Positions 1 through 53,296 of a stretch of DNA of 53,296 nucleotides are shown here, piece by piece. The notes under the pieces are model-generated. The model worked only from the letters and a program-made list of their open reading frames with translations, did no database searches and was not told the origin of the DNA. Every line of letters starts with the position of its first letter. Positions within the stretch are counted from its first letter, which is position 1. Made by a program: the position numbers and the translations under genes. The DNA comes from Candidatus Eiseniibacteriota bacterium (GTDB lineage Bacteria > Eisenbacteria > RBG-16-71-46 > SZUA-252). The stretch is taken from the NCBI GenBank assembly GCA_041486775.1, contig JBGPMB010000002.1:1-53296 (forward strand), read 5' to 3'.

Positions 1-965
1 CCGAGGCCCTCGCCCGCCGCGATGCGGATCTGTTCCCGGACCAGGTCGATGCCGGTGACCATCTCGGTGACCGGATGCTCGACCTGGATGCGCGTGTTCA
101 TCTCGATGAAGTAGAAGCACCCGCTCTGGTCGACGAGAAACTCCACCGTCCCCGCCGACACGTAGTTGACGGCGTTGGCCACCGCGAGCGCTGCCTTGGC
201 GAGTCCCGCCCGCGTCTCCCGCGAGATGGCCGAGGCCGGGGACTCCTCGACCAGCTTCTGGTGGCGCCGCTGGATCGAGCATTCGCGCTCCCCGAGATGA
301 ATCAGATTCCCGTGCTTGTCCCCGATCACCTGGAACTCGATGTGCCGGGGATGGTGCACGTAGCGCTCCAGGTAAACCGCACCGTTCCCGAAATTGGCCT
401 CCGCCTCGGCCTGCGCGGTGCGAAGCCCGTTCCGAAGCGAGGATTCGTCGTTCGCGATCCGCATCCCCTTCCCGCCGCCTCCGGCCGCCGCCTTGATGAT
501 CACCGGGTAGCCCAGCTCCGCCGCCACCGCGGCGGCTTCGTCGGGCGACTCCAAGGCGCCCTCGCTTCCCGGCGTGACCGGCACGCCGGCTTGCACCATC
601 GTCTTCCGCGCGACCGCCTTGTCTCCCATGAGGCGGATCATCTCCGAGGTCGGTCCGATGAAGCGGATGTTGCACGACTCGACCACCTCGGCGAAGTGGG
701 CGTTCTCGGAGAGAAAGCCGTACCCGGGATGGATGGCGTCGGCCCCCGTGATCTCGGCGGCGCTGATGATCCGGGGGATGTGCAGATAGCTGGCCGCGGA
801 GGCCGGCGGCCCGATGCAGACCGCCTCGTCCGCGAGGCGCACGTGCAGCGAATCCCGGTCGGCCTCGGAGTAGACGGCCACGGTCTCGATTCCAAGCTCC
901 CGCGCCGCGCGGATGATCCGCAAGGCGATCTCGCCGCGGTTGGCGATCAGGATTTTCTTGAACAT
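1..965 (-). CDS. accC: acetyl-CoA carboxylase, biotin carboxylase subunit (N-terminal part; 3' end runs off the window)
   Basis: Absent from the ORF track because it is open at the window edge. My reverse-strand translation from the ATG at 965..963 reads [42 protein letters not shown]..., the canonical biotin carboxylase N-terminus. The frame stays open to base 1. Confidence 0.9.
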
Positions 966-969
966 TCGG

Positions 970-2094
970 CTAGACGGGGGTCTCTTTGTTCTCGAACGGC
1001 TTCCAGGACTCGTCCGACGTGGCGTGGATTCCCTTCACGCGAAGCTCGAACTCGGTCGGATTGGAGCAGTACCGGAGCGCCGTCTCGAGGCTGATCTTCC
1101 CCTCCGTGTGGAACTTCATGATGGCCTGGTCGAAGGTCTGCATGCCGTATTGCGACACGCCTTCCTGGATCGCGCCCTTGATCAGGGACGTCTTCGACGG
1201 ATCGAGAAGGTACTCGCGGATGGTGGCGGTTGCCACCATGACTTCCGCCGCCGGAATTCGCCCGGATTGGTCGGAGCGCGGCATGAGCCGGAGCGCGATC
1301 ACCGCCTGGAGCGTGGCGGAGAGCATGTACCGCGTCTCCTCGTGCTGATGGGGCGGGAAGAAGGACAGGATCCGGTTGATCGTCTGCGCCGCGTCGGTCG
1401 TGTGGAGCGTGGTAAGCACGAGGTGGCCCGTGTCCGCCGCCATGAGCGCGGTCTGCATCGTCTCGGCGTCCCGGATCTCACCGATCAGGATCACGTCGGG
1501 ATCCTGACGCAGGATGTGCTTCAAGCCCTCGGCGAAGGAGGCCGTGTCGAGGCCCACCTCGCGCTGGGAGATGGTGCTCTTCTTGTCGCGGTAGAGGAAC
1601 TCCACCGGGTCCTCGATCGTGATCACGTTCTTGGCGATCGTTCGGTTCACCGAGTCGATCATGGCGGCCAGCGTGGTGGACTTGCCGCTCCCCACCGTTC
1701 CGCACACCAGCACGAGCCCGCGCGGGCGCGTCGCGATCTCCTCGATGGTCGACGGGAGATTCAGCTCCTCGAACGACGGAATGGTGGCCGGCACCTGCCG
1801 GAACACCATGGCGATGGTCCCGCGCTGCTGGTAGAAGTTGCTCCGGAAGCGCGAAAGGCCCGTCACGCCGAAGGCGAAGTCCACCTCCTTCGTCTCCTCG
1901 AAGGTCTTCTTCTGCTTCGGCGTCAGGATCTGATCCACGATCGCTTCGAGGTCGGCCTGTCCCGGCGCCGGCTCGTCGAGCGTCACGAGGGCCCCGTTCA
2001 CTCGCGCGGTGGGCTTGGTGCCCACCTTGACGTGAAGGTCGGACGCCTTGAGCTCCACCATCTTTTGCAGCACTCGCTTGATATTCATCCCCAC
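970..2094 (-). CDS. pilT: type IV pilus retraction ATPase, PilT/PilU family
   Basis: 374-aa ORF with Walker [11 protein letters not shown], Walker [13 protein letters not shown] and the [11 protein letters not shown] His box. The [21 protein letters not shown]-terminus is typical of PilT. Confidence 0.85.
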
Positions 2095-2108
2095 TCCCCT
2101 CGCACGGG

Positions 2109-2557
<449 letters not shown>

Positions 2558-2561
<4 letters not shown>

Positions 2562-3022
2562 CGTCCTCTCCCCCGCGCCTTGGCCTGCTTGAGCCGGGCC
2601 GCGAGCTCGCGGAGCCCCAGCTCGTAGCTCCGGGCCCCGAACCCCATGACCACGCCGGACGCGGCGGCGCCGGTCAGACTCACCGAGCGCGCCTCGCCGC
2701 GCGCGTAGAGATTCGTGAGGTGCACCTCGATCACCGGCACGGCGCTCGCGCGCATCGCGTCGGCAAGCGCCCGGCTCGTGTGCGTGAGCCCGCCCGGATT
2801 GATGAGACACCCCCCGGCGGCGCCACTGGCGATGTGCAGGCGATCGATGAGAGCGCCCTCATGGTTCGTCTGAAAACACTCCACCGTGAGCCCCAATTCT
2901 TCCCCGAGCTTCTGGAGCCTCTTGTCGATGGACGCGAGGGTCTCCTTCCCGTAGAGCGCCGGCTCGCGCGTGCCGAGCAGATTCATGTTCGGCCCGTGCA
3001 ATACCCAGATGGCCTTTGCCAT
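2558..3022 (-). CDS. aroQ: type II 3-dehydroquinate dehydratase
   Basis: 154 aa with HGPNMNLLGTREP and INPGGLTHTS motifs. Confidence 0.9.
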
Positions 3023-3933
3023 CAGCGCGGACCGCCCTTGAGCCGGTTGAGCCAGGTCTCGAACGAGGACTTGTTCTGCACGAGCTTCGGCGGGCCGGCG
3101 GGCTCCGCGGGAGGAAGCGGATTCTTCGGAAGCTCGGTCCAGTTGAAGACCGCCGCGTCGGGAGCGGATGGCGCCGCGGCCGCGGACGGCGCAACGGGCG
3201 CGGGTGGCGCAACGGGCGCGGGCGGCGCAACGGTCGCGGGCGGTGCTACGGGCGCGGACGTCACAGCCGGTGGCGCCGCGGGCTCCGCCTTCGCCTCCGG
3301 AGAAGCCGTGTGCTCCACGTCGAGCCGGTCGAACGCCATCTCCTGGAAATCCTGGACCTTGGCCTCGTAGGGCTTGGGCGTCTCGTAGTCGAAGGACTCG
3401 ATGGTGTGGAGGCCGAGCGAGATCTCGCCCAAGTATTCCTCTTCACGCGGCGGCTGCACCGGCTGCCAGGTCATCTCCCCCTGCGCGACCACAAGATCGG
3501 GCGGGCGGACCTCGGGAAATTCTCCGGATGTGATCTGGTGGAGCGCCGATTGCGATTCGAGATCGCCGGGATCGATGCGGCAGACCGCGCGGTAGAAATC
3601 GGAAGCCGCGCCGTGACGTCCCTCGTGCGAGAGAATTCCGGCGAGCGCCTTGAGCGCGACCACGTTCTCGCGATCCAATTCGACGGCCGCCTCGAATTGC
3701 GCGCGCGCTTCGGTCAGGCGCCCCGCGGCGAGATAGCAGCGGCCGAGCACGACGTGATCGCCGACCCCTTGGCCCGGACGCCCACGGCGCTCTTCGCAGA
3801 GGCGGATCGCCTCTTCCACTCTGCCCTGCTCGCGCATGCGCTCGGCGACGGGAAGATAAAGCGGCGACGTCGGATCCTGTGACACGATCCGTTCGAGCAG
3901 CGCGGTTGAATCGTTGCTTACGTCCTCGGACAT
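3022..3933 (-). CDS. TPR-repeat protein with Pro/Ala-rich hexapeptide-repeat C-terminal half
   Basis: 303 aa. The N-terminal half has TPR-like helices (GRVEEAIRLCEE..., GRLTEARAQFEAAVELD). The C-terminal half has APPAPV-type repeats encoded by the 18-bp tandem repeat at 3188-3259. Confidence 0.6.
   Translation of the reverse strand: MSEDVSNDSTALLERIVSQDPTSPLYLPVAERMREQGRVEEAIRLCEERRGRPGQGVGDHVVLGRCYLAAGRLTEARAQFEAAVELDRENVVALKALAGILSHEGRHGAASDFYRAVCRIDPGDLESQSALHQITSGEFPEVRPPDLVVAQGEMTWQPVQPPREEEYLGEISLGLHTIESFDYETPKPYEAKVQDFQEMAFDRLDVEHTASPEAKAEPAAPPAVTSAPVAPPATVAPPAPVAPPAPVAPSAAAAPSAPDAAVFNWTELPKNPLPPAEPAGPPKLVQNKSSFETWLNRLKGGPR
3188..3259 (-). repeat. 18-bp tandem repeat x4 (ggcgcaacgggcgcgggy) encoding (APPAPV)n
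   Basis: Units at 3188-3205, 3206-3223, 3224-3241 and 3242-3259, read directly. The first two differ at one base; the later two are more diverged. Confidence 0.85.
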
Positions 3934-3941
3934 GACCCCCT

Positions 3942-5051
3942 CTAGGGTTTCTGGACGAGGCTCAGGATCACCCCCCGGAGCGGGGTAAGCGACGGTAGTT
4001 CATAGGTTTTAGCCGCTCCGATCGCGGGGGACAATACCATTCGCGTGCCGACGCGTCCACGCTTCTTGTCCCGCTCCAGCGCGCGCCAGAACCTTCTCCC
4101 GGGACGGAGCTTCAAGCCCACCGGCAGGCCGAGCGACCGAAGGAGCTCCTCCACCTCCCGCGCCGCGGCGGGATCCAGGCCCAAGGCGCGAACGCTCAGC
4201 CGTAGCGCCGCGACCATTCCGATCGACACCGCTTCGCCGTGCGTCAAGCGCCCGTATCCCAGCGAAACCTCGAGCGCGTGCCCCACCGTGTGCCCGAAGT
4301 TGAGCTCGCGCCGGATCCCGCGATCCTCCGGGTCGCGCGAAACGTACCAGGCCTTCTCGCGCGCCGCGGCGCGGATCAGGCCGGCGAGGCGCGCGCGGCC
4401 CGGCCCCTCGAGCGCCCAACGCGCGTCGCCCCCTCGCGCCAGGCGCCGCAGGCCGGCGAGGATCGCCGGGCGCCGGACGACGCCGATCTTCGCGACCTCC
4501 GCGAGACCGGACCGGAACGCGCGCGGCGAGAGGGTGCGGAGCGCGTCCGGATCGCAGAAGACGCCGCGAGGATGATGAAAGGCGCCCACCAGATTCTTCC
4601 CCCCGGGGAGGTTCACGCCCACCTTGCCGCCGATCGAGGCATCCGCCTGCGCCAAGACCGTGGTCGGGAACGCATACCAGTCGAGCCCGCGCGCGTAAGT
4701 TGCGGCCGCGAAGCCCGCCACGTCCGAGACGACGCCCCCGCCCAGCGCGAGCACCCGGGCCGAGCGGTCCACGCGCCACGCGGCCCACCGCTCGCAGAGC
4801 GCGCGCACGTGCGCGAGCGTCTTCGAGCGCTCGCCGGCCGGAAGCGTGACCACGCGCGGGGAGAACCCCGCGCGGCGGAGGCTCGCCAGGAATCGGGCGC
4901 CGTGAAGACGCGCCACGGTGCGGTCGGTCACCACGAGGACGCCTCTCGGGGCCCGATCGGCGCGGAGGAGCGCTCCGGCGCGATCAAGCAGCCCCGGTGA
5001 GATCCGGATCGGGTAGCGGATGCGCCCGCGCGAAGCCGAGACCCGGATCAT
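3942..5051 (-). CDS. aroB: 3-dehydroquinate synthase
   Basis: C-terminal 369 aa of track ORF 3942..5969, starting MIRVSASRGRIRYPI. It has LGGGVVSDVAGFAAATYARG and HGEAVSIGM motifs. The ATG at 5051 overlaps the upstream stop (ATGA), and the remaining 5' part of the track ORF is Arg-rich shadow. Confidence 0.85.
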   Translation of the reverse strand: MIRVSASRGRIRYPIRISPGLLDRAGALLRADRAPRGVLVVTDRTVARLHGARFLASLRRAGFSPRVVTLPAGERSKTLAHVRALCERWAAWRVDRSARVLALGGGVVSDVAGFAAATYARGLDWYAFPTTVLAQADASIGGKVGVNLPGGKNLVGAFHHPRGVFCDPDALRTLSPRAFRSGLAEVAKIGVVRRPAILAGLRRLARGGDARWALEGPGRARLAGLIRAAAREKAWYVSRDPEDRGIRRELNFGHTVGHALEVSLGYGRLTHGEAVSIGMVAALRLSVRALGLDPAAAREVEELLRSLGLPVGLKLRPGRRFWRALERDKKRGRVGTRMVLSPAIGAAKTYELPSLTPLRGVILSLVQKP

Positions 5052-6016
5052 CGGACTGTGATCGTCTCCGCGATCGCCTGGAGCTCGCGCAGGTACGGGA
5101 GCTTGGGACGACCGGGCGCGAACACCGCGAGGTCCACGTAGTAGCGCCTTCCTTCGCGGGAGACGTCGTAGAAGCGGTACGGCCCCGCGGCGCTCACCTC
5201 GGCGTCTTCCCACCGGCCGTGGATCTGCCGCAGCGCGCCGGTCATCTCGGCGGGGGTGAGGATGGGGTCCGTGCGATCGAGCGTGCGCTCGTTGGGCCGG
5301 AACGTGCGCGCGAGCGCGTCGCGGGCCCCCTTCAGGTCGGAATCGGCATGCCCCGCCCCCTCGGGAGCGATGGTCAAGAGACGCGCGGGCGGTCCCGGAT
5401 CGAGGAGAAGGGCCGCGTGGGTCTTGGGATCGATGCGAACCTCGTACCCACGCGGGACACGGAGGCTGAATCCGAGAAGCCGCTTGAGGCGCCGCTCCGC
5501 CTCGGCGTCGCGCGGCAGCGCGAGAAGGCGCGCGCGCACGGTGGCAAAGGCGGCGCGGTCGAGCTCGAGGAAGATCCGGTTCTGGTAGTGGGAGAGAAGG
5601 GGTAGAAGGCTCTCGCGGCTCGGCGCCCAGAACATCCCGGCGGCCTGCCCGCGGAGCCAGATATCGGAAGCGAAGACGAACGGAACCTTGGCGCCGGCGC
5701 GAAGCCGGTCCAGCGGCGCCAGCGTGCCGGGGATGGAGTCCGGCGGGCCGTATCCCAAGAAGAGGACGTTGCGCGCGCGGAAGCTCTGGGCGTCTTCCGC
5801 GGCGGCGACGTGCACCGCGTAGGCGGTCTCGTCCTCGATCGAGATGGCGGGACGCTCCAGCACGGCGCGCAGGAAGAGGACTTCGGGAGCGTCGGCGGGA
5901 AGCGAGGTCACGAGCGTGACGTCCCGGCTTCCGCCCTCGGCGAAGGGCCGCCCACCGCACGCCGCGCACGCGAGCAGGAGCAGCGGAAGAAAAGCCGTGG
6001 CGGCCGAGCGCGTCAT
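5048..6016 (-). CDS. hypothetical lipoprotein
   Basis: 322 aa with signal peptide and lipobox (FLPLLLLACAAC). There are no recognisable catalytic motifs. GC3-rich coding look and tight coupling to aroB support a real gene. Confidence 0.6.
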   Translation of the reverse strand: MTRSAATAFLPLLLLACAACGGRPFAEGGSRDVTLVTSLPADAPEVLFLRAVLERPAISIEDETAYAVHVAAAEDAQSFRARNVLFLGYGPPDSIPGTLAPLDRLRAGAKVPFVFASDIWLRGQAAGMFWAPSRESLLPLLSHYQNRIFLELDRAAFATVRARLLALPRDAEAERRLKRLLGFSLRVPRGYEVRIDPKTHAALLLDPGPPARLLTIAPEGAGHADSDLKGARDALARTFRPNERTLDRTDPILTPAEMTGALRQIHGRWEDAEVSAAGPYRFYDVSREGRRYYVDLAVFAPGRPKLPYLRELQAIAETITVR

Positions 6017-6052
6017 GATGGGCGGCAGGCTACCACAGGGTGCCGGCCGGGA

Positions 6053-7249
6053 CTAGCGCCGGGGGGGGCCCTCGAGGGTCTTGATGCGGTCTTCCACCTG
6101 CTTCGTCTCGGTCTCGAGCTTCTCGAGCGAACGCCTCAGGCGCTTGATCTCTTCGCTCCGATCGTCCGGGCGGGGCAGGACAGGCGCCCGCAAGGCGCCT
6201 TCGAGCGTCGCGTGCACGGGGAAGATGTCGGCGCCGCGCGAGACCGTCATCTCGACCTCGTCCCCCGGCTTCAAGACGCGGACCATCGATGTCATCTCAT
6301 CGCTGGAATGGACCGGTGTTCCCTCGAAGGCGAGGATGCGGTCCCCGACCTTGATGCTCGCCTTGTCGGCGGGACTATTCGGGACCACTCCCTCCACGAG
6401 CACCCCGAGACTGTCCACGAGGACGCCCCGCCTCATCTGGACGCCCAGGAAGGCGCGCCGGACGCTGCCGAATTGCTCGAGGTCTTCCGAGATCCTCTGG
6501 AGCTGGTCGATGGGAAGCGCGATCAGAAGATCCCCGTTCTGCTTCTGGTCCTCACCGTCGGGCTCCGCCACCGGCGAGCTGGGCCCGCGCTCGGGAGATT
6601 TCATGGCGCGGCCGACGACGATCGCGACCCATTCACCCGCTTCGTTCAGGACGGCCCCGCCGCTCGCGCCCGGAGAGGCGGAGGATTCGATCTCCACGAT
6701 CTCGCCCGAGTAGGGAAAGTCGACACGCTCGCCGCGGCCGACCACCTGCCCCAGCGTGATCTGGGGCCTCGTGATGCTGACATTGGAGATCACCGCGACC
6801 CAGGAGCCCGCGGCGATGGATTGCGGCGAGGCCTGGCGGAGCGGGGTGAGCGGCTCACCCTCGACCGAGAAGAGCGCGATGTTGGACTGGCGGTCGACAC
6901 CCCGGACGCGGGCCTCCCGCTTCAATCCATCGCCCAAGAGCACGCTGAAGGAGCCTCCCGGAATGGCCATGCTCGCGGTGGTGAGAAGGCGATTGGGACT
7001 CAGCACGACCGCGGTGCCCATGAGCCGCCGCACCGGCCGATCGCCCCGGGGACGCGAATCGGATCCCGGCATAGCGACCAGGGTCACGACGCTGGTCCGC
7101 GCGGAATCGACGCCGATCAGGAGGGTGGCTTCTTCGGAGCGCAGAGGGAGGATGCTGGTGGCACCCGCGTGGGACATCCACAGGGCGAGCGACGCGACGA
7201 GAACGGCCGGCGCGGCGAAGCGCCGGGGCCGGATTCGGATCACGGGCAT
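6053..7249 (-). CDS. HtrA/DegP-like trypsin-fold protein with PDZ domain; catalytic His and Asp replaced (probable pseudo-protease)
   Basis: 398 aa. GASGGAV matches the GNSGG serine box. TTASM replaces TNNHV, and SNIALFSV replaces SDIALIQ. A PDZ-like region (GVLVEGVVPNSPADKASIKVGDRILAF) and a C-terminal coiled coil follow. Confidence 0.75.
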   Translation of the reverse strand: MPVIRIRPRRFAAPAVLVASLALWMSHAGATSILPLRSEEATLLIGVDSARTSVVTLVAMPGSDSRPRGDRPVRRLMGTAVVLSPNRLLTTASMAIPGGSFSVLLGDGLKREARVRGVDRQSNIALFSVEGEPLTPLRQASPQSIAAGSWVAVISNVSITRPQITLGQVVGRGERVDFPYSGEIVEIESSASPGASGGAVLNEAGEWVAIVVGRAMKSPERGPSSPVAEPDGEDQKQNGDLLIALPIDQLQRISEDLEQFGSVRRAFLGVQMRRGVLVDSLGVLVEGVVPNSPADKASIKVGDRILAFEGTPVHSSDEMTSMVRVLKPGDEVEMTVSRGADIFPVHATLEGALRAPVLPRPDDRSEEIKRLRRSLEKLETETKQVEDRIKTLEGPPRR

Positions 7250-7278
7250 GATGGCGCGCTCCGAGTCAGGCGTTCCGC

Positions 7279-7995
7279 CTAGAAGACGATGTATACGCCG
7301 TCGTCCTGCGTCGCGTTGACGGGGACGATGGAGGGATCCTGTGCCTGACCGCCGCGCTCGAGATAGAACTGGTCGTTGATGATCTCATCGGTGTACCGCT
7401 GGCTGGGGACCCGCCCGTCCACGATCGAATCACGCCCGGCCGTACCCGTTCGCGCCGCGCTGGCCACCACGGAGCTCACGCCCCCGGAAGCAGCCTCGGG
7501 CGATGGGACCGAAGGCGTGTTCCCCTGGGCCAGGGTGGGAGACTGCGATGAGATGGTACCGGACGATGGGCCGGGCGTGACACCCGCCGCGGGCGCCTGG
7601 CTGCGCGAGGCGACCGTCAGCGCGGGAGCCGGGCGCAGGAGACCCTGCCCCACCGGGGAGAGCAAGAACGCGACCACGACGGCGGCGGCGCCCGCGCCCG
7701 CCATGGGGAGCGGCCGGAGACGAAGGGGAGAAAGCAACTCGAGGATCATCTCGCGGACGCCGGGACGCAGCCCTTCGCCGGAGCGGATCTTCGCGTAGAT
7801 ATCCTCGTCGAAATGAGCGCTGGGCTCGACGACGGGCATCCGTTCCAAGATCGACATCGTGGCCCTCACCTCGCGCAGCGCGAGCGAGCAGCGACGACAT
7901 CCCATGAGATGCGCCTCGAGGTTGCGGCGCTCCTCCTGGCTGATCTCGTCCTCGACGTACGACGAGAACAATGATTCGACCGACCGGCAGTTCAT
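7279..7995 (-). CDS. anti-sigma factor, zf-HC2 type, single-pass membrane protein
   Basis: C-terminal 238 aa of track ORF 7279..8472, starting MNCRSVESLF. It has the HLMGCRRC (H-x3-C-x2-C) motif and a TM segment AGAAAVVVAFLL. The ATG at 7995 overlaps the sigma factor stop (ATGA). Confidence 0.75.
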   Translation of the reverse strand: MNCRSVESLFSSYVEDEISQEERRNLEAHLMGCRRCSLALREVRATMSILERMPVVEPSAHFDEDIYAKIRSGEGLRPGVREMILELLSPLRLRPLPMAGAGAAAVVVAFLLSPVGQGLLRPAPALTVASRSQAPAAGVTPGPSSGTISSQSPTLAQGNTPSVPSPEAASGGVSSVVASAARTGTAGRDSIVDGRVPSQRYTDEIINDQFYLERGGQAQDPSIVPVNATQDDGVYIVF

Positions 7996-8615
7996 GCGTC
8001 CTCCAGATTCAAATGCGGTTTGAGTCGCTCCTTCAGCATCAGCCGGGCACGATTGATCCGTGATCGCACGGTGCCGCCCGGGATTCGGAGGATCTCTCCC
8101 ACTTCCTCGTAGCTCAACCCCTCGATATCGCGGAGCACCACGGCCTCGCGGTACCGAGCGGGTATCTTTTCGAGCGCCTCCGCCACGCGCCGGCGGATCT
8201 CGCTCGCATTCAGGTCTTCGTCGGGCAGGGGTTTCAGATCGGGGAACGCAAGCCCCTGCCCTCCGGAATCCTCTTCCATCGCATCCAGGCTGAACGTGCC
8301 CTTGTGCCGCACGCGGCTCCGGATCTCGTTCTTGGTCAGGTTGACCGCGATCGTGAAAATCCACGTCGAGAACTTGCCGCTCTTCCGATAACGCTCGCGG
8401 TTCCGGTAGACGCGGAGGAAAACTTCCTGGCTGATCTCTTCGGCCCGGTCCCGGTCGTTGATGAACCGGCACACGAGATTCATGATCCGCGAGCGATACC
8501 GCTGGACGAGCGCGCGAAAAGCCGTCTCGGAGCCCAGGGCACAGCGCTCCATGACGTCTTCATCGGTCAGCTCGGCTAACTCGAGCTTTTTCACTAGGCG
8601 TAGCTCGCTGGGCAT
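7992..8615 (-). CDS. rpoE: ECF (sigma-70 family, group 4) RNA polymerase sigma factor
   Basis: 207 aa with region 2 (FRALVQRYRSRIMNLVCRF, EISQEVFLRVY, STWIFTIAVN) and region 4 (REAVVLRDIEGLSYEEVGEILRIPGGTVRSRINRAR). Confidence 0.9.
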   Translation of the reverse strand: MPSELRLVKKLELAELTDEDVMERCALGSETAFRALVQRYRSRIMNLVCRFINDRDRAEEISQEVFLRVYRNRERYRKSGKFSTWIFTIAVNLTKNEIRSRVRHKGTFSLDAMEEDSGGQGLAFPDLKPLPDEDLNASEIRRRVAEALEKIPARYREAVVLRDIEGLSYEEVGEILRIPGGTVRSRINRARLMLKERLKPHLNLEDA

Positions 8616-8622
8616 TCACTCT

Positions 8623-8645
8623 CCGTGGTAGTCGATACACCACGG
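8623..8645 (-). promoter_or_regulatory. 7-bp perfect inverted repeat (CCGTGGT-N9-ACCACGG) in the rpoE 5' leader, abutting the Shine-Dalgarno
   Basis: Read directly. On the mRNA strand the 3' arm ends at ACCACGGAGAG, where GGAGAG is the likely SD 3 nt before ATG 8615. Confidence 0.3.
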
Positions 8646-8676
8646 GGTGTTGCCGGTTCCGGTACGGACCGAATTC

Positions 8677-10350
8677 TTAGGGCTTGGAGAAGAGGGTGAG
8701 CCCCGCCGGGCTCGTGGGGGGACGTTTCTCGCGTGCCCGGGACTCGGCGGTCCGAGCCTCGCTATCCAGCCTCAGGGCCCGGCATACGCGCCCGAGCATG
8801 AACTCCGCGTCGGACCCGGCGTCCGGGCAGCCAACCGCGCGCTTCAACAAATCCCTAGCTAACTCCAATTGTCCCATATTGTAGCGTATGGTGCCGAGGA
8901 GCGCCAGGGCCCTGCCGTTCCTGGGATCAAGCTCCACGGCCCGGTCCAGTCTCTGGAGCGCCCGGTCCATGGCTCCCTGACTCAAGTCTGATGCCGCCAG
9001 GAAATAAAGGCACTCGGAATTCTCCCGGCCGAGGCCGTTCAGCTTCTGAAAGGCCCATTCCGCCACCAGGCTGTCGCCGATCGAAACGGCGGCCCGGCCC
9101 AATTCCGCATAGAGGTTGGCGCTCTCCGACCCCCGGGACGCTCCCTCCCGCATGAGCGAGACCGCCTCCTCGGGATGATGGAGGAGCATGTAACAGAGGG
9201 CGCCCGCCAGGATGCGACGCGGGCTGGCGAGGAGCCCCTCCCGGATCTGCTCCAGAACCTGCACCCCCCGGTGCCGGTCACCCACCTTGATCTCGAGGTA
9301 GGCCACCACCAGGGACTCGTCCTGGGTGAGGGTTCGGAGCCCGCCCAGCTTCCGGAAGCAGCGGAGGGCCGTCTTTTCATCCGAGAGGGCGACCAGGGCC
9401 CGGCCCCGAACCGGGAGCGCGGCCGGATTGTTCTCGATGGGCTTCACCGCGGTGAGCGCCGCACGGTACTCCCCGTCCCGCACCAACGTGCGGCCGGCGT
9501 TCACGCGCGCGTCGACCGGATCGAATCCGCGCCGCGCCATGGTCAGAAGAAAGGCCTCCGCGGCCTTTCTCTCCCCCTCGCGAAAGAGGTACGAGGCGTA
9601 TGCCGCCACCTGCTCGGGAAGCGCGCCCTGGGCCTCGGCGCGCCGCCGGAGCAGTTTCTCCTCGAGCGCCTTGTCCCCCGTGCGACGCGCCAGCTCGACA
9701 CCCAGTCCCAAGGTCCGGGGGTCGTCCGGGTTGAGCGTCAGCGCCAGCTCGAGCGCCTCCGAGGCTTCGCTCAGGCGACCGTCCTCGAGGGCCATGGCCA
9801 GCACACCGTTCGCCACCCACCCGAAGTCCGGAAGAAGCTCTCCCGTGCGCTTCAGGTCGGCCAGCGACGCCTCGTAATTCTTGTCCAGCTCGTGGGCGAG
9901 CGCGCGGAGCGCGTAGAGCTCGGGTCGCGCGCCCAGGAGACGGAGCGGCGGCGTGAGCGCCTTCGCCGCGATCGAGGCTTCCCCCGCGCGCAGGCGCATC
10001 CGTCCGACGAGCATGGCCGCGTCCTGGTTCAGGCTGTCCATGAGGAGCGAGCGGTCGCCCCACGCGAGCGCCCGCGTGTCCTCTCCCGAGGACTCGAGCA
10101 GCTGCGCCAGGCGCCACGCGGCGAAACTGGACCGCGGATCCGCCGCCGTGAGCTGCTCGGCCCAATGCTGTGCCTCCTCCATGTTGCCGCTTTCCTGGGC
10201 CACGGTGGAGCGCGCGAGCAATTCGAGATTCAGGGGGATGACGCGGGGAGCCGGCGCCTGGGCCGAGGAAGATCCGGCCAGGGCGGCGAGAAGTACCAAA
10301 GCCAGAAGGGTCGAGCCCATTCGTGAGCCGATGTCTCTAGTCAGGGTCAC
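8677..10350 (-). CDS. secreted TPR-repeat protein
   Basis: 557 aa with signal peptide (STLLALVLLAALAGSSSAQA) and many TPR-like helical pairs. The start is uncertain: GTG at 10350 or ATG at 10320. Confidence 0.65.
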   Translation of the reverse strand: MTLTRDIGSRMGSTLLALVLLAALAGSSSAQAPAPRVIPLNLELLARSTVAQESGNMEEAQHWAEQLTAADPRSSFAAWRLAQLLESSGEDTRALAWGDRSLLMDSLNQDAAMLVGRMRLRAGEASIAAKALTPPLRLLGARPELYALRALAHELDKNYEASLADLKRTGELLPDFGWVANGVLAMALEDGRLSEASEALELALTLNPDDPRTLGLGVELARRTGDKALEEKLLRRRAEAQGALPEQVAAYASYLFREGERKAAEAFLLTMARRGFDPVDARVNAGRTLVRDGEYRAALTAVKPIENNPAALPVRGRALVALSDEKTALRCFRKLGGLRTLTQDESLVVAYLEIKVGDRHRGVQVLEQIREGLLASPRRILAGALCYMLLHHPEEAVSLMREGASRGSESANLYAELGRAAVSIGDSLVAEWAFQKLNGLGRENSECLYFLAASDLSQGAMDRALQRLDRAVELDPRNGRALALLGTIRYNMGQLELARDLLKRAVGCPDAGSDAEFMLGRVCRALRLDSEARTAESRAREKRPPTSPAGLTLFSKP

Positions 10351-10366
10351 GCCGCCGCCTCCACAC

Positions 10367-10407
10367 GGGAAAAAGGAATGGAGGAAGACCCGGACGGGCC
10401 TTCCTCC
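10367..10407 (-). terminator. Rho-independent terminator-like hairpin after rnc
   Basis: GGAGGAAG-A-CCC-GGAC-GGG-C-CTTCCTCC: 8+3 bp stem with a tetraloop. On the minus strand it is followed by ATTCCTTTTTCCC. It lies 34 nt after the rnc stop. Confidence 0.6.
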
Positions 10408-10440
10408 CCCTGTCGAGACGACGCGTGGATTATACCAGGC

Positions 10441-11460
10441 TCAGGGCTCGGCCTGCAAGTGCGAGGCCGCCCAGGGGGCCTTATCCCCATCGGGCTCCCT
10501 ACGTTCGCGAGATTCGCGCGGCTGACGCGGCTCGCGCGACTCCCTGCCGCCGCCCTGCTCCCTGCCGCCGCCCTGCGGCCCCCGCCCTTCCCCCTGCCCC
10601 GGACCCTGCCCGCTGCTTCCGCCTCGGGGGCGACGTCCCCTTCCGCCTCTGCGCCTCCGCCGCCGGGTCTCCTGGCGGTCGTTGCGCACGATCTTTTCGA
10701 AGTGGAGGAGCGCGTCCCGCGCGGCCTCCTGCTCCGCTTCCTTCTTGTTGTTGCCGTGCCCGCGACCCAGCACCTTCTGGTTCACGACCACTTCGACCGT
10801 GAACACCTTCTCGTGGTCTGGGCCGATCTCGCTGGAGATCCGGTACTGCGGGTGGGTCTTGAACTCACCCTGCACGTACTCCTGCAGCATGCTCTTGTAG
10901 TTCGCGAGATTCGCGTCGCTCAGGATCTCGTGCACCTGCCGCAGCAGGAGACGCTCCGTGAGCCGGCGCGCCGGCTCGAGCCCTCCGTCCAGGTACACCG
11001 CACCGATCACCCCTTCCAGGGTGTCGGCCAGGATGGACGCGCGGTCGCGCCCTCCCGAGCCCGTTTCCGCCTCGCTCAACAAGATGAAATTCCCGAGGCC
11101 CATGATCTTCGCCGTGCGGGAGAGGATCACGCGGCTCACGAGGAGCGACTTCATCTTCGTCAGCTCTCCCTCGCGAAGCGAGGTGAACTTGCGGTAGAGG
11201 AACTCGTTCACGACGAGCCCGACGACCGAGTCGCCCAAGAACTCCATCCGCTCGTTCGATTCCCCGCCGCTCTTGTCCTTGTCGGGCTGGGAATGGAGGA
11301 AGGAGCGGTGGGTCAGCGCCTGCCGCGCCAGCTCGGGGTCCCGGAACTTGTAATTCACCATCGTTTCGAATCCGCGCAGATCGAATTCACTGACTCCGGG
11401 CCGCGCAGTCCGCGGCGCCGGGGCTTTGTCCAGACCAAACAGCTTTCTCAATAAGTTCAC
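10441..11460 (-). CDS. rnc: ribonuclease III with ~80-aa Arg/Gly-rich C-terminal tail
   Basis: 339 aa with the ERMEFLGDSVV catalytic signature. A dsRBD (KSMLQEYVQGE...GNNKKEAEQEAARDAL) is followed by RRRRRRGGRGRRPRGGSSGQGPGQGEGRGPQGGGREQGGGRE... Confidence 0.9.
   Translation of the reverse strand: MNLLRKLFGLDKAPAPRTARPGVSEFDLRGFETMVNYKFRDPELARQALTHRSFLHSQPDKDKSGGESNERMEFLGDSVVGLVVNEFLYRKFTSLREGELTKMKSLLVSRVILSRTAKIMGLGNFILLSEAETGSGGRDRASILADTLEGVIGAVYLDGGLEPARRLTERLLLRQVHEILSDANLANYKSMLQEYVQGEFKTHPQYRISSEIGPDHEKVFTVEVVVNQKVLGRGHGNNKKEAEQEAARDALLHFEKIVRNDRQETRRRRRRGGRGRRPRGGSSGQGPGQGEGRGPQGGGREQGGGRESREPRQPRESRERREPDGDKAPWAASHLQAEP
10541..10576 (-). repeat. 18-bp direct tandem repeat x2 (tccctgccgccgccctgc) inside the rnc tail
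   Basis: Perfect copies at 10541-10558 and 10559-10576, encoding the (Q/E)GGGRE repeat units of the Arg/Gly-rich tail (exact register not checked). Confidence 0.8.
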
Positions 11461-11474
11461 GATTGTCGGGATCC

Positions 11475-12791
11475 CTAAGGACCCTCCTTGGCCATGAGTC
11501 TCGATAACGCCAGGGTGACGTTGTGCCCGCCAAAGCCCAGAGAATTGGAAAGGGCCGCCCGCATTTCTACCTTTCGCGCGGTGTTGGGGACGTAATCGAG
11601 ATCGCAGTCGGGATCGGGATGCTCGTAGTTGATCGTGGGGGGCAGAATCTGCCGCTCGAGCGCGAGGACGCAGATGATGGTCTCGAGTCCTCCGGCGGCT
11701 CCGAGCAGGTGCCCCGTCATCGATTTGGTCGAGCTGACGGCCACGCGGGATGCGTGATCGCCGAATACCGACTTGATGGCTTGGGTTTCGAATTTGTCGT
11801 TGAGTGGGGTGGAAGTGCCGTGGGCGTTCACGTACCCGAACTCGCCCTGAGGGAGTCCGGAGTCGTGGATGGCCGCCCGCATGGCCCGCGCTGCGCCCTC
11901 ACCCTCGGGGGCAGGTGCGGTCATATGATGGGCATCTCCCGTGGCTCCGTATCCGATGATCTCGGCCAGTATCGCGGCACCGCGCTTCTTCGCGTGCTCG
12001 AGCTCCTCCAGAATCAGGATGCCCGCGCCCTCCCCCATCACGAAACCGTCGCGCTGGGAGTCGAAGGGCCGGGAGGCTCGGGTCGGATCGTCGTTACGGG
12101 TGGACATCGCCTTCATGGAGCAAAATCCTGCGAAAGAAACCGGGGTCACCGGAGCTTCGGCGCCTCCCGCGATCATGACCTCCGCTTCGGAGTTCTGGAT
12201 GATCCGGAACGCCTCGCCGACCGCGTGGGCGCCCGAGGAGCAGGCCGACACGGTGCAGTAGTTGGGACCCTTGGCGCCGAAGAGGATCGACACCTGGCCC
12301 GAGGCCATGTCCGAGATCATCATGGGAATGAAGAACGGGCTGACGCGGTTCGGACCCTTCTCGAGGAGGGTGCGGTGTTGATCCTCGAACGTGGAGATTC
12401 CGCCGATGCCCGATCCGACGATCACGCCGAAGCGGGTGGGATCGACAGCCCCCCCGTTCTTCTTCACGCCGGCCTGTTCCAGCGCCTGCGTGGCCGCGCC
12501 CACCGCGTACTGCACGAAGCGATCCGTGCGGCGGATGTCCTTCCGGTCCATGACGTCTTCCGGGTTGAATCCGCGCACCTCGCCGGCGATCCGTGTGTCA
12601 TAGGCCGCGGTGTCGAACCGTGTCACCGGGCCGATCCCGGACTCGCCCGCGATCAACCGTTTCCAGAATTCCTCGACGGTGTTCCCGAGAGGGCAGACGA
12701 CGCCCTGCCCGGTCACGACCACCCGGCGAGGATACCCATTTCTCCGATACGGCACGAACGTTGTCTCGATTTCTTCGCCTGCGCTCCCCAC
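11475..12791 (-). CDS. fabF: 3-oxoacyl-ACP synthase II
   Basis: RRVVVTGQG, active-site [20 protein letters not shown] and GHLLGAAG motifs. The start is uncertain: GTG at 12791 or GTG at 12755. Confidence 0.9.
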
Positions 12792-12826
12792 CGCGTGGGA
12801 CGAGATGCGCCCCGCGCGGCGCCGAA

Positions 12827-13075
12827 TCAGGCGTTCTTCGGCACGTGCGATTCCAGATACTTGATGGCGTCGGCCACCGTGGTCATCTTCTCGGCGTCTT
12901 CGTCCGGAATTTCGATGTCGAATTCCTCTTCGAGCGCCATGACCAGCTCCACCGTATCGAGCGAGTCCGCTCCGAGATCGTCGATGAACGAAGCCTCGGG
13001 CGTCACCTGCTCGGGCGCTACACCCAGCTGGTCGACGATGATCTGCTTGACCCGGTCCTCACTGAATGATCCCAT
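12827..13075 (-). CDS. acpP: acyl carrier protein
   Basis: The [19 protein letters not shown] phosphopantetheine site is present. I prefer the ATG at 13075 ([13 protein letters not shown]) over the track's GTG at 13087, which overlaps the GGGAGGTG Shine-Dalgarno. Confidence 0.9.
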
Positions 13076-13096
13076 TCCCTGCTTCACCTCCCTTGT

Positions 13097-13117
13097 GGAT
13101 TCCCCCTTCGGGAATCC
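13097..13117 (-). other. intercistronic stem-loop between fabG and acpP
   Basis: GGATTCCC-ccttc-GGGAATCC, a perfect 8-bp stem, just upstream of the acpP Shine-Dalgarno. Confidence 0.4.
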
Positions 13118-13124
13118 GACCGTT

Positions 13125-13874
13125 TCACATCCTCATCCCGCCGTCGACCGACAGCACCTGACCGGTCACGTAGCCCGCCTCTTCCGAGCACAGAAACGCC
13201 ACCGCGTGGGCGACGTCTTCCGGAGATCCCAGGCGTCCAAGCGGGATCTGCGCCTGAAGCGCTTCGCGCACCTTCTCGTCCAAACCGGACGTCATCGCGG
13301 TTTCGATGAAGCCCGGAGCCACGGCGTTCACCGTAATATGGCGCGACGCCAGTTCCTTCGCAACGGCCTTCGTCAGACCGATCACGCCGGCCTTGGACGC
13401 TACGTAGTTGGCCTGCCCGGGGTTACCCGTCAAACCCACCACGGAGCTCACGTTCACGATCCGGCCCCAGCGCTGTTTCATCATAGGACGGGTGAACGCC
13501 TTGATGCAGAGAAAGCTTCCCTTCAAGTTCGTGTCGATCACCTGGTCCCACTCCTCCTCGCTCATGCGCATCACGAGGTTGTCCCGGGTGATTCCGGCGT
13601 TACAGACCAGGATGTCCGCACGGCCGAAAGCTTCCAGCGTCCGGGCGCAGAGCGCCTCCGCATCCGCCGGCTTGGCCACGTCCCCCACGACCGGGATCGC
13701 TTCGCCTCCCTTGGCGCGGATCTCGGCGCACGCGGTCTCGAGCGCCGTTGGATCGCGGCCCGACAACACCACCTTCGCCCCGCCGCAGGCCAGCCGGTCC
13801 GCGATGGCGCGGCCGATCCCCTTCCCGCCGCCCGTCACGACCGCGACCTTGTCCCGGAACCGGGCATCCGTCAT
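13125..13874 (-). CDS. fabG: 3-oxoacyl-ACP reductase
   Basis: SDR family with [19 protein letters not shown] and the YVASKAG catalytic YxxxK motif. Confidence 0.9.
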
Positions 13875-14815
13875 GCCGCCACTTCCTCCAGGGCCGCCAC
13901 CGTGGCCTCGATCGATTCCGGATCCTCGCTCCCGAAGAGCAACGCCTCCCGATCCACGCTCTTCACGAGACCGCGAAGGATGCGTCCCTGACCCACCTCC
14001 ACGAACCGCCGCACGCCCTGGGCCAGGAGCTCGCGCACCGTCTGCTCCCAGAGCACCGGCGAAAGCAGCTGCTCCCGGAGCGTGACCCGGATCTCGTCCG
14101 GAGATTGCGCGGGGCGCGCCGTCGCGTTGGCGAACACCGGAAACCGCGCCGGCCGGATCTCCACCACGTCCAGCGCCTCGGCGAGTCCGCGCGCGGCGCT
14201 CTCCATGAGCGGCGAGTGAAACGCGGCGCTCACCTGTAACGGCACGACTTTCTTCGCGCCCGCCTTCTTCGCTTCCTCGGTCGCGAGCAGGAGCGCTTCG
14301 GGCGTTCCCGAGAGCACCACCTGGCCCGGTGAGTTGAAATTGGCCGCGGCAATGTCCCGCGGCCGGGCGACCGCCGCGAGCACCTTCTCGATCGCGGGTC
14401 CGTCGAGCCCCAGCACGGCCGCCATGGACCCGGGCCGCTCCTTCCCCGCGCCCGCCATCAGCTCGCCGCGCTTGCGGATGAGTCTCACGCCGTCCTCGAA
14501 GGAGAGCGACCCGGCCGCGACGTGGGCCGCGAACTCTCCGGCGCTGTGCCCCGCGCCCGCGGAGGCGCGCACCCCGCGGCGCTCGAGCACGCGCGCCGCG
14601 GCGACGCTGGTGACGAGGAGCGCCGGCTGGGTATTCTCCGTGCGCGTCAGCTCCTCGAGAGGGCCGGCGAAGCAGAGCGCGGACAGCGAAAATCCGAGCA
14701 CCGAGTCGGCGCGCTCGAATACCTCCCGCGCTTCGGGGTAGCGCTCCGCCAGCGCCTTCCCCATCCCCACCGCTTGCGAGCCCTGGCCCGGGAAGAGGAA
14801 CGCGATACGGCTCAC
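13871..14815 (-). CDS. fabD: malonyl-CoA:ACP transacylase
   Basis: FLFPGQGSQAVGMG and GHSAGEF motifs. I place the start at GTG 14815, which overlaps the fabH stop (GTGA). The longer track ORF (to 15094) would overlap fabH by 280 nt. Confidence 0.9.
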   Translation of the reverse strand: MSRIAFLFPGQGSQAVGMGKALAERYPEAREVFERADSVLGFSLSALCFAGPLEELTRTENTQPALLVTSVAAARVLERRGVRASAGAGHSAGEFAAHVAAGSLSFEDGVRLIRKRGELMAGAGKERPGSMAAVLGLDGPAIEKVLAAVARPRDIAAANFNSPGQVVLSGTPEALLLATEEAKKAGAKKVVPLQVSAAFHSPLMESAARGLAEALDVVEIRPARFPVFANATARPAQSPDEIRVTLREQLLSPVLWEQTVRELLAQGVRRFVEVGQGRILRGLVKSVDREALLFGSEDPESIEATVAALEEVAA

Positions 14816-15804
14816 CAGCGCACCACCGCCGCCGCCCATGTGAACCCGCCGCCGAACGTGACCATCTCCACGAGGTCGCCGGGCTTCAGGCGTCCGCTCC
14901 GCTTCGCCTCGTCCAGCGCGAGCGGGATCGACGCCGAGGAGGTGTTCCCGTAGCGATCCAGATTCACGAACACCTTGTCCATGGGAAGCCCGAGCCGCCG
15001 CGCCGTGGCGTCGATGATGCGGTAGTTGGCCTGGTGCGGGATCAGGAGGTCCAGCTCCTCGGGCTTCAGGCCCGCCAGCTCGAGGGCCTCGCACGCGACC
15101 GATTCCATGGCGCGCACCGCGTACTTGAACACGTCGTTCCCGCTCATGCGGATGTAGTGGAGCCTCTTGTCAACGGTCTCGTGGGAGGCGGGATTCAGCG
15201 AGCCGCCGCCCGGCATCTCGAGGAGGCTCGTGAGCGAGCCGTCGCTGTGCAGCTTGGTGGCGAGAATGCCGCCCGGCTGCCCCGTGGAGCGCAGCACCAC
15301 CGCGCCCGCGGCGTCGCCGAAGAGCACGCACGTGTTCCGGTCGGTCCAGTCCGTGATCTTGGAAAGGGTCTCGACGCCCACCACGAGCACGGTCTCGGCC
15401 ACGCCGGCCAGGATCTGGGTGCGTCCGAGAGAGAGCGCGAACAGAAATCCCGAGCACGCGGCCGAGATGTCGAAGGCGTACGCCGAAGACGCCCCCAGCC
15501 TGTCTTGGAGAAGGCACGCGGTGGAGGGAAAGGGCCGGTCGCCGGTCACCGTGCCGACGATGATCTGATCGATCTCCTTGCCCTTGATGCCGGCGTCCTT
15601 CATCGCGCGCCGCGCGGCCTCGGTCGCCAGCGCCGAGGAGGGCGTGTCCGGATCGGCGATGCGGCGTTCCTTGATCCCGGTGCGGCTCACGATCCACTCG
15701 TCCGAGGTGTCCACGATCTGCTCGAGATCCTGGTTCGTGACCACGCGGTCGGGTGTACAGGAGCCGACGCCGATGATGTGCACGTCCCGCGCGGGGGCGA
15801 TCAT
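14812..15804 (-). CDS. fabH: 3-oxoacyl-ACP synthase III
   Basis: Starts at the internal ATG at 15804 (MIAPARDVHIIGVGSCTP). It has DEWIVSRTGIKERR and the active-site AACSGF. The upstream 54 codons of the track ORF are Arg-rich shadow. Confidence 0.9.
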   Translation of the reverse strand: MIAPARDVHIIGVGSCTPDRVVTNQDLEQIVDTSDEWIVSRTGIKERRIADPDTPSSALATEAARRAMKDAGIKGKEIDQIIVGTVTGDRPFPSTACLLQDRLGASSAYAFDISAACSGFLFALSLGRTQILAGVAETVLVVGVETLSKITDWTDRNTCVLFGDAAGAVVLRSTGQPGGILATKLHSDGSLTSLLEMPGGGSLNPASHETVDKRLHYIRMSGNDVFKYAVRAMESVACEALELAGLKPEELDLLIPHQANYRIIDATARRLGLPMDKVFVNLDRYGNTSSASIPLALDEAKRSGRLKPGDLVEMVTFGGGFTWAAAVVRW

Positions 15805-15823
15805 CCGCGAGTCTTCGCGGCGG

Positions 15824-16855
15824 TCACGCCGCCTCCGGAGCGAGCCGTTGGAGATCCTCGCGGATGAAATCCGCGACGCGCGCCTCGGCGCAGCGCGCGG
15901 CCGCGCGAATGGCGTTCTTGATGGCGCGCGCGTTGCTCCGGCCGTGCGCGATGATGCAGTTTCCATCCACGCCCAGGAGCGGGGCGCCCCCCACCTCCGC
16001 GTAGTCCATCCGCCGCTTCAGGCGGCGGAACGCGGGCTTCAGGAGCAATCCCGCGAGCATGCTCAGGGGGTCGCTTCGGATCTCGTCTCGAATCATGTTT
16101 CCCACGCTGGGGATCACGCTCTCCGCGAACTTGAGGAGCACGTTTCCCACGAAGCCGTCGCACACGACCACGTCGGCCGTGCCGAGGATGATGTCGCGGC
16201 CCTCGACGTTCCCGACGAAGTGGACGGGGCTCTGCTTCAAGAGCTGGTGCGCTTCGTAATAAAGCTCGCTCCCCTTCTCCGCCTCCTCGCCGATGTTCAG
16301 CAGTCCCACGCGCGGGCGCTCGACGTGAAGGACCAGCCGCGCGTAGATGCTTCCCATCATCGCGAATTGGTGGAGGTGGTACGGCTTGCAGTCGGAGGTG
16401 GCGCCGACGTCCAGGATGACGACGTTGCCCTGGGGGGTCGGAAGGACCGTGGCGATGGCGGGGCGCTGCACCGATTCGATGCGGCCGAGCCCGAAGAGCG
16501 CCGCCGCCACGACCGCGCCCGTGTTTCCCGCGGAGACCATGGCATCGGTGTGGCGTTCCTTTTCCAGCCGCGCGGCGATGTTGATCGAGGAGTCCTTCTT
16601 CTTGCGGACCGATGTCACGGCGGACTCGCCCATCTCGACCCGCTCGGAGGCATGGATCACGGTGGGAAGCGAGGAGGATAGGTGCAGACGGGCGGCCTCC
16701 GCGCGCACCAGCGTTTCATCGCCGATGAGCACGACCTCGAAGGCGCCCGCGGACTCGCGAGTCGCTTCGATGGCCCCCTGGATCACAACGCCGGGCGCTA
16801 AGTCGCCACCCATGGCGTCCACGCCGATGACCGGCCGTCCGGATCGCTCGCTCAC
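15824..16855 (-). CDS. plsX: phosphate acyltransferase PlsX
   Basis: 343 aa with IGVDAMGGDLAP, VSAGNTGA and DGFVGNV motifs. Confidence 0.9.
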   Translation of the reverse strand: MSERSGRPVIGVDAMGGDLAPGVVIQGAIEATRESAGAFEVVLIGDETLVRAEAARLHLSSSLPTVIHASERVEMGESAVTSVRKKKDSSINIAARLEKERHTDAMVSAGNTGAVVAAALFGLGRIESVQRPAIATVLPTPQGNVVILDVGATSDCKPYHLHQFAMMGSIYARLVLHVERPRVGLLNIGEEAEKGSELYYEAHQLLKQSPVHFVGNVEGRDIILGTADVVVCDGFVGNVLLKFAESVIPSVGNMIRDEIRSDPLSMLAGLLLKPAFRRLKRRMDYAEVGGAPLLGVDGNCIIAHGRSNARAIKNAIRAAARCAEARVADFIREDLQRLAPEAA

Positions 16856-16877
16856 CTTGGCCCCGCGCCCGCCGCCC

Positions 16878-17069
16878 CTACGAACTCTTGGACGCCTCCC
16901 GAGAAATCACTTCCTCGCCCGCGTAATAGCCGCAGTGACCGCACACCCGATGCGGAAGCTTCGTCTGACTGCAATGGGGGCACACCGACCGGCCCGGCAT
17001 GGAGAGTTTCCAGTTCGTGCGGCGTTTCTTGCCGCGGGTGCTCGAGTGCCTTCTCTTGGGTACGGCCAT
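16878..17069 (-). CDS. rpmF: 50S ribosomal protein L32
   Basis: [18 protein letters not shown]-terminus and a CPHC...CGHCGYY zinc ribbon. Confidence 0.9.
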
Positions 17070-17130
17070 CGTCTTTCATTCCCTTCGCTAGAGTCTTGAG
17101 CCGCGGGGCGTGAATACGATCCCCCCGGCG

Positions 17131-17613
17131 TCAGCCCGTGGCCGCGCCGACACAGCGGCACGCCCCGAGGTTTCGGTCCTCGCCGCATCGCGGACAAAGC
17201 CCCGCGCACGTCTCGCGGCAAAGCGGCCTCATGGGGAGGCCTAGCAGCACCGCCTCCCGGATCTCGCTGTCGATGGAGAGCACGTGGCCGTCGTGGAAAT
17301 GGACCCCCCCGTCTTCCTCGTCAAGGGCCTTGGGGCTCATCGTGCGGGCTTGAGGCAACTTAGCACAGAAGACCTCGAACTCCAATTCGAGAATCTGCGA
17401 GAAGTCGATCAAACAGCGGCTACACTGTTGCAGCGCAATGGCATGGATCGTCCCCCGCACCCAGATCTCGTCCCCGCGCCGGTCCAGGCTAAGCCCAATG
17501 AGAAGCGGGCCTTCCAGCTCCGCGTCCTTGGGCACGATGCCGACCATGGCGGCCGGGACCTCGAGCAGGAGGCGGCTCTGCCCCTCGTCGATCTCGTGTA
17601 GTTTGAGTTCCAT
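17131..17613 (-). CDS. yceD: YceD/DUF177 family protein (large-subunit rRNA accumulation protein)
   Basis: 160 aa with a conserved position upstream of rpmF-plsX. It has an internal CSRC and a C-terminal CAGLCPRCGEDRN motif. Confidence 0.75.
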   Translation of the reverse strand: MELKLHEIDEGQSRLLLEVPAAMVGIVPKDAELEGPLLIGLSLDRRGDEIWVRGTIHAIALQQCSRCLIDFSQILELEFEVFCAKLPQARTMSPKALDEEDGGVHFHDGHVLSIDSEIREAVLLGLPMRPLCRETCAGLCPRCGEDRNLGACRCVGAATG

Positions 17614-17627
17614 GGCTCCACTTTAGA

Positions 17628-18044
17628 TTACCGGCGGGCGGATCCGTCTCCGAAGAAGAATTCGATCTCCACCCGGGCCGACTCCGGCGAGTCGGAGGCA
17701 TGGACGGCGTTCCTCCCCTTGCTCTCCGCGTGGAGGGCCCGGATCGTTCCCGGCCGGGCCTCCTTGGGGTCGGTGGCGCCGATCAGGTCGCGAAGCTTCG
17801 GCACGGCATCCTCGCGCCTCAGGCGGACGGGAACCGCGGGCCCCGAGGACATGAATAGGACCAGCTCGCCCAGGAATGGCTTCCCCTCGTGCACGGCATA
17901 GAAGCGCCGCGCATCGGCGGCGGCCAGGCGCACCAGGCGCATATCGAGGATCTCGAATCCGGCCCGCTCCACCTCGGACAGGATGACGCCCACCTTGTGC
18001 GCCGCAACAGCGTCGGGCTTGATCATGAAGAGCGTTTCACTCAC
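17628..18044 (-). CDS. ndk: nucleoside diphosphate kinase
   Basis: TLFMIKPDAV, GPAVPVRL and NAVHASDS (catalytic His) motifs. Confidence 0.9.
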   Translation of the reverse strand: MSETLFMIKPDAVAAHKVGVILSEVERAGFEILDMRLVRLAAADARRFYAVHEGKPFLGELVLFMSSGPAVPVRLRREDAVPKLRDLIGATDPKEARPGTIRALHAESKGRNAVHASDSPESARVEIEFFFGDGSARR

Positions 18045-18056
18045 GTGGTTCTTCCC

Positions 18057-19067
18057 TCAGCGGCCGCGGCGCCGGACCGTCTTGGCTCGCGCGGCGCGTT
18101 TCGTCTTCGTGCGTGGCTTCCGGCCCGACGGGGCGACGCGCCGCTTCGGCTTCGCCTTCCGTTTCGGCCGGAGCAGGGTGAGCTTGGATTTCCGTTTGGT
18201 TCGAAGCGCCGCCGCGATCAGGCCCGGGATCTCGGACGGGGTCTTGGCGACGGGAATGCCCGCTTCCTGGAAGCGCGCCATCTTCTCCTGGGCGGTGCCC
18301 GATCCACCCGAAACGATGGCGCCCGCGTGCCCCATGCGCTTTCCCGGAGGGGCCGTCTGCCCCGCCACGAAGGCCACGACTGGCTTCGAGATGGATCGCC
18401 GGATCAAGAGGGCCGCGTCTTCCTCGTCGCTCCCGCCGATCTCCCCGATCAGGACGATCGCCGAGGTAGCAGGATCCTGCTCGTAGAGGGCGAGCATGTC
18501 CGCGAAACGCGTCCCGACGATCGGGTCCCCGCCGATTCCGATGCAGGTGGACTGGCCGAGACCCGCGCGCGTGAGCTGCCACACCACTTCGTAGGTGAGC
18601 GTGCCGCTGCGGCTCACGACCCCGACCTTGCCGGGCTTCACGATCGAGCCGGGCATGATGCCGACCTTGCTCTGCCCCGGCGAGATGAGGCCGGGGCAAT
18701 TCGGGCCGACGAGCCTCGTGGGGCGGCCCTGGAGATAGGCGGAGACCTCCACCATGTCCCGCACCGGGATCCCTTCGCTGATGCAGACCACGAGCGGGAC
18801 CCCCGCATCCGTGGCCTCGTACACCGCGTCCTGAGCCAGGGCCGCGGGCACGTAGATGACCGAGCAGTTGGCGCCCGTCTTCGACACGGCGTCCTGGACC
18901 GAGTCGAAAACCGGGACCGAATGCACCCGCTCGCCGCCCTTCCCCGGCGTGACGCCCGCGACGACCTTCGTGCCGTAGTCGAGCATGCCGCGCGTGTGGA
19001 AGGAGCCGTCGCGGCCGGTGATCCCCTGCACCACCACGCGCGTGTTCCGTCCGATGAGAACGCTCAC
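18057..19067 (-). CDS. sucD: succinyl-CoA synthetase alpha subunit with ~48-aa Lys/Arg-rich C-terminal tail
   Basis: [20 protein letters not shown] and [10 protein letters not shown] motifs. After the usual C-terminus comes [48 protein letters not shown]. The GTG start overlaps the sucC stop (GTGA). Confidence 0.9.
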
Positions 19068-20200
19068 GCCGCCTCCGCCGCGCGGGCGATCACGGCGCGC
19101 ACCGCTTCATCCATGTCGCTCAGCGCCATGATGCCCTTCTTTCCGAGGAGCTCACGCGCTTCCTTCTCGTTCGTCCCGGTGAGCCGGATCACGATCGGGA
19201 TCCTCACGTTCAGGCGGTCCAGCGCGGTCAGGAGCCCCCGCGCCACGTCGTCGCAGCGCGTGATTCCGCCGAAGATGTTGAAGAGGACCGCGCGCACGCG
19301 CGAGTCGCCGGTGAGAATGTTCATGGCGGATTCGACCTTCTCCGGATTGGAGGAGCCGCCGATGTCCAGGAAGTTGGCCGGCCTTCCGCCGTGGTACTGG
19401 ATCAGGTCCATGGTGGCCATCGCGAGACCCGCCCCGTTCACCACGCAGCCGATCGACCCGTCCAGCTTCACGTAGGAGAGCCCGCGCTCGCGGGCCTCCA
19501 CCTCGCCGGGATCCTCGGCTGTGAGGTCGCGCCACGAGGCGAGGTCGGGATGGCGGTCCAGGGCGTTGTCGTCGAGCACGATCTTGGCGTCGAGCGCCAG
19601 GACCTCTCCCGCCTTCGTCACGACCAGCGGGTTGATCTCGGCGAGCGAGGCGTCCTGATCGCGGTAGACCCGCGCGAGCCGGATCAGGATGGGAACGATC
19701 TGCTTCTGGATCGCGGGGCTCTTGTCCAGAAACCGGGCCGCCGCGCGCGCCCGGTAGGCCGGGAGACCGCGCAGGTCGATCGGAATCCTGAGAATCTTCT
19801 CGGGCGAGGTGCGCGCGACCTCCTCGATGTCGATCCCCCCCGCGGGGCTGACCATGAGAAGCGGCGTCTCGTTCTTCCGATCGAGCACCATACCCGCGTA
19901 ATACTCGCGATCGATGTCCGCCGACGGGGTGATCAGCACCCGGTGGACCTTGAGGCCCCGGATGTCCATCCCGATGATGCGGCCGGCCTCGCGCTTCAAC
20001 TCCTCCGGCGTGCGGACCACCTTGACGCCTCCGGCCTTGCCGCGGCCGCCGATCAGCACCTGCGCCTTCACGACCACCGGGTAGGAGAACCGCGCCGCGA
20101 CGGAGACCGCCTCCTCCACGCTCGACGCCACGTCGCCCGGAGGCACCGGAATGCCCGCCGCGCGGAAAAGCTCCTTCGATTGATACTCGTGGAGGTTCAA
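19064..20200 (-). CDS. sucC: succinyl-CoA synthetase beta subunit
   Basis: The TTG at 20200 gives (M)[11 protein letters not shown], the canonical SucC N-terminus, and overlaps the upstream stop (TTGA). The track's extra 157 N-terminal codons are Arg-rich shadow. Confidence 0.9.
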
Positions 20201-21609
20201 CGCTTCCCTCGCGTCACCCGCGCGGACTTCCGCGCCGCCTTCTTCAAGCCGCCGCGCGCGGGCTCGGTGGCCGCGAGCCGCTCCAGGCACTCGCGGATCA
20301 AGTCCTCGAGCTTCGGCCGGCCGATCTCCTCCAGCTCGTAGCCCACGCGGACCGCGTGGCGCTTGATGCTCACGAGTTTTCGCAGGTCGATCGGCGTCGC
20401 GACCACGACGACATCGCACGGACAGGCGTTGATGGTCTTCTCCATGTCCCGGATCTGCTCCTTGGAATAACCCATGGCGGGGAGGAGCGCGCCGATGTTC
20501 GGGTACTGCTTGAAGACGTCCTTCATGCCCCCGACGAGCCAGGGCCTGGGATCCACGATCTCGCTCGCGCCGTGGCGGCGCGCCGCGACCACGCCCGCGC
20601 CGTATTTCATCTCGCCGTGGGTGAGCGTGGGTCCGTCCTCGATCACCAGCGCGCGCTGGCCCCGGATCCACTCCGGATGGTCCACCGTGATGGGGGACGC
20701 CGCGTCCACGATGACCGCGCGGGGATTGAGCTCCTGGACCGACCGGCGGACCGCCTCGATGTTCTCGTAGTCGGTGGTGGTCTCCTTGTTGATCACCACC
20801 ACGTCCGCCAGCCTCACGTTCGTTTCGCCCGGATGGTACGTGCGCTCGTGTCCGGGCCGGTGCGGATCCGCCACGACGATCTGGAGATCCGCCTTGAAGA
20901 AGGAAAGGTCGTTGTTCCCCCCGTCCCAGACGATGACGTCCGCTTCACGCTCGGCCTGGCGCAGGATCTCGGCATAGTCGACCCCCGCGTAGACAACGGT
21001 GCCACGATCCAGATGCGGCTCGTACTCCTCCCGCTCCTCGATCGTGCACTTGTGGCGGTCCAGGTCGGCGTAGGTCCCGAAGCGCTGCACCGCTTGGCGG
21101 GAGAGGTCGCCGTAGGGCATCGGGTGGCGGACCGCGACGACCCGCTTCCCCATCGCCTTCAGCACCTCGCACACCTTGCGCGTGGTCTGACTCTTGCCTG
21201 AACCGGTGCGCACGGCGTTCACGGCGACGACCGGGGTGCGGCTTCGGAGCTGTGTCGTCTTCGGGCCCATGATCGTGAAGTCGCATCCCAGGCTCGCGAT
21301 CCAGGACGCCTTGTGCATGACGTACTCGTGGGAGACGTCGCTGTAGGCAAAGACCACTTCGTCCACGTCGTGGTCCCGGATCAAGCCCGGAAGGTCCTGC
21401 TCGGAAACGATCGGGATGCCCTTGGGGTAGCGTCCGCCGGCCAGCGAGGGCGGATAGCGGCGGTCATCGATGCCGGGGATCTGGGCGGAGGCCGTGAACG
21501 CCACCACCCGATACTCGGGGCGCCGCTTGAAGAACATGTTGAAGTTGTGAAAGTCCCGTCCGCCGGCGCCCATGATCACTACTCGTCTCGGATTCTTCAC
21601 TCGAGGCAC
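20197..21609 (-). CDS. COG2403-type predicted P-loop NTPase (cyclic 2,3-diphosphoglycerate synthetase-like family)
   Basis: 470 aa with a Rossmann-like N-terminus (VVIMGAGGRDFHNFN) and P-loop RTGSGKSQTT. Overall resemblance to the family annotated as cDPG synthetase or predicted GTPase is from memory, not searched. Confidence 0.55.
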   Translation of the reverse strand: MPRVKNPRRVVIMGAGGRDFHNFNMFFKRRPEYRVVAFTASAQIPGIDDRRYPPSLAGGRYPKGIPIVSEQDLPGLIRDHDVDEVVFAYSDVSHEYVMHKASWIASLGCDFTIMGPKTTQLRSRTPVVAVNAVRTGSGKSQTTRKVCEVLKAMGKRVVAVRHPMPYGDLSRQAVQRFGTYADLDRHKCTIEEREEYEPHLDRGTVVYAGVDYAEILRQAEREADVIVWDGGNNDLSFFKADLQIVVADPHRPGHERTYHPGETNVRLADVVVINKETTTDYENIEAVRRSVQELNPRAVIVDAASPITVDHPEWIRGQRALVIEDGPTLTHGEMKYGAGVVAARRHGASEIVDPRPWLVGGMKDVFKQYPNIGALLPAMGYSKEQIRDMEKTINACPCDVVVVATPIDLRKLVSIKRHAVRVGYELEEIGRPKLEDLIRECLERLAATEPARGGLKKAARKSARVTRGKR

Positions 21610-21739
21610 ACCTCCTTCAGGGGTTCGCGCAAGGCCGGCGCATCCAGTGAAATGCGGCGAAAGCTTCGAGCCGCTCGCCGCGGGTTCGGATGGCGCCGGT
21701 CAGGGTCGCTCTAGATGCACTACGTTGGGAAAACGCAAC

Positions 21740-21769
21740 AGCTTAGACGGTAAGGAGGGGCACTGTCAA
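21740..21769 (-). promoter_or_regulatory. sigma-70-like promoter for the COG2403-sucCD-ndk... run
   Basis: On the minus strand: TTGACA (21769..21764), 18-nt spacer, TAAGCT (21745..21740). It sits in the only >150-bp gap of the long co-directional run, and the -35 overlaps the hldC stop. Confidence 0.5.
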
Positions 21770-22245
21770 GGGGTGCGGGAGGAGCGGATCCGGTCGGCGA
21801 TCTCGGAGGAGGAGAAGCCGGGAACGAGCGGGATCACGTGGACTTGGCCTCCCGCGCGCTCGACCTCGGCCCTACCCACGACGCTCGCGGGGGTGTAGTC
21901 CCCGCCCTTGACCAGAATGTCGGGCAAGAGCTCCTGGATGAGCCGGAGCGGGGTGTCCTCGTCGAACAGCACGGCGTAATCCACGCTCGCGAGCGCCGCC
22001 ACGACCGTGGCGCGGGCCTGCTCCCCCTGGATCGGGCGGCCCGGGCCCTTGAGCGCGCCCACGGAGCGGTCGGAATTGAGCCCCACGAGGAGGTAGTGCC
22101 CCAGGCTCCGCGCGCGACGCAGGAGCTCGACGTGGCCGGGGTGGATGAGATCGAAGCACCCGTTCGTGAAGACGAATCGCCGCCCGAGGACGCGCGCGGC
22201 CGCGCGCCGGCGCTTCGCGTCCTCCAGCGAGAGGATCTCACCCAA
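21766..22245 (-). CDS. hldC: D-glycero-beta-D-manno-heptose 1-phosphate adenylyltransferase (RfaE domain II type)
   Basis: 159 aa with the FTNGCFDLIHPGHVELL nucleotidyltransferase HxGH motif and KGGDY. Confidence 0.8.
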   Translation of the reverse strand: MGEILSLEDAKRRRAAARVLGRRFVFTNGCFDLIHPGHVELLRRARSLGHYLLVGLNSDRSVGALKGPGRPIQGEQARATVVAALASVDYAVLFDEDTPLRLIQELLPDILVKGGDYTPASVVGRAEVERAGGQVHVIPLVPGFSSSEIADRIRSSRTP

Positions 22246-23200
22246 CGGGCAGGTCCTCCAGCGACTCGACCAGCATGGCGGCCGAGGCCGTCGCGGTCCC
22301 CAGCTCCGCCACCACCAGGCCCGCCGCGTGGTTAGCCAGCACGCACGCCTCGGGCAGGGGCGTGCGGGCGGCGAGGCCGACCGCGATCGTCGCCACCACG
22401 GTGTCTCCCGCGCCGGTCACGTCGTAGACGCGGCGCGCGCGGGTGGGAAAGTGGGTATGCCCGTCCGTGGTGAAGAGCGACATGCCCTCTTCGCCGCGGG
22501 TGATCAGCACCGCTCCGGCGTCGAGCTTCTGGCGAAGGCCGAAGCCCGCTTCGGTCAGGTCCTCTTGGCTTCGAATCCTCTTCCCCCAGGCCTGCGAGGC
22601 CTCCGCGAGGTTGGGGGTGATCACCGTGACGCCGCGGTAGCGCTGGAAGTGCTCCTCCTTCGGATCCACGGCGCTCGGGATGCGGCGGCTCGCAAGCTCG
22701 GGAAGGAGCCGGTCCAGGAGCGCGGGGGAGATCACGCCTTTCCCGTAATCCGAGATCAGCACCGCCTCCGCGTCCGTCAGGGCGCGCTCCACGCGGCGCC
22801 ACAGCTCCTCCACCACCTCCGGCGAGAGCGCCTCGCGCGTCTCCTCGTCGGCGCGCAGCACTTGCTGGTGATGGGCGATGATCCGGGTCTTCAAGGTGGT
22901 GCGCCGGCCGGGGTCGCGCAGGATGCCTGCCTCCGCGTCCACCTCGCGCGCGTCCAGCTCCCGCTTCAGGCTCTGCTCGGCGGCGTCCAATCCGACCACC
23001 CCGACCAGCGTCGGCACGGCGCCCAGCGCCCGGACGTTCTGCGCCACGTTGGCGGCACCCCCCAGGCGCAGCTCCTCGCGGTCCACGTCCACCACGAGCA
23101 CCGGCGCCTCGGGGGAGACGCGGGTCGCGCGGCCCCAGAGATAGCGGTCCAGGATCACGTCGCCGATCACGAGGACCCGCCGGCCGCGGAAGCTCTCCAC
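22238..23200 (-). CDS. hldA: D-glycero-beta-D-manno-heptose 7-phosphate kinase (RfaE domain I type)
   Basis: pfkB family with VLVIGDVILDRYLWG, SPEAPVLVV and DVTGAGDT motifs. The start is uncertain. I use GTG 23200; a CTG at 23275 overlapping the upstream stop is the only other candidate. Confidence 0.8.
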   Translation of the reverse strand: MESFRGRRVLVIGDVILDRYLWGRATRVSPEAPVLVVDVDREELRLGGAANVAQNVRALGAVPTLVGVVGLDAAEQSLKRELDAREVDAEAGILRDPGRRTTLKTRIIAHHQQVLRADEETREALSPEVVEELWRRVERALTDAEAVLISDYGKGVISPALLDRLLPELASRRIPSAVDPKEEHFQRYRGVTVITPNLAEASQAWGKRIRSQEDLTEAGFGLRQKLDAGAVLITRGEEGMSLFTTDGHTHFPTRARRVYDVTGAGDTVVATIAVGLAARTPLPEACVLANHAAGLVVAELGTATASAAMLVESLEDLPVG

Positions 23201-23271
23201 GCGGCGCGCGAGCGCTCCGCGCGTGAACGAAGGCGAGGGTCGCGAGGCGACGCCGGTCTTGCCCGCCGGGG

Positions 23272-23580
23272 TCAGGCCGTCTCCTCTCCCGGGCCCTTCT
23301 CGGGTGTGGCCGCCATGTATTCCTCGATGAGCGCGCGGGCGCGCGCGGCGTCCTTGCCCAGGACTTCGACCCGCCCCCAATATCCGTGGTGGAGCGTTTC
23401 CAGCGTGCTGAACCAGGCCATCTGAACCGGCGCCGCCGTGGCCTCGATTCCCTGGGCCTTCAGGAAGTCGCACAGGAGCATCGCCGCCGCCTCGTCCGGA
23501 ACTTCGCGCACGGAGACGAGGGGTTCCTGGTCCAGCCCTTCTCGCTCGCCCGGGTTCGAGGCTTCGTCTTCGGGTGTCAT
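23272..23580 (-). CDS. small DUF2007-like protein (putative signal-transducing fold)
   Basis: 102 aa. The pattern AAAMLLCDFLKAQGIEA...GRVEVLGKDAARARALIEE resembles DUF2007. It is translationally coupled (ATGA) to galE. Confidence 0.45.
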   Translation of the reverse strand: MTPEDEASNPGEREGLDQEPLVSVREVPDEAAAMLLCDFLKAQGIEATAAPVQMAWFSTLETLHHGYWGRVEVLGKDAARARALIEEYMAATPEKGPGEETA

Positions 23581-24560
23581 TCCTTGTATCCCTCCGGATG
23601 GCGCGCGCGCCAGTCGGTGGCCGTCTCGAGGATGGCGCGCAAGTCCGTGAACTGCGGCTCCCAGCCTAGCACGCGACGCGCTTCCTCCGAGGAGGCAATC
23701 AACACGGGGGGATCCCCCGCCCGCCGGGGGGCCTCCACGGTCGGCACGGGGCGTCCGGTGGCGAGGCCCACGGCCTCGACCATCTCGCGCACCGAGACCC
23801 CGCGTCCCGCGCCCAGGTTCAGGACGCGGCTCTCTCCCGCCTCGCTCAGGTGACGGAGCGCGCGCAGGTGCGCGTCGGCGATGTCGACCACGTGGATGTA
23901 GTCTCGGATCGCCGTCCCGTCGGGGGTCGGATAGTCGTGGCCGAAGACCGGCACCGCGCCGCGGATACCGAGCGCGGCGTCGATGAGGAGCGGGACCAGG
24001 TGGGTCTCGTTCCGGTGATCCTCCCCGTGGTCGATGCTCGCGCCCGCCACGTTGAAGTACCGGAGGGCGACGTAGCGGAGCCCGTCTTCCTTCGCGCGCT
24101 CTCCCAGCATCCGCTCGAAGCGAAGCTTCGTCGCCCCGTAGGGATTCGCCGGGCGAAGCGCGGAAGCCTCGGTGAGCGGCATCGGTGAAGCCGGGTCGTA
24201 CACGGCGGCCGAGGAGGAGAAGACGATGTCGCGGACGCCGTGGTCCCGCATGGCGTCCAGGAGGAGGGCGCCCTGCGCGACGTTCGCGTCCTCGTAGAGG
24301 TCCGGCTTCTCGATCGATTCCCCCACGAGCGATTTGGCCGCGAGGTGGACGACGCAGTCGATCTCCTTGGTCCGGAACGCCTCGTCCAGCTTCTCCCGGT
24401 CGCGGAGGCCGCCCCGGATCAGGAGCGCCAGGGGATGGACCGCGTCCCGATGCCCCGTCGAGAGGTCGTCGTAGACGATGGTCGAATGTCGCGCGCGCAC
24501 CAGCTCTTCCACGACGACGCTTCCGATGTAGCCGGCGCCGCCCACCACCAGCGCGTTCAC
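23577..24560 (-). CDS. galE: UDP-glucose 4-epimerase
   Basis: VVGGAGYIGS, YGATKL (YxxxK) and RYFNVAGA motifs. Confidence 0.85.
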   Translation of the reverse strand: MNALVVGGAGYIGSVVVEELVRARHSTIVYDDLSTGHRDAVHPLALLIRGGLRDREKLDEAFRTKEIDCVVHLAAKSLVGESIEKPDLYEDANVAQGALLLDAMRDHGVRDIVFSSSAAVYDPASPMPLTEASALRPANPYGATKLRFERMLGERAKEDGLRYVALRYFNVAGASIDHGEDHRNETHLVPLLIDAALGIRGAVPVFGHDYPTPDGTAIRDYIHVVDIADAHLRALRHLSEAGESRVLNLGAGRGVSVREMVEAVGLATGRPVPTVEAPRRAGDPPVLIASSEEARRVLGWEPQFTDLRAILETATDWRARHPEGYKE

Positions 24561-25270
24561 GAGATGGCGACGCTCCGTCGCAGCGCGCGCAGCGCCTCGG
24601 GCGGATCGCCGGAGCCGAAGATGGCGTGGCCCGCGATGAACGTGTCGGCCCCCGCGCGGGCCGCGCGGGCGGCCGTCTCGGGCTTAATCCCCCCGTCCAC
24701 GCCGAGGATGCAATCCAGGTTCCCGCGATCGATGGCCTCGCGGACGGCGGCGATCCGCTTCTCCGATCCCTCGAGGAAGGGCTGCCCTCCGCGCCCCGGC
24801 TCCACCGTCATCACGAGCGCGATGTCGCACTCCGGAAGCGCGTCGAGATAGCGCGGAAGCGGCGTCGCGGGCTTGACGGAGAGCCCGGCGCGCAGACCGC
24901 GCGCGCGGATCTCGCGCAGGGCACGCACCGGATCCTCGACCGCCTCGACGTGCACGATGAGGTGATCCGCCCCGGCCTTCGCGAATTCCTCGAGGTAACG
25001 CAGCGGCTCGACGATCATGAGATGGACGTCGAGCGGCAGCGAGGTGAGCCGGCGCATGGCGGAGACCAGGATGGGACCGAACGTGAGGCTGGGCACGAAC
25101 TGCCCGTCCATCACGTCCACGTGCAGAAAATCGGCTCCCGCGCGCGCGACGCTCGCGATCTCGTCGCCGAGGCGGGAGAAGTCAGCGGAGAGGACCGAAG
25201 GGCAGATGCGGTGCCGCCGCGGGCGCGCCCAGCGCCGGGCCAGGACCTCGGCCGAACGCGGCGCGGTCAC
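24557..25270 (-). CDS. rpe: ribulose-phosphate 3-epimerase
   Basis: CPSVLSADFSRLGDE, HVDVMDGQFVP and VDGGI motifs. Confidence 0.9.
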   Translation of the reverse strand: MTAPRSAEVLARRWARPRRHRICPSVLSADFSRLGDEIASVARAGADFLHVDVMDGQFVPSLTFGPILVSAMRRLTSLPLDVHLMIVEPLRYLEEFAKAGADHLIVHVEAVEDPVRALREIRARGLRAGLSVKPATPLPRYLDALPECDIALVMTVEPGRGGQPFLEGSEKRIAAVREAIDRGNLDCILGVDGGIKPETAARAARAGADTFIAGHAIFGSGDPPEALRALRRSVAIS

Positions 25271-26084
25271 GGGTGCTCGTAGAGCACGATCGAATCACGC
25301 GTGGAGACGCGATGCCCGGGCGAGGGCTCCTGGCCGGAGACCAGCCCCGCCTTCTGCTTCGTACCGCCCTCGCGGATCGAAACCGGGAATCCCTCCTCGC
25401 GGAGACTCCGGGCGACGTCGTCGAGCCCCCGCCCGGTGAGATCGGGGAGGAGATAGCTCTGCGGCCGAGGCCCCAGGCTGACGAGGAGGTTCACCACCGT
25501 GCCCTGCTCGACCAGGGTCTCGCCGGGCGGATCCGAGGCCACGACCAGGTCCTTGCTGGTCTCGTCGGTGTAGACCTTGGCAATCCGGCCGGCGCGAAGG
25601 CCCGAGCCTTCGAGCAGGAGCTGCGCCTGACGCGCCGTCGATCCCTCGAGGAGCGGAACGCTGGTGCCCTGCGCTCCCAGGCTCACGATGACCGAGATCC
25701 GGCGCCCCCGCTTGACGACGCCTCCTGCTTCCGGATCCTGGGAGATGACGAAGCCGCGCGGGACGTCGGGCTCCACTGCTCGGAGATCTTCGAGAGTTTG
25801 AGCTCCTGGGCCGCGAGCACGCGCTCCGCTTCGTTCTCGCTCTGCCCCGTCACCTCCGGAACCGTGACCTCCGCGCCCTGCCGCGTGAAGCTCGGCATGA
25901 GCACGAGATTCATGACGAGGAATCCTCCGAAGAGCGCGACCGCAGCGAGGAGAAGGGTGCCCGACCAGAAGGAAAAACGCGGGCCGCGGCGCCGCTCGGC
26001 CCCTGGCGGCGGCGGCACCGGGGGCGGGGTTGCGGGCGTTTCCTCTGCACTGGGCTCCACGCCGACTCCCATGGACTCGCTCAC
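25267..26084 (-). pseudogene. membrane-anchored triple-PASTA protein without kinase or PBP domain, reading frame broken by a 1-nt shift near 25774-25780
   Basis: The N-terminal part (track ORF 25683..26084) has a Pro-rich segment, a TM helix (GTLLLAAVALFGGFLVMNLVL) and the start of PASTA-1. The remainder (VEPDVPRGFVISQDPEAGG... plus two more PASTA units) continues in the frame of ORF 25267..26814. The span is 818 nt, which is 3n+2. Confidence 0.65.
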
Positions 26085-27457
26085 CGTTTGCGAAACCGGG
26101 CGGCGAAAACACCGTCCGTGCCGTTCCGTTGCGGCGTGGCGGTCCAGAACCTACCGCCCGAGCGGAACGCGGGCGGAAGATACCGGTCCGCAGGCTCGAC
26201 CTCGAACTCCGGATGGTCCTGAATGAAGGATTCCACGACTTCCACGGTCTCCTCAGGTTCCAAAGAGCAGACACTATACACCAAGACGCCGCCCCGCTTG
26301 ACGCGCGGGGCCGCGCCCTCGAGGAGCTTCGGCTGGAGCGCGGCCATCGTGAGCACGCTGGACTCCTCCTTGCGCCAGCGCGCGTCCGCCCGGCGCCGCA
26401 GCACGCCGAGTCCGGAGCAGGGCGCGTCGACCAGGACCCGGTCGAACTCCTCGCGAAAGGGAGGGTTTTGGCCGTCGCCGCAGACCACGAGGACGTTCCA
26501 GAGACCCATCCGCTCGAGGAGATTCGATCGAAGCGCCTTCGCGCGGCTTCGGTGCTTCTCGAGCGCGATGAGGCGCCCCTCCGGACCGACCGCCTCCGCG
26601 ATCTGTGCGCCCTTCCCTCCGGGCGCCGCGCAGAGGTCGAGCACCCGCTCCCCGCTCCTGGGATCGAGAATCGAGACCACGGAGGCCTCCGCCTCGTCCT
26701 GGAGCGAGATGAGCCCGTCGCGGAAGGCCGGGGATCGCGAGGGGACGAACCCGCCGCCCATGACCCACACGGGACCGCCGTTCTTCGCCGGCTCCATCGA
26801 AAGCCCCTCGGCACGAAGACGCTCGCGGATCTCTCCGGCGCTCGCGCGAGCGAGCGTGGGACGAACCGAGACCACCGGCTCTTCGTTGTCCACCGCGAGG
26901 AGCCGCGTCGCCTCCTCGATCCCCAGCCGCGCGATCCAGCGCTCCACGATCCAGCGCGGGTGGGAATACAGAACCGCCAGGTGATCCACCGGATGGAGCT
27001 CTGAATCCGGTAGAGGAGCCCGCTCGCCGCTCGCGAGTTTACGTAGGATGGCGTTCGCGAGGCCGGCCGTCCCCGGATGTCCGTACTTCTTGGCCAGCTT
27101 CACGCTCTCGTCGACGGCCGCCCGGGCGGGGATGCGGTCGAGGAAGAAAAGCTGGAAGGCCCCGAGCCGAAGCACTCCCTTGATCCAGGCGGGAAGGGGG
27201 GCCCAGTTCTCCCTCGCGAAGTGCGCGAGATGGTGATCCAGCGTGCCCCGGTGCCGCAGGGTTCCCTGGACCAAGGCGGTGACAAGGCGCGCGTCCTCCG
27301 GCGAGAGTTCGCTGTCGCGGAGCCTTCCTTCGAGCAGCCGGTCGGAGTACGCGCCGCGGCTTTCGGTCGCGACATAGATCTGGAGCGCCAGCTCCCGCGC
27401 CCCGATCGGCTTATTCGGCGCCCAGGGCTTTCGCCGCTTCGGCTTCTGGGTCGTCAC
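26081..27457 (-). CDS. rsmB: 16S rRNA (cytosine967-C5)-methyltransferase
   Basis: NusB-like N-terminal domain, DLCAAPGGK SAM motif and the DAPCSGLGVLRR catalytic Cys. GTG 27457 overlaps the fmt stop (GTGA); the upstream track extension is shadow. Confidence 0.85.
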   Translation of the reverse strand: MTTQKPKRRKPWAPNKPIGARELALQIYVATESRGAYSDRLLEGRLRDSELSPEDARLVTALVQGTLRHRGTLDHHLAHFARENWAPLPAWIKGVLRLGAFQLFFLDRIPARAAVDESVKLAKKYGHPGTAGLANAILRKLASGERAPLPDSELHPVDHLAVLYSHPRWIVERWIARLGIEEATRLLAVDNEEPVVSVRPTLARASAGEIRERLRAEGLSMEPAKNGGPVWVMGGGFVPSRSPAFRDGLISLQDEAEASVVSILDPRSGERVLDLCAAPGGKGAQIAEAVGPEGRLIALEKHRSRAKALRSNLLERMGLWNVLVVCGDGQNPPFREEFDRVLVDAPCSGLGVLRRRADARWRKEESSVLTMAALQPKLLEGAAPRVKRGGVLVYSVCSLEPEETVEVVESFIQDHPEFEVEPADRYLPPAFRSGGRFWTATPQRNGTDGVFAARFRKR

Positions 27458-28419
27458 GTGGTCCCGTCCGAGAGAAGGGGAAGCCTCGACCCCACGCTGA
27501 TCCGCGCCCCGTTCGCGTAGTCGGATCCACCCATCTCCTTCCGCCCCGCGGCGCGCACGCGGCGGAGCCACACCGATCCCTTCTCGAGGCGGAGCAACAG
27601 TCCACGTTCCCGATCCAGGGCGATCGCCACGCCCGCGCGCGCGGCGGGCGTCCCGGCGGGGGGGGCGCCGGGAGAGGCGGCCAGCACCTGCAGCGGGCCT
27701 CCTTCGGCGAGATCGAGGTAGGCGCCGGGTCTCGGCGCGAAGGCGCGAACGCGGCGCGTGAAGGCGACCGGGTCGAGAGAGAGGGAGAGCCGCGCGTCCT
27801 CGCGCCGCACCTTCGGCGCGTAGGTGGCCCGTGAGGAATCTTGAATGTCGCGCACCATCTCCCCGCGCTCGATCCGATCGAGCGTCTCGGAGAGACACCG
27901 CGCGCCGAGGAGGGACAACCGCTCGGTCAAGGTGCCCGCGTCTTCCTCGGGATGCACCGGGGTCCGCAGAGCCGCGAAGGTGGGCCCCTCGTCCAGCTTC
28001 TCGGTCATCCACATGGTGGTCACACCGGTCTCCTCGTCCCCCGCCAAGATCGCGGCCTGGATGGGAGACGCGCCGCGATGCCGCGGCAGAAGCGAGAAGT
28101 GGAGATTCAGGGCGCCGATGCGGGGAACGCGGAGGAGCTCGGGGCTCAGGATCTGGCCGTAGGCGGCGAGAAGAATGAGATCGGGGTTCAAAGCGCGGAG
28201 CTTCTCGATCTCCTCCGGCGCGCCCGCCCGCGCGGGGGTCGCGACCGGAAGCCCGCGCGATTCGGCGGCCGCGCGGACCGGGGAGGACGTGACTTCGAGG
28301 CCGCGTCCTCTCGGACGGTCCTGGCGCGTCACCACGAGCAAAGGCGACCTTCCTTCTTCCACGAGCCGCGCCAGCGCGGGCACCGCGAGGGCGGGCGTGC
28401 CGTAATACACGAGGCGCAC
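27454..28419 (-). CDS. fmt: methionyl-tRNA formyltransferase
   Basis: GTG 28419 gives (M)RLVYYGTPALAV. The LNLHFSLLPRHRGASPIQAAIL motif is present. Confidence 0.9.
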   Translation of the reverse strand: MRLVYYGTPALAVPALARLVEEGRSPLLVVTRQDRPRGRGLEVTSSPVRAAAESRGLPVATPARAGAPEEIEKLRALNPDLILLAAYGQILSPELLRVPRIGALNLHFSLLPRHRGASPIQAAILAGDEETGVTTMWMTEKLDEGPTFAALRTPVHPEEDAGTLTERLSLLGARCLSETLDRIERGEMVRDIQDSSRATYAPKVRREDARLSLSLDPVAFTRRVRAFAPRPGAYLDLAEGGPLQVLAASPGAPPAGTPAARAGVAIALDRERGLLLRLEKGSVWLRRVRAAGRKEMGGSDYANGARISVGSRLPLLSDGTT

Positions 28420-28427
28420 GGCGCCCG

Positions 28428-28982
28428 TCAGAAGGAGGGCGAAGCGGAAGCGTCGGAAGCGGACTTCTCCGAGTCGCCGGTCAGCATCCGCGCGAGCTTG
28501 GGTTCCAGGAGCTTTCGCCGGATCGCGCTCACCCGGTCGATGAAGAGAACTCCGTCCAGATGATCCAGCTCGTGCTGGAGCGCGCGGGAGAGAAGTCCTC
28601 CGGCGTGCACGGAGAAAGGCGCCCCGTTCTCGTCGAGCGCCTCGAAGGTGACCTCCGCGTGGCGCCTCACGTCGGCGTGGATGCCCGGAATGCTGAGGCA
28701 ACCCTCTTCCCCCACCACGCTTCCGCCCGAGCGCGCGACCTTCGGGTTCACCAGGGCGAGCTTGGCGCGCTCCCCTCCTTCCCCCTCGACGTCCACGACG
28801 AAGATGCGCTGCGAGATTCCGACCTGGGGCGCGGCGAGCCCGATGCCACGCTCGCGGTACATCGTGTCGAAGAGATCCGAGATCAGGTCGCGGACCTCAG
28901 GACCCACCGACGCGACCGGCTCGGCCTTCTTGCGGAGGACCGGATCGCCGTAGTAACGAAGCGGGAGCGGCTTTCTATCCAC
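28428..28982 (-). CDS. def: peptide deformylase
   Basis: GIGLAAPQ, EGCLSIPG and HELDHLDG motifs. Confidence 0.9.
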   Translation of the reverse strand: MDRKPLPLRYYGDPVLRKKAEPVASVGPEVRDLISDLFDTMYRERGIGLAAPQVGISQRIFVVDVEGEGGERAKLALVNPKVARSGGSVVGEEGCLSIPGIHADVRRHAEVTFEALDENGAPFSVHAGGLLSRALQHELDHLDGVLFIDRVSAIRRKLLEPKLARMLTGDSEKSASDASASPSF

Positions 28983-29301
28983 TGCGCTCCTTCACCTGGA
29001 TGATGGATTCGCGCGAAAACTCCAGCTTCACGTCCTCGGCCACCTTGAGCACCACGATACCTTCCTTCTCTCCGATGACCGTGCCGTAGAGACCCCCCGT
29101 GGTCAGCACCCGATCGCCCTTCTTGATGGAGGACCGCATGGCTTCGGTCTCCTTCTGCTTCTTCTGCTGGGGACGGATGATCATGAAGTAGACGATCCCC
29201 ACGGTCACGGCCAGGAGGCCGCCCATGTGGATCATCTGGTCCATCGCCGAAGGCGTCTCGGGTACGGCTCCGGCCGCCTGTGCGAATACAGCGTCGAGCA
29301 T
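28975..29301 (-). CDS. yajC: preprotein translocase subunit YajC
   Basis: 108 aa with one TM helix and the IIRPQQKKQKE...KGDRVLTTGGLYGTV motif. An AAGGAG Shine-Dalgarno lies 5 nt upstream. Confidence 0.85.
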   Translation of the reverse strand: MLDAVFAQAAGAVPETPSAMDQMIHMGGLLAVTVGIVYFMIIRPQQKKQKETEAMRSSIKKGDRVLTTGGLYGTVIGEKEGIVVLKVAEDVKLEFSRESIIQVKERSG

Positions 29302-29318
29302 GGATTCTCCTTAGGGAC

Positions 29319-30470
29319 TCACGCGGGAGCGGGGGGATTCCCGTCCCGCTCGCGGTAGCGCTCCGAAAATTCCCGCGCGTACGAGTGCAGGTCGCCGCGC
29401 TCGATCGCGCGGCGGGCGGCTGCCATCAGTGTCTGGTAAAACGTGACGTTGTGCAAGGTCAGCATTCGGTGTGCGAGGATCTCGCCGGCGAGATGCAGAT
29501 GCCGCAGATAGGCGCGGGTGAAGAGCGCGCACGCCTCGCAGGCGCAGGCCGGATCGAGCGGCCGGTCGGAGCGCGTGTGCTCGGCGTTTCGGATGTTCAC
29601 GGGCCCTTCGCTCGTGAACGCCATCCCGTTCCGCGCGTTTCTCGTGGGGAGCACGCAGTCGAAGAGATCGATGCCGCAGGCGATTCCATCCAGGAGGTCG
29701 CGCGGCGTGCCCATGCCCATGAGGTAACGCGGCCGGTCCGGCGGCAAGACCTCCGTGACGGCGCGGGCCAGCTCCCAGGTCTCCTCCTTGGTCTCACCCA
29801 CGGAGAGCCCCCCGATCGCGAACCCGTCGCACGGATGAGGGGCGGTCCGCTCCGCCATCTCCCGGCGCAGCGCCGGATCGCCTCCCCCCTGGACGATGGC
29901 GAAGAGGAGCTGCCGGTATCCGCCGGGGGTCGTGAGCGTGCGCGCGTGCCGGAGCGAGCGCTCCGTCCACCGGAGCGTGCGCTCTCCGGCCTCGCGCTGC
30001 GCCGCGAGGCCGAGCGGAAGCAGCACGGCATGGTCGAGCGTCACCGCGATGTCGGAGCCCAGGTCCGCCTGGACCTCCATCGAGCGCTCCGGGCTCAGGA
30101 ATTCCAGGGCGCCGTCCAGATGCGAGCGGAACTCGACTCCATCCTCGCTGACGTTCACCAGCCCCTTCAGGCTCAGGACCTGATAGCCGCCGCTATCGGT
30201 GAGAATGGGGCCGTCCCACGCCATGAGCCGGTGGAGACCGCCCAGGGAGCGGATGAGCCCGGAGCCGGGCCGGAGCATCAAGTGGTAGGTGTTGGAGAGG
30301 AGGATGCGCGTCCCGGCGGCACGGAGATCGGCGGGGGTGAGGCCCTTCACGGTGCCCTGCGTCCCGACCGGCATGAACGCGGGCGTGGGAACCTCGCCGT
30401 GGGGGGTGGCAAGGGTCCCGGCGCGCGGGCCCGAGCGCGCCTCCCCCGATGTGACCGTGAAGAGCTTCAG
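29319..30470 (-). CDS. tgt: queuine tRNA-ribosyltransferase
   Basis: TPAFMPVGTQGTVKG, LTDSGGYQV, DCVLPTR and the CxCxxC...H zinc site (CACEACALFTRAYLRHL). The only start-like codon at the family N-terminus is CTG 30470..30468, overlapping the upstream stop (CTGA). Confidence 0.9.
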   Translation of the reverse strand: MKLFTVTSGEARSGPRAGTLATPHGEVPTPAFMPVGTQGTVKGLTPADLRAAGTRILLSNTYHLMLRPGSGLIRSLGGLHRLMAWDGPILTDSGGYQVLSLKGLVNVSEDGVEFRSHLDGALEFLSPERSMEVQADLGSDIAVTLDHAVLLPLGLAAQREAGERTLRWTERSLRHARTLTTPGGYRQLLFAIVQGGGDPALRREMAERTAPHPCDGFAIGGLSVGETKEETWELARAVTEVLPPDRPRYLMGMGTPRDLLDGIACGIDLFDCVLPTRNARNGMAFTSEGPVNIRNAEHTRSDRPLDPACACEACALFTRAYLRHLHLAGEILAHRMLTLHNVTFYQTLMAAARRAIERGDLHSYAREFSERYRERDGNPPAPA

Positions 30471-31699
30471 AGACCGGCGCGCGCCAGGATCGGGTCCAAG
30501 TCCCCGCGGGTGAGCGGGAGGGCGAGCGTGCCCTGCTCCGCGCCCTCCGTCGCGGTGGGAGAGAGGATGACGATGCGTTCCGGGCCACCGATTCCCATGG
30601 CGGCGATCCGCTCCATCACCCAAACGGCGCCCCGCGGAGGCAGCGTGCGCTCCAGAACATAGAGGGAGGGAGGCCTTCCGAGGGCGGCCCGCTCGAGCGC
30701 GCGGACGCCGTGCGGCGCCTCCTCGACACGGAGCCCGCGCTGTTCCAGGAGAATCCGCACCCACGCGCGGGTGACGGCCGATCGATGCGCGATCAGCACC
30801 AGCTCCGGATCGACCGGCTCGGCGGAGTCCTTTCCCGAAGCACTCCTCCCGTCCGGATCGGGCCTCTCGTAGGCGAAGCGCTCCCCCCACCGGACGGGTG
30901 TGAGCCCCAGGTCCTCCTCACCGATCGAATCCTCGGCGCCGAGAAGGAGCACGCCGCCGGGCGAAAGCGCCCGCACGAGATTCCCGAGGGCCGCGCGGCG
31001 GCCCTCCGCGGTCAGCGTCGGAAGGAATCCGCGCGCGAGGACGAGATCGAAGAGGCCCAGTGGAAGAAGCGAATCCGGCTCGCAGAGGTTGAGGCGCGCA
31101 AAGCGTACATGGGGCTTGAGCGCGCCCGCGACGATCTCGCCGCCGCGCTCGAGGAAGTAGCGCTCGCGGAGCGTGGCAGGAATCGATTCCGCTCGCGAGA
31201 CCGGATAGACCCCGCGCCGCGCGCGCGCCACGGCCCGCGCGCTCAGATCGGCGCCGATCACCTCGAATTCGAACGAGGGGGTTCGGGACCGGACCTCGGC
31301 GAGCGCGATGGCGAGCGAGTAGGCCTCTTCCCCGGTTCCGCACCCGGCGCTCAGGCAGCGGAAGGGGCCCTGGCCCGGGGCTGCCCGCCCCGAGCCCGGA
31401 TCGGAGGCCATCTCGAAGAGCGGAGTGAAATCTTCAGGCGAGCCGAAGACCCGCGACTCGTTGGCGGTGAGCGTCTCGGCCAGGTCTTCCCACGCGGCGC
31501 GATCCCCGGAATAGAGCAGGTACTCCGCGTAGGCTTCGGGCCCGTCGAGGGCCCGGTCCAAGATCCGGTAGCGAAGGCGCGGGAGCACACCCTCGGGAGC
31601 GCACTCGCGAAGCGAGAGCCCGAGGGTCTCGCCGAGGCGTTTCTCCAGGGCGTCGAGAGGGCGGCGCGCGAGGTCGGCGCCGGCCGGTTCAGCCGCCAT
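30467..31699 (-). CDS. CheR-type SAM-dependent methyltransferase fused to a degenerate (pseudo-)receiver domain
   Basis: Starts at ATG 31699 (MAAEPAGADL). CheR motifs are TANESRVFGSPEDF and CLSAGCGTGEEAYSLAIAL. The C-terminal ~115 aa align to CheY-like receivers with the acidic pair -> AH, phospho-Asp -> Glu (LYVLE) and the conserved Lys -> Leu. Confidence 0.75.
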   Translation of the reverse strand: MAAEPAGADLARRPLDALEKRLGETLGLSLRECAPEGVLPRLRYRILDRALDGPEAYAEYLLYSGDRAAWEDLAETLTANESRVFGSPEDFTPLFEMASDPGSGRAAPGQGPFRCLSAGCGTGEEAYSLAIALAEVRSRTPSFEFEVIGADLSARAVARARRGVYPVSRAESIPATLRERYFLERGGEIVAGALKPHVRFARLNLCEPDSLLPLGLFDLVLARGFLPTLTAEGRRAALGNLVRALSPGGVLLLGAEDSIGEEDLGLTPVRWGERFAYERPDPDGRSASGKDSAEPVDPELVLIAHRSAVTRAWVRILLEQRGLRVEEAPHGVRALERAALGRPPSLYVLERTLPPRGAVWVMERIAAMGIGGPERIVILSPTATEGAEQGTLALPLTRGDLDPILARAGL

Positions 31700-33110
31700 A
31701 ACCTCCAGGGGAATCGATCCGGTACTCCTTGAGCTTCGTGCGAAGGGTCTGCCTCGAGATTCCGAGCCATTCGGCGGCCTTGGTCTTGTTTCCCTCGGCC
31801 TGCTCGAGCGCCTTCTCGATCGCCATCCGCTCCGCCATGGCAATGGTCACGATCCCGTGCTCACCCTTGATCTTGCTCTCCAGCACGGCGCTCTGGCCCC
31901 CCACCGCTCCCACGATCTCCAGCGGCAGATGTTCGGGAAGAATCCACTCGTCGCTCTCGAGCAGGATCGCGCGCTCGATCACGTTCCGAAGCTCGCGCAC
32001 GTTCCCCGGCCAGCGGTAGGCGAGGAGCAGCTCCAGCGCGCGGTCGTTGGGACCCTTCACGTTTCGTCCCAGCTCGCGGTTCCAGTGCCCGACGAAATGG
32101 TCGATCAGCGGCGGAATGTCCTCGGGGCGCTCGCGGAGCGGCGGGACCGAGATGCGAATCACGTCCAGCCGGAAGAAGAGATCCTCCCGGAACTTTTCCT
32201 GCTGCACGAGCGTCTTCAAGTCCTTGTTGGTCGCCGCCACGATCCGGGTCTCGACCACGATGTCGCTCACGCCCTGGACGCGCCGGAATCGCTTTTGCTC
32301 CAGCGCGCGCAGGAGCTTGGACTGGGTCGCGAGGCTCATCTCGCCGATCTCGTCGAGGAAGAGCGTGCCTCCGTTCGCCAGCTCCATCAGTCCCTTCTTC
32401 ATCCGCTTGGCGTCGGTGAAGGCGCCCTTCTCGTAGCCGAAGAGCTCCGATTCCAGGAGGGTCTCGGGAATGGCGCTGCAGTTCAGCTCGACGAACGGAC
32501 CGTCGTGCAGCGGCCCCAGGTCGTGGATCTCCCGCGCGAGGAGCTCTTTCCCCACCCCGGTCTCCCCCTGGAGGAGCACGGTGGAGTTTCCCGCGGTCGC
32601 CACTTTCCGGATGGTCTCGAAGATCTTCGCGAGCTTCGAGCTTCCGCCCACGATGAGCGTCGAGCCCGCGCGGCGACGCTCCACCGCGCGCAGCCGCGTC
32701 ACCTCCTCGGAGAGGCGGGTCTGGGAGAGCGCGTTCTTGATCACGAGCTTCATGTGATCCAGCTCGAACGGCTTTCCGATGTAGTCGAAGCATCCCGCCT
32801 TGGTGGCCTCGACCGCGTTTTCGAACTTGCCGAAGGCCGTCATCATCACGACCTGCATGTCGGGATAGCGGGTACGGACCTCGCGCAGGAACTCGAGCCC
32901 GCTTCCGTCCGGCAGCTTCTGGTCGAGCAGCGCGAGATGGAATTCCTCCCGGTTCAAGATCGCCAGAGCCTCGGCTAAGTCTCCGGCCGTCTCCACCCGA
33001 TACCCCTCCTCCGAGAGACCCTCCTTGAGCGCGTACCGGAGGGTCTTCTCGTCGTCCACGACCAGAATCCCGAGCGTCTGTTTAGCGAGGATTACCGCGC
33101 CTGTCTCCAT
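31689..33110 (-). CDS. sigma-54-dependent response regulator (NtrC family: REC + AAA+ + Fis-type HTH)
   Basis: Starts at ATG 33110 (METGAVILAKQTLGILVVDDE). The phospho-acceptor is in LALLDQKLPDGSG, Walker A is GETGVGKE, and ESELFGYEKGAFTDA is a GAFTGA variant. It also has the RWPGNVRELRN motif and a C-terminal HTH, NKTKAAEWLGISRQTLRTKLKEY. Confidence 0.9.
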   Translation of the reverse strand: METGAVILAKQTLGILVVDDEKTLRYALKEGLSEEGYRVETAGDLAEALAILNREEFHLALLDQKLPDGSGLEFLREVRTRYPDMQVVMMTAFGKFENAVEATKAGCFDYIGKPFELDHMKLVIKNALSQTRLSEEVTRLRAVERRRAGSTLIVGGSSKLAKIFETIRKVATAGNSTVLLQGETGVGKELLAREIHDLGPLHDGPFVELNCSAIPETLLESELFGYEKGAFTDAKRMKKGLMELANGGTLFLDEIGEMSLATQSKLLRALEQKRFRRVQGVSDIVVETRIVAATNKDLKTLVQQEKFREDLFFRLDVIRISVPPLRERPEDIPPLIDHFVGHWNRELGRNVKGPNDRALELLLAYRWPGNVRELRNVIERAILLESDEWILPEHLPLEIVGAVGGQSAVLESKIKGEHGIVTIAMAERMAIEKALEQAEGNKTKAAEWLGISRQTLRTKLKEYRIDSPGGYGG

Positions 33111-34278
33111 GTCGTTTCTCCACGGGTAAGTCGATGAGCACGCTCGTTCCCTGCCCGACCACGCTTTCGATCGAGATGGAGCCTCCGTGCTCCCGGATGA
33201 TGGTCTGGCAAATACTGAGACCCAGCCCGGTCCCTTGCGTGCGCGTGGTGTAGAACGGATCGAAGACACGCGCGAGCACGGCCGCGGGAATTCCGGGACC
33301 GTTGTCTTGAACGCGGACTTCCACGAGATCGAGGATCGGAGCCTGGCGTCTTGTGTCCAGCCGGTCTCCGGAGCGCCGGCCGAGCCGCGAGCGCTCGGCG
33401 AGACGCTTGCGGACGGGACCGACGACGATCGAGAGCTCTCCTCCGCGATCCAGCGCCTGGAGCGCGTTCATCAGCACATTGAGCATGACTTGCAGGATTT
33501 GGTCGAGATCGACGTAGACGTCGGGGACCGTGTCGGCGCGCTTTACCTGTAAGAGCACGTTCTGGCGCACGGCCACCTCGTGCACGAGCGTGAGCGCTTT
33601 CTCGAGGGCCGGCAGGATGGACTGACGCTGGAGCTTCGGGGTCGCGGGCCGGGCGAACTGGAGGAGCCCGGTCACGATGCGATCCAGGCGCGACACCTCT
33701 TCCAGGATGAGATCGATGAATTGAGCCCGCGGGTCTCCCACGTCGAGCCGGCGTTTCATCACCTGGGCGGAGGTGCCGATCCCGGCCAGGGGGTTTCGGA
33801 TCTCGTGGGCCACGCCCGCGGCGAGAGCGCCCAGCGAGGCGAGCCGGTCCCGCCGGCGCCACTGGTCCTCGAGCGCCTTCTGCTCGCGCAGATCCTGGAA
33901 CAGGGCGAGGGTGCCCTGGAGCGCGCCGTCCAGCCCTTCGAGCGGAAGGAGCCGCAGGCCCACGGGAAGCACGTCGCCCGATCGCGTGACCACCTCCACC
34001 TCGCGCGATTCCTCCGGGGCCGCGCAGGCGCCGGGGGATACGTGCGACTCGCCGCGGGGCGCCCGCAGGATTCGCGCGACCGCTTCCCCCTCGACCTCCT
34101 CCGCCGCGTAGCCCAGGAGCTTCGAGGCGGCCGGGTTCATGGCCTGGATGGTTCCGTCCCGGCCGATCGCCATCACCCCGAACGGCGCGTGCTTGAGGAA
34201 GCTCCACGCCGCGTCGAGGCCCTGCGGCCCGGGTGGCGCCGGCTCTCCGCCCGCGCGGAGCACGCTCCGGGATCTCAT
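33082..34278 (-). CDS. cytoplasmic PAS-domain sensor histidine kinase
   Basis: ATG 34278 overlaps the upstream stop (ATGA). It has a PAS-like segment (FGVMAIGRDGTIQAMNPAASKLLGY), H-box GVAHEIRNPL, N-box NVLMNALQAL, and G boxes DNGPGIP and GTGLGLSI. No TM segment is seen. Confidence 0.85.
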   Translation of the reverse strand: MRSRSVLRAGGEPAPPGPQGLDAAWSFLKHAPFGVMAIGRDGTIQAMNPAASKLLGYAAEEVEGEAVARILRAPRGESHVSPGACAAPEESREVEVVTRSGDVLPVGLRLLPLEGLDGALQGTLALFQDLREQKALEDQWRRRDRLASLGALAAGVAHEIRNPLAGIGTSAQVMKRRLDVGDPRAQFIDLILEEVSRLDRIVTGLLQFARPATPKLQRQSILPALEKALTLVHEVAVRQNVLLQVKRADTVPDVYVDLDQILQVMLNVLMNALQALDRGGELSIVVGPVRKRLAERSRLGRRSGDRLDTRRQAPILDLVEVRVQDNGPGIPAAVLARVFDPFYTTRTQGTGLGLSICQTIIREHGGSISIESVVGQGTSVLIDLPVEKRHGDRRGNPR

Positions 34279-35171
34279 GCGCGGGCCGCCTCGACGCGAC
34301 GCGCGGCTTCCGCGGCAAGCTCGCGGAGCGAGGGATCGCCGCCCCGCGCGACCGCGCGGAGTCTCGGCAGCGCTTCGGGGTCGCCGAGCGCGCCGAGCGC
34401 TTCGATGGCCGAAGCCCGGACCGGCAGCGCCGCGGTGGAGGCCGCCTCGAGCAAGGCCCCCGCCGCGTCCGGGTCCCGGTGCCGCGCGAGAGCGCGGGCC
34501 GCCGCGCGTCCGACGCCGGCGCTGGGATCGAAGAGAAGGCGCCGGAGCCACGCGGATCGCTCGACTCCCGTGGCCCGCTCCAGCCCCGAGGCGAACGTCT
34601 GTCTCACGCCGGCGTCCGGATCGCGGAGAAGAGGCTCGAGGGGTTCGAGACCCAGCGCCGCCGAGGCGGTGAGCCGGGCGCGCAGGGCGTGGGCGCGAAC
34701 GCGCGGGTCCTCGTCCGCGAGAAGCGCGGCCGCGCACGGGAGCCAGAATTCGCCCTCGTTCAGGCTCATCGCGGCCGCCAGCCTCACCTCCACGTCGGGA
34801 TCGCCGACGGCGGCGGGAAACAAGGCGCCGGCCCGGCGCGGGTCGCACGCCCTGAGGGCAGCGGCGCGCGAGGCGCCGTCTGGAGCGCGATCGAAGAGCG
34901 CCGCCGCGTCGATCTCATGCTCGCGGATGGCGCGGAGCGCGACGAGAGCGGCCTGCCTCACGTCGGGATAGGTGTCGGACAGAAGGGACTCCAGAGCCAC
35001 GCCCGCGTCGGCGCAGCGTAGGAGTCCCAGAGCCTCGGCGGCTTGCGCGCGCACATGCCCCACGGGATCGGCGGTGAGGGAGCGCGCCGCCTCCGCGGCC
35101 CCCGGGCCGCCGGAGCGCCCCGCCAGCGCGACGGAGCGCTCGCGCACCAGCGCAACCTCGAGCGTGGTCAA
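34275..35171 (-). CDS. HEAT-repeat protein (downstream part; same frame as 35172..36083 across one TAG)
   Basis: 298 aa with repeated DPxxxVRxxAAxALG units (DPVGHVRAQAAEALG, YPDVRQAALVAL, DPDVEVRLAAAMSL, DPRVRAHALRA, DPDAGVRQTF). The first codon after the TAG is TTG. Confidence 0.6.
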   Translation of the reverse strand: MTTLEVALVRERSVALAGRSGGPGAAEAARSLTADPVGHVRAQAAEALGLLRCADAGVALESLLSDTYPDVRQAALVALRAIREHEIDAAALFDRAPDGASRAAALRACDPRRAGALFPAAVGDPDVEVRLAAAMSLNEGEFWLPCAAALLADEDPRVRAHALRARLTASAALGLEPLEPLLRDPDAGVRQTFASGLERATGVERSAWLRRLLFDPSAGVGRAAARALARHRDPDAAGALLEAASTAALPVRASAIEALGALGDPEALPRLRAVARGGDPSLRELAAEAARRVEAARA

Positions 35172-36083
35172 CTAGAGGCACGCGGCGAGCGAAGATTCCT
35201 CCCGCACGGCCGCCACCCGGTCGAGCGCGGCCGCGGTCGTGGCGGGGACGTGGGTCGCCGCCTCCGCGATGGCCTGGAGTGCCGGGGCCTCGGCGGATGC
35301 CGCGACCAGCCCGAAGGCCTCCCGCGCCCGGGAGCGGACCGTGCGGTCCGCAGCGTCGAGCAACGGGAGCAGAAGCGTGGGCGCCTCCGCCGGCCTGAGC
35401 CAGGCGAGGAGCGAGATCAGCGCCAGATTCGCGTTCCGGTCTCGGGATTGGGCCAGGCTTCCGATCTTCCGCGCGGGGAAACCCGGAGGCAGGTCGGAGG
35501 CGGCGACCGCGTGCGGGGCGCGCTCGTGGAGGCGCACCACCGCAGCCAGCGCTTCGGCCTCCACGGCCGGGTCGCCGCACTCGAGGAATCTCAGAAGGTC
35601 GGACCGGCAGCGCCGGGTGCCGCTCGCTCCCAGGGCGCGGAGCACCGCGATCCGGACGGCGGCGTCCTCTTCACCCAGTCTGTCGATCAGGAGCTCCTCG
35701 GCGCCGGGTTCCTCCAGCCTCGCGAGCGCGAGCGCCAGGGGTCCTGCCAGCTCCGGGCGCGAGGCGAGGCATTCGGACAGGGTGTCGCAGGCGTGTGGCG
35801 TTCGAAGGGCGGCGAGCGCCTCGGCGGCGGAGACGACGACGTCGGGGCAGGCATCCTCGAGAATGGACGGGAGCAATTCGGGTGGGACCGGGCCCTTGAG
35901 CCCGGGGATCACGCTGATCGCCAGCGAGCGGGTCTCGGGGTCCGGATCGAAAAGACGATCCTCGAGGGCACGGCTCAACTCGGCGCCGGAGTCCTCCGTC
36001 TGGAGTCCCTGCGCCTCGCGGGCCTTAGCGCTCGAATCCGCTCGCTGAAGCAATTGCGCCGCATTCCAGCCGGCTTCCGGCAT
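35172..36083 (-). CDS. HEAT-repeat protein (upstream part; terminated by in-frame TAG at 35174..35172)
   Basis: 303 aa with units such as DPDPETRSLAISVI, CPDVVVSAAEALA, EDAAVRIAVLRALG, DPAVEAEALAAV and DRTVRSRAREAFG. It has an ATG start. Confidence 0.6.
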   Translation of the reverse strand: MPEAGWNAAQLLQRADSSAKAREAQGLQTEDSGAELSRALEDRLFDPDPETRSLAISVIPGLKGPVPPELLPSILEDACPDVVVSAAEALAALRTPHACDTLSECLASRPELAGPLALALARLEEPGAEELLIDRLGEEDAAVRIAVLRALGASGTRRCRSDLLRFLECGDPAVEAEALAAVVRLHERAPHAVAASDLPPGFPARKIGSLAQSRDRNANLALISLLAWLRPAEAPTLLLPLLDAADRTVRSRAREAFGLVAASAEAPALQAIAEAATHVPATTAAALDRVAAVREESSLAACL

Positions 36084-36166
36084 CTTGTCCGCGCTCGACT
36101 CCGCATCCAGGGGTGGAGGGAACTCAGGGCGCCGGTCATGTTCTTACCAGTGACCCTTCGATGCGG

Positions 36167-36349
36167 TCAAGCGGATTCAGGGCGCTCAGGCTCCGGGGGG
36201 GCACTCGCGCGCGCGAGACGGCGCAAGATGAGGTGGCTCAGGACCCGGCGAACCTCGGGGCGGTCGTAGTAGCGGTCTCGGATGCGGCGCCGGACTTCAG
36301 CGATCCGCGAGGACGCGTCGACCTGGGGCTCAATTGAGGTTAGCGGCAC
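36167..36349 (-). CDS. 60-aa protein resembling the C-terminal sigma-28-binding region of FlgM (tentative)
   Basis: GTG start; overlaps the upstream ORF by 20 nt. SRIAEVRRRIRDRYYDRPEVRRVLSHLI follows the FlgM pattern (B. subtilis [26 protein letters not shown]). GC3-rich codons. This is a by-eye comparison only. Confidence 0.35.
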   Translation of the reverse strand: MPLTSIEPQVDASSRIAEVRRRIRDRYYDRPEVRRVLSHLILRRLARASAPPEPERPESA

Positions 36350-36665
36350 GGCTGCGGTCCCTCCGGATCGATGCGATGGCTTCCATCCAGCTATCCTTCA
36401 AGTCGGCGAGCATCTCGGCCGCTTCGTCGAAGCGCCCCTCCGCCGACTCCGTGATGCAAAAATCGAGAATCCCGATCACGCGTCCCGCCACATCCTCGCT
36501 CGCGAGCTCCAGACACTGCATGGACTCGCGGAGCGCCTCCTCGACCACCGGGCGGCTCCCGCTCCGGCACCCCCGGAGCGCGCAGTCGAGGAGGGCCAAG
36601 ACCTCGTCGCAGCGGCGCAGCCAGCGGTCCAGCTCAGCGGGGTTCTCCTCGTACGTCTGACTCAC
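36330..36665 (-). CDS. 111-aa all-helical protein, FliS-like by eye (tentative), translationally coupled to csrA
   Basis: The GTG start overlaps the csrA stop (GTGA). The C-terminal [16 protein letters not shown] resembles B. subtilis FliS DFRDAWKQAIQSERKD. The preceding [25 protein letters not shown] resembles the FliS helix MGAMYDYMYRRLVQANIKND. Confidence 0.4.
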
Positions 36666-36886
36666 TTCGAGCCGCTTCCCTGGCCGTCGGATACCTCCGG
36701 CTTGACCGCCTGGGCCCTTCGGTTCTCTTCCTGGATGCGCTCGTAGATCTCTTCGCGGTGAACCTTCACACTCGGCGGCGCGTCGATCCCAAGCTTCACG
36801 TGATTACCCTTCACTTCCACGATCGTGATCTTCACGTCGTCTCCGATCCGGATATTTTCGCCAAGCTTTCGGGTCAGGAGGAGCAT
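36662..36886 (-). CDS. csrA: carbon storage regulator CsrA (RNA-binding translational regulator)
   Basis: The C-terminal 74 aa of track ORF 36662..37993 read [55 protein letters not shown]. This is near-identical in pattern to E. coli CsrA. A GAGGG Shine-Dalgarno lies 4 nt upstream of ATG 36886. Confidence 0.9.
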
Positions 36887-37017
36887 CGTGCCCTCGACGA
36901 TCTCCGGCATCCTGCCGGGGGGAGCGTTTTCAACTTGAGCCGGCTCCAGGGCCTCGCCTCGTGCGCGTCCCTTCGCGGCTCGTCCTGATTTTTCTTCGGC
37001 AGGAACCCGCTCCTTCT

Positions 37018-37036
37018 GAACGGGGAATGCCCGTTC
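37018..37036. promoter_or_regulatory. perfect palindrome GAACGGG-N5-CCCGTTC in the csrA / tolB-like divergent intergenic region
   Basis: Read directly. It lies ~135 nt upstream of the csrA ATG and ~60-95 nt upstream of the divergent lipoprotein gene start. Confidence 0.3.
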
Positions 37037-37129
37037 CCAAGCGGTGCGGCGCGGCTTCCGCGGCGTGTCGAGGCCGGATCGAGCCAGGGCGCGTTGCCGC
37101 GTGCCGCGCGCGCTGTTAGGATCGGCTCT

Positions 37130-38083
37130 GTGAGGAATCTGGCACGCCACACCGCCGCGCGAGCGGCCCGATCCGCGCTTCTGGCGGGGCTTCTCTCGGG
37201 GTGCGGCCACCACGTTCAAGGGCTGGTCTCGGTCTCGGGGGTTCAATGGGACCGGATCACTCCCGCTTCGGTGATCGAGCCGGATCGGCCTGACTGGCGC
37301 GGCGATTCGATCACCTTCGAGACGCGTGTCGCGGGATCGGCCCGCGTCGCGGTGGCGCGGGAGGACGGCAGCGGAGCCGCGATCGAGCCCGAGATCGGAA
37401 GCGCCAACGCGCGCGCGCCGCGCTGGGTGCGAAGCGGGCTCCTCCTCTATTCCTCGGACCTCCTGGGGTCCGAAGACCTCTGGTACCGCGAGGTCCAATC
37501 CGGCGTGACGCGCCGGCTCGAGGGCTTCGCCGGGATGGAGTGGACCCCCGCCCCGCGGCCCGCCGGGCCCGGAATCGCCTACGTGGAGGGAGCGAATCCC
37601 GATTCGGGCCGGCTCGTGCTCCTGCCCGATAGCGCTGCGGCGCCGCTCACCCCGACCTACCTCACCCCGGCATCGCTCGGAGCGGGAGAGCCGTCCTTTA
37701 GCCCGGCGGGAGACCAGGTTTGCTTCAGCGCCTCGGGTCCGAACGGCACGAGGCAGATCTGGAGGCTCTCCCTCACCGATACGCTTGCGATTCAGCTCAC
37801 CGTCGCGCCCTCTGTGAGCCCGCCCTCGGGTCCCGTCCTCGATCGGAGCCCCCGGTGGAGCCCGGACGGGACGCGGATCCTGTTCGCGTCGAATCGCGGG
37901 GGGATCTGGGGGATCTGGACGGTGAGCCCGCTCGGCGAGGCCCAGGGGCTCGACGTGATCGCGCTGGATGTGAGCGGCGCGGAGGTCCGCCACCCGGTGT
38001 GGTCGCCCGACGGGACCCGGGTGTTGCTCTCCTCGAATCGAAGCGGCGACCGGGCGCTCTGGAGGCTCTCGAACGTGCCCTGA
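37130..38083 (+). CDS. TolB-like beta-propeller (PD40 repeat) lipoprotein
   Basis: Lipobox [10 protein letters not shown] and repeated PD40-type units ([52 protein letters not shown]). The start is GTG 37130 (AGGA 9 nt upstream) or TTG 37094. Confidence 0.7.
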
Positions 38084-38084
38084 T

Positions 38085-38900
38085 TCAGCCCGGGTCGAGT
38101 CCGGGCAGCTTCTTCCGGAACTCCCGCGCGAATCTCCGGGCAGCTTCCTCCCGGGTGTTCGCGTCCGGGGCCGCGAGGACGGCGTCGAGAAGGGCGCTCC
38201 CCACCACGACGCCTTCGGCCTTCCCGCGATAGCGCTCGAGCGGCGTGTTCAGCCCGATGCCGAAACCGAGGCAGCGCGGCACCGAGGTCAGCTCGCGGCA
38301 GCGAACGAGAAGCGATTCCACCGAGGTGTCTTCGACGCCGCGGCCCGTCACCCCCAGCCGCGCCACGACGTAGAGAAATCCCCTCGACCCCTGCACCACG
38401 CGCGGGAGCCGCGCCGGATCGGTGGTGGGCGCGACGAGCGCGATCGTATCGATGCCGCTCTCGCGCAAGCTTCCCCAGAGGGCGGGCTCCTCCTCGGGCG
38501 GCAGATCCACGAGCACGAGCCCGTCCACGCCGGCCGCCGAGGCGTCCGCCGCGAACCGCGAGGCCCCGTAGCGGAGGACCGGATTCAGATACGTCATGAG
38601 CACGAGCGGTGTCTCGTGCCGCGCGCGAAGCCTCATGGCTTGACCCAGGACGTGCGCGAGCGTGGTGCCCGTGCGCAGGGCCGCCTCGGTCGTGCGCTGG
38701 ATGACGGGTCCGTCGGCGATGGGATCGGAGAAAGGAACTCCCAGCTCGAGGGCGTCGGCCCCTTCCTCGCAGAGGGCCGAGGCGAGGCGGTCCGATTCCA
38801 CGAGGTCGGGAAAGCCGGAGGTGAGGAACGGCACGAACGCGCCGCGGCACTCCCGGCGGGCGTTCTCGAAGGCGCGGCCGATCCGGCCGGGCCCGGTCAC
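38085..38900 (-). CDS. trpA: tryptophan synthase alpha subunit
   Basis: [17 protein letters not shown] and GFGI motifs. The GTG start overlaps the upstream TPR gene stop (GTGA). No trpB is in the window. Confidence 0.9.
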
Positions 38901-39922
38901 CCGCTCAGGGCCGCGGCCCGCCGATAGGCTTCGCGGGCACGGGCCGGCAGCTCCTTCTTGTCGAAGGCCACGCCCAGCAGACGGTGGATGCGGGGATCGT
39001 CCGGGTTCAGGCGGGCGGCCGTCTCGAGGGCCAGGATGGCTTGATCCACCGCCTCCTGGCTGTTGTAGGCAACCCCGAGATAATAGTGGAAGCGCGCCTC
39101 GTCGGGCCGCCTCTCGATAGCCTGCTTCAGGTCCTCGACCGCTCGCGCGTAGGCTCCCGTGCGCTGGTGCAGGAGGGCCAGCGCGTAGAGCCCCTCCACG
39201 TTCCCCGGATCCAGCCGGACCGACTCGAGCAGCGTGGCCTCGGCCTCCCGCAGCTCGTCCTCGGCGAGCAGCGCCCAGCCCAGGTTGAAGTGCGATTCCG
39301 AGGACTCGGGATTGAGCTCGACCGCGCGGCGAAATTCGGCCAACGCCTCCTCACGAAGCCCTTGCTCCGCGTAGAGAGCGCCCAGGTTCGTGTGCGCCTC
39401 GGAGCACTTAGGATCGGCCGCGACGGCGCGCTGGAGTGCGCTCAGGCCGCCCTTCCGGTCGCCGCTGTCGGCCCGCGCGAGCCCGAGATTCACCCAGGCC
39501 CTCACGTGGTCCGGCTTCAGGCGGATCGCCTCTTCGTAGGCCTCCGCGGCCTTCCCGATCCGTCCCTGGCGCCCGTGGTGGAGCCCTTGCAGGTACCAGG
39601 CCTCGACGCTCCGGGGATCCGATTCGAGCGAGGTGGCGAAATAGAGATCCGCCTCCTCGAAGCTGCCGGCGCGAGAGAGAAGATCGGCGAGCGAGGCCAG
39701 CAGAGCGGCGTGGCGGGAGTGCGTGAGGATTCCCTGGCGCAGGACGTCGATGGCGCGCTCGCGGTGTCCCTCGAGCGCGAAGATGCGGGCCGCTTCGCGG
39801 ATCTGCTCGGGATCGGAGGAGCCGCGCGCGAGGCTTTCCGCGAGGGCGAGACTCTCTTCGCTCCCCGCGTGGGACGCTCCGAGCGGAGTGTCCGTCATCA
39901 CCATCGGCATGGCCCGATCCAC
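38897..39922 (-). CDS. TPR-repeat protein
   Basis: 341 aa, essentially wall-to-wall 34-residue TPR units (AWYLQGLHHGRQGRIGKAAEAYEEAIRLKPD, AWVNLGLARADSGDRKGGLSALQRAVAADPK, etc.). Confidence 0.7.
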   Translation of the reverse strand: MDRAMPMVMTDTPLGASHAGSEESLALAESLARGSSDPEQIREAARIFALEGHRERAIDVLRQGILTHSRHAALLASLADLLSRAGSFEEADLYFATSLESDPRSVEAWYLQGLHHGRQGRIGKAAEAYEEAIRLKPDHVRAWVNLGLARADSGDRKGGLSALQRAVAADPKCSEAHTNLGALYAEQGLREEALAEFRRAVELNPESSESHFNLGWALLAEDELREAEATLLESVRLDPGNVEGLYALALLHQRTGAYARAVEDLKQAIERRPDEARFHYYLGVAYNSQEAVDQAILALETAARLNPDDPRIHRLLGVAFDKKELPARAREAYRRAAALSG

Positions 39923-39969
39923 GGGGCGGAGCCTAGGGATCGCGCGGAGCGCGTGTCAACGAAAAAGGG

Positions 39970-41265
39970 CTACGGAATGGGCTCCAGGTCGCGCGTGAAC
40001 GAATCGTCGAAGCCGTCGGCCTTCTTGCCACCGCCGGATTTCTTCGGCGCGTCGTCCGCATCGACCCGGATCGCGATCTCCACCGTCATGGTGATGCGCC
40101 CGGAGCGCGGAAGCACGCCCAGCTCGATGGGAATCGAGACGCGCCGCGTGTCCCCGGAGCCGGAACCGGAGCCCATCTTGGGGCCCGCGGTCATGGAGGG
40201 CACGCCCGGCTCGAATTCGAAGTCGCCGATCGATTCCTCGTCGGCCGCGCTCGGCGCCGGTACCGGCGCCCGGGTGGCGCGGGCCGGCTCCGCCGCGCGC
40301 GCGGGCGTTGCGACGGGCGGGTGCGGGATCATGTCCTCTTCGTTCAACACCAACTCCTCTTCGGCATTGAGGGGCTGGGGCATCTCGGCGACCGGCGCGT
40401 CGTCGATCAGCGCCTCGTCGCCGAGGAGCGGCGTGGCCTCGAAGGCAGCGGCCGCCGGGCTCCCGCTTCCCCGGACCGGCTCTTCGGCCGGGGCCTCGGT
40501 CTCCATCGGCTCGGCCTCCATGGGCTCCGGCTGCCCCTTGCCGCGCTTCAGGTATTTCAGGAGCTTTCCGCCCGTCGGCACCTTTTCCTGCTTCTTGGAC
40601 TCGACGGCCGAGGCTTCGGCTTTCGCGGCGGTCGCCTTCGCCCGGGCGAGGCCCTGCACGGCGCCCTTGTCCTTCTCGAGGACGTCCTTCGTTATCTTCG
40701 CGAGGAGGAGCTTGGAAACGCCGCGGAGCGTCTCGAACACGCCCACGCCGTTGGCCGCCTGCGCCTCGAAGAAGGGAACCTTCAGCCGGTTCAGCTCGCG
40801 GTTCAGGTCTTCGACCGATACCGCGTTCGGCAGGTCGCGCTTGTTGTATTGGAGAACGAGCGGGATGGTCTTGATGTCGATCCCGTACGCCTTGAGGTTG
40901 AGCTCGAGGTTCGCGTAGCTCTCGCGGTTCTCCGCCATCTTGTCCGCCGCGGAGTCCGCGACGAAGACCACGGCATCGACGCCCTTCAGCACCAGCTTCC
41001 GCGTGGCGTTGTAGTACACCTGGCCCGGCACCGTATAGAGAAGAAGCCGGGTCTTCATGCCCTGAAGGTCGCCCAGGTCCAGAGGAAGGAGATCGAAGAA
41101 GAGCGTCCGGTCGGTCTGCGTCTTCATCGAGACCATGCGGCCCCGATTCGTCTCGGGAACGCTGTCGTAGATCTTCTCGAGGTTGGTCGTCTTGCCGCTG
41201 AGACCCGGACCGTAATACACGATCTTCGCGTTGATCTCGCGTCCCGAATAGCTCACCACCACCAT
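39970..41265 (-). CDS. MglA-family Ras-like GTPase with ~235-aa acidic/Pro-rich C-terminal extension
   Basis: The first ~195 aa closely track Myxococcus MglA: REINAKIVYYGPGLSGKTTN, DRTLFFDLLP, LYTVPGQVYYNATRKLVLKGVDAVVFVADS and QYNKRDLP. The rest is low-complexity, ending in a short beta-like segment RRVSIPIELGVLPRSGRITMTVEIAIRVD. GAGGAG Shine-Dalgarno. Confidence 0.85.
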   Translation of the reverse strand: MVVVSYSGREINAKIVYYGPGLSGKTTNLEKIYDSVPETNRGRMVSMKTQTDRTLFFDLLPLDLGDLQGMKTRLLLYTVPGQVYYNATRKLVLKGVDAVVFVADSAADKMAENRESYANLELNLKAYGIDIKTIPLVLQYNKRDLPNAVSVEDLNRELNRLKVPFFEAQAANGVGVFETLRGVSKLLLAKITKDVLEKDKGAVQGLARAKATAAKAEASAVESKKQEKVPTGGKLLKYLKRGKGQPEPMEAEPMETEAPAEEPVRGSGSPAAAAFEATPLLGDEALIDDAPVAEMPQPLNAEEELVLNEEDMIPHPPVATPARAAEPARATRAPVPAPSAADEESIGDFEFEPGVPSMTAGPKMGSGSGSGDTRRVSIPIELGVLPRSGRITMTVEIAIRVDADDAPKKSGGGKKADGFDDSFTRDLEPIP

Positions 41266-41473
41266 GGCGTCGCTCCTCGATCTCTTGGTTTGTACGTGCC
41301 GCCGTGTCTCGGGGAAAGGAACGGTGCGTGGGGGGCTAATCTTTAGGAAAAATGCTGCTTCGTCCGGATGGATCTACGCCGGAAAGGGAACGCGTCGCGT
41401 GGGATACGGACGGTATGTAATGCAGTTCGCACGACTTCGGGCGCCGGGCGGCCCGCGAGGCCCAAGCCGTCCT

Positions 41474-41887
41474 CTAGACGCGCGGGTCCCGCCGGATCCA
41501 GATTCCCTGACGCTCCTTGATCTGGAGCTGGGGCGCGTTGGGGTCGGACACGCTCTCGTAGTGGCCGAGCAGGAGCCCCTTCAGCGAGGGGTAGTCGGTG
41601 GTCGGGAAATAGCGGCTCACGCGGCTGAACATGCCGTCCTGCTCCGAGTAGCGAAGAAGCTCCACCTCCGTGACGCGCTCGTACTGGTTTTCGCCGTACG
41701 CCGCCTCGGGGCTTTCGGCCACGTCGATCCAGAGTGAGGCCACGCTTCGGGTGATCTCGAAGCGGTGCTTCGTGCGCATGAGGAACTCCCACAGCCCGTA
41801 GATCTCCAGGGGCACGTACCGGACCGTCGCGTCTCCCTGCGAATCCGGCCTTCGAATCTCGCAGCGCACCAGCTTCTGACTCGCCAT
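41474..41887 (-). CDS. hypothetical 137-aa protein
   Basis: C-terminal part of track ORF 41474..42628, starting MASQKLVRCEIRR. The ATG is preceded by GGAGGTG 4 nt upstream. The composition is balanced and non-shadow-like (YVPLEIYGLWEFLMRTKHRFEITR...). I recognise no family. Confidence 0.6.
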   Translation of the reverse strand: MASQKLVRCEIRRPDSQGDATVRYVPLEIYGLWEFLMRTKHRFEITRSVASLWIDVAESPEAAYGENQYERVTEVELLRYSEQDGMFSRVSRYFPTTDYPSLKGLLLGHYESVSDPNAPQLQIKERQGIWIRRDPRV

Positions 41888-42021
41888 CGAACCACCTCCG
41901 GATGGACCACCTGTCCATGGCATGCGCGTTGCACATCTACGTCGCCGAGAGCCGAACAAAACGCCCACGAGGAAACGCGGGTGCGGAATGGCTCCGGTCC
42001 CAAGGTCCCGAGGAGGACACC

Positions 42022-42219
42022 ATGAAACCGAACCCGCACTCCCCCGCCACGAGAACCAACGGCCGCCGAGCGCGCGAAGTCTATTGCCGGCGCGACAATC
42101 GCGTGTACGCGGTGTGTCCGCACGTCGCCGCGGGCTCGCATTGCCGCTGTCTCTCCGAAGTCGAGACCGCCGATGCTCTCTTCGAATCGGATGGAGCGGA
42201 CACCAAGCTCGGCCACTGA
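42022..42219 (+). CDS. candidate 65-aa Cys/His-rich small protein
   Basis: The ATG is preceded by AGGAGG with a 5-nt spacer. The sequence is MKPNPHSPATRTNGRRAREVYCRRDNRVYAVCPHVAAGSHCRCLSEVETADALFESDGADTKLGH. Third codon positions are mostly G/C. The stop is embedded in the 8-bp-stem hairpin at 42218-42243. It lies within a longer track ORF (41902..42219). Confidence 0.4.
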   Translation: MKPNPHSPATRTNGRRAREVYCRRDNRVYAVCPHVAAGSHCRCLSEVETADALFESDGADTKLGH

Positions 42220-42243
42220 GGGGATGGCTGAATTCATCCCCTC
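42218..42243 (+). terminator. stem-loop overlapping the stop codon of the 65-aa ORF
   Basis: GAGGGGAT-ggctgaattc-ATCCCCTC, a perfect 8-bp stem. The downstream sequence (cgtgggtaaaatc) is not a clean U-tract, so terminator function is uncertain. Confidence 0.35.
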
Positions 42244-42323
42244 CGTGGGTAAAATCCCGCTGTCCTGGGCCGCACTCTAGGCGCCGCGAGGGCGCCAAGT
42301 CAAACAAAAGCCCTCCCCGATTC

Positions 42324-42353
42324 TTGACGCTGTCCTTCGCGCTCGTGTAGCGT
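42324..42353 (+). promoter_or_regulatory. sigma-70-like promoter for the acyltransferase-GT4-MFS operon
   Basis: TTGACG (42324-42329), 18-nt spacer, TAGCGT (42348-42353), about 45 nt upstream of GTG 42398. Confidence 0.35.
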
Positions 42354-42397
42354 CCCTCCGTGCCGTTCTTTCGACAGCCTTCGCGACTGACACGCCC

Positions 42398-43282
42398 GTG
42401 ATTCAGGATCTCCTGATCGAGGCGGCCCTGGCACTCGCCCCCACGCTTCCCCGCCGAGCCGCCGATTCCCTCGCCCGCGCGACCGCGAGCGTGGAATTCG
42501 CCTTCCGCTCGAAACGCCGGCGGGCCGTGGAATCGAACCTGGACTGGATCGCGGGATCCGGAAAGCTCACACGGGACCGCTCCCGCTCGCTGGGCCGCAC
42601 CGCCCGCTCCATCTTCGAGAATTACCACCGGTTCGTGCTGGAATACTTAGCGCAGCGCTCGCTCGACGCGCGGGCCCTCGACGACCAATTCCGGTTCCGC
42701 GGCATGGAAATCCTCTACGAGGCGCTGGCCCGGGGCCGGGGCGCCATCGTCTCGGCGCCGCACGTGGGGAACTGGGAGCTGGCGGGAATCGCGCTCGCGC
42801 GGCTGGGCTTCCGGGTTCACGTCGTGACCGGAGTGCAGTTCCACGCCCGCTTGACCGGAGCGGCCCGGGTCTTGAAGGAGCGCGAGCGGATCCTCGTGAG
42901 CACGCCGCGCGAGGGGTTCCGTCCGCTGCTTCGGACACTGAAGCGCTCGGGCATCGTCGTGCTGCTCACGGACGGCGACGTGTTCGTGCGGTCGGTGGAG
43001 ACCGAGTTCTTCGGCCGCCGCGTGGCCTTTCCGGTGGGGCCGGCGCTCCTGGCGCGGCGCTCCGGCGCGGTCCTGCTGCACGCGCATGCCGAGCGCGGTG
43101 CCGCGGGCGGCCATGTGGTGGTGTTCGACGGAACCATGCTGCCCAAGCCCGAGCTTTCCTTGAAGGAGGATCTCCGCCGCATCACGAAGGGAGTGGCCGA
43201 AGCCCAGGAGCGGACCATCGCCGCCCATCTGGACCAGTGGTGCATCTTCCGCCCGCTCTTCCCGAGCCGCGATGCCGTTTAA
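42398..43282 (+). CDS. lysophospholipid/lipid A-type acyltransferase (LpxL/HtrB/PatA family)
   Basis: 294 aa with the SAPHVGNWELAG (HxxxxE) acyltransferase motif. GTG start. Confidence 0.75.
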   Translation: MIQDLLIEAALALAPTLPRRAADSLARATASVEFAFRSKRRRAVESNLDWIAGSGKLTRDRSRSLGRTARSIFENYHRFVLEYLAQRSLDARALDDQFRFRGMEILYEALARGRGAIVSAPHVGNWELAGIALARLGFRVHVVTGVQFHARLTGAARVLKERERILVSTPREGFRPLLRTLKRSGIVVLLTDGDVFVRSVETEFFGRRVAFPVGPALLARRSGAVLLHAHAERGAAGGHVVVFDGTMLPKPELSLKEDLRRITKGVAEAQERTIAAHLDQWCIFRPLFPSRDAV

Positions 43283-44468
43283 GATCGGGATCCTGAGCCA
43301 GGCCTATCACCCGGCGATCGGGGGCGTGACGGAGCACGTGGACCAGAGCGCGCACGCCCTTCGCGCGCGCGGACACGATGTCTCGGTCATCACCGCGCAT
43401 TTCTCGGAGCGGGCCCACGGCCCCACCCCGGCGAGCGGATACCCGGTGTTCCGCATCGGGCAAAACCTCTCGGTTCCCTACAACGGCGCCGAGAGCAATC
43501 TAACCGTGGGCTTCGGACTCCGCGCCAAGCTCGAGTCGCTCCTGGAGCGGGAGCGTTTCGATCTCTTGCACGTGCACTGCCCCGTGTCCCCGGTGCTCCC
43601 ACTCCTGGCGCTCCGCGTCGCGAAGCAGCCGGTCGTCGGCACCTTTCACTCCACGGTGACCTCCGATCTGGCGTTTCGGCTCTTCCGCAGGGCGCTTCTC
43701 CCTTCGTATCGGCGCCTGGACAAGGCGCTCGCCGTGTCGGAAGCGGCCCGCTCCTGCGTGCTCCGGCACTTTCCCGGTCCGGTGGACATCCTTCCGAACG
43801 GGGTGAATCGAGACCGGTTCCGCCCGGGCCTCGCGAGGCTCGAGCGGTTCACGGACGGCACGCCCAACATCCTGTTCGTAGGAAGGCACGATCCGCGGAA
43901 GGGACTTCCCGAACTCTTGGCCGCGTGCCAGGCGCTCGCCCGGGACGGCGTGCCCTTCCGGCTCGTCATCGTCGGGGACGGTCCGCTCCGCCGGCGCATC
44001 GAGGGCATGTCGCACGGCGCCCTCGAGGGAAGGGTCCACTTCGAGGGGAGGGTGAGCAACGAGAACCTCCCGCGGTACTACGCTTCGGCGGATGTCTTCT
44101 GCTCGCCGGCGCGCGGCGGGGAGAGCTTCGGGATCGTCCTCCTCGAGGCGATGGCCTCGGGCGTTCCGATCGTGGCGACCGATCTCCCGGGCTATCGCAC
44201 CGTCTTGACACCCGGCGCGGAGGGCCTCCTCGTGCCGCCGCGCGACCCGGCCTCGCTCCGGGAGGCGCTCGGGAAGGTCCTCGCGCGCCCGAGCCTGCGC
44301 GCCGAGCTGGGCGCGCGAGGGATCGAGACCTCGCGGCGCTATGCGTGGCCCTCGATCGCCGAGCGTCTCGAGGAGATCTACGGCTCGTTGATAGGTCCCG
44401 GGCGCGTGACGGTGGGCGCCGAGAGCCAAGGCGAAAGCCAAGCACTCCTCCGACCCGCGAAGGCTTGA
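43272..44468 (+). CDS. family 4 glycosyltransferase (PimA-like)
   Basis: 398 aa with GGVTEHV near the N-terminus and a C-terminal E-x7-E-type region (GESFGIVLLEAMASGVPIV). It overlaps the acyltransferase gene by 11 nt. Confidence 0.8.
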   Translation: MPFKIGILSQAYHPAIGGVTEHVDQSAHALRARGHDVSVITAHFSERAHGPTPASGYPVFRIGQNLSVPYNGAESNLTVGFGLRAKLESLLERERFDLLHVHCPVSPVLPLLALRVAKQPVVGTFHSTVTSDLAFRLFRRALLPSYRRLDKALAVSEAARSCVLRHFPGPVDILPNGVNRDRFRPGLARLERFTDGTPNILFVGRHDPRKGLPELLAACQALARDGVPFRLVIVGDGPLRRRIEGMSHGALEGRVHFEGRVSNENLPRYYASADVFCSPARGGESFGIVLLEAMASGVPIVATDLPGYRTVLTPGAEGLLVPPRDPASLREALGKVLARPSLRAELGARGIETSRRYAWPSIAERLEEIYGSLIGPGRVTVGAESQGESQALLRPAKA

Positions 44469-45715
44469 GCCCGAAGGGCCGGCCCTTCCTCTGGGGCGCG
44501 GGCGCGCGCCTCTTCCGGAACGAGAGCTTTCGGGCTCTCTGGCTGGGCCAGTTCGTCTCCATCTTCGGGGACCGGCTCCATTACCTGGCCCTTCTCGCGC
44601 TCATCATGGAGCGCGCCCGGGATCCCGGCAACCCGGCGCCCGAGCTGGCGCTCGTGCCGGCGGTGAGCTTCCTCCCCACGATCCTCATCGGGCCCCTCGC
44701 GGGGGCGATGGTGGACACCTGGGACACGCGCCGCGTGCTCGTCGTCTCCGATTTCCTGCGCGGGATCATCGTCCTCCTGATGATCCCCGCCGCCCTGCAC
44801 GGGGGGCTTCCCGCCGTGTTCGGGCTGGTCTTCCTGCTCTATCTCGCGAACTCCTTCTTCCTCCCCGCCCGCTCGGCGATCCTCCCCGACCTGGTCGCCG
44901 AGGATGAGCTGGTGGAAGCGAACTCGCTCGCCACGCTCGCCGGTGTCGTCGCGACGATCGCCGGCTCGGCCCTGGGAGGCCTGCTCGTGGAGCGAACAGG
45001 ATGGCGGTGGGGATTCGGGATCGACGCGGTCACCTACTTCGTCTCGGTGGTATTCCTCGCGATGCTCAAGACCCGTCCGCGCGAGCGGCCCCCGGGCCAC
45101 AAGAGCTGGAGCGAGGTCTACAGCGCCTTGGGACGTGACGTGAAGGAGGGCGCGCGTCTCACCGTCCACAATCGCTTCGTGCTCGGCCCCATCTTAGCCC
45201 TGGTGCTCCTCTGGGTCGCCGGCGGCGCGCTCCACGTGGCCGGAACGGTGCTCCTCCGCCAGCGCATGAGCGGGTTCGTCTCGGGAACCGGCGGCGTTCT
45301 CTCGGCGGTGGGGTTCGGCATGGTCGCGGGAACGCTCCTCACCGCGTGGCGCGGGAGCCGCCGGCCGCCCCGCCTGGGGATGGCGCTCGGGTTGGCCGGG
45401 ACGGGCGTGGCGCTCCTCTTGTTCACGAGGGCCGTCTCGCTGCCGGCGCTCCTCTCGGTGGCCTTCGTCGCGGGCATCTTCGTCGCGATCCTTCTCGTCA
45501 CGACGGAATCCGCGGTGCAGGCGGCGGTGGGCGTGGAGGCGCGCGGCCGCGTCTTCGCCCTGCGCGATTTCTCCACCCGCGTCGCCGTGCTGGCGGCCGC
45601 GGGCCTCCTGGGTTTAGCACTCGGGAGGGGCTGGCTCACGCCGGGCATCGCGGTCGGGGGCGCGGGAGCGATGCTGATCGCGGGGGCCTTGAGCTACGTC
45701 GGATGGAGGCGGTGA
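44465..45715 (+). CDS. MFS transporter
   Basis: TTG 44465 overlaps the GT4 stop (TTGA). It has ~12 hydrophobic segments and an MFS-like loop (GPLAGAMVDTWDTRRVLV). The upstream part of track ORF 43925..45715 is shadow. Confidence 0.75.
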   Translation: MSPKGRPFLWGAGARLFRNESFRALWLGQFVSIFGDRLHYLALLALIMERARDPGNPAPELALVPAVSFLPTILIGPLAGAMVDTWDTRRVLVVSDFLRGIIVLLMIPAALHGGLPAVFGLVFLLYLANSFFLPARSAILPDLVAEDELVEANSLATLAGVVATIAGSALGGLLVERTGWRWGFGIDAVTYFVSVVFLAMLKTRPRERPPGHKSWSEVYSALGRDVKEGARLTVHNRFVLGPILALVLLWVAGGALHVAGTVLLRQRMSGFVSGTGGVLSAVGFGMVAGTLLTAWRGSRRPPRLGMALGLAGTGVALLLFTRAVSLPALLSVAFVAGIFVAILLVTTESAVQAAVGVEARGRVFALRDFSTRVAVLAAAGLLGLALGRGWLTPGIAVGGAGAMLIAGALSYVGWRR

Positions 45716-45749
45716 GAGGATTTCGAAGCGGGAGAACGCTCGCCGAGGG

Positions 45750-46634
45750 CTAGAAGACCTTCTTCCCCTCCGCGAGCATCTCGTTCAGCGCGTCACGGAA
45801 ATAGGGAGTGGAGTTCGCCATCTCCGCCGTGACGCGCTCCTTGTAGACCTCCCAGGATTTCTTGATCTCGTATCCCAGGACCGCGACCAGATTCCCGTCC
45901 TTCACGCCGCGGTCCCGCTTTTCCTTGTTGTAGATGGCGATGTCCGACGCGAGCACCCGCGCGAGACGCCGCGCCCGCTCGTGCTTCAGACGCTCCGCCT
46001 CGGGCAGCCCCGGCGGGATTCCGGCCGAGCGGGAGTACGGGCTCACCGCGGCGGGCTGAGCCGTCCCGGCGTCCGGGGAAGGCGGCATCGGCGAGGAAGC
46101 CGCCTGCGGCGGAGGCGGGGGCATGATCGACTGGGGCGAGGGCACCCGCGGCGGCGGCGGCGGAGCGGCTGGAGACGCCGCCGCAGCGGGCGCCGCGGAA
46201 GCGAACGCGTTGGCGAATTTCTCGATTTCCGCGGGCGAGCCCTGGACGGCCGGCGGAGGGGGCGGCGCGAAGGGCGACGGCGCTCCCTGCGAAGGCGAAG
46301 GCGCGGCCTCGAACGGCGACGTGTCGAACCGTGAGTGCCCCACGGGTGAGGGCATCGCGGGTGAGGGCATCGCTCCGGCGGGCGAGGACTCGAACGGTGA
46401 CGTATCGAACCGCGAGGGCGGCGGCGGCGCGGCCTCGGGCGGCGGAGGAGGAATAGCCGCTTGAGGCGTCGGCGGGATCAGCGGAAGCTCGGCCGGCGTC
46501 GGCGGCGCGGTTGCGGATTTCTCGATGGAAAAAACCGACTGGCACTTGCGGCAACGAACGCGCGCGCCCTGGGCCGGAATCTTCTCATCGGCGATGACGT
46601 AGCGAGCGCCGCATGAGCTGCATTCGACGTGCAT
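45750..46634 (-). CDS. MJ0042-type zinc-ribbon protein with Pro-rich linker and conserved C-terminal domain
   Basis: MHVECSSCGARYVIADEKIPAQGARVRCRKCQSVFSI is the MJ0042 CxxC finger. A long Pro-rich repeat-containing linker follows, then a C-terminal helical domain (RRLARVLASDIAIYNKEKRDRG...). I prefer ATG 46634 (GAGGG 5 nt upstream) to the track's GTG 46640. Confidence 0.7.
   Translation of the reverse strand: MHVECSSCGARYVIADEKIPAQGARVRCRKCQSVFSIEKSATAPPTPAELPLIPPTPQAAIPPPPPEAAPPPPSRFDTSPFESSPAGAMPSPAMPSPVGHSRFDTSPFEAAPSPSQGAPSPFAPPPPPAVQGSPAEIEKFANAFASAAPAAAASPAAPPPPPRVPSPQSIMPPPPPQAASSPMPPSPDAGTAQPAAVSPYSRSAGIPPGLPEAERLKHERARRLARVLASDIAIYNKEKRDRGVKDGNLVAVLGYEIKKSWEVYKERVTAEMANSTPYFRDALNEMLAEGKKVF
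46309..46412 (-). repeat. nested coding repeats in the zinc-ribbon protein linker
   Basis: Two 23-bp copies (46309-46331 and 46390-46412, 2 mismatches) encode SRFDTSPFE twice. They flank a perfect 15-bp tandem duplication (46344-46358 and 46359-46373) encoding AMPSPAMPSP. Confidence 0.85.
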
Positions 46635-46718
46635 CCACACCCTCGTTCGATTGATGTAGGAATCAGGTGGTCGCTATCCCTCTATCGGCTTTCGGAGGGC
46701 CATCTTTCGAGGAATCGT

Positions 46719-48824
46719 CTAGCCGCTGCCCAAATATAGATCGGCCCCCGCGAAGTGGGCCTCGATCCAGCTCTTGAGCTCGGTGCCTCCCCGGGACACC
46801 TCCCCGGAGAGAAGCTCGAGCGCCAGGGTCCGGGCCCCCTCGATGAGGTCCAGATCGGAGACCGGATTCACCGCCCGGAACTCCGGAAACCCGTGCTGGG
46901 ACGTGCCCAAGAGCTCCCAGGGACCGCGAATCTTGAGGTCCTCTTCCGCCAGCTCCTGCCCGCTCTCGACCCGCTTGAAGATGGCGAGCCTTCGCCGCGC
47001 GGGCTCCGCGGTCTCCTTGCGGACCAGGAGCACGCACCGCCCCGGACGCTCGGCTCGACCGACCCGCCCCCGAAGCTGGTGGAGCTGGGCCAGCCCGAAA
47101 CGCTCCGGATGCTCGATCACGATGAGCGTCGCGTCCGGGATGTCGAGCCCCACCTCCACGACCGTGGTGGCGACCAGAACGCGCGCCTCCCCGCTACGGA
47201 ACCGCTCGATGGCGCGGCGGCGCTCCGCGACCTTGAGACGTCCGTGCACCAGCACCACGCCGGCCTTCGCCAGACGTTCGACGCGCCCGAGCTCCTGCGC
47301 CATGGCCGTGGCCGACTTCAAATCGGTCGTCTCCGATTCCTCGACGACCGGATACACGACGAAGGCGCTCCCACCGCGGTCCATCTCGGCCCCGAGCACG
47401 CGGGCCAGGGCCTCGATGCCCCCCTCTCGGAGCAGCTCGGTCCGGATGGGAGCGCGGCCGGGCGGCCGCTCGGTCAGGAGCGAGAGATCCAGATCGCCGT
47501 AGAGGGCCATCGCCAGGGTGCGCGGGATCGGGGTCGCGGTGAGCACGAGGAGATGCGCGTCCTTGAATCCGGTGCTCTTCGACGCGAGCGAGACCCGCTG
47601 ACGCACGCCGAACCGGTGTTGCTCGTCCACGACCACGAGCCCGAGCGAACGGAAGCGAAGGTCCTTTTCCAAGAGCGCGTGGGTTCCGATCACGAGCGAG
47701 ATCTCGCCCGAGGCCAGGCCCTCGAGGATGCCGGCCCGCTCCTTCGTGGGCGTGGCCGCGGTGAGGAGCGCGTAGCGGAATCCGCCCGCACCCAGGAGCC
47801 GCGCCGCGGTGTCCGCGTGCTGCTCCGCGAGGAGGGCCGTGGGCGCCAAGATCGCGCTCTGTGTCCCGGCCCCCGCCGCGCGCGCCGCCGCGGCCAGCGC
47901 CAGGACCGTCTTCCCGGAGCCGACGTCACCCAGGAGAAGCCGCCGCATGGGCACGTCCTGGTCCAGATCGCGATCGATCGCGGCGAGCGCTTCCGCCTGC
48001 GAGCGGGTGAGTGTGAACGGAAGCGCGTCCCGGAACCGTGCCGCCTCCGCGGCGCCCCGCCCGAGCGGATGGGCGGCGCGCCGTCCGCGGTGGCGCTCCC
48101 GCGCGTAGAGAAGCGAGATCTGGACGCGCAGAAGCTCCTCCAGGGCGAGCCGCCTTCTCGCGGGCTCGGCGTCCTCCGGGCGCTCCGGGAAATGCACGCG
48201 CTCCAGCGCGTCGCGAAGCGACGGGAGCCCGTGCGCGAGCCGCCAGGCCTCGGGAACGGGATCGGGGATCTGAGGCAGCGAGCGCACCGCGTCCTCGACC
48301 CGCGCGCGGAGCCAGCGCTGGGCCACGCCTTGCGTGAGGCCGTACACGGGAGTGACCCGCGCGAACCGGGACGCTTCGGTGCCCGGGTCCTCCGCCTCGA
48401 ATTCGGGATTGTGCATCTCGAGCCCGTGGAAGGGCTCCACCGGACCCGCGAAGTAATACCGCTCTCCCGCCGTGAGCGCGCGCTCCACGAACGGCTGATT
48501 GAACCACACGGCCCGCAGCGCCCCCGTCTCGTCCTGGATCACGCCCGAGACGTCGCGCCGTCCGCGGAACCGCCGCTCGACGCGCACCGTCCGGAGCGTG
48601 CCCAGCACGGAGGCCTCCTGGTTCGGCCTCAGGAAGGCGATCGGCGTGACCAGGCGGCGGTCGCGGTAGGCGCGGGGAACGTGGAAGAGGAGGTCGCGGA
48701 CCGTGCGGATCTCGAGCTTGGCCAGACGCCGGGCCATCTCGGGGCCGACGCCGCCCATGAAGCGCACCGGATCGTGGAGGGAGGGCATCGGGAGGATGCT
48801 AGGGGCCGTTGCCCCCGGCGTCAA
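46719..48824 (-). CDS. recG: ATP-dependent DNA helicase RecG
   Basis: 701 aa with Walker A GDVGSGKT, a DEQHRFG box, a wedge domain N-terminus and TTVVEVGLD. The start is uncertain: TTG 48824 or ATG 48788. Confidence 0.9.
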   Translation of the reverse strand: MTPGATAPSILPMPSLHDPVRFMGGVGPEMARRLAKLEIRTVRDLLFHVPRAYRDRRLVTPIAFLRPNQEASVLGTLRTVRVERRFRGRRDVSGVIQDETGALRAVWFNQPFVERALTAGERYYFAGPVEPFHGLEMHNPEFEAEDPGTEASRFARVTPVYGLTQGVAQRWLRARVEDAVRSLPQIPDPVPEAWRLAHGLPSLRDALERVHFPERPEDAEPARRRLALEELLRVQISLLYARERHRGRRAAHPLGRGAAEAARFRDALPFTLTRSQAEALAAIDRDLDQDVPMRRLLLGDVGSGKTVLALAAAARAAGAGTQSAILAPTALLAEQHADTAARLLGAGGFRYALLTAATPTKERAGILEGLASGEISLVIGTHALLEKDLRFRSLGLVVVDEQHRFGVRQRVSLASKSTGFKDAHLLVLTATPIPRTLAMALYGDLDLSLLTERPPGRAPIRTELLREGGIEALARVLGAEMDRGGSAFVVYPVVEESETTDLKSATAMAQELGRVERLAKAGVVLVHGRLKVAERRRAIERFRSGEARVLVATTVVEVGLDIPDATLIVIEHPERFGLAQLHQLRGRVGRAERPGRCVLLVRKETAEPARRRLAIFKRVESGQELAEEDLKIRGPWELLGTSQHGFPEFRAVNPVSDLDLIEGARTLALELLSGEVSRGGTELKSWIEAHFAGADLYLGSG

Positions 48825-48831
48825 ACGGCCC

Positions 48832-48860
48832 TTGCCCCACCGAGCGGCCGAGGGTACACT
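48832..48860 (+). promoter_or_regulatory. sigma-70-like promoter for rpmB
   Basis: TTGCCC (48832-48837), 17-nt spacer, TACACT (48855-48860), about 30 nt upstream of the rpmB ATG. Confidence 0.4.
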
Positions 48861-48891
48861 CGGACGCTCTCTTCAGACTCAGGAGGATTTC

Positions 48892-49116
48892 ATGGCCAGG
48901 CTTTGCGACATTTGCGGCAAGGGCGTTCAGCATGGGCAGAACGTGAGCCACGCCCACAACGTCACCAAGCGCCGCTGGGAAGTGAATCTGCAGACCGTGC
49001 GCGCCGTCGTTCAGGGAAAGCCGAAGAGGCTTCGGGTCTGCACCCGCTGCATCCGCACCGGCGCCGTCACGAAAAGCATGCGCGCCAAAGAAGCGCAACG
49101 CGCCCGGGCCGTCTAG
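48892..49116 (+). CDS. rpmB: 50S ribosomal protein L28
   Basis: Internal ATG of track ORF 48703..49116. The sequence MARLCDICGKGVQHGQNVSHAHNVTKRRWEVNLQ is canonical L28. AGGAGG lies 5 nt upstream. Confidence 0.9.
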   Translation: MARLCDICGKGVQHGQNVSHAHNVTKRRWEVNLQTVRAVVQGKPKRLRVCTRCIRTGAVTKSMRAKEAQRARAV

Positions 49117-49140
49117 GCCAGGACGCGCGCGCTCGTTCGT

Positions 49141-49175
49141 GAAGCCCGCCCCCAAGGCGGGCTTCGTTGTTTCTT
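49141..49175 (+). terminator. Rho-independent terminator after rpmB
   Basis: GAAGCCCGCC-cccaa-GGCGGGCTTC, a perfect 10-bp stem, followed by GTTGTTTCTT. It lies between the convergent rpmB and ftsZ. Confidence 0.8.
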
Positions 49176-49178
49176 CCC

Positions 49179-50435
49179 CTAGTCCATCTGCTTCCGCATG
49201 AAGGCCGGCACGTCCATGTTGTCCCGGACGATCGCCCGTCCACCGAACGGACGGCGGGGCGACGGCGACGCGATCCGGTACCCCGGACGGCTGGCCGCCA
49301 CCACGGATTCCTCCTCCGTCGAAGGCTCCTCGAGGGTGGTCGAAGGCGCGACGGCCGCGGCCGGCCGCGCGATCCGATCCCGCGGCTCGACCATGGGATA
49401 GATGCGAGGCTGGGCATGCGCGGCGGCAGGCAGCCCCATCCCACGCTGCTGGACCTGCTGCTGCTTCGGCTCGCCCTTCCCGAACCCGGTCGCGATGACC
49501 GTGATCGAGAGCCCGTCTCCCATGTTCTCGTCGATGACCGCGCCGAAGATCACGTTCGCGTCGTGCCCGGCGGCGTCCACCACCACCGTCACCGCCTCGT
49601 TGATCTCGTGGAGCGTCATGGATTCTCCGCCCGTCACGTTCACCAGCAAGGCCTCCGCGCCCGAGATCGAGATGTCGTCGAGCAGCGGGCTTGAGACCGC
49701 CGATTGCGCCGCCTCGTACGCCCGGTTTGGACCGGTCGCGTGCCCCGCCCCCATGAGCGCGTTCCCCCGCTCCGCCATCACGGTCTTCACGTCGGCGAAG
49801 TCCAGGTTCACGAGCCCCGGCACCGTGATCAGGTCCGAGATTCCCTTCGTCGCGTGATGGAGCACCTGATCCGCCACGCGGAAGGCTTCCTTGAGCGGCG
49901 TGGTGCGGTCCACGATCGTGAGGAGCCGCTGATTCGGAATGACGATCAGCGTGTCCACCCGTTCCTTCAATTCGCGCAGACCGTCCTCGGCCAGCTGCAT
50001 CCTCCGGCGGCCTTCGAACTCGAAGGGCCGCGTCACCACGGCGACGGTGAGCGCTCCCTGCGCCCGGGCGATGCGCGCCACGACCGGGGCCGCGCCCGTG
50101 CCGGTGCCGCCGCCCATGCCCGCGGTCACGAACACCATGTCCGCGCCTTCGAGCGCCTCGGCGATCATGGCCTCGTCTTCCTCGGCCGCGTCGCGCCCGA
50201 CGTTCGGATTGGCCCCCGAGCCCAGCCCCTTCGTGACATTCGTGCCGAGCTGGAGCTTCTTCGGGCTCAACGACTGGTCCAGCACCTGCGCGTCGGTGTT
50301 GGCGGCGATGAATTCCACCCCCGAGAGACCGGACTGGATCATCCGGTTCACCGCGTTCCCTCCCGCGCCCCCGACACCGATCACCTTGATCGAGGCACCC
50401 AACACTGCTTTCCCGTCATCGATCAACTCGAGCAT
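49179..50435 (-). CDS. ftsZ: cell division protein FtsZ
   Basis: [11 protein letters not shown] tubulin signature, [14 protein letters not shown], and a Pro-rich linker ending in the conserved C-terminal peptide DVPAFMRKQ. Confidence 0.95.
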
Positions 50436-50463
50436 CGCCTGACTCCTCCCCTCGTCCCGCTGG

Positions 50464-51696
50464 TTAGACCAGCTCCTCGATCCACTTCTTCAACCCGAAC
50501 GATATACGGCTCAACACCCCCTGCTCGGTCTTGTGCGTCCGAGCACCCAACATGTGGGCGTGGATCGCCAATCCCACGCCCGTCGCAAATCGTGGATCAC
50601 ACACCGCCTCGGTCAGCCCCGAGATTCCCATGGGCACTCCGAGACGGACCGGCAGATCGAATACCTGCTCGGCCAGCTCCGTCATCCCTTCCAGGGACGA
50701 AGCGCCGCCGGTCAGCACCACGCCGGCGCCCAGGAGATCGGCGATGTGGTTCTTGCGAATCTCCTTCTTCCCCAGCTCGAAAATCTCTTCGATGCGGGGC
50801 TCGATCATCATCGCGAGCATGTGTCGCGAGACCTCGCGGTCCAGCCGCCCGCCCACGCTCGGCACCTGCACGACCTCTTCGGGGCGCACCATGGACGTGA
50901 GGGCACAGCCGCTCTGGAGCTTGAGCTGCTCGGCGCGCTCCACCGGCGTCCGCAGCCCGATCGCCAAATCGTTGGTCACGTTGGAGCCCCCGAGGCCGAT
51001 CACCGCGGTGTGGCGCACGCTCCCCTCGTAGAAGATCGCCACGTCGGTCGTTCCCCCGCCGATGTCGAAGAGCGCCACCCCGAGATCCCGCTCATCCTGG
51101 GTCAGCACCGCGTCCGCGGAGGCGAGCGGCTCGAGCACCAGCTCTTCCACCACGAGCCCGGCGCGCTCCGCCGCGCGGATCACGTTGCGGCACGCGGAGG
51201 CGGCGCCGGTGATGATGTGCACCTCGGCCTCCAGCCGCACGCCGGACATCCCGACGGGATCGCGGATCCCGTCCTGGTCGTCCACGATGAACTCTTGCGG
51301 CAGGACGTGGAGAATTTCCCGATCGGTCGGGATGGCGACCGCCTTGGCCGCCTCGATCACGCGCTCGAGGTCGCCCGCTCGAATCTCCGCGTCCTTGCGC
51401 GAGACCGCGATCACACCGCGGCTGTTGATGCCGCGGATGTGGTCCCCCGCAATCCCGGCGTAGACGCCGCGAATCGTCCTGCCCGACATTCGCTCCGCTT
51501 CCTGTACCGCGTACTGGATCGACCGGGTCGTTCGTTCCAAGTTGACGACCACGCCGCGCTTGAGCCCATCCGAGGGAGCCGTCCCGACGCCCACGATGCG
51601 AATCCCTTCGCCATCCTCTTCCGGCTCGGCGACGATGGCCGTGATCTTCGTCGTGCCGATGTCCAGCCCCGCGTAAATGAGCGCCTCCCCCATCAC
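50464..51696 (-). CDS. ftsA: cell division protein FtsA
   Basis: Actin-fold motifs GLDIGTTKI and DIGGGTTD, 410 aa, in the conserved position between ftsQ and ftsZ. Confidence 0.9.
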
Positions 51697-51706
51697 GTTC
51701 CTCCGG

Positions 51707-52540
51707 TCACACCTTGTCCCGCGTCGCGGGTTCTCGGTCCAAACTGTCCGGGGCGCACCGGACGATCACTTGTCCTCGATAGCGCGCATCAACGCCCAGC
51801 ACACGCCGGCCGCGCTCGCGCAGGTCACGGAGCGTCGCCGCGAGCGCCTTCAGACACCGCGGCGTCGCACGCTCCGGATCGATGAAGATTGGGATCTGAT
51901 CGCGGGACGTCCGAAGCACGAGCCACCGCGGATCGGTCGCCACGATCTCGGAGATCTCGGGCAAGAGCCCCACGTCCGGGGCCTCGAGCCGCGACACGAG
52001 ACGGAGGATCTCGGAGAAGCGCGCCGTGAGCACACGCGCGCCAGGAGCGCGATTCGGAACGGCGAGCCCGGTGACCACGGGGCGGTCCGCGATCAGCCCT
52101 CGGGCAAGCGGGGGCAGAATCGTGCCCCCGGAATCCACCTCGAGAAGCATCCCCGCGTTCAGGAGCACGTACGGCCGGCGCTCACGCACCGAGACGCGCA
52201 CGGCCGAGGGCCAGAACTGCACCGAGGCGCTCTCGATCCGTGGGTTGCGCTTCAAGGCTCGTACGATCTCGGCGGGCCTCACATCGAAGAGGCTCTCCCC
52301 TTCGCGAACCGCGATCGACGATCGCACCTCGTCGCCGGAGAGATAGAGAAGCCCCCGCACTTCGACGTGCCCGGCCTGGAAGAGCTGCATGGTACCGAGC
52401 GCCCGGGAGACGGGGCCCGCGAGCCTCGTGAGCCCCCATGCCGCCAGGAAGAGGAGCAGCGCCAAGGCGAGAATGCGGCGATTTCGGCGGCGCCGCTCGG
52501 GAAGCCGCAACCGCGCGGTCGCGCGGCAGCCCGCTCTCAT
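51707..52540 (-). CDS. ftsQ: cell division protein FtsQ (POTRA domain)
   Basis: ATG 52540 overlaps the murC stop (ATGA). A basic N-terminus and TM (ILALALLLFLAAWGL) are followed by a POTRA-like VEVRGLLYLSGDEVRSSI. The upstream track extension is shadow. Confidence 0.75.
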   Translation of the reverse strand: MRAGCRATARLRLPERRRRNRRILALALLLFLAAWGLTRLAGPVSRALGTMQLFQAGHVEVRGLLYLSGDEVRSSIAVREGESLFDVRPAEIVRALKRNPRIESASVQFWPSAVRVSVRERRPYVLLNAGMLLEVDSGGTILPPLARGLIADRPVVTGLAVPNRAPGARVLTARFSEILRLVSRLEAPDVGLLPEISEIVATDPRWLVLRTSRDQIPIFIDPERATPRCLKALAATLRDLRERGRRVLGVDARYRGQVIVRCAPDSLDREPATRDKV

Positions 52541-53296
52541 GCGGCGCCTCCCCTCGCAAGAGTTCCCACCCGGTGCACGTCTCCCGCGCCAATCGTCACG
52601 AAGAGATCCCCTGCGCGCAGGATTTCGCACGCCGCGCGCGCGGCCTCGGCGAAGTCGGCCGCGATCCGCACGCTCATCGATCCGTGCGCGCGGATCGCCT
52701 CGGCGAGCCACTCCGACGTGACCCCCGGGATCGCCCGCTCTCCCGCGGGGTAGATGGGCAGAAGCACGAGCTCGGCCACTCCCTCGAAGCAGACCGCGAA
52801 ACGGTCGCGAAGCGCCCGGGTCCGGGTGAAGCGGTGGGGCTGGAAGACGGCGACGATGCGTCGCCCGTAGGTTTTCTGGAGGGCCTGGATCGCGGCCTCG
52901 ATCTCCGTCGGATGGTGCGCGTAGTCGTCGACCCAGAGTGCGCCGCGCACGTCCCCGCGCACCTCGAGCCTCCGGCCCACGCCGGCGAACTCGCCCAACG
53001 CGTCCCGGATCGCGGCCATCGGTATGCCGAGCTCCCAACCCGCGACGACCGCGGCGAGCGCGTTCCGCGCGTTGTGCGCGCCGGTGACTTTGAGCTCGAT
53101 CGCGCCCTCGTCCCGCCCCCGCGCCCTGAGTCGGAAGCGCACCCCACGCGCGTCCACCGTGAGATCCACGCCCTGAAAATCGGCGCCGTCGGAGAATCCG
53201 TACGTGAGTAGCCGCCGCTTCACGCGCGATCGGAGCGGCGCCGCGTTCGGATCGTCATGGGGCAACACGACGGTGCCGTAGAACGGGACGCGGTTC
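52537..53296 (-). CDS. murC: UDP-N-acetylmuramate--L-alanine ligase (C-terminal part; 5' end off window)
   Basis: TGAHNARNALAA, DDYAHHPTEI and VFQPHRFTRT motifs. The frame stays open to the window edge beyond the track's first Met. Confidence 0.85.
   Translation of the reverse strand, partial: NRVPFYGTVVLPHDDPNAAPLRSRVKRRLLTYGFSDGADFQGVDLTVDARGVRFRLRARGRDEGAIELKVTGAHNARNALAAVVAGWELGIPMAAIRDALGEFAGVGRRLEVRGDVRGALWVDDYAHHPTEIEAAIQALQKTYGRRIVAVFQPHRFTRTRALRDRFAVCFEGVAELVLLPIYPAGERAIPGVTSEWLAEAIRAHGSMSVRIAADFAEAARAACEILRAGDLFVTIGAGDVHRVGTLARGGAA

Follow-up and report, generated by a model that had tools for sequence, protein, structure and literature searches.

A phylum-wide csrA operon in Candidatus Eisenbacteria combines csrA with genes for a divergent FliS-like protein and a truncated FlgM-like protein

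CsrA is among the most widespread post-transcriptional regulators, and to our knowledge only three kinds of CsrA antagonist have been described: sponge sRNAs, FliW, and CesT. FliW reportedly acts in a partner switch with CsrA and flagellin, CesT is said to act on CsrA in enteropathogenic E. coli, and E. coli csrA is reported to be autoregulated at the level of translation. Canonical FliS binds flagellin at its C-terminal helix, a sigma-28 promoter commonly drives flgM transcription, and FliS reportedly binds FlgM in both Salmonella and Yersinia. The partner switch operates in FliW-encoding bacteria, and in Bacillus subtilis it consists of FliW, CsrA, and the flagellin Hag (Mukherjee 2011, as cited in PMC13443453).

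The window analyzed here, a 53,296-nt stretch of DNA from Candidatus Eisenbacteria, carries csrA, two small downstream genes, and the following elements associated with them:

36996–37020, minus strand: sigma-28-like promoter motif TTCAGA-N14-GCCGA, 110–134 nt upstream of the csrA ATG
36904–36918, minus strand: hairpin CCGGC-AGGAU-GCCGG in the csrA leader, 18–32 nt upstream of the ATG
36891–36895, minus strand: Shine-Dalgarno GAGGG of csrA; CGAGGGCACGATGCTC is invariant in all loci
36662–36886, minus strand: csrA, 74 aa, with Pfam and NCBIfam profile matches
36330–36665, minus strand: FliS-like gene, 111 aa; its GTG start and the stop of csrA overlap as GTGA
36359–36364, minus strand: Shine-Dalgarno GGAGGG of the 60-aa ORF, inside the FliS-like gene at its IRRDR codons
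36167–36349, minus strand: mini-FlgM gene, 60 aa, with a GTG start 20 nt before the FliS-like stop

Judged by its profile matches, the csrA product is a genuine CsrA/RsmA protein, as the original prediction had called unmistakable; it scores above the curated cut-offs over the full domain in both Pfam (PF02599; E = 8e-27, 93.4 bits against a cut-off of 27, covering positions 1–53 of 53) and NCBIfam (NF002469/TIGR00202; 100.3 bits against an equivalog cut-off of 73 and 96.0 bits against a cut-off of 70.1). The core of the protein, residues 1–59, is almost invariant throughout the phylum, and the gene has a dN/dS of 0.155. It shares with the FliW–CsrA–Hag system the same type of CsrA, 74 aa in length with a conserved QEEN(R/N)RA helix and N55. 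The tails differ: FliW-paired CsrAs have a common C-terminal amphipathic motif, x-[LI]-[KR]-[ED]-[VIA]-A-x3-[FLM]-[KR], which a tail comparison did not find in the Eisenbacteria CsrAs, whose tails are variable, unconserved, low-complexity stretches of 13–50 aa rich in Gly, Pro, Ser, and acidic residues. By the predictions of a machine-learning model based on a hag-leader repression assay in B. subtilis, few Eisenbacteria CsrAs are functional in that assay (PMC13443453), and these proteins may therefore differ from FliW-paired CsrAs.

The genomic setting also departs from that of the described system, whose fliW-csrA-flagellin-fliS arrangement, the ancestral one, is found in related loci. In flagellar loci of other lineages, fliW lies immediately upstream of csrA in seven of seven cases; one such locus, L099, reads FlgK-FlgL-FliW-CsrA-flagellin-FliS-FliD-x-FlgM-PilZ, and in another, L063, fliW, csrA, and fliS are contiguous. 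The neighborhood in Eisenbacteria is fixed and non-flagellar, GTPase-TPR-trpA-PD40-csrA-fliS*-flgM*-(HEAT)-PAS kinase-sigma-54 regulator-(CheR)-tgt. Here csrA forms an operon with the fliS-like and flgM-like genes, and these three keep the order of the flagellar cluster while fliW, flagellin, and fliD are missing from between and beside them. Flanks of up to 10 kb per side yielded no flagellin, fliD, or flagellar structural gene at any of the Eisenbacteria loci, and no FliW homologue was found in about 323 kb of largely redundant Eisenbacteria DNA from this region, so that the claimed lack of a fliW neighbor stands at this locus. Assignment of the downstream two-component system to the FleS/FleR type was considered and rejected, as its best matches are AtoS/AtoC and NtrC, with FlgR and FlbD far below their cut-offs. 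Genes for type IV pili and MglA-type motility occur in the same window.

The 111-aa ORF is, by its coding signal (position-3 GC 0.86; dN/dS 0.32) and its presence in every Candidatus Eisenbacteria locus examined, a genuine and conserved gene, with 40 homologues at 49–93% identity. Family profile and predicted fold place its product in the FliS family, as a divergent member. Among 1.84e9 proteins, the family profile has 116 matches at E ≤ 1e-3, and 74 of the 75 matches outside the core family (E from 9e-13 to 4.3e-5) are FliS (PF02561), the closest relatives being canonical FliS proteins in flagellar loci. Comparison by hhalign gave 94.9% against an independently identified FliS flanked by flagellin and FliD; the 99.5% obtained against the retrieved FliS set is inflated because that set was picked by the query profile. 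The window protein itself has no match to Pfam FliS (PF02561) at E ≤ 1, neither Pfam nor NCBIfam gave a match for either small protein or for 23 family members, and a sequence-profile search of the PDB reached FliS at E = 0.37 only. The HMMER alignment to PDB entries 5maw_E and 1vh6_A covers exactly the C-terminal segment in which a resemblance to B. subtilis FliS had originally been noticed. The AF2 model (pLDDT 88) is a four-helix bundle comprising helices 9–35, 38–53, 57–75, and 79–110, matching the antiparallel four-helix bundle of about 110–135 aa seen in FliS. Its top PDB matches in Foldseek are 6gow_E and 5maw_E (B. subtilis FliS; E = 2.4e-3, TM 0.43); 3k1i, 1orj, 3iqc, and 6ch3 are also listed, with weak statistics and with generic helical bundles interspersed. 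Profile and structure searches both return FliS, as had been expected of this protein. It is considerably more acidic than its canonical counterparts (pI 4.5, net charge -9 versus about -3).

The 60-aa ORF is likewise, on the evidence of its conservation in every Candidatus Eisenbacteria locus examined and its coding signal (position-3 GC 0.77; dN/dS 0.50, the highest of the three genes), a genuine gene, and the family comprises at least 214 protein clusters. With dN/dS values of 0.32 and 0.50, both small ORFs have the coding signature that had been proposed as a check on them. The product is predicted to have a disordered N terminus, a helix at residues 11–27, a YDRP turn, a second helix at 31–49, and a disordered tail, and AF2 predicts a helix-turn-helix. 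A family HMM run against 8130 ORFs from FliS-containing loci places FlgM-like ORFs in all of the top seven positions (E = 6e-8, 1.5e-4, 2.9e-3, 7.5e-3, 0.044, 0.22, and 0.77); six of these were scanned against Pfam, and FlgM was the best match in all six, in one case above the cut-off. The 96.7% that hhalign gave against a FlgM set is inflated because the set was partly chosen by the query, and against the single independent FlgM the value was 11.5% only. No Pfam match to FlgM (PF04316) was seen at E ≤ 10 in 13 plus 10 family members, and a sequence-profile search of the PDB with the family returned nothing. From these comparisons, the part of FlgM to which the family appears to correspond is the C-terminal, sigma-28-binding helix-turn-helix alone, and the originally proposed match to the sigma-28-binding helix pattern is upheld in the form of a truncated FlgM-like protein.

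Compared with the FlgM/sigma-28 (FliA) checkpoint, the likeness lies in the pattern R-[IV]-x3-R-x2-I-x2-[GRH]-[YF]-Y, which aligns to the FlgM C terminus, and in a sigma-28-like promoter motif before the operon, as for class III flgM. The Eisenbacteria protein differs in being below the Pfam thresholds and in missing the N-terminal half: neither the export-signal region nor the V-x-L-S-x-x-A segment was found in the family, in which the conserved helix is preceded by 10–25 variable residues. It also differs in charge, with a pI of 11–11.9 (11 for the window protein) versus about 5.6 for canonical FlgM. The core holds 12 Arg in 33 residues, unlike canonical FlgM, and could perhaps be the sign of a different partner, such as RNA.

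The three genes are linked by overlaps of unequal reach. The TGA stop of csrA and the GTG start of the FliS-like gene share GTGA, and the FliS-like start is confirmed by locus L015, which has ATGA at the equivalent junction. This overlap is confined to one clade, the other Eisenbacteria having a gap of about 30–120 nt. The GTG start of the 60-aa ORF, which is preceded at 9 nt by its GGAGGG Shine-Dalgarno as read from the sequence, lies at position -20 inside the FliS-like gene in 21 of 21 related loci. Tight coupling is therefore that of the FliS-like to the FlgM-like gene, not that of CsrA to the FliS-like gene. The nested overlaps of the original prediction are accordingly both real, and the second is universal, whereas the first does not extend beyond one clade; the anticipated conservation of the trio is found throughout, with csrA and both small ORFs in every Eisenbacteria locus examined. 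The invariable 20-nt overlap fits a complex of the two small proteins, whose charges are complementary (net -9 for the FliS-like protein, pI 11–11.9 for mini-FlgM). As in Salmonella and Yersinia, a FliS-family chaperone and a FlgM-family anti-sigma factor occur together. In the enterobacteria, a full-length, secreted FlgM is encoded in a different operon from FliS, unlike in Eisenbacteria, where FlgM is reduced to an Arg-rich helix-turn-helix and the acidity of the FliS-like protein is far greater.

Two conserved elements besides the Shine-Dalgarno sequence precede csrA. The motif TTCAGA-N14-GCCGA, whose -10-like element GCCGAAGA extends to about 36993, has a single copy in the window, as it does in every one of the 20 Eisenbacteria loci whose sequence includes the region upstream of csrA, and the copy is in each instance upstream of csrA; TTCAGA and TGCCGA are invariant amid an otherwise variable leader. 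Flagellin genes of related flagellar loci are preceded by motifs of the same 6+14 geometry (TAAAGC/TTCAAG/CTCAAG-N14-GCCGAT), on which basis we infer a sigma-28 promoter. The -35 element TTCAGA deviates from TAAA/TCAAG, and the motif could be the site of another factor. A sigma-54 promoter was rejected for the conserved upstream block, as GG-N10-GC is not satisfied on reading the sequence, and a scan for sigma-70 promoters and terminators found none.

The second element, the hairpin, presents GGA in its loop within CAGGAUG, a match to the core of the high-affinity consensus bound by CsrA. All stem positions pair in 19 sequences, and the hairpin is part of the minimum-free-energy fold of the leader, whose folding stability is ordinary (z = -0.14). 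Covariation is limited to one variable pair (GC 12, GU 6, AU 1) and is not significant by shuffling; an Rfam search of the operon and leader matched no family. The arrangement resembles that of E. coli csrA in having a GGA in a hairpin loop just upstream of the csrA Shine-Dalgarno with the CAGGAUG consensus core, and differs in having one strictly conserved site versus four, with minimal covariation. The enrichment of GGA that had been claimed for this leader did not hold up: the six copies in 130 nt compare with 3.3 ± 1.8 in window pieces of equal size, 11.6% of which reach six (P ~0.12, not significant), and only the hairpin-loop GGA and the Shine-Dalgarno are positionally conserved. A common 82-aa gene call for CsrA in Eisenbacteria apparently begins at a spurious ATG within the leader hairpin.

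The explanation that we favor, with confidence evenly balanced, is that csrA and the FliS-like and mini-flgM genes form an Eisenbacteria-wide operon that is the collapsed remnant of a late flagellar cluster and works as a regulatory circuit. The observations beneath it are the gene identities, the overlaps, conservation and purifying selection, the synteny, the two conserved motifs (promoter-like and hairpin), and a CsrA tail that has degenerated. The ancestral cluster would have been flgKL-fliW-csrA-flagellin-fliS-fliD-x-flgM, as in flagellated lineages, from which three cytoplasmic regulatory or chaperone genes would have been retained in their original order, with fliW and the secreted structural genes gone from the locus. 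A sigma-28 (FliA)-type sigma factor would transcribe the operon from TTCAGA-N14-GCCGA, and mini-FlgM, since it keeps just the sigma-28-binding helix-turn-helix, is proposed to feed back as an anti-sigma factor. The acidic FliS-like chaperone would bind the very basic, translationally coupled mini-FlgM, much as canonical FliS does FlgM and flagellin, and, by doing so, set the amount of free anti-sigma activity. CsrA, with no FliW-paired tail motif, would bind the AGGA-loop hairpin by its own Shine-Dalgarno and thereby autoregulate, and would also bind other mRNAs. Together, the trio may be a self-contained regulatory switch.

Several other readings of the locus were weighed against this remnant circuit. 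That the 60-aa ORF is no gene, its conservation stemming from the overlapping FliS-like C terminus or from an RNA element, is highly improbable. The ORF is small, starts with GTG, has no Pfam match and a dN/dS of 0.50, and is omitted by some gene callers (L004, L028, L110), which would suit such a view; yet the overlap spans just 20 nt with the conserved core downstream of it, all 21 loci keep the frame open whereas frame +1 is interrupted by stops in 20 of them and frame +2 has a dN/dS of 1.65, at least 214 protein clusters are predicted, and the family profile specifically retrieves FlgM. A more serious contender, although one we consider somewhat unlikely, is that Eisenbacteria are flagellated and that the two ORFs are ordinary if fast-evolving flagellar genes beside csrA, fliS for the flagellin export chaperone and flgM for the secreted anti-sigma-28 factor, with fliW and flagellin elsewhere or with FliW lost as in Gammaproteobacteria. 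The nearest relatives of the 111-aa family are indeed canonical FliS in flagellar loci, and flagellated lineages also have a compact FliS and a short FlgM with weak or no Pfam score: P0049 adjoins FlhG-FliA and a 60-aa FlgM, and the FliS of L099 reaches only 1e-7 in Pfam. The sigma-28-like promoter suits class III flagellar regulation, and sister phyla of Eisenbacteria are reported to be flagellated (PMC11323493), as are Zixibacteria (PMC10652976). Among papers that name both Eisenbacteria and flagella, no statement was found on whether Eisenbacteria are flagellated. Set against this are the surroundings of the trio, which in all of at least 24 loci comprise trpA, tgt, def, and a two-component system of generic AtoS/AtoC-like type, with no flagellar structural gene in the flanks of up to 10 kb; the missing flagellin and fliD, which in relatives stand between these genes; the absence from mini-FlgM of its N-terminal half and, with it, the V-x-L-S motif region; the unusual charge of both proteins; and a CsrA tail that does not have the motif of FliW-paired CsrAs.

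A further possibility, raised in the original prediction and regarded here as quite improbable, is that the FliS-like protein, mini-FlgM, or their complex binds and antagonizes CsrA directly in the role of FliW or CesT. It would be in keeping with csrA always being first in the trio, with the GTGA/ATGA coupling in one clade, with a fliW that is missing here yet adjacent in all seven other lineages, and with the possibility that Eisenbacteria CsrAs behave unlike FliW-paired ones, given the assay-based prediction (PMC13443453). The unusual acidity of the FliS-like protein would fit the basic RNA-binding face of CsrA, and its secretion-chaperone-type fold is CesT-like in function; the likeness to CesT is one of concept, in that a chaperone of type III secretion might also serve as a CsrA antagonist; the CesT fold is unrelated and CesT is not encoded with csrA. 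The overlap that is universal, however, joins the FliS-like and mini-FlgM genes, that with csrA giving way to a 30–120-nt gap in the second clade, and the CsrA core is invariant but the tail, the usual partner-binding site, is unconserved. Adjacency of csrA and fliS is already present in the fliW-bearing L063, and therefore adjacency alone appears to have been inherited and is no sign of a partnership. A broader scenario, also unlikely, is that the flagellum was lost and that CsrA, the FliS-derived chaperone, and the Arg-rich FlgM-derived peptide were kept as a free-standing circuit, the pair replacing FliW and titrating CsrA and/or a FliA-type sigma factor. If true, a flagellar partner switch would have been rewired to different targets, perhaps the type IV pilus or MglA-type motility genes of the window.

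Under the favored reading, the operon illustrates a late flagellar checkpoint pared down to its cytoplasmic regulators. A phylum-wide csrA–FliS-like–minimal FlgM operon that has no fliW and has lost the CsrA tail motif is a concrete and cheap place in which to look for a fourth solution to CsrA antagonism; the genes are very small, and strains for heterologous reporter assays exist, such as a B. subtilis csrA fliW double mutant (PMC13443453). About 250 database protein clusters annotated as hypothetical can now be named as FliS-like and FlgM-like.

The 74-residue product of csrA is identified as CsrA by Pfam (E = 8e-27) and by NCBIfam equivalogs, which score above their cut-offs. Two small open reading frames (ORFs) follow on the same strand, and both overlaps described in the original prediction are present in the window sequence:

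36886–36662, minus strand: csrA, 74 aa
36665–36330, minus strand: 111-aa ORF (FliS-like), whose GTG start overlaps the TGA stop of csrA (GTGA)
36349–36167, minus strand: 60-aa ORF (mini-FlgM), whose GTG start lies 20 nt before the stop of the 111-aa ORF

A GGAGGG sequence lies 9 nt upstream of the GTG of the 60-aa ORF. The codon-position GC contents of the 111-aa ORF (0.67/0.47/0.86) and the 60-aa ORF (0.75/0.56/0.77) are those usual for genes of the window (68–70% GC). The order csrA, 111-aa homologue, 60-aa homologue is found in all loci with enough sequence, and median pairwise dN/dS rises from 0.155 in csrA through 0.32 in the 111-aa gene to 0.50 in the 60-aa gene. Of the alternative frames of the 60-aa gene, one is interrupted by stops in 20 of 21 loci and the other gives a dN/dS of 1.65. 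By these sequence signatures, the two small ORFs are genuine and conserved. The nesting of the three genes is less uniform than had been proposed: the −20 GTG start of the 60-aa gene recurs in 21 of 21 loci, but the csrA/111-aa overlap is kept in one clade (GTGA; ATGA in locus L015), whereas the other clade (~50% identity) has a long csrA tail followed by a gap of 30–120 nt.

The 111-aa protein of the window has no match in Pfam or NCBIfam scans. A profile of its family searched against 1.84 billion representative proteins yields 116 matches at E ≤ 1e-3, and 74 of the 75 that lie outside the core family carry a FliS domain (PF02561; Pfam scan, E = 9e-13 to 4.3e-5). Profile-profile comparison with the PF02561-rich match set gives 99.5%, a figure inflated because the query itself chose that set; against a Melioribacteraceae FliS that was found independently, and whose gene sits between flagellin and FliD, the value is 94.9%. 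The AlphaFold2 model is a four-helix bundle (pLDDT 88), and a Foldseek search of the PDB with it ranks B. subtilis FliS chains (6gow_E and 5maw_E) first, with weak E-values (2e-3 and above); FliS of H. pylori, Aquifex and Salmonella appears lower in the list, interspersed with generic helical bundles. The nearest canonical relatives lie in flagellar loci. The protein is unusually acidic, with a net charge of −9 compared with about −3 for canonical FliS.

The 60-aa protein is likewise without a match in Pfam and NCBIfam scans. When its HMM was run against 8130 ORFs of at least 35 aa from 80 FliS-containing metagenome loci and three flagellar loci, the best seven (E = 6e-8, 1.5e-4, 2.9e-3, 7.5e-3, 0.044, 0.22 and 0.77) were all FlgM-like and encoded on the same strand as FliS, 1–3 kb downstream of fliS. 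FlgM (PF04316) is the top Pfam match for all six that were scanned, and the matched region is always the C-terminal helix-turn-helix of FlgM. The profile-profile value against the FlgM set (96.7%) is again inflated, since the query picked that set. In the AlphaFold2 prediction, a disordered N-terminus is followed by a helix at 11–27, a YDRP turn and a helix at 31–49. The N-terminal half of FlgM is missing from the family, which is strikingly basic (pI 11–11.9, with 12 Arg in a 33-residue core), compared with a pI of ~5.6 for canonical FlgM. The FliS-like and FlgM-like assignments, as originally predicted, are secure, and we make both with high confidence.

The 111-aa protein has 40 homologous clusters (49–93% identity, nearly all ~111 aa, all unnamed) and the 60-aa protein at least 214 predicted clusters, called “hypothetical protein” where named, with named NCBI records mostly from Eisenbacteria metagenome-assembled genomes (MAGs). 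A genome scan located the family in Candidatus Eisenbacteria MAGs. Three loci (L005, L009 and L015) carry the Eisenbacteria-type trio in the same synteny at 75–93% identity in records labelled Candidatus Binatia, Dormiibacterota and Latescibacterota, and are probably mis-binned contigs or differences in taxonomy labels. The neighbourhood is invariant and non-flagellar: an MglA-like GTPase, a TPR protein, trpA, a divergent PD40 protein and the trio, then an optional HEAT protein, a PAS histidine kinase, a sigma-54 response regulator, an optional CheR, and tgt, yajC and def.

Seven csrA genes were found among the FliS loci of other lineages, each directly preceded by fliW. The Pfam-confirmed order in one such flagellar locus, L099, is FlgK-FlgL-FliW-CsrA-flagellin-FliS-FliD-x-FlgM-PilZ, and the Eisenbacteria trio corresponds to this order minus fliW, flagellin and fliD. 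In L063, on a high-GC (71%) metagenome contig, fliW-csrA-fliS are contiguous with no flagellin between them (7686–8830), and its CsrA is the closest to that of Eisenbacteria (E = 4e-30); this locus could represent an intermediate gene arrangement. The main rival reading, which is plausible, is that Eisenbacteria are flagellated and that the two small genes are ordinary fliS and flgM. No homologue of FliW, flagellin, FliD, FlgK or FlgL was found in 323 kb of Eisenbacteria DNA, largely redundant and from this region only, which bears out the reported absence of fliW beside csrA. The best-supported reading is that the trio is a compact operon derived from the late flagellar cluster. It is a variant of the known CsrA-FliW, FliS-FlgM and FlgM-sigma-28 systems.

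The Eisenbacteria CsrA core is almost invariant, with tails of 13–50 residues rich in Gly, Pro, Ser and acidic residues; comparison of these tails found none with the C-terminal amphipathic motif common to FliW-paired CsrAs (e.g., PQLLREIAGAMRAPKK). For Eisenbacteria, a low frequency of functional CsrAs is predicted by a model whose training data came from an assay of hag-leader repression in B. subtilis (PMC13443453); this is consistent with the CsrA of the trio having another role or cofactor.

Upstream of csrA, TTCAGA-N14-GCCGA (37020–36996, minus strand) forms two invariant blocks in an otherwise variable leader. The window has a single copy, as does each of the 20 Eisenbacteria loci whose sequence includes the csrA upstream region. 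In geometry and in its −10 half the motif agrees with sigma-28 promoters, and TAAAGC-, TTCAAG- and CTCAAG-N14-GCCGAT motifs precede flagellin genes in related flagellar loci; we consider it a putative sigma-28 promoter. No Rfam family, sigma-70 promoter or terminator was detected in 35900–37200. Two invariant elements lie closer to the csrA start: a hairpin, CCGGC-AGGAY-GCYGG (36918–36904), and the sequence around the Shine-Dalgarno, CGAGGGCACGATG. The stem is paired in all 19 sequences, with covariation that is not significant because a single pair varies (GC in 12, GU in 6, AU in 1). The loop matches the core of the CsrA-binding consensus. The suggested enrichment of GGA in the leader did not hold, as six in 130 nt compares with 3.3 ± 1.8 in same-size pieces, 11.6% of which reach six. 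The loop also contains an in-frame ATG (AGGATG; 36908–36910, minus strand) 24 nt ahead of the csrA start, so gene callers annotate an 82-aa CsrA; many relatives have AGGAC in the loop and therefore lack the upstream ATG. The conserved start is MLLLTRK.

In the circuit that we propose, transcription of the operon would depend on a FliA-type sigma factor, on which mini-FlgM would exert feedback. The FliS-like chaperone would bind mini-FlgM, as suggested by the universal translational coupling of the two, the complementarity of their charges and the known interaction of FliS with FlgM in enterobacteria. CsrA would regulate itself through the leader hairpin and, with no FliW involved, would also act on other targets. 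Taken as a whole, this circuit is tentative, with slightly less than an even chance of being correct. It is also possible, though less likely, that the FliS-like protein or mini-FlgM antagonizes CsrA, as originally proposed; the coupling is stronger between the two small proteins, and the csrA-fliS adjacency was inherited from ancestors with fliW. The original observation is upheld and its interpretation supported in part.

Several further features were observed. C28, C33 and C70 of the FliS-like protein (36330–36665) are invariant across the family; C33 and C70 also occur in a compact FliS subfamily (AIxxC and YCL motifs), C28 is Eisenbacteria-specific, and a metal or redox site is conceivable. 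P0045, a 205-aa protein from the representative-protein search, matches Pfam FliS and contains two tandem FliS domains, seen as two stretches matched to the profile. Downstream of the trio, the HEAT-repeat gene forms one ~602-aa ORF in four related loci (L004, L110, L028 and L029); in the window it is broken by an in-frame TAG (35172–35174, minus strand) into ORFs at 35172–36083 and 34275–35171, where L110 has AAG (Lys), reflecting either a nonsense mutation/pseudogene or a sequencing error. A 470-aa ORF (20197–21609, minus strand) with a strong coding signature (position-3 GC 0.89) has no family match at E ≤ 1e-5 in Pfam or NCBIfam. All loci carry, two genes upstream of csrA, a gene for a 431-aa small-GTPase-like protein (39970–41265, minus strand) with an MglA/Arf-like N-terminus, a long low-complexity C-terminal extension and no NCBIfam match; together with a PilT/PilU type IV pilus ATPase (TIGR01420, over cut-off; 970–2094, minus strand), it hints at pilus or gliding-type, not flagellar, motility. 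Another sigma/anti-sigma pair, unrelated to the trio, involves a zf-HC2 anti-sigma-factor-like protein (7279–8472, minus strand, and 7992–8615), presumably adjoined by an ECF sigma factor.

Follow-up and report, generated by a model that had tools for sequence, protein, structure and literature searches.

A tailed MglA-type GTPase of Candidatus Eisenbacteria with a conserved C-terminal module and no adjacent mglB gene

We found that a 53,296-nucleotide stretch of DNA from Candidatus Eisenbacteria (hereafter the window; positions are counted from its first letter, and all features given here with coordinates lie on its minus strand) carries a genuine gene for an MglA-type, Ras-like polarity switch protein with a long C-terminal tail. 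The coding sequence is complete, running from an ATG to a stop codon at 39970..41265, and encodes 431 aa. Among bacteria, MglA serves as the model for Ras-like polarity switches, and it has been understood from short, single-domain proteins and their Roadblock GAP, MglB. How might an MglA-type protein with such a tail be used? On balance, we favor the reading that it is a polarity or motility switch GTPase whose disordered tail carries docking elements and which acts without an adjacently encoded MglB to control it. For the tail itself, a role as a flexible tether or docking arm seems the most likely.

Results and Discussion

The GTPase domain

Residues 1-195 (40681..41265) make up an MglA Group-1 GTPase domain. 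With M. xanthus MglA, residues 3-193 form an ungapped alignment (58% identity, E 1.8e-72), and the match to T. thermophilus MglA has an E value of 1e-66; among solved MglA structures, phmmer returned 6h17, 6hjh and 5ymx at E 1.8e-72 and 3t12 at 1e-66. MglA structures were also the best Foldseek matches of a poor predicted model (E 3e-13, TM(target) 0.60-0.65). Group-1 proteins have been defined by an Arg beside the G2 Thr, by TVPGQ instead of DxxGQ or GTPGQ, and by [NT]KxD (Wuichet & Sogaard-Andersen 2015, PMC4316618). First, the P-loop pattern GxxxxGK[T/S] (G1) is present as GPGLSGKT (G19-PGLSGKT26). Second, the intrinsic Arg lies in D52-R53-T54 of the motif DRTLFFD, which aligns with R53/T54 of M. 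xanthus MglA. Third, G3 reads TVPGQ (T78-V-P-G81-Q82). Fourth, G4 reads NKRD (N141-K-R-D144). The length of 431 aa lies outside the single-domain range of 150-240 aa used in the same survey. We compared the 150 nearest cluster representatives from a 1.84-billion-protein library: G19, G24, K25 and T26 are invariant, the Arg next to the G2 Thr is present in 150/150, and all of these best representatives keep the catalytic residues. Across 110 homologues the whole domain is almost invariant, an extraordinary degree of constraint.

Judged by these motifs, the protein is a genuine Group-1 (MglA/SofG-type) small GTPase with intact catalytic machinery, in line with the first-pass annotation, which had recognized an MglA-family GTPase with an intrinsic Arg and a catalytic Gln. 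By analogy with Myxococcus and Thermus, the domain probably acts as a GTP/GDP switch of polarity or motility. The dependence on a GAP that the annotation expected would likewise follow from the MglAs of M. xanthus and T. thermophilus. Canonical MglA (M. xanthus MXAN_1925, 195 aa; T. thermophilus, 196 aa) has the same P-loop, Arg53/Thr54, TVPGQ and NKxD. The present protein differs from it in having 236 extra C-terminal residues with conserved motifs, in the absence of mglB from the window, and in its conserved neighbors, a 137-aa protein of no known family and a TPR protein.

Integrity of the reading frame

Could the extra residues be an artefact, the result of a lost stop codon, a shifted frame, a chimeric assembly or read-through into another gene? 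The sole support for this explanation is a length that is unusual for MglA, and we give it a negligible probability. A Shine-Dalgarno sequence, GAGGAG, lies 8 nt 5′ of the start. The whole ORF looks coding in frame because GC3 is 0.90 throughout (GTPase part, 0.89; tail, 0.90). The architecture is shared by more than 110 independent homologues, drawn from JGI, ENA, NCBI and Logan assemblies; their C-terminal motifs stay in frame despite many indels in the linkers, and identical architecture was found on contigs of 0.8 to 3.1 Mb. A lost stop codon or a fusion artefact was ruled out as the origin of the tail by the homologues, the in-frame motifs and GC3. The first-pass annotation had treated the extension as real provided that it did not stem from a lost stop codon unshared by relatives, and both points stand: the tail is kept in frame in over 110 complete Candidatus Eisenbacteria homologues, 393-455 aa long, far more than chance would allow.

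Organization of the tail

The tail (residues 196-431, 236 residues) opens with a moderately conserved, Lys/Ala-rich segment that prolongs the last helix of the GTPase (residues 196-231; 40573..40680); AF2 models a helix spanning residues 174-221 at a pLDDT of about 60-70. Next comes an acidic, Pro/Ala-rich stretch with a net charge of -14; the succession of a Lys/Ala-rich helix and an acidic/Pro-rich stretch had been read correctly from the sequence at the outset. Six short conserved islands stand amid variable acidic Pro/Ala-rich sequence, with column identities of 0.75-0.8 in the islands versus 0.2-0.4 in the linkers. The helix is followed by a basic amphipathic motif, GGKLLKYLKRGKG (residues 232-244; 40534..40572), and then by two conserved acidic-hydrophobic islands, FEATPLLGDEALIDDA (residues 275-290; 40396..40443) and LNAEEELVLNEEDMIP (residues 299-314; 40324..40371), in the second of which E304, L307 and D311 are shared by 90% or more of 110 homologues and show no variation in an alignment of 30 sequences. 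Further along lies the conserved island GDFE(R/F)EP (residues 347-353; 40207..40227), and the extreme C terminus is a conserved peptide, FDDSFTRDLEPIP (residues 419-431; 39973..40011).

The GGKLLKYLKRGKG motif places L235, L236, Y238 and L239 opposite K234, K237, K240 and R241 (hydrophobic moment 0.59-0.78; p=0.01 for the amphipathic pattern against shuffled tails), and may resemble the membrane-targeting helices of MinD and FtsA. Internal basic amphipathic motifs recur in relatives (VGERLRRWLSR, RGLWRWLRK and GFWSRIFRR); no obvious one was seen in the Latescibacterota tailed proteins. G233, K234 and K240 are invariant, a pattern at least as compatible with a motif that binds protein as with a helix that binds lipid. 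When three tails alone were searched against Pfam, no match was obtained at E<=10. The AF2 model of the full-length protein, built on a 110-sequence alignment, has a pLDDT of 55 (below 50 for residues 1-70); the near-invariance of the G domain in that alignment is the probable reason. This model gave neither docking nor secondary structure for the C-terminal module; within the tail, the module region has the highest pLDDT (62-75).

The C-terminal module and the tailed clade

The beta-hairpin-like module RRVSIPIELGVLPRSGRITMTVEIAIRVD occupies residues 374-402 (40060..40146); its P379, L382, P386 and G389 do not vary across the family. What had first been described as a short beta-like module at the C-terminal end of this protein proved to be a hallmark shared by a large clade. 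All 150 nearest representatives have an N-terminal MglA domain, and 143 of them are at least 300 aa long; the prevalence of long forms is inflated by the 50%-identity clustering, since divergent tails split into many clusters and short canonical MglAs collapse into few. A module HMM built from the narrow family reached a best E value of 0.006 across clades (0.1 for reversed-sequence decoys) and was too short to link the clades statistically; therefore, we used a sequence pattern with shuffle and linker controls. This pattern, composed after inspection of the sequences, was found in 89 of 142 last-90-aa segments, compared with 0.3 in shuffles and none in 233 linker windows. By eye, about 20 further representatives carry variants of the module, and the ~30-aa module forms the C-terminal end in about two thirds to three quarters of the 150. 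It has no match in Pfam, and a search of its profile against PDB sequences gave nothing meaningful. A PilZ-like reading of RRxxxP...SG was dropped by eye, its spacing and size being wrong.

Relatives that lack the module mostly end in a MinD-like amphipathic helix (KKKGFFDGLFRKDK-type) or a TM helix, and the MinD-like helix takes the form KKGFFxxLF in some tailed MglAs. In Latescibacterota and deep Eisenbacteria proteins the linkers differ and the module is of the same kind. Tailed forms occur in Eisenbacteria, Latescibacterota/Krumholzibacteriia, one Acidobacteriota lineage and others. By sequence comparison, the protein belongs to a large clade of tailed MglAs of roughly 300-670 aa. This phylogenetically broad set combines intact catalytic residues with long disordered tails, of which the last element is of one of three kinds, namely the beta-hairpin-like module, a helix of the MinD type or one that spans the membrane. 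The group is apparently undescribed within the limited literature that we covered, and an earlier description may exist.

Proposed role of the tail

How might such a tail work? We propose an intrinsically disordered tether that bears short docking elements. The basic amphipathic helix GGKLLKYLKRGKG could bind the cytoplasmic membrane, the acidic-hydrophobic motifs would be among the docking elements, and the terminal ~30-aa beta-hairpin-like module, followed by the conserved C-terminal peptide, could dock on partner proteins, for which the best candidates would be the co-encoded and co-conserved 137-aa and TPR proteins. The evidence leans toward tethering or localization because the alternative ends of the relatives are membrane anchors and because the tail has an internal MinD-like amphipathic motif.

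Similar layouts occur elsewhere. FtsZ is a GTPase with a variable disordered linker and a conserved C-terminal peptide; Ras, Rho and Rab carry hypervariable, membrane-targeting tails, and MinD and FtsA carry membrane-targeting helices. All share the logic of a conserved GTPase or ATPase core, a disordered linker that varies in length and sequence, and a short conserved end that holds the core to the membrane or to anchor proteins. However, they have no homology to the tail described here, the terminal element of which is a beta-hairpin-like module. Should the tail prove to be a tether, small GTPases of bacteria would follow the membrane-tail logic of eukaryotic Ras and Rab. The tailed MglA also points to a possible motility or polarity system in the uncultivated phylum Eisenbacteria.

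Absence of an adjacent mglB gene

The first-pass annotation had noted that no Roadblock/LC7-like gene is adjacent, and wider searches agree. Pfam Roadblock models matched neither of the adjacent genes nor six further ORFs of 111-233 aa in the window. An MglB HMM and phmmer, run on six-frame ORFs of the whole 53-kb window and of 57 loci, gave no match, and independent gene calls with Pfam found no Roadblock protein; the same HMM detected true mglB genes in control loci (E 1e-32 and 1e-23). In total, no MglB or Roadblock gene was found near the tailed mglA in about 65 related module-bearing loci from several phyla. The searches covered 53 kb of this genome and, in relatives, at most 10 kb to either side of the gene, with shorter flanks at contig ends. 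Most MglA-subclade sequences are coupled to mglB, coupling being defined as a position within four genes (PMC4316618); here, no mglB lies within that distance. GTP hydrolysis would proceed without control by an adjacent MglB, and the GAP, if there is one, might be unlinked, non-Roadblock or in cis.

One explanation is that the gene is an ordinary positional orphan, in which case a canonical MglB, with RomR/RomX-like factors, would be encoded elsewhere in the genome and the tail would only localize the protein or do little. Precedents exist in the 59 uncoupled MglA homologues already known, including SofG and Bdellovibrio MglA (PMC4316618). The switch regions, moreover, are conserved as in MglB-coupled relatives, and the search range just given would leave room for such a gene. 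Nevertheless, the lack of linkage is systematic over the module-bearing loci, anchor-type relatives keep an adjacent mglB, and the six tail islands are under clear constraint; we regard this explanation as possible but doubtful.

Could the module, or the whole tail, instead be a cis regulator that replaces MglB, as a built-in GAP-like element or by auto-inhibition? In that case, it would fold onto the switch regions of its own G domain and there bring Arg53 and Gln82 into position or cover the effector face. An adjacent Roadblock/mglB gene was found in 3/3 membrane-anchor-ended tailed MglAs versus 0/10 module-bearing lineages (Fisher p = 0.0035), a contrast that is consistent with this proposal although it comes from a small sample of lineages that lack phylogenetic independence. 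Many module-bearing proteins have a separate internal amphipathic motif, so that the module need not serve as an anchor, and its pLDDT, the highest in the tail, and the extraordinary constraint on the G domain point the same way. On the other hand, a 30-aa hairpin is very small compared with an MglB dimer, mglB may simply be unlinked, as in the uncoupled homologues mentioned above, and a comparison of the G domains of module-bearing and MglB-coupled forms turned up no systematic differences, the only three positions that separate them being lineage markers. We therefore consider cis regulation unlikely. In a narrower version, which we rate as quite improbable, the module would be a functional in-cis replacement for the Roadblock GAP that sits on its own switch face and sets the rate of hydrolysis or gates effector access; binding of the tail to the membrane, or the TPR and 137-aa partners, could release this docking or enforce it. 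Such a replacement would explain why mglB is found beside module-less tailed forms only. If the module did substitute for MglB, it would represent a new way of regulating a small GTPase and a handle on the control of orphan MglA-like GTPases such as SofG, and, acting in cis, it would make tailed MglAs self-contained, single-polypeptide polarity switches.

SofG works with bactofilins, and its extra residues are short flanking extensions; to our knowledge, it has no disordered tail of 200 aa or more and no terminal module. This M. xanthus protein is a 239-aa orphan Group-1 paralogue of MglA that is uncoupled to mglB (PMC4316618). The tailed MglA resembles it by description in being a Group-1 protein that is longer than MglA and has the intrinsic Arg, no coupling to mglB and no known GAP. 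A closer parallel may lie among sequences longer than 240 aa, which the survey excluded: 39 of 488 MglA-subclade sequences were set aside as unclassified, their tails and neighborhoods unanalysed, and 25 of the 39 were not MglB-coupled (PMC4316618). They share with the present protein an MglA-subclade G domain in a longer, mostly MglB-uncoupled polypeptide, and are probably of the same kind, the comparison being one of length and coupling counts alone.

Neighboring genes and the promoter

The gene order 137-aa protein, tailed mglA, TPR protein and trpA is conserved across Eisenbacteria. The 137-aa protein gene (41474..41887) lies on the same strand and is syntenic throughout the phylum, being directly upstream of mglA in 39 of 57 loci, which are all the core and deep Eisenbacteria loci that reach far enough upstream. 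The protein is 54-91% conserved among the database matches listed and 56-98% in syntenic loci, has 25 invariant columns in 53 sequences, and is modelled by AF2 as an alpha/beta protein with a pLDDT of 78. Its initial description as a protein of no known family holds, in that it has no Pfam or NCBIfam match and no other annotation was found among 716 relatives. Foldseek did not detect a Roadblock fold in it (best E 0.045, TM at most 0.28). A divergent MglB was rejected as its identity on these grounds and on an hhalign probability of 0.2%.

This protein might still be the cognate regulator of the GTPase in Eisenbacteria, that is, a GAP, GEF or localization factor that serves as a non-Roadblock replacement for MglB or RomX. 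Its position, its lack of any other annotation, a conservation as strong as that of the G domain, and an MglB-like size with an alpha/beta model all suit such a role; furthermore, the tail runs about 25-30 aa beyond the module only in lineages having the 137-aa gene. Set against this are its unrelatedness to MglB/Roadblock, the absence of the gene beside Latescibacterota and other module-bearing tailed MglAs, and a 208-nt gap to mglA. Adjacency by itself is no proof of interaction, and we do not think this role likely. In the tether reading that we prefer, the 137-aa protein would be one of two docking partners.

The other candidate partner, or effector, is the cytoplasmic TPR protein of 341 aa encoded directly downstream on the same strand (38897..39922; its GTG start gives 341 aa, and an ATG lies 12 nt further in). 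TPR_16, TPR_2 and TPR_1 matched in multiple repeats at E 1e-41 to 1e-45, and none of the specific equivalog models reached its cut-off. A TPR protein had been noted at this site in the initial reading, and the present comparison extends the finding: a homologous, syntenic gene lies downstream of the tailed mglA not only in Eisenbacteria but also in Latescibacterota and in one or more other lineages, which makes the protein a reasonable effector or partner candidate because the synteny spans at least two phyla. The co-occurrence of the module and the TPR neighbor among loci is not strict. In Myxococcus, the effectors of MglA include the TPR protein SgmX and the Zn-ribbon of GltJ. The likeness to SgmX consists of a TPR protein encoded directly downstream, here with generic TPR-model matches only; the similarity of an MJ0042-type Zn-ribbon protein, described below, to GltJ spans 46 residues, with a score of 31 bits where the cut-off is 450. 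Two uncharacterized families are nominated as partners, that of the 137-aa protein and that of the TPR protein of roughly 340 aa.

The conserved gene string ends with trpA (38085..38900), the start of which overlaps the TPR stop codon by 4 nt. At its other end, the conserved DNA upstream of the 137-aa gene consists of a small ORF and promoter elements; a search of the whole window against Rfam returned no family. A sigma-70-like promoter, TTGACT-18-TAGAGT (42274..42303), both hexamers of which are invariant in 11 loci, is directed toward the 137-aa, mglA and TPR genes. Elsewhere, the gene for the MJ0042-type Zn-ribbon protein lies in conserved synteny at a distance of about 4.5 kb, a PilT ATPase is encoded in the window, and pilin genes lie near one relative.

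A Group 1 MglA with a conserved C-terminal tail

The ORF at 39970..41265 (-) runs unbroken from ATG to stop over 431 codons, with a ribosome-binding site, GAGGAG, 8 nt 5′ of the start. Because third-position GC is 0.89 in codons 1-195 and 0.90 in the other 236 (the window averages ~68% GC), the coding signature of the genome extends over the entire ORF. Residues 3-193 of the product align without gaps with MglA of Myxococcus xanthus (E 1.8e-72, 58% identity) and of Thermus thermophilus (E 1e-66), which bears out the MglA-family assignment of the first-pass annotation. The motifs that it quoted, the Arg of DRTLFFD and the Gln of TVPGQ, lie at the M. xanthus residue numbers (GPGLSGKT26, D52-R53-T54, T78-VPG-Q82, N141-KRD144). 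Pfam and NCBIfam returned weak generic small-GTPase matches alone, and a Foldseek search with a poor AF2 model gave MglA crystal structures as top matches (E 3e-13). Group 1 of the MglA family, which includes both MglA and SofG, is marked by an Arg beside the G2 Thr, TVPGQ in G3 and a normal [NT]KxD (PMC4316618), and all three features are present here. Residues 1-195 are a Group 1 MglA G domain with intact catalytic residues; the protein agrees with a Group 1 MglA in every catalytic and similarity test, and departs from one in exceeding single-domain size and in not being coupled to mglB.

Is the tail (residues 196-431) genuine? A search covering 5.8 billion proteins found >110 full-length homologues of 393-455 aa (52-93% identity, 100% coverage). 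Their sources are assemblies of JGI, ENA, NCBI and Logan, and some of the contigs are 0.8 to 3.1 Mb long. The C-terminal motifs remain in frame across these relatives despite many linker indels, and the tail is therefore not the product of a lost stop codon peculiar to this sequence. In alignments of 30 and 110 full-length homologues, the G domain barely varies (0.97-1.00 column identity across residues 1-100), and the tail alternates between linkers at 0.2-0.4 and six islands at 0.6-0.8. These are GGKLLKYLKRGKG at residues 232-244, with G233, K234 and K240 invariant; EPTPLLxDDALIEE at about 275-290; NAEEELVLTEEDLI at 299-314; GDFEREP at 347-353; a beta-hairpin-like module, RRISIPIDLGxLPxSGRxTLTFEIxIxV, at 374-402, with P379, L382, P386 and G389 invariant; and SFTRDLEPIP at the extreme C-terminus. 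The tail is rich in Ala (15%), Glu (11%), Pro (11%) and Gly (9%), carries a net charge of -14, has AF2 pLDDT <50 across most of its length, and matches no Pfam model even at E<=10. It is thus conserved and disordered, with short constrained elements.

In a scan of one genome per species, full-length relatives were almost all in MAGs named Candidatus Eisenbacteria or Eiseniibacteriota; the few bins labelled Binatia, Dormiibacterota, Hyphomicrobiales or Bacteroidota look mis-binned. One MAG labelled Dormiibacterota (DASQAV01) holds two distinct tailed mglA copies on separate contigs (L010 and L014), which share 70% and 87% identity with the window protein and are either a paralogue pair or the sign of a mixed or mis-binned MAG.

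A wider family with three types of C-terminal end

At deeper Eisenbacteria and Latescibacterota/Krumholzibacteriia loci, the tblastn match is confined to residues 1-198, yet the ORFs reach 450-580 aa. Their linkers, though also rich in Pro, Ala and Glu, are unrelated, and their ends are modules of the same kind (e.g., EIREVRVVVPLALTRAQLEGGAPIRIVLDVKIVD and SIEIPLPLKQGERMEEVTLTIKIRLKP). With the G domain alone as query, an exhaustive HMMER search of 1.84 billion cluster representatives gave 2169 matches at E<=1e-30. In the best 150 of these 2169, which are 57-93% identical, the G domain is always N-terminal, K25, T26, R53, T54, D58, T78, G81 and Q82 are kept without exception, and NKxD is kept in nearly all. 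The length is >=300 aa in 143 of these best 150 (maximum 668); because, in clusters at 50% identity, divergent tails split widely and short canonical MglAs collapse into few, this list indicates that tailed forms are numerous and diverse, and is not evidence that they outnumber short ones.

We described the module by a pattern of three successive parts: [IVLT]x[IVL]P[IVLM]x[IVLMT], a 4-18-residue loop and four alternating hydrophobic residues. It occurs in the last 90 residues of 89/142 long representatives, against a mean of 0.3 (maximum 2) in shuffled versions of the same 142 segments and 0/233 linker windows, and ends a median of 12 residues from the C-terminus. Inspection by eye of the 53 pattern-negative representatives revealed module variants missed by the pattern (~20), a MinD-like basic amphipathic helix (KKKGFFDGLFRKDK-COOH and similar; about 14), a C-terminal TM helix (4) and frameshift junk (7). 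Judged by these pattern counts and this sorting, nearly every tailed MglA ends in one of three short elements, the module, the MinD-like helix or the TM helix, the latter two being obvious membrane anchors. Many module-bearing proteins also contain an internal basic amphipathic motif (VGERLRRWLSR, RGLWRWLRK, GFWSRIFRR, FLGRIFGRKKR); GGKLLKYLKRG of the window protein is of this type and is non-random relative to shuffled tails (p=0.01). The module, for which searches of Pfam and of PDB sequences yielded no relative, is conserved and common to several phyla. The tailed MglA is real and conserved, and is a more general phenomenon than the first-pass annotation could tell.

Long MglA-like proteins have been seen before and set aside: Wuichet and Sogaard-Andersen collected 488 MglA-subclade sequences from 2012-era genomes and left 39 of >240 aa out of their classification (PMC4316618). 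In a limited literature search we found no description of the tails of long MglAs or of the terminal module, and a later description is possible.

Absence of adjacent mglB and its relation to tail type

How might such a protein be regulated? Coupling of mglA and mglB has been defined as a separation of <=four genes, and of 59 uncoupled MglAs counted, just two had been studied, Bdellovibrio MglA and SofG, the latter a 239-aa protein for which no GAP is known (PMC4316618). The tailed proteins bear on this open question of orphan MglA-type GTPase regulation, and their biology is coherent and testable. No Robl_LC7 domain was found in the mglA neighbours or in the small window ORFs tested. Six-frame ORFs from the window and from 57 related loci had no match to MglB of M. 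xanthus or of T. thermophilus in phmmer, or to an HMM of both (--max), the top scores (E 1.7-6) being noise. Where true mglB genes are present, that HMM recovers them (E 1e-32 and 1e-23). Gene calls made independently, with precomputed Pfam, likewise placed no MglB near tailed mglA, so that the earlier remark on the lack of an adjacent Roadblock/LC7-like gene holds.

We compared the neighbourhoods of diverse tailed representatives, some on short contigs. An adjacent Roadblock gene accompanies all three membrane-anchor forms examined (P0313, P0335 and P0354) and none of the ten module-bearing forms examined (Eisenbacteria core, deep Eisenbacteria, Latescibacterota/Krumholzibacteriia, and P0243, P0259, P0264, P0342, P0318, P0365 and P0376; Fisher p = 0.0035, the lineages not being independent). 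This anticorrelation, but nothing structural, supports replacement of MglB by the module in cis, the main rival to the tether mechanism considered below, and we consider this replacement unlikely. No G-domain residues separate the two forms, so that the tail types do not differ in conservation of the switch surface. In addition, mglB may simply be unlinked, which is compatible with either a tether or replacement in cis.

P0313 (668 aa) and P0335 (665 aa), of the MinD-like-helix type, have very long Pro/Gly/Gln-rich linkers, and their loci (L059 3121-6422; L067 56-2645) carry the Roadblock genes on the flanks. L059 additionally has a MAPKK1_Int-like gene and a PatA_N gene; a PatA_N gene also follows tailed mglA on contig L064, from UBA4820 of the Acidobacteriota.

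Conserved candidate partner genes

The order 137-aa gene, tailed mglA, TPR gene, trpA is kept in essentially all core Eisenbacteria loci that are long enough, and both neighbours named by the first-pass annotation belong to it; deep Eisenbacteria loci retain the 137-aa and TPR genes and not trpA. A conserved sigma-70-like promoter at 42303..42274 (-) is directed down the string. The TPR protein, encoded at 38897..39922 (-), has no signal peptide. In Latescibacterota, too, tailed mglA is followed by a TPR gene that matches this one in size and kind (about 34% identity), and in a further lineage one lies 3′ of tailed mglA (32% over 294 aa, E 3e-47) with trpA next. The 137-aa gene, at 41474..41887 (-), has no counterpart adjoining Latescibacterota tailed mglA. 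Its product has 25 invariant columns among 53 sequences, and all 716 relatives are labelled 'hypothetical'. We considered it as a Roadblock protein and rejected this: there is no Pfam or NCBIfam match, the AF2 model (pLDDT 78, element order b-b-a-b-b-b-a-b) has no Foldseek match in the PDB, and hhalign against MglB gives 0.2% probability, so it is no recognisable Roadblock protein. It may still be the missing regulator, which is compatible with a tether and with replacement in cis. The TPR and 137-aa genes are conserved candidate partner genes.

The TPR stop and trpA start overlap by 4 nt (38897..38900), which suggests translational coupling. At this site trpA is not accompanied by trpB; the TPR-trpA pair recurs in a distant lineage (L060).

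Proposed mechanism and motility context

The GTPase family itself is well known; for its tailed members we infer the following. By analogy with Myxococcus and Thermus, the G domain would be a GTP/GDP switch that binds effectors in its GTP form (PMC4316618), and it is probably in control of motility based on type IV pili or of polarity. Comparative anatomy suggests that the tail would act as a flexible tether, whose amphipathic helix could keep the protein at the membrane, and whose acidic motifs, module and C-terminal peptide could be docking sites for partners, for example the TPR protein and the 137-aa protein. Similar logic is seen in the linker and C-terminal peptide of FtsZ and the hypervariable tails of Ras/Rab. 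We regard the identity and architecture as highly probable, the tether mechanism as having slightly less than an even chance, and the best explanation as a whole as slightly favoured. Because the window encodes a PilT/PilU-family type IVa pilus retraction ATPase at 970..2094 (-) (TIGR01420, 445 bits), and a 251-kb Eisenbacteria contig has minor-pilin genes (N_methyl, PilX_N; L058 1-2075) at a distance of about 8-10 kb from its mglA orthologue, the phylum probably has type IV pili.

Other genes and elements in the window

The gene at 45750..46640 (-), adjoining recG and syntenic with tailed mglA in Eisenbacteria and Latescibacterota, encodes 296 aa, in which an MJ0042-type zinc ribbon (Zn_ribbon_4, E 8e-14) at the N-terminus is followed by a Pro-rich linker and then by a C-terminal domain that is conserved. 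Its likeness to GltJ, whose ribbon binds MglA-GTP in Myxococcus, is limited to the ribbon (31 bits vs a cut-off of 450). In L066, where the tailed MglA is a distant one, the gene directly 3′ encodes a different protein with two Zn-ribbons.

Between the 137-aa gene and an LpxL-like acyltransferase gene, an apparently unannotated 65-aa ORF at 42022..42219 (+), MKPNPHSPATRTNGRRAREVYCRRDNRVYAVCPHVAAGSHCRCLSEVETADALFESDGADTKLGH, has a conserved Cys/His pattern, C-x9-CPH-x7-C-x-C, and shows conservation and codon periodicity in DNA aligned from 11 loci; an antisense ORF at this site is matched in 34 loci because the 65-aa ORF is conserved there. A near-consensus sigma-54 -24/-12 element, TGGCATGCGCGTTGCA, at 41918..41933 (+) is the single match in the window (0.04 expected), keeps its position across Eisenbacteria in at least 33 loci (e.g., L005 9264-9279 (-)), and is directed at this 65-aa ORF, which is rich in Cys, as well as at the lpxL-like and GT4 genes. 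The window also encodes an NtrC-type sigma-54 activator at 31689..33269 (-) and a histidine kinase at 33082..34848 (-). In a more divergent Eisenbacteria subclade, a second sigma-54-type element lies ~85-105 nt 5′ of the tailed mglA start on the same strand (all (+): L011 9895-9910, L013 9893-9908, L024 1436-1451, L026 2917-2932, L057 3337-3352, L058 9895-9910), which suggests that expression in this subclade depends on sigma-54; no exact sigma-54 match occurs at this position in the window. Finally, a CsrA gene followed by one for a conserved 111-aa protein without a family match, at 36330..36900 (-), forms a pair syntenic in 20 loci, CsrA being confirmed by Pfam for the L058 orthologue.
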